From a virus (Duplodnaviria; Caudoviricetes), in the IMG/VR virus record IMGVR_UViG_3300047476_000383, positions 1 through 26,768 of that record: a DNA stretch of 26,768 bases. One strand, 5' to 3'. The notes under the pieces are model-generated. The model was not told the DNA's origin, did no database searches, and worked only from the letters and a program-made list of their open reading frames with translations. The position numbers and the translations under genes were made by a program. Shown here piece after piece: positions 1-26,768 of the stretch. The first letter of the stretch is position 1, and each line of letters starts with the position of its first letter.

Positions 1-291
1 GGCTGGAATGGCGTGGAGTACACGTTTAAACCTAACTCTACGGTAGAAGTGCCTGAGATAGTCGCAAAACACGTTTTTGGTTACGGAGATAATGATAAAG
101 AACCGTATTTGGCAAGGCTTGGGTGGATTAAGTCCAAAAATGACATTGAAGAAGGATTAAAGACCCTTTCTAAATGGGAATTAAGCACCGAAGCTCCAAA
201 AAAAGACCGTTCGTTATCCCCGATGGTGGAAAAAGTACCCCTACCTGTCGCGAGACGGGCTGGGGGAAAAGTCCTTTCAGCAGTTAGATAA
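1..291 (+). CDS. Hypothetical virion-operon protein, probably 5'-truncated by the window edge
   Basis: Frame is open from base 1 (GWNGVEY...), upstream of the GTG at 13; stops 12 nt before the next gene. Confidence 0.65.
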   Translation, partial: GWNGVEYTFKPNSTVEVPEIVAKHVFGYGDNDKEPYLARLGWIKSKNDIEEGLKTLSKWELSTEAPKKDRSLSPMVEKVPLPVARRAGGKVLSAVR

Positions 292-303
292 AATGAGAGT
301 TAC

Positions 304-1149
304 ATGGCAACACTATCTGGATATATCACAGAAGTCCGTAGGCTTTTGCATGATGCTAACGGGAACTTTTATAGCGATTCTGAGCTAACAGACTATATTA
401 ACGAGGGCCGTCAGCACACAGTCCAAGATACTGGCTGCTTGCGTAAGCTTCAAGTAACACAAACTCCAACCACGCCTGTTGCTGGTGGAGCAAATCCAAC
501 TCCTTTTGCAGCAAATACCTATTACAATCAAAATCAATATGTTTTCAGCAATGTTTACATTTACAAGGTAACGACTGCTGGCACAAGTGATGATTCTGGT
601 ATCCCATATCCAACTACTGGTTTAGCATACCCTCCAACTACTGAGTTTTTTGTCGGTGGCGTTGGCTTAACTTATGCTGGCCCTGTTGAGATTATCAACT
701 ATGCTGCTTTGCCAGATAGTTTGTACACTTTAGATATTTTGAATATCAACATTTACTGGGGGAATAGCCGTATTCCATTACGCTATATGCCTTGGTCACA
801 ATTTAATGCTGATGTGCGTTTTTGGCAAAACTACATTGGCCGCCCTGTCGTGTTCTCTGTTTATGGACAAGGCCAAATTTATATCGCTCCAGTGCCAGAC
901 CAAGTTTATCCAATGGAGCTCGACACAGTGGTTCAACCAACTCCATTAGTCACTTCTCTTGAAGTCGATGAGATTAAAGAGCCATACTCTTCTTGCGTCA
1001 AATTCTACGCTGCTTACATTGCTAAATACAAAGAGCAAAGCTACGGTGAAGCTGAGATTTTTAAACAGGAATATATCAAAGCTGTCCAACAAGTGTTGTC
1101 AACGACATTCACTCGAAGACTTCCTAGTGCTTACGGCAATGGGTATTAA
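304..1149 (+). CDS. Head-to-tail adaptor / tail tubular protein A-like
   Basis: N-terminus 'TL..YITEVRRLL...YSDSELTDYINEG', 'IYIAPVPD' and C-terminal 'YAAYIAKYK' resemble podovirus adaptor proteins; lies before the nozzle gene. Confidence 0.7.
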   Translation: MATLSGYITEVRRLLHDANGNFYSDSELTDYINEGRQHTVQDTGCLRKLQVTQTPTTPVAGGANPTPFAANTYYNQNQYVFSNVYIYKVTTAGTSDDSGIPYPTTGLAYPPTTEFFVGGVGLTYAGPVEIINYAALPDSLYTLDILNINIYWGNSRIPLRYMPWSQFNADVRFWQNYIGRPVVFSVYGQGQIYIAPVPDQVYPMELDTVVQPTPLVTSLEVDEIKEPYSSCVKFYAAYIAKYKEQSYGEAEIFKQEYIKAVQQVLSTTFTRRLPSAYGNGY

Positions 1150-1151
1150 AC

Positions 1152-3119
1152 ATGGCCGCGATAGAGCAAAAAAAGTCCTATCAAGTAATTAAGCAGTTTC
1201 AAGGCGTTAATACAAAAGCCAACCGTACTGCCATTAATGAAAATGAGTTTGCTTGGCTAGAAAATCTAATGCCAATCGGCTACGGCAACCTTAAATCTAT
1301 TAAAGCTCCAAGAAATACTGGCGTTACCTTTGCGGATGATGCTTTTGCAATTTTTGCAGTCAATATTAATAACAACGACTATTTAATTGCTTTTCAGGCT
1401 GATGGTAGCTGTGAGTATGTAGATGTGGTTACTGAGACTAAAGGCACAATTGCTGCGCCTGGATTCTTTTCTACAAGCGGCATTAATGTTAGCCAATGGA
1501 AAAACACGCAAGCTTTAATTCTTGATGAAGTTAAAGGCTACTTTACATGGGATGGCACTAGCTTAGTGTCTGTAGGCTCTGTAGGCGCGATTTTTATCAC
1601 TGCTGGAGGCTCTGGGTACACTTCAGCGCCAACTATCACTATAAGCGCTCCAAATGATGCTAATGGCGTTCAGGCTACTGCAACGTGCTCAATCACTGCA
1701 AACGTAGTCACAAGCATTTCTTTGACGGAAGCTGGCTCTGGCTATACAGTCGCTCCGACTATTTCATTTTCTGGTGGAGGTGGCTCTGGTGCTACAGCGA
1801 TTGCAGGTATTGTGGACTTCCGTACGGGTACGGTTTCGGCCTTGGTTACAAATGGCGGCACTGGTTATACTAACGCCGCTAATACTGTTGTCACTATTAG
1901 TGGTGGGGGCGGCACAAATGCTGCTGCGACTGCTGTTCTCTCTGGTGGGCAAATTACTGGGGTAGTGATTACTAATCCTGGCAGTGGATATACAAACGTA
2001 GCCAATTTAACCATTACGATTACTGGCGGTGGCGGTTCAAACGCTGCTGTTAAAGGCATTGTGAATGACCAGCCTAATACTGGGATTGCATCATTCTCAG
2101 GCCGTGTATGGATTGCAAATGGACGTAACATTTCTTACAGCGCAGCTGGCTCAGCTACCGACTTTGTAACAGTTTCAGCTGGCACAATTGTTTTAACTGA
2201 TAGCACATTGCGTGGAAACATTGTTCAGATTCTATCTGCAAACAACTTCCTGTATATTTTTGGTGAAGATAGCATCAACGTATTCTCAGACGTTCGCGTA
2301 ACAAACACTGGCACAACGCTGTTTACTAATACCAATATCTCGGCTTCTGTCGGTTCTAAGCTAGATTATGCGATTTTCCCTTATTTCCGTTCAGTTTTAT
2401 TTATGAATGACTTTGGGGTGTATGCGCTTGTTGGTTCTACCACCAGCAAATTATCAGACCCATTAGATGGAGTATTTGAAAATATTGATTTTGATACTAC
2501 TGCTATTACTGCTGGCCAGGTTTTAATCAATAATATTCTTTGCGCCGCGTTTAATTTTAGATATGACGATAATGGTACTTATCGCTATATCCAAGCCATT
2601 TTCTTTGAGAAAAAATGGTTCTTCACCAGCCAAGGGAACGATATTAAAACAATTGTATCAATCCCTGTGGATGGAAAAATTAAGCTTTATGGTTCTAATG
2701 GCACAAACCTTGTGCAGTTTTACGACAATCCAAACGCAAGCATTAACACAATGGTTCAAACAGCGCTTATGCCGATGGGAGACCCTATCCGCACAAAACA
2801 AGCGCTTAAATTTGCTATTGAAGCTACTTTAAGTGACGGAGGTTCAGTTTTAGATGTCACAGTAGATTCAGAAACCAATCAAAGTCCAATTTATACTTTG
2901 AGTAATACTATTTCTTGGATTAATATTGCTGGAACGACTATTGCTTGGAGTAATAACTCTGGAATAACAATTGGTTGGGCTGGTGGTTTAGGTTATACTT
3001 TGTACAAAACAGATGCTCAACAATGGGGTAAATACTTGGGCTTAACAGTAACATCAACAAGTACAAATTATGTTATTAACGGATTTGAATTTGAACATGA
3101 ATTGAGAGTGAGGTTCTAA
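1152..3119 (+). CDS. Tail nozzle / tubular protein B / DNA stabilisation protein-like, with internal Gly-rich GSGYT repeat insertion
   Basis: 655 aa, beta-rich; 'FQGVNT...NEFAWLENLMP' start resembles P22 gp10/T7 gp12-like proteins; synteny after the adaptor. Confidence 0.7.
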   Translation: MAAIEQKKSYQVIKQFQGVNTKANRTAINENEFAWLENLMPIGYGNLKSIKAPRNTGVTFADDAFAIFAVNINNNDYLIAFQADGSCEYVDVVTETKGTIAAPGFFSTSGINVSQWKNTQALILDEVKGYFTWDGTSLVSVGSVGAIFITAGGSGYTSAPTITISAPNDANGVQATATCSITANVVTSISLTEAGSGYTVAPTISFSGGGGSGATAIAGIVDFRTGTVSALVTNGGTGYTNAANTVVTISGGGGTNAAATAVLSGGQITGVVITNPGSGYTNVANLTITITGGGGSNAAVKGIVNDQPNTGIASFSGRVWIANGRNISYSAAGSATDFVTVSAGTIVLTDSTLRGNIVQILSANNFLYIFGEDSINVFSDVRVTNTGTTLFTNTNISASVGSKLDYAIFPYFRSVLFMNDFGVYALVGSTTSKLSDPLDGVFENIDFDTTAITAGQVLINNILCAAFNFRYDDNGTYRYIQAIFFEKKWFFTSQGNDIKTIVSIPVDGKIKLYGSNGTNLVQFYDNPNASINTMVQTALMPMGDPIRTKQALKFAIEATLSDGGSVLDVTVDSETNQSPIYTLSNTISWINIAGTTIAWSNNSGITIGWAGGLGYTLYKTDAQQWGKYLGLTVTSTSTNYVINGFEFEHELRVRF

Positions 3120-3120
3120 C

Positions 3121-3591
3121 ATGGCTGTTCCATATACCTTTGCATCGGCAACATCGACTATTCCGCTGTCACAGCTGGACGCTAACTTTGCTACTGGGAT
3201 TACACTAGGGAACACCACTGTTTATCTCGGTAACACCACAACTTCTCTAGGTAACTTAACGCTAGTCAACATGACAGCAACTAATTACACAGAGACTTTA
3301 TACACTGCGACTGGCAATACAACTGTAGCCTTAACTAACGGCACAGTACAAAAGATTACAACAAGCGGTGCAACAACAATTACGCTTCCATCAAGCGTAT
3401 CAGGCAAGAGCTTCACTATTTTAGTGTCATACGCTGCTGCTGATACATTGACATGGGCTGGTGGCTCTACATTGAAATGGGCTGCTGGTACAACGCCAAC
3501 GCCAACAAGTGCTACTGGTAAAATTGATATTTTCAATTTCTACCAAGACGGAACTAATACTTATGGCGCTATTTTTGGGCAGAATTTCTAA
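3121..3591 (+). CDS. Tail fibre/appendage protein
   Basis: Thr/Gly-rich; 'LSQLDANF' N-terminal motif; C-terminal 'WAGG..PTPTSATGKIDIFNFY.DGTN.YG' common in phage fibre-associated proteins. Confidence 0.6.
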   Translation: MAVPYTFASATSTIPLSQLDANFATGITLGNTTVYLGNTTTSLGNLTLVNMTATNYTETLYTATGNTTVALTNGTVQKITTSGATTITLPSSVSGKSFTILVSYAAADTLTWAGGSTLKWAAGTTPTPTSATGKIDIFNFYQDGTNTYGAIFGQNF

Positions 3592-6020
3592 TGTTTAGCG
3601 CATCTAAAACTGGAGCTGGAGCAAGCGGTTATCCAATCTCTAATTCTTTGCGCTTTCAAAGTGCAAGTAGTCAGTATTTAGCAAGAACTCCTGCAAGTGC
3701 TGGCAATAGACAAAAGTTTACATTTAGCTTTTGGGCAAAGCGCGGAACTTTATCTGCTGGTCAAGAAATGTATTTTGTTAATTCTGGCGGTGGCAACTTC
3801 TCACAAATATCTTGGACTGCTAGCAATGGCATTACAATAACATCTGTTGATGCTAGTGTCGCTTCATGTGAATTAATTACGACACCAGTTTATCGTGACC
3901 CTTCTGCTTGGTATCATTTAGTTATTTCTGTTGATACAACACAAGCAACAGCATCAAATCGTGTAAAGATTTATGTTAATGGTTCACAAGTAACGGCATT
4001 ATCAACTGCAACTTATCCGTCATTAAATTATAACTTTCAGTTAAACAATACAACTGCACAAAACATTGGCAGACCTTCTACTGGAACTTTTGATGGGTAT
4101 TTAGCTGAATATAACTTTATTGACAACCAAGCCCTTACTCCATCATCATTTGGTCAAACAGACGCTACTACTGGACAATGGATAGCTAAGTCTTATTCTG
4201 GCTCATACGGCACTAACGGCTTTTTCTTGAAGTTTACTAACGGCACAAGCACAACAACGCTAGGTGCTGATTCAAGTGGTAACGGTAACAACTGGACACT
4301 AAACAACTTTACTCGCAGTGCTGGTGTAAGTGATTGCTGGATGGTTGATGTGCCTAGCGGTAACGGTGGTGTAGCAAATACACAGCCAGCATCTAACTAT
4401 TGCGTATTTAATCCAACTACTGCCAATACCACAAATTTAATTAATGCTAATTTGACTAGAAATGGTGCAGTTAGAACCAACGTAGGAAGCATACTTCTTA
4501 CAAGTGGTAAATATTACTTTGAAACAACCATCCAAGATGCAAACGGCAATGGTGGCGTTGGTGTAAAGCAAGCTACTGCTTATCCATTAGAAGGATATAA
4601 CACAGCAGCAGGAGCAACTTATTTTGCTAATGGCGAATATAAGATTGAAGGAGCAGCTCAAACTGCTGGTTTTTCTAGTTACACCAATGGCGATGTAATT
4701 GGTATTGCTGTTGACACAACAGTTTCACCAGCTAAGATATGGTTTGCTAAAAACAATACTTGGCAAGGTACAGGTAATCCAACTACTGCTGGATATAGCC
4801 TTACAGCAGGACTAGATTATTACTTTGCAGTATTGCATGGTAGCGGTGCAAGTTCCACTACTGCATCAGCTAACTTCGGTCAACGCTCATTCGCTTACAC
4901 TCCACCTACAGGGTTTAAAGCACTATGCACAGCTAACCTTCCTGCTGCTACGATTAAGCAGGGAAACCAGTATATGGATGCAACGCTATATACTGGTACA
5001 GGTGCAACACAAACAATTACTAATGCTGGTGGATTTAGCCCTGATTTAGTATGGCTTAAAAAGCGTGGCGGTGGTGTTTCAGCACAATGGCATATGCTTG
5101 CTGATACTGTTCGTGGTACAGGCGCAACATTATCATCTAATGTCGTTGATGCAGAATACACAGGAAAGACTAGCGTTACTGCATTTAATTCTAATGGTTT
5201 TACTCTTGGTGCTGATTCTACTGGTGCTTCATATTATGGATGGAATATTGCTTCTGATACTTATGTAGGCTGGCAATGGGATGCTGGCTCATCTACTGTA
5301 ACCAACACTAACGGTACTATCTCATCACAGGTAAGGGCTAATCCTACTGCTGGTGTGAGTGTGGTGACTTATACAGGTAATGGCGTATCTAGCGCAACTG
5401 TTGGTCATGGGCTTGGCGTAGCACCAAAGATGGTTATTCATAAATGCAGAAGCGCAACTGGGGCATGGAAAGTAAACCATGTTGGTATTCCAAATCAATG
5501 GATAGATTTAAATTTAACTGATGCTGCTTCTAGTGGTGGTGGTACTAACGGTTCTTTGGGGTATCAAAGCACAAATACATCTGCTACGTTTCAATTTACA
5601 GCAGGTTCATCTACTGTTAATAACGTCAATGCTAATGGCTCCACCTACGTTGCCTACTGCTTCTCTGAAATTGCTGGATTTTCTAAATTTAGTTCATATA
5701 CAGGTAATGGCAGTTCTGATGGTATTTTTGTGTATACAGGATTTAGACCTAAGTTTGTGATGACTAAAAGAACAGATAGCGCAACAAATGCAAACTGGGC
5801 AATTCACGATACAACACGCAGCACTTATAATATAGCAGGTAAAGCATTATTTCCAAATAATGCAAATGTAGAAGACAACAATGAACCTGGAGCTCAATTT
5901 GATATATTGAGTAATGGCTTTAAGTTGCGTTCATCATCAGATGTATATAATGGGAATGGCGCTACTTATATCTACGCCTGTTTTGCTGAAAACCCTTTTG
6001 CACAAGCTAACGCACGATAA
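3591..6020 (+). CDS. Receptor-binding/tail fibre protein with ConA/LamG-like and SPRY-like domains
   Basis: 'SLRF...FTFSFWAKRG', 'RDPSAWYHLV', 'SGKYYFE', 'GDVIGIAVD', 'ANFGQ', repeated 'YTGNG', 'GF.PDLVW.K.R', ends 'FAENPF...NAR'. Confidence 0.75.
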   Translation: MFSASKTGAGASGYPISNSLRFQSASSQYLARTPASAGNRQKFTFSFWAKRGTLSAGQEMYFVNSGGGNFSQISWTASNGITITSVDASVASCELITTPVYRDPSAWYHLVISVDTTQATASNRVKIYVNGSQVTALSTATYPSLNYNFQLNNTTAQNIGRPSTGTFDGYLAEYNFIDNQALTPSSFGQTDATTGQWIAKSYSGSYGTNGFFLKFTNGTSTTTLGADSSGNGNNWTLNNFTRSAGVSDCWMVDVPSGNGGVANTQPASNYCVFNPTTANTTNLINANLTRNGAVRTNVGSILLTSGKYYFETTIQDANGNGGVGVKQATAYPLEGYNTAAGATYFANGEYKIEGAAQTAGFSSYTNGDVIGIAVDTTVSPAKIWFAKNNTWQGTGNPTTAGYSLTAGLDYYFAVLHGSGASSTTASANFGQRSFAYTPPTGFKALCTANLPAATIKQGNQYMDATLYTGTGATQTITNAGGFSPDLVWLKKRGGGVSAQWHMLADTVRGTGATLSSNVVDAEYTGKTSVTAFNSNGFTLGADSTGASYYGWNIASDTYVGWQWDAGSSTVTNTNGTISSQVRANPTAGVSVVTYTGNGVSSATVGHGLGVAPKMVIHKCRSATGAWKVNHVGIPNQWIDLNLTDAASSGGGTNGSLGYQSTNTSATFQFTAGSSTVNNVNANGSTYVAYCFSEIAGFSKFSSYTGNGSSDGIFVYTGFRPKFVMTKRTDSATNANWAIHDTTRSTYNIAGKALFPNNANVEDNNEPGAQFDILSNGFKLRSSSDVYNGNGATYIYACFAENPFAQANAR

Positions 6021-6029
6021 GGAAAAATT

Positions 6030-6563
6030 ATGTTTTATTGCACATTAGACGGACAATATATCAATGAAGGACAACAATTCACTATTCGTGGCGTTGAATA
6101 TCCTTCTAATTGGTTAAACTTATCTACTCCTGAACAGAAAGCAGCGCTTGGGCTTGAGGAAGTAGTGGCAACTAATCAGCCATTTAATCCACAATACTAC
6201 TGGACTGGTGAAGTTTTAGATAAAGCTACACTTACTTACACTGGCACACCAAAAGATTTAACAAGTGTTAAAACATGGGCTATAAGCCAAGTAAATAGCA
6301 CTGCCTATAGCATCCTATTCCCAACAGACTGGATGGTCGTTAAAGCGTTTGAAACTAGCACTCCTGTGCCTACTGCATGGAATAGCTGGAGGGCTTCTGT
6401 CCGTACAACAGCAACAAGCTCTGTATCAGCAATTGAAGCTGCTACTGATAACAATGGCGTTGAGTTAGTGATGAACACAATTAACTGGCCTAAAGACCCA
6501 GACACGGTAGCTGCTGAATTAGAAGCTGCTGCGGCTGCAACTCCAGTGGAAGGAGCAAAATAA
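6030..6563 (+). CDS. Tail fibre assembly/chaperone-like protein
   Basis: 'YPSNWL..STPEQKAALG' and 'L.PTDW.V......W..WR..VR...WP.DP' motifs; directly follows the fibre gene. Confidence 0.6.
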   Translation: MFYCTLDGQYINEGQQFTIRGVEYPSNWLNLSTPEQKAALGLEEVVATNQPFNPQYYWTGEVLDKATLTYTGTPKDLTSVKTWAISQVNSTAYSILFPTDWMVVKAFETSTPVPTAWNSWRASVRTTATSSVSAIEAATDNNGVELVMNTINWPKDPDTVAAELEAAAAATPVEGAK

Positions 6564-6892
6564 TGGGTATCAATGCCTTTACTAAACTTGGCAACACTGT
6601 GACGTTTTTGGCTGCTTCTACAGCTCCAGCAGCAGTGCAATGCCCATCAACTACACTTGGCGGCAATCAGTACCGTATTATTAATACTGGAACTGTAACT
6701 GTATTTTTAGGCTATGGCTCAACTTCTAGTGATGCAACTAACAACGCTGTGCTAGTTACTAGCTCACAAAATAGTTTGCCAATTTTGCCAAATACAGATG
6801 AAATTTTATCGTTTGTACCTAATGCCTACTTTACTGGCGTTACTTCAAGCGGAACTGCAAATATCTACATCACCCCTGGAGATGGTTTGTAG
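6563..6892 (+). CDS. Small beta-rich virion protein (paralog of 17717..18067)
   Basis: TAATG coupling, AAGGAG RBS, ends YITPGDGL. Confidence 0.7.
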   Translation: MGINAFTKLGNTVTFLAASTAPAAVQCPSTTLGGNQYRIINTGTVTVFLGYGSTSSDATNNAVLVTSSQNSLPILPNTDEILSFVPNAYFTGVTSSGTANIYITPGDGL

Positions 6893-6912
6893 ACCGTCAT
6901 GTGAGTTAAATG

Positions 6913-6921
6913 TGATATAAT
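6913..6921 (+). promoter_or_regulatory. Extended -10 sigma70 promoter of the HNH gene
   Basis: TGaTATAAT matches the TGnTATAAT consensus exactly; lies in the gap upstream of AGGAGG-ATG(6947). Confidence 0.6.
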
Positions 6922-6946
6922 GCAACCTCTTTTAATAGGAGGTTAT

Positions 6947-7405
6947 ATGAAAAAATGTAACATTTGTAGTATAGAAAAACCTTTGACAGAATTTTATAAA
7001 GGTTATGCTAAGTGCAAGTCATGTCGTTATATGCAAACTGTTTTATACAGAAAAACAGATGCAGGAATTGCGGCTAGAAAAAAAGAAGCTGTAAACGCTA
7101 GAGCGTCTGGAAAGAAAAAAATACGACAAGAGCGTTATAAGCTAACTGAAAAAGGAAAGCTTTGTAGAAAAAAATACGATGAAAGTAGATTTTCTACAGA
7201 AAAAGGAAAAGCTAGGTTAGCTGCTAAAAATGCAGTTAGATACGCAATTAAAGCTGGAAAATTAATAAAAGAACCGTGTTGGATTTGTGGAGATTTAAAT
7301 ACTGTAGCGCATCATCCATCTTATGCCGAAGACATGAGATTAGTTGTAAGTTGGTTATGCGTAAATCATCACAATGAAATACATAACATTCCGAATGAGG
7401 TATAA
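6947..7405 (+). CDS. Free-standing HNH homing endonuclease with N-terminal zinc finger
   Basis: CxxC...CxxC at N-terminus; C-terminal 'PCWICG...AHHPSY...V.WLC..HH.E.H'; Lys-rich; AGGAGG RBS favours ATG 6947 over 6920; interrupts the structural operon. Confidence 0.8.
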   Translation: MKKCNICSIEKPLTEFYKGYAKCKSCRYMQTVLYRKTDAGIAARKKEAVNARASGKKKIRQERYKLTEKGKLCRKKYDESRFSTEKGKARLAAKNAVRYAIKAGKLIKEPCWICGDLNTVAHHPSYAEDMRLVVSWLCVNHHNEIHNIPNEV

Positions 7406-7408
7406 ATT

Positions 7409-8242
7409 ATGTTAAAAGTAGCGGGTGGTGTTGGGGGCTCAACTGGTCAGCTCTCATATCAAGGTACATGGAACGCAAGCACTAACACCCCTACATTAGC
7501 ATCTGGGGTTGGCGTACAAAATCATTACTATGTTGTTTCTGTTGCAGGAACGACAAATCTTGACGGAGTTTCAGACTGGCAAGTAAACGACTGGGCTTTG
7601 TTTAACGGCTCTGTATGGCAAAAGATTGACCAGTCTGACCTTGTAGTATCAGTCAATGGACAAACAGGCGTTGTAGTGCTTGGCGTAGCTAATATTGCTG
7701 GTGCTGTGCCTAACACTGTCAATGTATTAACAAGCGGATTATTAAGTGGTGGTGGCGCTTTAACTGGTAACGTCACAATTGACCTTACTTCTGTTCCTGT
7801 AGCTAATGTTCCTGGCGCTGTGCCAAATACTATTAACGTCTTAGCTGGTGGTTTGCTCAGCGGCGGTGGTGCGCTAACAAGCAACGTCACAATCTCTTTG
7901 ACTTCCGTTCCTGTCGCTAACGTACCTGGAGCTGTTCCAAACACAGTAAACGTACTTGCTGGCGGTTTATTATCTGGTGGCGGTGCACTGACTGGTAACG
8001 TAACAATCAGCCTGGCAAATGTTCCTTCTGCTAACGTCACTGGCCTTGGCTCAATGGCCACTCAAAACTCCAATAACGTAACAATTACTGGAGGCAACGT
8101 ATCAATCAATCTAGTTAATGCCGTAACGACTACTTCAAGCACAGCGTCTATGCCGACTGCTAGTTTGCCGCTCGTTCCAGCTGGATATTTAAGACTTAAC
8201 TTAAACGGTACTGTTGTTAAAGTGCCTTACTATGCGGAGTAG
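7409..8242 (+). CDS. Fibre-like virion protein with tandem 38-aa repeats
   Basis: 'YQGTWNASTNTPTL...YYVVSVAG...W..NDW..FNG..WQKID', 'VVSVNGQTGVV', repeats, C-terminal 'GYLRLNLNG..VKVPYY'. Confidence 0.7.
   Translation: MLKVAGGVGGSTGQLSYQGTWNASTNTPTLASGVGVQNHYYVVSVAGTTNLDGVSDWQVNDWALFNGSVWQKIDQSDLVVSVNGQTGVVVLGVANIAGAVPNTVNVLTSGLLSGGGALTGNVTIDLTSVPVANVPGAVPNTINVLAGGLLSGGGALTSNVTISLTSVPVANVPGAVPNTVNVLAGGLLSGGGALTGNVTISLANVPSANVTGLGSMATQNSNNVTITGGNVSINLVNAVTTTSSTASMPTASLPLVPAGYLRLNLNGTVVKVPYYAE
7685..8026 (+). repeat. Three tandem 114-nt (38-aa) coding repeats
   Basis: Units start at 7685, 7799 and 7913: VAN(I/V)xGAVPNTxNVLxxGLLSGGGALTxNVTIxLxxVP; many synonymous differences between units. Confidence 0.9.
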
Positions 8243-8244
8243 CA

Positions 8245-8478
8245 ATGGAGAACCAGCAATTGTTTAACATGATTATCACCGCGTCTGGTGCGCTTGGTGG
8301 ATGGATGTTGAAAGTGATTTGGGATGCTATTAGCGACTTAAAAAAAGATGTGAAGGATTTGAACCAAGAAATTCACACAGACTTTTTACGCAAAGATGAT
8401 TACCGAGATGACATCAACGAGATAAAAGGTATGCTCGGAAAGATATTTGATAAGTTAGAAAAGAAGGCTGATAAATAA
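8245..8478 (+). CDS. Small membrane-anchored coiled-coil protein
   Basis: Hydrophobic N-terminus followed by a charged heptad-like helix; TAATG coupling to the next gene. Confidence 0.65.
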   Translation: MENQQLFNMIITASGALGGWMLKVIWDAISDLKKDVKDLNQEIHTDFLRKDDYRDDINEIKGMLGKIFDKLEKKADK

Positions 8479-8819
8479 TGGACATGGCCACGCTTAGCAT
8501 TGTTAAGTTTGGCGATGTAGATTCTCTAGGGGAGTTTCTCTTTGAGAACGGGTTGCAGCATAACTTATTTCAGCAAGTATTTATGGATAACGGCATTACA
8601 GTGCCGTCTTTTCCATTGATTGACGCTAACGTAAATAATTTAGATGATTGGTTATTGGCGCATCAAGTAGAGCATCAGGCATTTGCAGCATTATTAGAGC
8701 TTAACAATCCCTTCAATTTGTTAGATACTGACTGGAATGTTGAAGAAGATTTTTATGATTGGGTAGCGTCACACTTGTATATCCATCAACAAATCGCTGC
8801 GGCATTAGCTCTAACATAA
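8478..8819 (+). CDS. Hypothetical acidic helical protein with duplicated DWxxxHxxxHQ motif
   Basis: DDWLLAHQVEHQ and YDWVASHLYIHQ; coupled within the operon. Confidence 0.7.
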   Translation: MDMATLSIVKFGDVDSLGEFLFENGLQHNLFQQVFMDNGITVPSFPLIDANVNNLDDWLLAHQVEHQAFAALLELNNPFNLLDTDWNVEEDFYDWVASHLYIHQQIAAALALT

Positions 8820-8837
8820 CTATTTTTGGGGATAAAA

Positions 8838-9119
8838 ATGGACAAATTGGAATTATTCCACGCGATTGCGCGTGTAGCGAAACCAGCTTATCTGTCGTAC
8901 ACACCGATAGAAAGCCTTGATACTAAGTTTGTTGACAACGGATTAGACAGTTTAGATGTACTTTTAATCTGTGTTTACTATAGTGAGCTATATGGAATTG
9001 AAGAAGAAGTCGCTAAGACAATGCTGCCGACAACGCCGCAAGAAATTTATGATTTCATTGAAGCTCATAAAACTAAAGAACCTAGCAGCCTTGAGGATGC
9101 TTTGGAGCAGATAAAATGA
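8838..9119 (+). CDS. Acyl carrier protein (ACP)-like
   Basis: 93 aa, acidic; 'DTKFVDNGLDSLDVLLI...ELYGIE...TT.QEIYDFI' matches the ACP pattern, with the phosphopantetheine Ser at 8949-8951; GGGGA RBS favours ATG 8838. Confidence 0.8.
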   Translation: MDKLELFHAIARVAKPAYLSYTPIESLDTKFVDNGLDSLDVLLICVYYSELYGIEEEVAKTMLPTTPQEIYDFIEAHKTKEPSSLEDALEQIK

Positions 9120-10222
9120 GAATTTTTCTGACCCATGCAAGAAAAGCAGCAACAGAATATACAGAGTTTTTAGATGATTTAGCGTTTCCTCAAACCGTAC
9201 ATTGGTTTCCTGAGACGTACAAGCGAGTAAATACAGGAATGTTTTATGTTCCTCACTTAGTAGCAGATAAGGTGCTTGACGCTGAATTAGCGACTAAGTT
9301 AAGAGAAGATGGAGTTGGTAAGACGGCATTTATTCTAGCCGCTGGTAATGCAAATTTTGCAGGGATTAATCCTCGGAATGTTAAGCCAACCAGATTGAGC
9401 TACGTTTATAAGTTTTTGCCGTTTTCACTTACTCAAGTGTATGCAGGACGAGTGGCGCAGTCTTTTGGCGTAGATGGCATGGTAACGACTGATAGCTCAG
9501 CGTGTGCTTCTGGCCTTAAAGTGCTGATGGATGTGCAAACACTGATTAAGAATTATGGCTACAATCGTGTGATTGTGCTTGCTGTAGAAGACCAAGTGGC
9601 TAATTCAACATTAGACTTCTTTGGTGAATCTAAAGCGATTTTGTCAGAAGAGGAAGCTAAAACAATTAAGCCTTCAGCTTTTGATAAAACAAATTACGGT
9701 TTTTATGTTGGACAAGGCGCAGCTCTAGCAGTATTTGAAGCAGAGCATATTTTGACTAACAAGCCGATTGCTGAACTTAAAGGCGCTTGGGCTTGTAGCG
9801 AAAATGCAACAAACGCCATTGGCCAACGTGAAGACGGTGAAGGATTTAAGAAAGCTATTGAGGGTGCTTTATTTGCTTCTAGCGTGCATCCTAAAGAAAT
9901 TAAGATTGTTAAGGCGCATGGTACTGGAACTAAGTCTAACAACAATAGCGAAAGAAACGCTTTATTGGCATCATTAGGTAACTTTGTGGCTACTTCTTAC
10001 AAGCAAAGAATTGGTCATACAATGGGTGCTAGTGGATTGCTTGAATCGTTAATGTTATTTGACGATATGGAAAAAGGTTACGTTCCTGAGATATTGAACA
10101 GAACTGAACATGATGAGATATTCTTATCTGAGAAAAGTGATGTTCCTGATGGGTGCGTTTTAAGTTTAGCCGCTGGAATGGGGAATATATACGCAGCAGC
10201 GGTATTTGACACAAGGGTCTAA
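9116..10222 (+). CDS. Beta-ketoacyl-ACP synthase (FabF/FabB-type ketosynthase), divergent N-terminus
   Basis: SSACASG (Cys130), KAHGTGT (His268), KQRIGHTMGASG (His301), 'AFD....GF..GQGAA..VFE', 'SLAAGMG'; ATGA overlap with the ACP gene. Confidence 0.9.
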   Translation: MRIFLTHARKAATEYTEFLDDLAFPQTVHWFPETYKRVNTGMFYVPHLVADKVLDAELATKLREDGVGKTAFILAAGNANFAGINPRNVKPTRLSYVYKFLPFSLTQVYAGRVAQSFGVDGMVTTDSSACASGLKVLMDVQTLIKNYGYNRVIVLAVEDQVANSTLDFFGESKAILSEEEAKTIKPSAFDKTNYGFYVGQGAALAVFEAEHILTNKPIAELKGAWACSENATNAIGQREDGEGFKKAIEGALFASSVHPKEIKIVKAHGTGTKSNNNSERNALLASLGNFVATSYKQRIGHTMGASGLLESLMLFDDMEKGYVPEILNRTEHDEIFLSEKSDVPDGCVLSLAAGMGNIYAAAVFDTRV

Positions 10223-10223
10223 C

Positions 10224-10685
10224 ATGGCTGATTTAGTTGATAGCAAAAAATTAGAGTTGTCTGTTGATGACATTATTCAAAAGGCAGCAATAAATACCAA
10301 TTCCCCTTATTCTTTTGACCAAGTACGCAATTCAATTGCCCGTGAATTAGAAATTCCTGGCACTCAATTCTTACGTCAAGGCAATACTCTTTTTATCATC
10401 CATTACGATAACGATAGAAAAGGTATTTTTCGCGCACTAAACGCAGACACTAACTTCAATTACCTACAGAACAGTATTGAGTTTGTAAAAGCGGCTTACA
10501 ACATGGGCTATGATGTTTTAATCACACAATTCTATGACCCGACAATTGCTAATATTTTCCGTGCAATTTCAAAAAATCCTCCTAACCCTGAAATGGGCTA
10601 CAACATTAAAAAGGCCACAAAAGGATTTTTAGGCACAATTAAACTTGGCCCTACTCGCGGTGAACTTACAAAAGGAGCTAAATAA
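10224..10685 (+). CDS. Hypothetical protein, possibly GNAT-like acyltransferase (occupies the T7 gp13/P22 gp14 position)
   Basis: ATG 1 nt after the KAS stop; 153 aa alpha/beta pattern; immediately precedes the first ejection-like protein; fold inferred mainly from synteny. Confidence 0.55.
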   Translation: MADLVDSKKLELSVDDIIQKAAINTNSPYSFDQVRNSIARELEIPGTQFLRQGNTLFIIHYDNDRKGIFRALNADTNFNYLQNSIEFVKAAYNMGYDVLITQFYDPTIANIFRAISKNPPNPEMGYNIKKATKGFLGTIKLGPTRGELTKGAK

Positions 10686-11623
10686 TGGGTGGAATAGCTG
10701 ACGCAATTGGGGATGCAATTAGTGGGGCTGTTGAAGCTGTTGGTGATGTAGTTGAAGCAGTTGCAGATAATCCTCTTGCTGCTGTAGCGATTGTTGCTGC
10801 GCCTTATGCTGCTCCTGCTTTTGCTGCTGCTGGTGTTCCTGCTGCATTAGCTACGCCTGTAGCTGCTGCGACTATTTCTGGAGCAACAACATTAGCTCAA
10901 GGTGGTGACTTAGGTGACGTACTAAAATCTGCTGGCGCTGCTGGGTTTGGCACTTATGTTGGCGGAAAAGTTGCTGGGTCTGTTGGTAAGGAGTTTGGCA
11001 AGGTTGCTGGCTCTGCTGCTGGTGGAGCTGCTGGTGGTGCTACTGGAGCATTTATTCAAACTGGTGATATTGAAACAGCATTGAAGAGTGGTTTAGTGGC
11101 TGGGGGTACAGCTGGTTTGATTGCAGGTGGCTCAGAAGCATTAAAAGGATTTGGTGAAGGAACTAATGTTACTGGAACTAGAACTAGCGGTGGATTTAGT
11201 CCAGGACAACAAATTCCTACATCACCATTTGGAACTACAGAAACAGTGTCAGCGACTTCACCTTACGGTACAATGACATACGATACAATGCCAAGCATGA
11301 CGTATCAGCCTAGCTTCTTTGAGACAGATGTTGGTCAAACAATAGCTGAAGGCGGTAAACAAGTAGCAGAACAAACAATTAGTGGGCAGTTAGCTGAAAT
11401 CCTAGGATTAATTCCTAGCGGAGCTGCGGCTGGTGGCGGTGGACTTCCTGCCTCAACAGCAACATTTACTGGACAAGGAAATGTTGGCGCTGGAACTGCT
11501 GCACTAGCACAAGCGTTGCGTGTTGCTGACCCAGGTACTCCGTTATTTGGCCCTGCTGGTGGCAAGCAACAAAATGTATGGAACACTGAATCATTACGTT
11601 ATAAAGACGAGACTGGGAGCTAA
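10685..11623 (+). CDS. Internal virion / DNA ejection protein, Gly/Ala-rich and hydrophobic
   Basis: Starts MGGIADAIG; long Ala/Gly zipper segments; AAGGAG RBS; TAATG coupling. Confidence 0.7.
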   Translation: MGGIADAIGDAISGAVEAVGDVVEAVADNPLAAVAIVAAPYAAPAFAAAGVPAALATPVAAATISGATTLAQGGDLGDVLKSAGAAGFGTYVGGKVAGSVGKEFGKVAGSAAGGAAGGATGAFIQTGDIETALKSGLVAGGTAGLIAGGSEALKGFGEGTNVTGTRTSGGFSPGQQIPTSPFGTTETVSATSPYGTMTYDTMPSMTYQPSFFETDVGQTIAEGGKQVAEQTISGQLAEILGLIPSGAAAGGGGLPASTATFTGQGNVGAGTAALAQALRVADPGTPLFGPAGGKQQNVWNTESLRYKDETGS

Positions 11624-11625
11624 CG

Positions 11626-12750
11626 ATGGCTAATCTTGAAAAGCTTTTAAAAACTAATGCTATGTCAAACCTTGATTTGAAGGCATTGGCTCAAATTCTA
11701 CAAAGTAAAGGTCGCAAAGGCGATACGATACTTGCTCACATTACGCCAAAAGAAGCTGAAGAGCTTATGGAAGAGGGCGGAGCTGGCACAATTAACCCTG
11801 CTACTGGTCTCCCTGAGTTTTATGAAGACTACGGTGCTGATAGCTACATGGCTGGCTATAACTATGAAGCCCCTTCATATCAAGCTGCTCCAGACTATAC
11901 GCCAACAACAAGCTTGTCATCATCATCTGATTACTACACTGGTGGTGGTTATAGCCCTGATGATTACACACCAATGTACACGGCTGGCCGTCCAGAATCT
12001 AATTATGGCGGTGACTTTACTGCTGGTGATTATCTCCCAAGCGCTTCTACTGGCTATGGTGATGGCTACAGCTTTACTGACTTTACTGGTAGAGCTGGTG
12101 GCGAAGGAACTGCTACGCCATTGTATCAAGGCGCTCAAGCTGAACAGGCTGCAATGCAACGTGCTGCAAGCCCAGAACTTGCTGCCACTGGTAAAGAAGG
12201 GCCAGGATTAGCTACTCAAGCTTTAGAAAAGTTAAAAAGTGTTACTGGCTTGTCAGAAGAAACATTGAAAAAACTTGGCTTAGCTGGTGCTGTTGGCTTA
12301 TCTGGTTTAGTTACTGGTCGTGCCGCTAGAAAAGAAGGTCAAGCTGCTAAGAAAGAAATGGAAGCTTTAGCTGCCCCTTACCGTACTAGAGGTGCTGAGC
12401 TTACTAATGCTGCAATGCGTGGCGAATTAACTCCACAAAACCAACAAGCTGTTCAGGCTGCTCAAGCTAGACTTGCACAAGACATTCAAGGCCGTGGTGG
12501 TGCTGGTACACAGCAAGCTCAAATGCAAGTGGAAAACTTACGTCAACAAATGCTTGCACAACAATATGACTTGGGCTTGAAAATTAGCTCAATTGCAGAT
12601 AATGTTGCATTAGGCGCGATTAGAACTGGTATGCAAGCAGACCAAGCTATTAACCAAGCTAACCAAGATTTCTTCACACAAATGGCTCAAATCCTTGGTG
12701 GTATGCCTAGTGCTACTGGCGCATCACCACAAATAGTTATTAGAAGGTAA
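11626..12750 (+). CDS. Internal virion / DNA ejection protein
   Basis: 'GRKGDTILAHITPKEA...GG.GTINPATGLPEF' motif, Tyr/Gly/Ser low-complexity middle, Gln/Ala-rich helical C-terminus. Confidence 0.7.
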   Translation: MANLEKLLKTNAMSNLDLKALAQILQSKGRKGDTILAHITPKEAEELMEEGGAGTINPATGLPEFYEDYGADSYMAGYNYEAPSYQAAPDYTPTTSLSSSSDYYTGGGYSPDDYTPMYTAGRPESNYGGDFTAGDYLPSASTGYGDGYSFTDFTGRAGGEGTATPLYQGAQAEQAAMQRAASPELAATGKEGPGLATQALEKLKSVTGLSEETLKKLGLAGAVGLSGLVTGRAARKEGQAAKKEMEALAAPYRTRGAELTNAAMRGELTPQNQQAVQAAQARLAQDIQGRGGAGTQQAQMQVENLRQQMLAQQYDLGLKISSIADNVALGAIRTGMQADQAINQANQDFFTQMAQILGGMPSATGASPQIVIRR

Positions 12751-12757
12751 CTAAATT

Positions 12758-14380
12758 ATGGCTGAATTATCTCAAGCACCAACCGCCCAGACCTCAAAAG
12801 CGTTAGGAACTGATTTCTCTACGCTTCCTATTCGTGAGCAATATGCACAAGTAAAAACTCCAGCACAAGCAAAAGAAGCTTCTTTAATGGGCTTTGAGCA
12901 ACAAAGAACTGGCGCTGAAAAACTTGCTGAGCAAGAAGCTGGCCTTCAAGTGACTGGTGCTGAGCAGAAGCTAAAGGCAATAGAAGACTACGGCACTACT
13001 CAACAGAACTTAATGGGCGAGTATAAGACCAAAAAAGAATCAATGCCGTTTCCTGAGTTTCATCCTACACAAGACAATGCAAGCGATTTAATGACGTTAT
13101 TTAGCGTTGTTGGAACGATTGGTACTGCGATGGGTGCAAGCGGTAAAAATGCTTCTCTAGGGGCTTTAAAATCAATGACAGGCATGATGAAAGGTTATCG
13201 TGAAGGTCGTGCTGATTTATTTACCCGTGAAAAAGCACAGTTTGAAAAAGATTTTAAGACCATGCAAATCAAGCATGAGGAAATTGCAAAAGACTTAAAT
13301 CTTGCATTGCAATTGTCTTCTACTGATAGAGATAAAGCGATGGCTGTCGCTGATGTAGCTATTGCTAAAGCTGGTAGCCCTATTTTGCGTGAAAAAGCTC
13401 GTCTTCAAGGATTGGGGGAAACTGTTAAGTTTTGGAATCAAGTAGGAACTGATTTACAGTCTGCTGCTGACAAGATGGAAGACCGTAAAATCAAACAACA
13501 AGAGATTGGCATTAAAGCTCAAGGCAATGTCATCAGCGCTACTGACCTATACCTTGGCTCTGACGGAAAAGCTTACGCTATCAATAAAATCATGCCAATT
13601 GAAAAACAATTGCCTGAAGGCGTATCAATCGTATCTAAAGTTGGTACTCCAAGTGCCGCTGCTGGCGGTGTCGGCGCTATTCAAAACCGTTACAACATTG
13701 GTATGACTGGCGCAGTCAACGCGCTTGGTATTGAGATTAGCAACCTAGCTTCTGCACCTATCTTTGCTCGTCCTCCAGTGCTTGATAATGTATTAACCAA
13801 TCCTTCCGCTGGTGTGACCGAAGCAGTTGTGGCTAATGCTGGCCGTCAAATTACTGAAGCTGAAGCCCGTGTATTCCAGCAAATGGCTGCTGGTGCATCA
13901 AGAGCTGAAACAATCGTAATGACGCAAGGCCGTCCAGGTGCGGCTACTGGTGAGATGTTTGCTGAGATTGGTAAGCAACAACCTAAAGCTGGTGATTCAT
14001 TAATCTCAACCTATCTATGGCTTGCTCAATTGAAACAAACTGTAAACCTAGCTGAGAAAGATTTGGCTATGGCTGGCGGCAATCCAGAAATGATGAGACA
14101 AGTTGCTGGTGTTAAAGACCAAGTAAACAAACTTATTCCATACGATGTTCAAGACGTAACTCGCGTTATTCGTGGTGGCGGCAAACAATTGCTTGATGAC
14201 AAAGTTGGTTCATTGATTAAAAATTCAGTAAACAATGACCGCTTTGAGAGAGACCTTGTTCTATACGGTTCTACTCCAAGATTTAAAACTAATGAAGAAG
14301 CTCAAGCGGCCTTTAATAAAGGAAAAATTCAAAAAGGCCAGCAAATTATTATTGGAAAAGAAGTGGGTATCTGGGAGTAA
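12758..14380 (+). CDS. Internal virion / DNA ejection protein
   Basis: 540 aa, helical and Ala/Gln/Lys-rich; one hydrophobic stretch (LMTLFSVVGTIGTAMGA); synteny. Confidence 0.65.
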   Translation: MAELSQAPTAQTSKALGTDFSTLPIREQYAQVKTPAQAKEASLMGFEQQRTGAEKLAEQEAGLQVTGAEQKLKAIEDYGTTQQNLMGEYKTKKESMPFPEFHPTQDNASDLMTLFSVVGTIGTAMGASGKNASLGALKSMTGMMKGYREGRADLFTREKAQFEKDFKTMQIKHEEIAKDLNLALQLSSTDRDKAMAVADVAIAKAGSPILREKARLQGLGETVKFWNQVGTDLQSAADKMEDRKIKQQEIGIKAQGNVISATDLYLGSDGKAYAINKIMPIEKQLPEGVSIVSKVGTPSAAAGGVGAIQNRYNIGMTGAVNALGIEISNLASAPIFARPPVLDNVLTNPSAGVTEAVVANAGRQITEAEARVFQQMAAGASRAETIVMTQGRPGAATGEMFAEIGKQQPKAGDSLISTYLWLAQLKQTVNLAEKDLAMAGGNPEMMRQVAGVKDQVNKLIPYDVQDVTRVIRGGGKQLLDDKVGSLIKNSVNNDRFERDLVLYGSTPRFKTNEEAQAAFNKGKIQKGQQIIIGKEVGIWE

Positions 14381-14382
14381 TT

Positions 14383-16908
14383 ATGGCATTTAAACCACAA
14401 GCTACATTAGGGGACGCTCCTATTTCTCAAGAAGCTCCAGCTGCGTCTGAAACGATTGTTGCTCCGACTGTAGATGTTGGTGCTCCTCCTAAGTTTAAAC
14501 CTACTGGAAGTATCAAAGATTCTGGTGGTAACTACGGATTTAAGAAAATGGGTGAGGGTGAAGGCGATTACGTCTCTACTTACTCTGGTGGTCGTAAGTC
14601 TGGCAGTCAAATTGCTGGTGAAACACTAAAAGCTACTGGTATTGGTGGTGCTATTGGTGCGTTTACTCCTGAGATTTTGACTGGACTTGGCATTGCTGCT
14701 GCTCCATTTCCATTAACAGCTCCTTTAGCTCCAGCATTGCTTACTGCTGGTCAAGCTGCCCGTGGAGCACGTTTAGGAACTGCTGCTACTTCTGCGCTAT
14801 TAGCTGGTGGTTCTAAGTTAGCTGGTGAATTAACTCCAGGAAAAGAAACTCCAGTGGCTATCCCTGGAACTGGACGTACAATGCCTCGCGGTGAGCTTGT
14901 AGAGAATGTTGTTGGCTTTGGCGCTCCTGCTGCTGGTGCTGTAGCTAAAAGCGTAGTGCTTAGAGCTCCATTGATGCACAACGTAGTTGCTTATTTCCGT
15001 CAAAAGAGTGGCTCTCAAGGTGAGTATGCTGATGCAGCTGCCCGTGAGCTTGCTAACTTCCGCAATAGAACTCCAGTAAATGAGTTGCTACAAAGCAACC
15101 GTGCGTCTCAACGCTTAGAAGCTTCCAATACTGATTCATACCGTGAAGTATTTAAGTTTTTACAGTCTAAAGACCAAGCCACACAAGATGCAGCTATCGG
15201 TAGAATATCCGCAGCTCAACAGCAAGCAGATAAAATCCTTGCTGATGCTACACAGAGGGCTAATCAATTAGTTACTACTGATAAGGCTAGAGCCAAGCTA
15301 GTTTTAGATGAAGGTGATGCTGCTGCTCGTAGAATCATTGACCAGTCTGTAGATGATGTTGCTAAGAAGCTAGGCATTGCTCGCCGTGCTGAAAGTGCTG
15401 CTCGTAAAGTAACAGCTGCGCCAGGACAAACACTACAGTCTATTGGTAACTTCAATGTGACCAACGCTGAAATCGGCGGAAGCTTACAACAGCGTGTTGT
15501 AGCTAACTTATCATCTGAAGAGCAAGCCCTATCAAGCCAATACACACAAGCTCGTAAGGCTGTGGATGACATTGTGCGTCAAAAAGAAAGCCAAGGCATT
15601 GGCGTTAAGAATACTCAAGCTTTTGCTGAGCTCCGTGACTTTATTGATAGCAAGCTTTTACGCGGTAGGTTTGGTAAGGAAGCGCAATTCGCTCCAGTGA
15701 CAGAAGCGCAACAAAAAAATGTTTACGAAAATATCCGTAAAGCCATTAACGACCAAGAGATTTTAATCGGGGTTAGCCAAGACGGTACGCCAGTCTATCG
15801 TAAAGTGCCAACAAGCTTTGAAGCGCTTGACCATGTACGCCGCAAGTTAGGCGAAGTGTTTGATGGCAAGGCAGTTGAAGGCTATGACGGCTTATTGAAA
15901 GACCAAGCTAGAGATTTATACGGAAAAATCCGTAAAATCCAAACTGAGTACACAGACAATGCTTATGACAGCGTGCTTAAAAACTATGCAGAAGGCAAAG
16001 GCGCAGTCAATGAACTTGGTATTCCTACTGGTGCTAAGCTTACTAAGACTGACCGCTTAAACCCTGAGTATTTAACCTATGACCCATCTGGCTTGCCTAA
16101 TGAGTTTTTCTCAAGCCGCAAGAAGGTTCAAGACTTAATCACTTTGGTGCGTGACCCTGCTTATGTAGAGCAACAAGCATCAAATCATGTGGCTCGCGTA
16201 CTTAAAGACAAGGACGCTAAGTTTGCAGAGAAATATCTGTTCGACAATAAAGAATGGATTAGCTTATTCCCTAACCTAGAGCGTAATGTAGCTGCTCATA
16301 CGGCTGCATTGAAGCGTGGTGAGAGCGTAGCGCCTAAATCTACAACGCTGGCTCAATCATTGCGTACAGAAGTTAAAGCTCTTCCTGGAGTAGCACAGAA
16401 AGAAGCTGCGGCAACACAAAAAGAGGCTGCAAAATCAGCAAAACAGATTGAAGAAGAATCTCGTAAGCAAGCTAAACAGATTATGGGTGAAGCTCAAGCA
16501 CAAGCTAAAGTTTTAAGTGCTAGTGCTAAGCAAGCTCAAAAACTATTGGGGACTGGAGACCCTGTAGCTGAGATTGAGAAGCTTATCCTTACTGGACAGA
16601 CTAAACGCTTAGAAGAGATTGCTCCTCTATTAAAAGAGGATGCCAATGCGATGCGTGCTTTCGACCAGTCATTGAAAATTACGCTTTCACGCGAAAACCC
16701 AGCTACTATTGTTGATAAGTGGGAGCGTACAATTAAACCAGCATTATCAAATACAGGCTTAATCTCACCAGCACAAGCGGACAACATTACTAAACGTATT
16801 AACCAAGTAAGAATGACGCTTGAGCCTAATGAGGCGGCCTTAACAATGGTATCTATCATTCGTGGTGGTACTACATCATCAGTCGCAAGAAGTTTATCAG
16901 GAGAATAA
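14383..16908 (+). CDS. Large internal virion / DNA ejection protein
   Basis: 841 aa; hydrophobic Gly/Ala segments near the N-terminus followed by long coiled-coil regions; synteny. Confidence 0.65.
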   Translation: MAFKPQATLGDAPISQEAPAASETIVAPTVDVGAPPKFKPTGSIKDSGGNYGFKKMGEGEGDYVSTYSGGRKSGSQIAGETLKATGIGGAIGAFTPEILTGLGIAAAPFPLTAPLAPALLTAGQAARGARLGTAATSALLAGGSKLAGELTPGKETPVAIPGTGRTMPRGELVENVVGFGAPAAGAVAKSVVLRAPLMHNVVAYFRQKSGSQGEYADAAARELANFRNRTPVNELLQSNRASQRLEASNTDSYREVFKFLQSKDQATQDAAIGRISAAQQQADKILADATQRANQLVTTDKARAKLVLDEGDAAARRIIDQSVDDVAKKLGIARRAESAARKVTAAPGQTLQSIGNFNVTNAEIGGSLQQRVVANLSSEEQALSSQYTQARKAVDDIVRQKESQGIGVKNTQAFAELRDFIDSKLLRGRFGKEAQFAPVTEAQQKNVYENIRKAINDQEILIGVSQDGTPVYRKVPTSFEALDHVRRKLGEVFDGKAVEGYDGLLKDQARDLYGKIRKIQTEYTDNAYDSVLKNYAEGKGAVNELGIPTGAKLTKTDRLNPEYLTYDPSGLPNEFFSSRKKVQDLITLVRDPAYVEQQASNHVARVLKDKDAKFAEKYLFDNKEWISLFPNLERNVAAHTAALKRGESVAPKSTTLAQSLRTEVKALPGVAQKEAAATQKEAAKSAKQIEEESRKQAKQIMGEAQAQAKVLSASAKQAQKLLGTGDPVAEIEKLILTGQTKRLEEIAPLLKEDANAMRAFDQSLKITLSRENPATIVDKWERTIKPALSNTGLISPAQADNITKRINQVRMTLEPNEAALTMVSIIRGGTTSSVARSLSGE

Positions 16909-16909
16909 A

Positions 16910-17083
16910 ATGGAATCAGAAATGTTAGCTCGTAGTGACATGGAAATGACTAAAGCTGAGCGTGATGCTGGCCGTAACGAAGCAGAAGGCTCTAAAGAAG
17001 CTCAACGCTACTTGCGTGAATTGCGTATGCAAGATGCTAAACGTGCTTCAGAAAAGCGTTCAATGCGTAAAGGCAAACGCTAA
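16910..17083 (+). CDS. Small hypothetical protein with basic C-terminus
   Basis: AGGAG RBS; ATG 1 nt after the previous stop (more plausible than the GTG at 16862). Confidence 0.65.
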   Translation: MESEMLARSDMEMTKAERDAGRNEAEGSKEAQRYLRELRMQDAKRASEKRSMRKGKR

Positions 17084-17283
17084 TGGCAAAAAAGGACAAG
17101 GGGATAAATCCTGCGCTTGAGGATGCCGTATCAAGCTTACTAAAAGAAGTAATGGCCGATAGCATGGCTAGTATTACAGATAAGACTAAGGTGATTGACC
17201 GTGCATTGAAGCTGGAAGCCATCAAACAGAAGATGCAGGATGATGAATGGGGCAGTGGCTTTGTTGCGGATGATGACGATTAA
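17083..17283 (+). CDS. Small hypothetical protein with acidic tail
   Basis: TAATG coupling; 66 aa. Confidence 0.65.
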   Translation: MAKKDKGINPALEDAVSSLLKEVMADSMASITDKTKVIDRALKLEAIKQKMQDDEWGSGFVADDDD

Positions 17284-17323
17284 GGTTAGTATGTGAGTGT
17301 CATTAATCAACGGGGATATTTAC

Positions 17324-17548
17324 ATGAACGAAGTCGTTTTGCAATTTGTACGTTTAGCTTTACAGATTTTATCTGATAGGCTGCTCACTATTATTGTATT
17401 AGTTTTATGTTTCACACTGGCTTGGTACACTGTTACCCATCCAGATTTAATCAGACTGGGGACAACTATGTTGTTCTCGGTTTTTAGTTATCTTCTGATA
17501 AAAAACAAGGAAGGAAAACAAGATGGAATACCAAGACAAGAAGGATAA
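17324..17548 (+). CDS. Small membrane protein (holin-like candidate)
   Basis: GGGGA RBS before ATG 17324; two hydrophobic helices and a charged C-terminus. Confidence 0.6.
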   Translation: MNEVVLQFVRLALQILSDRLLTIIVLVLCFTLAWYTVTHPDLIRLGTTMLFSVFSYLLIKNKEGKQDGIPRQEG

Positions 17549-17714
17549 ATGTGCTATGCCAATCCGCTCACAAATTCCAAGTGACGCGGTTAAACAAGTA
17601 GCAACTGGCGTAGGCAAATGCCCATCAGGCGGCTACCGTTCAATGTTTGTTTTCGGTGGCAGCGGTGAATCTAACGTATCACCTACCGATTTTAAAGGCA
17701 AAAAGGTTAATTAA
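17523..17714 (+). CDS. Hypothetical protein
   Basis: AAGGA RBS; fills the operon gap. Confidence 0.6.
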   Translation: MEYQDKKDKCAMPIRSQIPSDAVKQVATGVGKCPSGGYRSMFVFGGSGESNVSPTDFKGKKVN

Positions 17715-17716
17715 TT

Positions 17717-18067
17717 ATGGCTAATAATATTGCTTTTCAGCCAATGGGAGCTTTGGTTGTAATGACTGCATCATCAGCTAATGTGCAGGGCAATGTTGTC
17801 ACCATTACTGCCTCAAGCCCGTCAAACCAATACTATGTATCTAACCCAGACAAAGACAATGGCATTTTTGTTGCGTATGGTCAAACAGCTAACATTACAG
17901 CGTCAATTCCAGTCGAAGGAACTCCTGCTAATGTAGTTTACATTCCTCCATATACTTCTAAAGTGTTTACTGGCCCTCAATGCAGTGCTACTAAAACAGT
18001 TTATGCACGAATGATTGGCCCACACAACAATGCAGTATGCTATGTCTGCCCAGGTGAAGGCTTGTAA
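17717..18067 (+). CDS. Small beta-rich virion-like protein (paralog of 6563..6892)
   Basis: Shared motifs AF..xG, NQY...N, F..YG and terminal Y..PG(D/E)GL. Confidence 0.7.
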   Translation: MANNIAFQPMGALVVMTASSANVQGNVVTITASSPSNQYYVSNPDKDNGIFVAYGQTANITASIPVEGTPANVVYIPPYTSKVFTGPQCSATKTVYARMIGPHNNAVCYVCPGEGL

Positions 18068-18573
18068 TGACGCGTAATCAGCCAGGTCTCAATTGGATTG
18101 AAGAAGCTTACAAGCATATAGGCCAAAAAGAGATTGTTGGCATCAAGTCTAACCCATGGATATTGAAGCTGTGGCAATTGAAAGACAAGTGGCTTGGTAC
18201 TGACGATAGCAAAGTGCCTTGGTGCGGAGCTTTTGTTAATTATGTTTTGACTAATTGTGGTTACTCAACCATTAAGACTTATTATCGTGCAAGAGACTGG
18301 GCTAAATGGGGTCAAGCATTACCTAAACCATGCGCTGGATGTATTGTAGTGTTTCAACGTACTGGCGGCGGTCATGTGGGCTTCCTTTTAGGACAAGATA
18401 AGAGTGGCAACCTTTTAGTGCTTGGTGGAAACCAAGGGGATAGCGTAAACATTGCTGCTTTTGACCCGAATAGAGCTATTGCCTATCGCTGGCCTAATGA
18501 AAAGGCAGTGCCGCAAAAGTTTTATTTACCTGTTACAACTGCTAAAGTAAAACTTAGCACTAACGAAGCATAG
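18067..18573 (+). CDS. Endolysin, TIGR02594-type CHAP/NlpC-P60 peptidoglycan hydrolase
   Basis: 'WIEEA...IGQKEI.G...NP.I', 'PWCGAFV', 'GGGHVGF', 'VLGGNQGD.V', 'YRWP'. Confidence 0.9.
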   Translation: MTRNQPGLNWIEEAYKHIGQKEIVGIKSNPWILKLWQLKDKWLGTDDSKVPWCGAFVNYVLTNCGYSTIKTYYRARDWAKWGQALPKPCAGCIVVFQRTGGGHVGFLLGQDKSGNLLVLGGNQGDSVNIAAFDPNRAIAYRWPNEKAVPQKFYLPVTTAKVKLSTNEA

Positions 18574-18582
18574 GAGATAACA

Positions 18583-18750
18583 ATGTTTAATTTCATCTTA
18601 GAACGTAGCAAAGAACCATCATCATGGCGCGGCATTTCTTTATTCTTAACAGCTTTAGGCATCTATGTTGAGCCAGCTTTATACACACAGATTACAACTG
18701 TTGGGGTTGGCATTGCTGGTCTTATCGGCATGGTAACAAAGGATAAGTAA
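18583..18750 (+). CDS. Holin-like 55-aa membrane protein (not in ORF track)
   Basis: MFNFILERSKEPSSWRGIFLFLTALGIYVEPALYTQITTVGVGIAGLIGMVTKDK; AGGAG RBS; two TM segments; follows the endolysin. Confidence 0.75.
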   Translation: MFNFILERSKEPSSWRGISLFLTALGIYVEPALYTQITTVGVGIAGLIGMVTKDK

Positions 18751-18926
18751 TGAAAAAAGAAACTAAAATCGCAAAAGTAATGCGTGAGTTTAAAAAAGGT
18801 GAGCTCCATTCTGGTAAAGGTGGCCCAGTAGTTACCAATCCAAAACAAGGCATTGCTATTGCATTGTCTGAAGCGTCACGCATGAAACGTAAGGCTAAAG
18901 GTTCTGCTCGTAAAAGCAAACGATAG
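18750..18926 (+). CDS. Small basic protein, DUF6496-like (not in ORF track)
   Basis: MKKETKIAKVMREFKKGELHSGKGGPVVTNPKQGIAIALSEASRMKRKAKGSARKSKR; TAATG coupling. Confidence 0.75.
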   Translation: MKKETKIAKVMREFKKGELHSGKGGPVVTNPKQGIAIALSEASRMKRKAKGSARKSKR

Positions 18927-18931
18927 ACAGC

Positions 18932-19198
18932 ATGGCTACTAGCTTATCAATCAAGCGTGGTGAAAAGCTACCTACATCACAAGGGGCTGGTCTTACTGCT
19001 AAAGGTCGCGCGAAATATAACCGAGAGACTGGAAGCAATCTAAAAGCGCCAGCTCCAAACCCTAAGACTAAGCGTGATGCCGCTAGAAAGAAATCCTTTT
19101 GTGCGCGTATGTCTGGTATGCCAGGCCCTATGCGTGACAGTAAAGGAAGGCCAACACGAAAAGCCGCTTCACTTAGAAGGTGGGGCTGTAGAAGGTAA
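18932..19198 (+). CDS. Small basic phage protein, DUF6321-like
   Basis: 'GLTAKGRAKYNRETGSNLKAP...RKKSFCARMSG...SLRRWGC'. Confidence 0.75.
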   Translation: MATSLSIKRGEKLPTSQGAGLTAKGRAKYNRETGSNLKAPAPNPKTKRDAARKKSFCARMSGMPGPMRDSKGRPTRKAASLRRWGCRR

Positions 19199-19199
19199 G

Positions 19200-19406
19200 T
19201 GGTGGGGCTACTAGCAGTTCCAGAGTTGAGTGCTAAATTCCACAAGGGTTAATAAAACAACCACGTTCGCCCCATAAGGGTAGGTACTCGCTGCACTGGT
19301 GCAATTGCCTTGCGTACGCGCTGCCAGCATTTGCTTTCCCTATAAATGGTGAGGTACTAATGTTGGACGAAGCTACCGTTTAAAGAAGTTCCACGTTCCC
19401 TCATAA
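19200..19406 (-). ncRNA. Array of three putative structured RNAs with a loop E/sarcin-ricin-like internal loop
   Basis: On the - strand each unit reads TTA-[stem]-GAA(C/A)-G(T/C)...-AGTA-[stem']-CC(A/C); stems TGAGG/CCTCA, TAGG/CCTA, TGGGGC/GCCCCA. Confidence 0.55.
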
Positions 19407-19409
19407 ATC

Positions 19410-19721
19410 TTAAAACTCAATATCTTTTAATGCCTGTGTTGCAGCAATGTTTATTGTATCTACTTTTAAAGCTTCATTAACAAGCAGCGGCAAAACATCC
19501 CTCATTTCTTTTGTCATGTCAGAATAATGAACGCAATGCAAAGCTCTTAATTGTTTATAAGCATCGGTATTTTCACTTATATTCATTACATCCATTACTT
19601 TATCTAACGTACAAATACTAAAATGGTTGTCAGTAAATAATTTATTAATTGCCGTCTGAACTACAAGCTTTTTTACTTGAGGTATCGAGGATATGCTTCC
19701 AGTAACCATGCCATAGTCCAT
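19410..19721 (-). CDS. Hypothetical phage protein (start could extend to 19826)
   Basis: GAGG RBS 8 nt before ATG 19721; 'HFSICTLD...LRALHCVHYSDM' looks like a conserved core. Confidence 0.65.
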   Translation of the reverse strand: MDYGMVTGSISSIPQVKKLVVQTAINKLFTDNHFSICTLDKVMDVMNISENTDAYKQLRALHCVHYSDMTKEMRDVLPLLVNEALKVDTINIAATQALKDIEF

Positions 19722-19830
19722 CTGAATATCCTCTGTCGTATTCGTATTGTTTGTCGAGCTTTCTTGCCCACTTGTAGAAGATGAACCCGACCCAAAACCC
19801 AATCGAGAAACTAAAAATGCTTTCATACAT
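19645..19830 (-). CDS. Possible small membrane-anchored protein overlapping the downstream gene
   Basis: MYESIFSFSIGFWVGFIFYKWARK...YDRGYSDG; GGGGA RBS; competes with the N-terminal extension of 19410..19826. Confidence 0.4.
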   Translation of the reverse strand: MYESIFSFSIGFWVGFIFYKWARKLDKQYEYDRGYSDGLWHGYWKHILDTSSKKACSSDGN

Positions 19831-19846
19831 ACTATCCCCTTTATTT

Positions 19847-20590
19847 TTACGCTGATTGCAACAGCTTGCCATCAAATACATACGTTCCTACATGGCCTAG
19901 CTGAACCCACGGTGCGGCATGAACCTTACCGCCATGCTTACGCCATAGCATACAGAAATGATAGTCTTCTGATAGCAAACGATTAGTGCCTTCCTCTATG
20001 CTGGTGGCAAAGTATTCTTTAATCACATCAGCTTTGATTGTGCCAGCCAAGTCTAGTACGTCATTATTATAAGTCGGTACTTTATCTGCAAGCTTCTCAA
20101 ACACTTCACGTTTAATTAGCATGAAGCCAGTGCCGCCGTTCCAAATCTCTACTGGTTGATTGACTGGGATGGTCACTGAGTTTTCGTAGCCTACTAGGTT
20201 GACTACAAAGCTTCCTGTATTGAATTGAAGCTTCTCATCAGGCTCGCCACGTTCAACAGCAGCACGAACAGCCGCCCAGTTAATCTCTTTCTTAGGGTAA
20301 ATGCCACAGATAATATCTTTATCGACTTCAAGCATCGGGAATATGTCTGCTGGATTAAATTTAATATCAGCATCAATGAACATCATGTGGGTGGCTTCTG
20401 ACTTCAAGAAGTTATGCACTAGCGCGTTGCGTGCGCGTGTGATTAAGCTCTCATTAAACATGAAGCTATATGTTACTGTCACCCCAACCTTTTGCGCTTG
20501 ATTTTGAAGCGTTAGCATTGCTTGAGTGTAGTAGCCAGCACACATTCCACCGTACATTGGCGTGGCTATAAAGATATGGTGCTTGTTCAT
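19847..20590 (-). CDS. GT-A fold (GT2-like) glycosyltransferase-like protein
   Basis: 'IFIATPMYGG', 'ESLITRARN', DxD motif 'FIDADI', 'GTGFMLIKREVF', 'LSEDYHFC', 'HVG'. Confidence 0.8.
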   Translation of the reverse strand: MNKHHIFIATPMYGGMCAGYYTQAMLTLQNQAQKVGVTVTYSFMFNESLITRARNALVHNFLKSEATHMMFIDADIKFNPADIFPMLEVDKDIICGIYPKKEINWAAVRAAVERGEPDEKLQFNTGSFVVNLVGYENSVTIPVNQPVEIWNGGTGFMLIKREVFEKLADKVPTYNNDVLDLAGTIKADVIKEYFATSIEEGTNRLLSEDYHFCMLWRKHGGKVHAAPWVQLGHVGTYVFDGKLLQSA

Positions 20591-20811
20591 TTAGTTTCTC
20601 CAATCAATCTGTAGTTAGCAACAAAACATTCATCACCGTATCTGTTAATGACTGCCTTGCGTTCCGAAATAATATTATGGCCTTGCGTGCGTAAATCAAA
20701 CACACAAGCCGCCAATCTCATCACCCCAAAAGCATCTAGCGCGTATTTTGCGTCAATCGGCAATCCAGCCTCTAAATGCTCTAAAATCATTTCTTTTTGC
20801 GTCTTTTTCAT
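20587..20811 (-). CDS. Winged helix-turn-helix protein (HTH_39-like)
   Basis: 'TQ...IL.HL..G..I....A...FG..RLAA.V.DLR..G.NI...VA.Y.L'. Confidence 0.75.
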   Translation of the reverse strand: MKKTQKEMILEHLEAGLPIDAKYALDAFGVMRLAACVFDLRTQGHNIISERKAVINRYGDECFVANYRLIGETK

Positions 20812-20859
20812 ATCGTCATCCCCTCCGAAAAAAAATTCATGTTTTTGGTAAGTATTTGA

Positions 20860-21150
20860 TTATAAAGTGCTTTTCTTTTTGTTGTTTAAAACAGTCCAGC
20901 CGTCATAGTTGTAAGAGCGCAGTTCCGAGCCTTCCCACTGAATATGAATGGCTAAATCATCTGCAAGCCAACATCCTAATTGAGTAGCGCTGGTTGGGTG
21001 CGTGGTATAAGCCAATTTCCCTGTTCCAGTCCTACATTCTTCATCAGTAAGCACAATGCGTCCTCCGCCTGTGTTTAATGTGTACATAATCGGCTTTGCT
21101 TGTGCGCTTAGCGCCAAAACCGCTAATATTGCTCCAATTGTGTATTTCAT
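20860..21150 (-). CDS. Secreted/periplasmic hypothetical protein
   Basis: Signal peptide MKYTIGAILAVLALSAQA; two Cys in the mature part. Confidence 0.7.
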   Translation of the reverse strand: MKYTIGAILAVLALSAQAKPIMYTLNTGGGRIVLTDEECRTGTGKLAYTTHPTSATQLGCWLADDLAIHIQWEGSELRSYNYDGWTVLNNKKKSTL

Positions 21151-21314
21151 TGCATCTGTTCCTTTTTAATGAATGAATCAACCACATCAAGCACCTCAAC
21201 AAGCGTCACCTTGCCATAATCATCACGCTCAAGTTCAAGAAGTCTGTCATGCACTTGCTCTATCGCAGTAACAAATCCAGTTTCGTACGCTTCACCAATT
21301 ACTCGTTGTAGCAT
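21147..21314 (-). CDS. Hypothetical 55-aa protein (not in ORF track)
   Basis: MLQRVIGEAYETGFVTAIEQVHDRLLELERDDYGKVTLVEVLDVVDSFIKKEQMQ; AAGGA RBS; ATGA overlap with the next gene. Confidence 0.65.
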   Translation of the reverse strand: MLQRVIGEAYETGFVTAIEQVHDRLLELERDDYGKVTLVEVLDVVDSFIKKEQMQ

Positions 21315-21386
21315 CTTCGTTATCCTTTATAACGCTAGGTAAGGTGGGAGCTGCCAAAAACGTATGCTCCCAATACGTCCTAACGG

Positions 21387-21761
21387 CTAGCAGGGCGCTA
21401 GCTCACCTTTTGGCTGGTGGGGTTCTATAACTACTAAGCATTTGCCGCCTTTTATTGGTTCTGCGCGGAAAACGACTAGCTTTTCGACCTGACAATCGTC
21501 TTCAAAGACAAAACTCTCTAAAGCGTCTAAAACAGCCTTAATACGATTATCAATATCGGTTTTACGCTTATCGCGTGGGCGTAAAGCAATAGTCACTTGC
21601 AATGGTATCGTTCCAAGATTAGGAATTTGGTTTTCTAGCAAATAAGCGACTACATCCTCTCTAAATTTGCGTCCTTCCTTCGATATAAAGCGCCTATGAC
21701 CATTTGCACGCCAATAGGAGTTGATAGAAGGCGGATAAGGCAAATTTAAAGTGATTACCAC
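21387..21761 (-). CDS. rusA: RusA-family Holliday junction resolvase
   Basis: 'LPYPPSINSYWR', 'ISKEGRKFR', 'PRDKRKTDIDNRIKAVLDAL', 'DDCQV'. Confidence 0.9.
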   Translation of the reverse strand: MVITLNLPYPPSINSYWRANGHRRFISKEGRKFREDVVAYLLENQIPNLGTIPLQVTIALRPRDKRKTDIDNRIKAVLDALESFVFEDDCQVEKLVVFRAEPIKGGKCLVVIEPHQPKGELAPC

Positions 21762-22024
21762 GGCACTTCATCCTCATTCTTACCACTGTTTACTTCTACA
21801 GGGTACTGAGTTTGGTTGCGGTCAGGTTTCCAAGTGTCTTGCGATAGGCTAATAAGCTTCCCCATTGCAGTCGTTCTTTCCCAAGCGCTAATTTTAATAA
21901 TATCCCCAGCTTTTGCGTCCTCTAAAAGCATAATCTGTCCGCGTAAGTCGGGTGCTCTATCGTTTTTCTTTTCCTTCTGCGTAAACAACACGCCTTTTCC
22001 TGGTTGTGCATTGTGTTGTGCCAT
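21755..22024 (-). CDS. Single-stranded DNA-binding-like protein (DUF736-like)
   Basis: 'KK.DRAPDLRG.I...ISAW...GK.ISLS' and SSB-like acidic-aromatic tail 'EDEVPW'. Confidence 0.6.
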   Translation of the reverse strand: MAQHNAQPGKGVLFTQKEKKNDRAPDLRGQIMLLEDAKAGDIIKISAWERTTAMGKLISLSQDTWKPDRNQTQYPVEVNSGKNEDEVPW

Positions 22025-22026
22025 TA

Positions 22027-22317
22027 TTAATCCTCCAGTTTAATTTTTCCTACATAACCGCCTTCAATATATGGCACTTGTTGTTTTTCAAACCATATTC
22101 CAATATCACCACATGATGTTTTACCATGATACACATACAAATACTGTGGCTCTTTAGGCTGTGGTTTAATGCGGTATTTATAAAATGTAGTTTCCCAATC
22201 AGGTGGACTATCAGCCTCATACCATCTAGGATTTGCATTTTCTCTAATGTCAGCCTGTTCAATCTCAGCACCATCAGCCCATGCTTTTATTTCTTTATGC
22301 CATTTATGTTGTGCCAT
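22027..22317 (-). CDS. Hypothetical phage protein
   Basis: 'HKW..EIKAWADGAEIE...P.W....KYRIKP' motif; AGGAGG RBS. Confidence 0.75.
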   Translation of the reverse strand: MAQHKWHKEIKAWADGAEIEQADIRENANPRWYEADSPPDWETTFYKYRIKPQPKEPQYLYVYHGKTSCGDIGIWFEKQQVPYIEGGYVGKIKLED

Positions 22318-22326
22318 TATTCCTCC

Positions 22327-22479
22327 TTAAAAACAATCTGTGTTGCAATTACCTTCTTCATCGCAACAAGTGGTGCAAGTGACCATCCTTGTTCCTGATG
22401 TTACGGTATGAGTTGTGCAATTTGCATAAGCCGTTAATGAAATTATTAATAATGCTATAGCGATTAATAACTTTCTCAT
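22327..22479 (-). CDS. Secreted six-cysteine peptide, 50 aa (not in ORF track)
   Basis: MRKLLIAIALLIISLTAYA|NCTTHTVTSGTRMVTCTTCCDEEGNCNTDCF; starts 2 nt after the upstream stop and fills the gap. Confidence 0.8.
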   Translation of the reverse strand: MRKLLIAIALLIISLTAYANCTTHTVTSGTRMVTCTTCCDEEGNCNTDCF

Positions 22480-22481
22480 AA

Positions 22482-23294
22482 TCATTCTGCCTTGAGATTG
22501 TCTTTTCGGGCTTTAACGACAGCTGAAGTAAGTCTAATCATATCGTCTGCTTCCCATGTGCTAATAAACTCTTCATTAGCGTGACGGATAGCATGAATAC
22601 GCTCGTCTTTCTCTTCTAGCTTAATCTTTGCACTCGCATAAATCTTAGCGCAAATCTCGGCATAGGCATCGACCCACTCGCCAAGTGAGTTATGGCGGCT
22701 GTAAACCTTTGCGCCTTCACCATCAGGAATATTTAACGGAATACCCATTGGCTCTTCGGGCTCATCATTCAAAATCTCTACTTCGCCCATGTCTTTAATC
22801 GGAGTTGGCGCTGGTTTAACGTCAAAGTCCATGACCTCTTCTACTGCGTAGTGACCTAGAATACAAGCTGGGTAAATTGAACGTACTGCGCGACTAATTA
22901 CGCGAGCTCTAAGCATATCTTCTGGGTACTTTTCCCATCCTGAACCCATGCGGTACAGTCCAGCTTGCTTAGCCATGTCAATTGTCCATTCGACAGTAAT
23001 TGAACCGCCAGCTTCATGCGTGAACGTGCCTGAACATTTAGTGCGAGAAACTTCATTCCATTTAACCTTGCCGCCAGCTAGTTGGAAACGCGCGAGAATA
23101 GCTTGGCTCTTTAGCGCTGGTCTGCCTTGGATGATGTCATACTCTTGCACAACGGTTGCTGGGTGCTTATTCTCAGCTTGTGCGACCAACATCACTGCCA
23201 TGACCTGTTCTTTTGTTTTAAAGCCGTAAAAACCCGACTTAACAATGCTTTCAGCCATGACGCTCATATCATTTACTGGAACTAGGCTAGTCAT
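22482..23294 (-). CDS. RecT/Redbeta-like single-strand annealing protein
   Basis: 'IIQGRPAL', 'WTIDMAKQAGL...WEKYPEDMLRAR..SRAVR..YP..ILG.Y..EE'; near the YqaJ nuclease. Confidence 0.75.
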   Translation of the reverse strand: MTSLVPVNDMSVMAESIVKSGFYGFKTKEQVMAVMLVAQAENKHPATVVQEYDIIQGRPALKSQAILARFQLAGGKVKWNEVSRTKCSGTFTHEAGGSITVEWTIDMAKQAGLYRMGSGWEKYPEDMLRARVISRAVRSIYPACILGHYAVEEVMDFDVKPAPTPIKDMGEVEILNDEPEEPMGIPLNIPDGEGAKVYSRHNSLGEWVDAYAEICAKIYASAKIKLEEKDERIHAIRHANEEFISTWEADDMIRLTSAVVKARKDNLKAE

Positions 23295-23460
23295 TTGTCT
23301 GCCCCCTCGTAATAGAATTAATCGCTTGCATAGCGTGAACAGCGACTTGTTGTGCGCCTGTCATTGGAACACCTGCTATTGCTGGTGGGTCTATCTCTAG
23401 TTTTACATTGACTGCTTCGTTTGCTTCGTCATCTGTAATGGTAATTGTGATTGTGCTCAT
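23287..23460 (-). CDS. Hypothetical 57-aa protein (not in ORF track)
   Basis: MSTITITITDDEANEAVNVKLEIDPPAIAGVPMTGAQQVAVHAMQAINSITRGQTND; ATGA coupling upstream, short overlap downstream. Confidence 0.65.
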   Translation of the reverse strand: MSTITITITDDEANEAVNVKLEIDPPAIAGVPMTGAQQVAVHAMQAINSITRGQTND

Positions 23461-23642
23461 GCTTTTCTAGCCTCCATAAGTTGTTTAGCCATTGTTACTG
23501 CCGCAAATGGCATCTTTTTCCCTGCTTCTTCACTGTCTATCATTGGAATAATTGCGTGCATTGCTAGTCCAATATATAAATCCAGCAAAATAGCTTCATA
23601 TTCTGCTTTGTCTTCATTCAAAATGCTCATAAGGGTACTCAT
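23457..23642 (-). CDS. Hypothetical protein
   Basis: ATGA-coupled on both sides; 'D.Y.GLAM.A...A.QLMEAR' phage motif. Confidence 0.7.
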   Translation of the reverse strand: MSTLMSILNEDKAEYEAILLDLYIGLAMHAIIPMIDSEEAGKKMPFAAVTMAKQLMEARKA

Positions 23643-24541
23643 TTCACTAAAAAGCGGCGCGAGCCAGCTTGCTCCACCACAAATTGTTCATAAATGTCAG
23701 GCATCGCGCTTTTGAATAAATCAGCTGAGAAACGCTTGCTTGGCTTGCTATTTTTCCATGAGATAAGCGTGCGCCCATCCACTGAAACTAATTCACTATT
23801 ATCGCCCATGATTGCGCGTAGCTTAGCTTCAATTTGGTCTGCTTTATCTTCGTATTGCTTGATGACTTCTTTAATCTCTTTGAGCGCCATAACACCTTGC
23901 TCAATCTGTTGATTAGCGAGCATCCGTAAACCATTCTCGATAGGGTACAAAAGCTTGGTCTGCTCAATCGTTTCAGGTTCAGGCAATGTCTGAGCATTAA
24001 CGTGACCCCAAAATACAGCCATTTGCTTAATAACTTCGTCCTTCATAGCTTCTGTGATTGTGAAGTCGAACGTCTGAAATTCTTGACCGCCGAACAGAAC
24101 AGCAAGCACTACTCTGTCAACATTGTGAACTGCGGCTTCATGAACTATCTGAACATAATCAGCTGGTGGTATGCGTAAATCATCAACGTCAAACTTACTG
24201 CGAGCCCCAGCGTTATAATTTTTTGCTTCAACGAGCGTGCTTCCATCAGCACTAATAAAATCAAAGTGACTGCGTAGCCAGCTATGATTGGGGTGAGTAA
24301 GCATATAGTCCGCATCTTTTAATTCTATTCCTAGTCTTTCTTGTGCTAATTGACCAATGATTGGTTGCATCACATGACCCATTTGTACCGCCTCAATACC
24401 ACTTAAATCAGGCGCTTCTAATTTGCCTTGCTTCTGCATAATCACTTCAATTGCTTTGCCATTAACTGCTTGGCGGCTGTCACTAGCCCACCATGCGCTA
24501 TTTCTTACTGCTGGTTCAAAATCACTTCTATCATTAGCCAT
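23639..24541 (-). CDS. YqaJ-family (lambda Exo-like) recombination exonuclease
   Basis: 'ASD', 'MGH.M.P.I', 'HP.H.WL.SH.D', 'VEAKN', 'YVQ..HE', 'VLFGG', 'SRRF.VK'. Confidence 0.85.
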   Translation of the reverse strand: MANDRSDFEPAVRNSAWWASDSRQAVNGKAIEVIMQKQGKLEAPDLSGIEAVQMGHVMQPIIGQLAQERLGIELKDADYMLTHPNHSWLRSHFDFISADGSTLVEAKNYNAGARSKFDVDDLRIPPADYVQIVHEAAVHNVDRVVLAVLFGGQEFQTFDFTITEAMKDEVIKQMAVFWGHVNAQTLPEPETIEQTKLLYPIENGLRMLANQQIEQGVMALKEIKEVIKQYEDKADQIEAKLRAIMGDNSELVSVDGRTLISWKNSKPSKRFSADLFKSAMPDIYEQFVVEQAGSRRFLVK

Positions 24542-24581
24542 GATAAGTTTCCTTTATCGTTAGGTTTGTTGTAATAAGTTT

Positions 24582-24779
24582 TTAAAATGGTTCATTTGGC
24601 ATTGGAACTGGAACTAATTGCTCAAAGTGTTCAGCTTGCTTGCCGCATAAATGGTCATAATCGCGTGCATTTTCCGCGTAATACTGCTTGTTTACTCCCG
24701 TGACTAAATCAACGTACGTCAAGCGTGGATTAGTGCATACAGTAACGCGCAAGTGGGTACAGTCTATACAGAACTTCAT
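24582..24779 (-). CDS. Small Cys-rich (zinc-binding) phage protein
   Basis: 'KFCIDCTH...C..P...DLVTG...AR...CG..A.HFE'; GAGGG RBS. Confidence 0.75.
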   Translation of the reverse strand: MKFCIDCTHLRVTVCTNPRLTYVDLVTGVNKQYYAENARDYDHLCGKQAEHFEQLVPVPMPNEPF

Positions 24780-24813
24780 GTTATTCCCTCGTTAGTTGTT
24801 GATAGGAAGCTCT

Positions 24814-24842
24814 ACAGTAGAGCATTAGAATTGTATTGTCAA
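24814..24842 (-). promoter_or_regulatory. Sigma70 promoter for the leftward recombination operon
   Basis: TTGACA (24842-24837), 17-bp spacer, TACTGT (24819-24814). Confidence 0.75.
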
Positions 24843-24910
24843 TCATTATTTTTTCGGTCATAGTTACTGCACTTGCTTATTGTCATAAGTGAGCTCCTTA
24901 GCATTTTTTT

Positions 24911-24937
24911 AGCCTCACTTCGGTGGGGCTTTTTTTT
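24911..24937 (+). terminator. Rho-independent terminator with cUUCGg tetraloop
   Basis: AGCCTCAC-TTCG-GTGGGGCT followed by T7. Confidence 0.8.
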
Positions 24938-24969
24938 GCCTATCCGCGCGTAAACAAAATAAACGGCTT

Positions 24970-25012
24970 TGTGGATAAGTCTGTGGATAACCTGTGGATA
25001 GAATGTGGATAA
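24970..25012. promoter_or_regulatory. Cluster of four DnaA boxes
   Basis: TGTGGATAA at 24970, 24982 and 25004 (perfect reverse complement of TTATCCACA) and TGTGGATAG at 24993. Confidence 0.85.
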
Positions 25013-25125
25013 CTTTATTTTCCATACCCATATCGTATATGTATTAATATATATAAATAAAACTTACGTTTTATTAATACTTCTATTCTTATATTTCTAC
25101 ATATCCATATAGCATATATAGCATT
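25013..25125. other. AT-rich tract, candidate DNA unwinding element of a replication origin
   Basis: Non-coding and very AT-rich; contains AATAAAAC-TTAC-GTTTTATT inverted repeat; abuts the DnaA boxes. Confidence 0.55.
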
Positions 25126-25127
25126 GC

Positions 25128-25493
25128 TTAATTTTTAGGCAAAAGGAATTTAAACCCATCAAAGCCCACCTGATTAGTTGAAAGCCAATTGACCATAAAT
25201 CTAAGTTGCATCTGCCATGAAGGCTCTAAGTCTTTACGCTTAGATAATTCAATCGCCAAGTGTTTGACGGCTTCAAGCATATATTTCTTTGTGTAAAAAT
25301 CACCGAACCTGTAAAGCGTATATTTGCCTGTCTTTACTGGCATTGTGTGATTCCATATCATGCGTAAAGTAAAAAATAAGTGCTTAGTTTCCATGTCTTT
25401 GGGATAGTAAAAATTATTGCTTCTATCCTTCCATCGCCAATTTAAATCTAATTCATTTTTGCTTGCTGATTCAATTTCCATGTTATCCCCCAT
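25128..25493 (-). CDS. Hypothetical phage protein
   Basis: 121-aa ORF; 'W.W.D......P.DMET.HLFFTLRMIWNH.MP'; start could be 25481. Confidence 0.7.
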   Translation of the reverse strand: MGDNMEIESASKNELDLNWRWKDRSNNFYYPKDMETKHLFFTLRMIWNHTMPVKTGKYTLYRFGDFYTKKYMLEAVKHLAIELSKRKDLEPSWQMQLRFMVNWLSTNQVGFDGFKFLLPKN

Positions 25494-25504
25494 GTGTTGA
25501 TATC

Positions 25505-25536
25505 AAAATTAAAAGAAAGGGGCTAAAAAACCCCTT
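25505..25536 (-). terminator. Possible rho-independent terminator
   Basis: - strand AAGGGG-ttttttag-CCCCTT followed by TCTTTTAATTTT. Confidence 0.4.
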
Positions 25537-25556
25537 AAAATTAATCCTAGGTGTAT

Positions 25557-25745
25557 TTATTTAAGTAAATGAGAACCCTTTTTCACATTTTTGCTTAAAC
25601 AGTATTTATTACCCATTGCCTCAATGACTGCTTTCACTTTTTTAGCGTGTTGCTTTTTGCTTTCCTCGCTTGGTGAACTTAGCCCATAAAAATTAGAGAT
25701 AACAAAATCGTCATCGCAATTACTAAACTTGAATAAATTAAACAT
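25557..25745 (-). CDS. Hypothetical protein
   Basis: GGAGG RBS; 'K.VI..MG.KYCL' motif. Confidence 0.65.
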   Translation of the reverse strand: MFNLFKFSNCDDDFVISNFYGLSSPSEESKKQHAKKVKAVIEAMGNKYCLSKNVKKGSHLLK

Positions 25746-25747
25746 AA

Positions 25748-25972
25748 TTAAACCTCCACAATTTTAAATGTATCAATGCTAGGTACGTCTTCCATATATC
25801 CATCAGCAACCGCCCTCTGCATATCATTTATAAAGCAATTAAGCTCATTTTCAGCCTCTTGGCGCGTGTTAAACGTAGTCTTGTAAGCTTCACCATCAGC
25901 GTCAACACTTAGCCAAGTATTTAGCCAACCATCAAACAAAGTAAACTCTTGAATTTCAAATTTAGTCTGCAT
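25748..25972 (-). CDS. Hypothetical protein
   Basis: GAGG RBS before ATG 25972 (MQTKFEIQ...), more plausible than the longer ORF-track start. Confidence 0.7.
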   Translation of the reverse strand: MQTKFEIQEFTLFDGWLNTWLSVDADGEAYKTTFNTRQEAENELNCFINDMQRAVADGYMEDVPSIDTFKIVEV

Positions 25973-26201
25973 ATTTAACCTCGCATTTAGCCTCTGTATT
26001 TTTAATACCAAAAAGAGCATCTCCAGCTTCACTAGGAAACCTACTGCCTAAATCAGCAATGTGCGTAATATCTTGTTTTTCATCAATGCCAAAGCATTGA
26101 CCAATGTAATACTTAATTTCAAATCCATTATTTACACGCACAACTCCAACATTTCCATGCCCAGCGCAAAACCATACAGTACCTAATATCTCAAAGCTCA
26201 T
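25962..26201 (-). CDS. Hypothetical protein
   Basis: GAGGGG RBS; tight packing. Confidence 0.7.
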   Translation of the reverse strand: MSFEILGTVWFCAGHGNVGVVRVNNGFEIKYYIGQCFGIDEKQDITHIADLGSRFPSEAGDALFGIKNTEAKCEVKYAD

Positions 26202-26203
26202 TT

Positions 26204-26356
26204 TTAAGCCCCCTCTTCAATTAATAACTGCTTAAACTCGTAGGCGCTTAATCTATCTTGCTTACTTAAATAAGCGGCTTCTATGTATCCATCTGAATGA
26301 CCTTTTTCTTTTAATTCTTTAATAAAATTTAATGCTTCTCGTATAAGTCTGTTCAT
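26204..26356 (-). CDS. Hypothetical 50-aa protein (not in ORF track)
   Basis: MNRLIREALNFIKELKEKGHSDGYIEAAYLSKQDRLSAYEFKQLLIEEGA; AAGGAG RBS. Confidence 0.65.
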   Translation of the reverse strand: MNRLIREALNFIKELKEKGHSDGYIEAAYLSKQDRLSAYEFKQLLIEEGA

Positions 26357-26378
26357 AATTATTCTCCTTAGAATTAAA

Positions 26379-26636
26379 TTAACTCATTAAATCGTGTATA
26401 TTTTCTTCATCATGTGGGCGCACTGATAAAACTTGGTCAATTGCCTCCTGTATCACTTCCCAATTAATTCCTTGATTGGCATCGTGATAATGAAAAAGTA
26501 ACTCAAGAACCTCCTTGCATTGCTCATCGGTTAAATGTATTCCATGTCTAATGGCTTGAGCGTTATTGATATCGTCATAGCCCCAAACATCATGCAATTC
26601 TGTTTCGCCCTTGGTATTAATAACTAAGTGAGCCAT
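26379..26636 (-). CDS. Hypothetical phage protein
   Basis: AAGGGG RBS before ATG 26636; 'W..DD...LTDEQC.EVL......HDA..GINWE.I'. Confidence 0.7.
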   Translation of the reverse strand: MAHLVINTKGETELHDVWGYDDINNAQAIRHGIHLTDEQCKEVLELLFHYHDANQGINWEVIQEAIDQVLSVRPHDEENIHDLMS

Positions 26637-26768
26637 TTTGAGCCCCTTTCGCATTGGTATAGTTAAACTCGGATTGTAAAATCAGCGCATGGCGCATAAT
26701 TTGAAATATTGCATAAGCCATAATAAGCCCCTCATCTGTTAGGAAAATGATTGCCTAGTGACAATCCT

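Follow-up and report, generated by a model that had tools for sequence, protein, structure and literature searches.

The window analysed here is a stretch of 26,768 nucleotides that makes up IMG/VR virus record IMGVR_UViG_3300047476_000383. On its plus strand, an ACP-like open reading frame (8838..9119, 93 aa from ATG, with an upstream SD-like GGGGA) is followed by a ketosynthase (KS) frame encoding a FabF-fold beta-ketoacyl synthase (9116..10222, 368 aa), a predicted GNAT-fold protein with a FRALNAD motif in the slot of internal virion protein A (IVP-A, T7 gp13; 10224..10685, 153 aa), and the first presumed ejection (pilot) protein (10685..11623, 312 aa, Gly/Ala-rich), whose identity is presumed from position only. 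Codons 1-30 of the latter (10685..10774) encode an amphipathic, acidic leader, the proposed acyl acceptor. A conserved 113-aa gene (8478..8819) forms the upstream edge of the cassette and served as anchor for cassette-less relatives. Three more ejection proteins are presumed downstream from gene order and size (11626-12750, 12758-14380 and 14383-16908), and the genes in 11626..16908 had no Pfam or PHROG match.

All coordinates of the first-pass annotation were recovered when the window sequence was re-checked. The ACP and KS genes overlap by ATGA, a gap of 1 nt separates the KS from the 153-aa frame, this frame is TAATG-coupled to 10685-11623, which starts with Met-Gly-Gly, and the Ser codon of the ACP GLDSLD motif is AGT at 8949-8951. 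Neither promoter-like nor terminator-like matches were in excess between 7400 and 12800 (12 versus 10.1 expected, and 4 versus 4.6 expected), and there is no compositional break, as the ACP-KS-GNAT trio has GC 0.36-0.40 and GC3 0.31-0.36, inside the range of its neighbours (HNH gene 0.33, GC3 0.19). One RNA run was found, at a share of 0.07. A 212-nt identical contig spans 8658-8869; contigs cannot show transcription.

Judged from its sequence, 8838..9119 is a divergent acyl carrier protein. On its own it had no Pfam match and in NCBIfam only TIGR00517 (E 0.035); when a 30-sequence family profile was compared with the PDB, ACP structures filled the hit list and ranked first (best E 4e-4). D37, S38 and D40 are unchanged across 30 aligned homologues, with Ser38 (8949-8951) as the predicted phosphopantetheine site. 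A phosphopantetheinyl transferase (PPTase, PF01648) was not found in 24 viral records, 23 of them near-complete, and was present in 10 of 14 control genomes. Any priming of the ACP would therefore have to come from the host, which fits the earlier suggestion of a host PPTase.

The KS matches PF02801 (E 4e-18) and PF00109 (E 4.4e-12). Its catalytic codons are Cys130 (9503-9505), His268 (9917-9919), Lys296 (10001-10003) and His301 (10016-10018), and C130, H268, T270, T272, K296 and H301, the Cys-His-His triad with the Lys and the HGTGT threonines, are invariant in 60 of 60 homologues. The predicted model (pLDDT 89.6) has a thiolase-type fold (Foldseek E 7.5e-24 to 4e-21, TM ~0.8 to FabF and type II PKS KS), with a structural identity to FabF structures of 16-23% (~20%). 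Scores remain far below the equivalog cut-offs, at 115.2 versus 493.75 bits for TIGR03150 (FabF) and 41 versus 630 for FabB. In the KS tree, phage sequences form their own long-branched clade, with orphan cellular copies nested inside and a bacterial clade flanked by HlyC genes as sister (SH-aLRT 99/99), in a quick-method tree in which long branches meet and 12 other bacterial KS, in place of curated FabF, serve as outgroup.

An ACP beside a Cys-His-His FabF-fold KS recalls AcpP with FabF or FabB of type II fatty acid synthesis. Unlike that system, and unlike the fabG-acpP-fabF auxiliary metabolic genes (AMGs) of roseobacter prophages described in the available part of one report (PMC8224337), the phage pair comes without FabG or FabD and lies in a virion operon. 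As first noted, no reductase, dehydratase, FabD or PPTase has a Pfam match in the 47 window ORFs; the same holds for 17 further ORFs of an identical, complete 38.8-kb record, and FabG, FabD and FabZ have no Pfam match in the 47 + 17 ORFs of this genome.

The 153-aa protein had been listed as an unknown, possibly a GNAT-like gene in the IVP-A slot, and its predicted fold agrees with this assignment. With the model (pLDDT 90.9), VIA gave a best Z of 10.7 (rmsd 2.4, 119 residues aligned), and the 50 chains that VIA listed are N-acyltransferase-fold proteins. Foldseek returned GNAT matches (E 1.6e-4), and in the viral library 'internal virion protein A' was named at E 4.8e-5 and 1.6e-3. VIA fold matches do not tell CoA- from ACP-using GNATs, which counts against reading the fold as evidence for an ACP-bound donor. 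These 50 VIA matches listed include no HlyC-type structure. Sequence searches of the GNAT and of the first ejection protein gave nothing in Pfam, PHROG or NCBIfam. In the Atlas, the nearest named cluster to the GNAT was DUF2824 (0.93, only 140 shared features), which we take to be P22 gp14, and the ejection protein found only unnamed viral clusters.

The position also fits IVP-A, directly before the first internal virion protein and after the nozzle gene, with tail-fibre genes intervening in this window between the nozzle-like gene and the cassette. IVP-A proteins of the T7 gp13 and P22 type are non-structural. In the available part of the IVP-A account (PMC4819975), T7 gp13 and its P22 homologue are likewise encoded by a small gene between the tail-tube or nozzle gene and the first ejection protein, resemble acetyltransferases and are needed for morphogenesis; that part gives no acyl donor or substrate. 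What sets the present locus apart is its own ACP and KS and a co-inherited, substrate-like leader. A motif scan for the GNAT alone puts the number of stretches stored in IMG/VR at an estimated ~310, spread over several unrelated lineages of phage.

Canonical acetyl-CoA GNATs carry a glycine-rich pyrophosphate-binding loop as motif A. Here, strand 66-73 runs through Ala-Asp-Thr into helix 77-93 with no Gly, and Pfam, including its Acetyltransf and IVP-A families, had no match in 107 GNAT members, to E 1. Both features would suit a non-catalytic chaperone that binds the leader in head assembly, with acyl-ACP at most a bound cofactor, as would the unrelated helical protein, or empty slot, of some relatives and the unrelated protein that replaces IVP-A in phiRIO-1 (available part of PMC4819975). 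We find such a chaperone improbable: the polar residues S7, E41, N54, N73 and D75, invariant across homologues, suit an active site, a catalytically intact KS would be superfluous, and carrier-protein-dependent GNATs exist (PMC11685415, in the part available).

The three genes are linked. The order ACP-KS-GNAT-ejection protein, for which the first-pass annotation had proposed a synteny survey, is conserved across contigs. At viral loci found through the KS, the ACP was adjacent in 74/74 and the GNAT in 60/60 with enough flank; the figures were 74/74 and 80/80 in a second set and 31/31 and 20/24 in a third, none of the sets being dereplicated. In the four exceptions ACP-KS lies behind an SNF2 helicase, and two of five such records, the two longest, carry the GNAT elsewhere on the contig. 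When the GNAT had no adjacent KS, one was found 17-21 kb off in 3 of 34 records, including the only near-complete one; most of the other 31, which have no real KS match, do not extend far enough on the side that matters, a weak match in G047 (E 6e-4) being left out of the count. A KS search of five fragments with unlinked GNAT was empty, and at 21-35% completeness these fragments are too incomplete to inform. Among near-complete viral records, none with a KS was seen without a GNAT, and three short fragments are uninformative. The arrangement is not chance, because the order is kept in many contigs and because, for 9/9 pairs among three close relatives, pN falls clearly below pS.

The cassette is mobile and dispensable at lineage level. 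The trio are the only genes common to this window and four 55-kb-type loci, where PHROG 4287 'DNA ejection protein' is the match of the gene that follows (E 1.9e-10). Among the 80 best relatives of the anchor gene (73-100% identity), ACP-KS follows only in the identical record. Several observations count against a dedicated acylation system: 13 of 13 other near-complete relatives lack the KS and cassette, two near-complete genomes (100% and 94%) keep a close GNAT with no KS, and a 77%-complete genome keeps GNAT and leader with the 1.4 kb of ACP-KS absent, a segment that its 85-87%-identical relative carries at that slot. An obligate core gene set was rejected, given these 13 relatives and the KS-less GNAT genomes. 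The earlier view that the trio does not look like a moron-like insert is not supported either, since the trio is portable, is missing from those relatives, and can have its ACP-KS part displaced by ~17-21 kb or lost.

This pattern bears on a further explanation. In it, the GNAT takes a host donor (acetyl-CoA or host acyl-ACP) to modify the leader, something that IVP-A may do generally, and ACP-KS is a hitch-hiking lipid-metabolism pair, an AMG set with a separate product. Persistence of GNAT and leader without ACP-KS would follow naturally, as would ACP-KS lying among replication genes in some records, the orphan cellular KS copies within the phage clade, a distant cellular member (L221) that adjoins a desaturase-like gene and an MMPL transporter, and the occurrence of fabG-acpP-fabF as prophage AMGs (PMC8224337, in part). 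We nevertheless regard it as unlikely, as the trio moves as a unit between unrelated virion modules, no KS-bearing near-complete viral record was seen to be without the GNAT, the KS is remote from FabF structures and has no FabG partner, and the bacterial sister clade has protein acyltransferases as flanking neighbours.

The profile used to compare leaders was trained on 46 of them, whose proteins belong to other clusters; against it the window leader, which has no Lys and no Cys, scores 38.7 bits. The pattern M-[SGA]-[AG]-V-[VA] extends across 95 loci; residues 2-25 are without Lys in 68 and without Cys in 92 of them. Residue 2 is Gly, Ser or Ala in 90/95, versus 37% of background genes (Ser 51, Gly 32, Ala 7, Pro 3, other 2). 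The first-pass proposal of Gly2 as the acylation site is not borne out by these counts, Gly being outnumbered by Ser, and a myristoylation-like Gly2 rule was rejected; the conserved features are a small residue and an amphipathic leader. Eukaryote-type N-myristoylation differs in its obligatory Gly2.

By profile score, gain and loss of the leader go along with those of the cassette in two phage lineages that are unrelated to each other. In the window lineage, cassette loci score 34-44 bits in 5/5 cases and 41 of 45 cassette-less loci score below 3 bits. Lys-rich amphipathic leaders (13-23 bits) occur at four cassette-less loci that have a distant GNAT, which counts against a leader specific to the complete cassette. 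In a second, nozzle-anchored lineage, the leader occurs in 8/8 cassette loci, six of which were in the profile training set, and in 0/43 loci without cassette. The cultured Caulobacter phage RW shares the virion module (adaptor 64%, nozzle 54%) and has neither trio nor leader; its viability without the cassette also counts against a necessary function. Because GNAT and leader persist where the KS is gone, the leader is tied more closely to the GNAT than to ACP-KS.

ACP-KS of the same family is also found in bacteria. Three loci (L162, L163 and L217) have the order HlyC - ACP - KS - HlyC, with E-values for the downstream HlyC of 5e-21, 3.7e-18 and 1.3e-21, respectively, and RTX-repeat genes are near two of the three. 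Against a general link to protein acylation, these loci are one clade with KS ~70% alike, they are rare (1/401 and 1/25 genomes), and the other cellular members (L158, L159 and L221) have no adjoining acyltransferase. PF02794 and PF00353 matches were found only beside the bacterial ACP-KS copies and in none of the window ORFs. Phage-like contigs in bacterial MAG bins (L157, L160, L161, L164 and L166) were not counted as host evidence. The bacterial-type KS had no match in the plasmid collection. A resemblance between the phage leader and the N-termini of the two RTX proteins was weak and was set aside (ranks 1 and 64 with a 30-residue profile and ranks 19 and 47 with a 60-residue one, among ~1,400 control N-termini).

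HlyC uses host acyl-ACP; the phage cassette, by comparison, encodes a private ACP and KS. RTX/CdiA lipidation by HlyC or CdiC is similar in that a membrane-engaging protein is acylated by an adjacent dedicated transferase (PMC8510554, in the part available), and in the ACP-KS family shared with the three bacterial loci. It differs in that the phage transferase is outside the HlyC family and its proposed acceptor is an N-terminus. According to the available part of the same report, HlyC-type enzymes such as CdiC acylate internal Lys and not N-termini (PMC8510554), which counts against N-acylation. A single ACP-KS-GNAT pathway could have another acceptor, either an internal Lys or Ser of this or another ejection protein, as with HlyC, or a host envelope molecule, the leader serving for recognition only. 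The Lys acyltransferases beside the bacterial copies speak for this, and a docking leader would co-segregate alike. We judge it distinctly unlikely, given that, beyond the leader, the proteins of different lineages are largely unrelated, and that the restriction of residue 2 to small residues with conserved positions 3-5 fits recognition of a free N-terminus.

Hybrid lipopeptide clusters of the goadvionin type offer a further parallel, and their GNAT acylates an N-terminal amine. These clusters also encode a short precursor peptide and peptide-modifying and chain-tailoring enzymes, none of which was detected by Pfam in the phage genome. In the available part of the description of GdvG, FeeM and SbzI (PMC11685415), a dedicated ACP and condensing enzyme feed a GNAT that joins an acyl chain to a ribosomal peptide, and the phage has the same content and order, ACP, KS and GNAT, beside a putative ribosomal substrate. 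Goadvionin-type systems are secondary-metabolite clusters and differ by their more complete FAS/PKS gene sets and by making short peptides, compared with two genes and a large presumed virion target in the phage.

With the cassette placed before a likely ejection protein whose leader is co-inherited, these phages therefore likely attach a home-made lipid to that protein. Together, the above observations make it likely that ACP, KS and GNAT work as a portable tag-and-tagger unit: the first presumed ejection protein would be acylated at its N-terminus from a private acyl-ACP supply. Of the lipidation cassette originally proposed, the gene order and the GNAT are supported, the bacterial HlyC loci also speaking for it, and the Gly2 site and the lack of mobility are not. 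A host PPTase would prime the ACP, the host would also load malonyl, and the KS would load or extend the chain; as no reductase is encoded, the product is probably a 3-oxoacyl or similar chain. Met removal would leave a small residue (Gly, Ser, Ala or Pro) at the leader N-terminus, to whose amine the GNAT would move the chain. The lipid may then help this protein to settle in the outer membrane of the host after ejection, or help to pack it into the head. ACP-KS may be an optional donor upgrade, a GNAT without it using a host acyl donor. A fuller version, for which we see the chances as evenly balanced, is a self-encoded protein-lipidation pathway whose two-gene acyl-ACP module, common to bacterial RTX-acylation loci, gives an unusual chain that the IVP-A-slot GNAT puts on a portable 30-residue leader, yielding a lipid-anchored ejection channel in the host envelope.

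The cassette names a candidate donor and substrate for the IVP-A slot, testable with four genes in E. coli. Phage 'fabF/acpP' counted as AMGs may be morphogenesis genes, and one shared ACP-KS family ties phage genome delivery to the logic of RTX/CdiA lipidation. If the proposed acylation is correct, this would be the first lipidated ejection protein described, the IVP-A/gp13 slot would be a general N-acylation step in podovirus assembly, and the trio would amount to a small genetically encoded lipid-tagging kit. In the literature searched, mostly the main text of freely readable papers, the cassette is described for no phage. Among 50,697 GenBank phage records, the trio was present in one, an uncultured genome, and in no cultured phage; carriers are many uncultured aquatic phages. 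In GenBank MW202545, the order is stabilization protein - ACP - KS - GNAT-like - three large genes - SLT transglycosylase.

The first-pass annotation's gene coordinates all held on recheck in the window, a 26.8-kb virus record whose identical 38.8-kb counterpart (L001/G011) is rated complete. The 368-aa gene (9116..10222, + strand) is indeed a ketosynthase (KS), as Pfam and the predicted fold agree, and Cys130, His268, Thr270, Thr272, Lys296 and His301 are invariant in 60/60 dereplicated family members. FabF membership was ruled out (115 bits against the FabF model, cut-off 494). The 93-aa gene before it (8838..9119, +) was correctly read as ACP-like: all 30 homologues keep its D-S-x-D motif, and a PDB search with the family profile retrieves acyl carrier proteins (best E 4e-4); a Pfam search of the gene gave no match. 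Also as first described, no promoter or terminator is apparent (matches resembling either occur only at chance level), and no reductase or dehydratase is encoded, according to Pfam, in the window ORFs and the rest of the 38.8-kb record. For the ACP, KS and GNAT genes, pN is well below pS in each (three close relatives compared). On one contig (L073/L082), a KS homologue is split in three and downstream genes are broken too, possibly through sequencing errors.

The 153-aa protein encoded next (10224..10685, +) was modeled from 107 sequences (pLDDT 90.9). The model resembles GNAT acyltransferases: the best VIA match has Z 10.7 and rmsd 2.4 over 119 residues, and all 50 VIA rows list N-acyltransferase-fold chains; Foldseek likewise gives GNAT matches, with RNase E rows interspersed at low TM. 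In the viral structure library it matched proteins of uncultured phages, along with two annotated as 'internal virion protein A'. None of the 107 family members has a GNAT Pfam match, and the glycine-rich CoA loop, a GNAT motif, is missing from both sequence and model. That this GNAT-fold protein is a non-catalytic chaperone seems distinctly improbable; carrier-protein-dependent GNATs, e.g. GdvG and FeeM, are known (PMC11685415). Hardies et al. (PMC4819975) describe, in the IVP-A slot between tail tubular B and IVP-B, a small non-structural gene that matches acetyltransferases and that T7 morphogenesis needs. The cassette would work like carrier-dependent N-acylation grafted onto this known slot. 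We infer that the genes downstream of GNAT encode ejection proteins, because the second one in the 55-kb-type loci matches PHROG 'DNA ejection protein', and from the gene order in GenBank MW202545 (stabilization protein, ACP, KS, GNAT-like, three large genes, SLT transglycosylase).

Linkage of the three genes was tallied in six frames over loci that were not dereplicated, some sharing contigs and one being the window's twin. The synteny anticipated by the first-pass annotation was found: among 76 loci identified by KS, ACP adjoins in 74/74 and GNAT in 60/60 with enough flank. Starting from the GNAT profile (best 80 of 297 loci), ACP adjoins in 74/74 and GNAT in 80/80; for loci found by divergent KS (n=31), ACP is adjacent in 31/31 and GNAT in 20/24. 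A rank-independent motif scan of 119 loci placed KS adjacent in 79 and non-adjacent in 23, with 17 too short. In the non-adjacent type, ACP-KS lies behind an SNF2 helicase, 17-21 kb from GNAT; GNAT is on the same contig in 2/5 records with non-adjacent ACP-KS, and KS is found elsewhere in 3/34 records having GNAT and no adjacent KS, among them the sole near-complete one. The loci with ACP-KS directly after the helicase (L164, L183-L185, L190, L433, L434) are in the replication arm of 60-kb phages; this site is occupied by two separate KS subclades and is empty in genome G073. The window and four 55-kb-type loci have no proteins in common other than ACP, KS and GNAT, which argues that the trio travels as a unit; a fifth such locus has one more small gene in common with the window.

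The protein encoded after GNAT (10685..11623, +) begins M-[SGA]-[AG]-V-[VA] and continues into an amphipathic and mostly acidic helix, the two making up a leader of about 30 residues (10685..10774). The 290 loci that have a next gene were reduced to 95 by dereplication at 85% GNAT identity. In these, residue 2 is Ser in 51, Gly in 32, Ala in 7, Pro in 3, Met in 1 and Arg in 1; G/S/A occupies it in 90/95 leaders versus 37% of 425 background genes. Outnumbered by Ser, Gly2 is not the conserved acceptor initially proposed, and its low frequency also ruled out an N-myristoylation system. Residues 2-25 are without Lys in 68/95 leaders and without Cys in 92/95. Acylation of an acceptor other than the N-terminal amine is quite unlikely. 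Three first ejection genes (L376, L421, L018) have leaders in which cysteines recur periodically (as many as four within residues 2-25), possibly an alternative acylation or disulfide pattern.

A leader profile was trained on 46 leaders, none from a protein in the window protein's own cluster; two of the source proteins have a 34-36-residue patch in common with the window protein further in. Window-lineage cassette proteins scored 34-44 bits (5/5) and cassette-less relatives, many with the same C-terminus, less than 3 bits in 41/45; in the remaining four, which scored 13-23 bits, the helix is rich in Lys and the GNAT homologue is a distant one. In a second lineage, with the nozzle gene as anchor, 113 loci were fetched, of which 51 were distinct and evaluable; among these, the leader was found in 8/8 cassette loci, 6 of them in the training set, versus 0/43 others. 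Cultured Caulobacter phage RW has the same virion module at 38-64% and neither trio nor leader. This co-segregation indicates that transferase and tag are gained and lost as one unit, in most cases along with ACP-KS.

Among the best 80 relatives of the 113-aa gene at the upstream edge of the cassette (8478..8819), ACP-KS comes next in the twin only, and KS is absent from 32/33 records searched, including 13/13 other near-complete ones. Two near-complete genomes retain a close GNAT and have no KS anywhere; in G073 (77% complete), 1.4 kb of ACP-KS is missing and GNAT and leader are still there, the flanks being 85-87% identical to those of a genome with ACP-KS. KS-less relatives speak against an obligate role of the cassette. 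No long viral record has KS without GNAT, and GNAT without KS does occur, so the dependence looks one-way. A GNAT using a host donor, with ACP-KS unrelated to it, is unlikely. After the 113-aa anchor, the cassette-less slot (L223-L301) is a hot spot for gene swapping. It holds either a 104-129-aa helical protein (in some cases with a canonical GNAT next, as in L283, PF00583 E 5e-11), or a GNAT distantly homologous to that of the window, or nothing. An HNH-type endonuclease gene (6920-7405; PHROG 2340, E 7e-25; GC 0.33, GC3 0.19) is inserted among the window's tail genes.

The reading we favor, and hold to be somewhat probable, is that a private acyl-ACP supply serves GNAT in N-acylating the leader of the first ejection protein, aiding outer-membrane entry. 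We infer every chemical step from the observed genes, residues, predicted folds, linkage and co-segregation. The ACP would be primed by a host PPTase, as PF01648 is absent from 24 viral records (present in 10/14 controls). KS would load or extend an acyl chain on ACP; its intact His-His-Lys favors condensation, and the lack of an encoded reductase or dehydratase favors a 3-oxoacyl or host-finished product. Met aminopeptidase, which trims Met before small residues, would uncover residue 2, and GNAT would acylate the exposed N-terminal amine. Lipid and amphipathic helix may then help the protein into the host outer membrane, a step modeled on T7 gp14, which makes a channel in bilayers (PMC8954989); the available text of that paper does not mention acylation.

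Bacterial relatives of ACP-KS were also found. Of the 25 loci from a species-genome scan, 10 belong to this KS family, and five of these are phage-like contigs. Two Burkholderiales MAGs (L162:3775-6021, L163:5283-7661) and a metagenome contig (L217:539-2769) have the order HlyC-like, ACP, KS, HlyC, with RTX-repeat genes nearby in the MAGs; the upstream, HlyC-like gene passes the Pfam threshold in L162 only. A LuxR regulator lies in front in two of three, and an outer-membrane efflux gene near that of L163. The same ACP-KS pair thus adjoins a second protein acyltransferase, unrelated by sequence. We read this cassette as giving an RTX acylation locus its own acyl donor, and no account of it was found in full-text literature; the HlyC homologue CdiC attaches 3-hydroxydecanoate to CdiA, aiding outer-membrane binding (PMC8510554). 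By membership tests, the phage cassette is not an HlyC system. The bacterial form, counted as one event, is rare (1/25 and 1/401 genomes), with about 30 related KS clusters (57-100% identity). In a quick maximum-likelihood tree with long branches and no bootstrap, the KS family is one clade (SH-aLRT 100), the HlyC-type group (99) being sister to the phage group (99). Two orphan cellular ACP-KS pairs nest among phages (L158:441-1843, Nitrosomonadaceae MAG; L159:5708-7125, Rhodocyclaceae MAG), with no acyltransferase alongside and no HlyC found in their incomplete genomes. The most divergent member (L221:2239-7328), in a cellular locus with an MMPL transporter, a desaturase-like gene (E 6e-4), ACP, KS and a 4Fe-4S ferredoxin, suggests specialized lipid synthesis.

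The cassette is real, widespread and directly testable. No account of it was found in openly available full-text literature, including PMC9728967; nearest is fabG-acpP-fabF in roseobacter prophages, read as AMGs (PMC8224337). Elsewhere in the window, at 18067-19198 and 19847-20590, the end of the late operon encodes CHAP amidase, DUF6496 and DUF6321, with a glycosyltransferase-like gene on the minus strand. The rest of the 38.8-kb record (L448) encodes an ArdC-like anti-restriction protein, a beta-clamp-like domain protein, terminase and an SU10-type portal.
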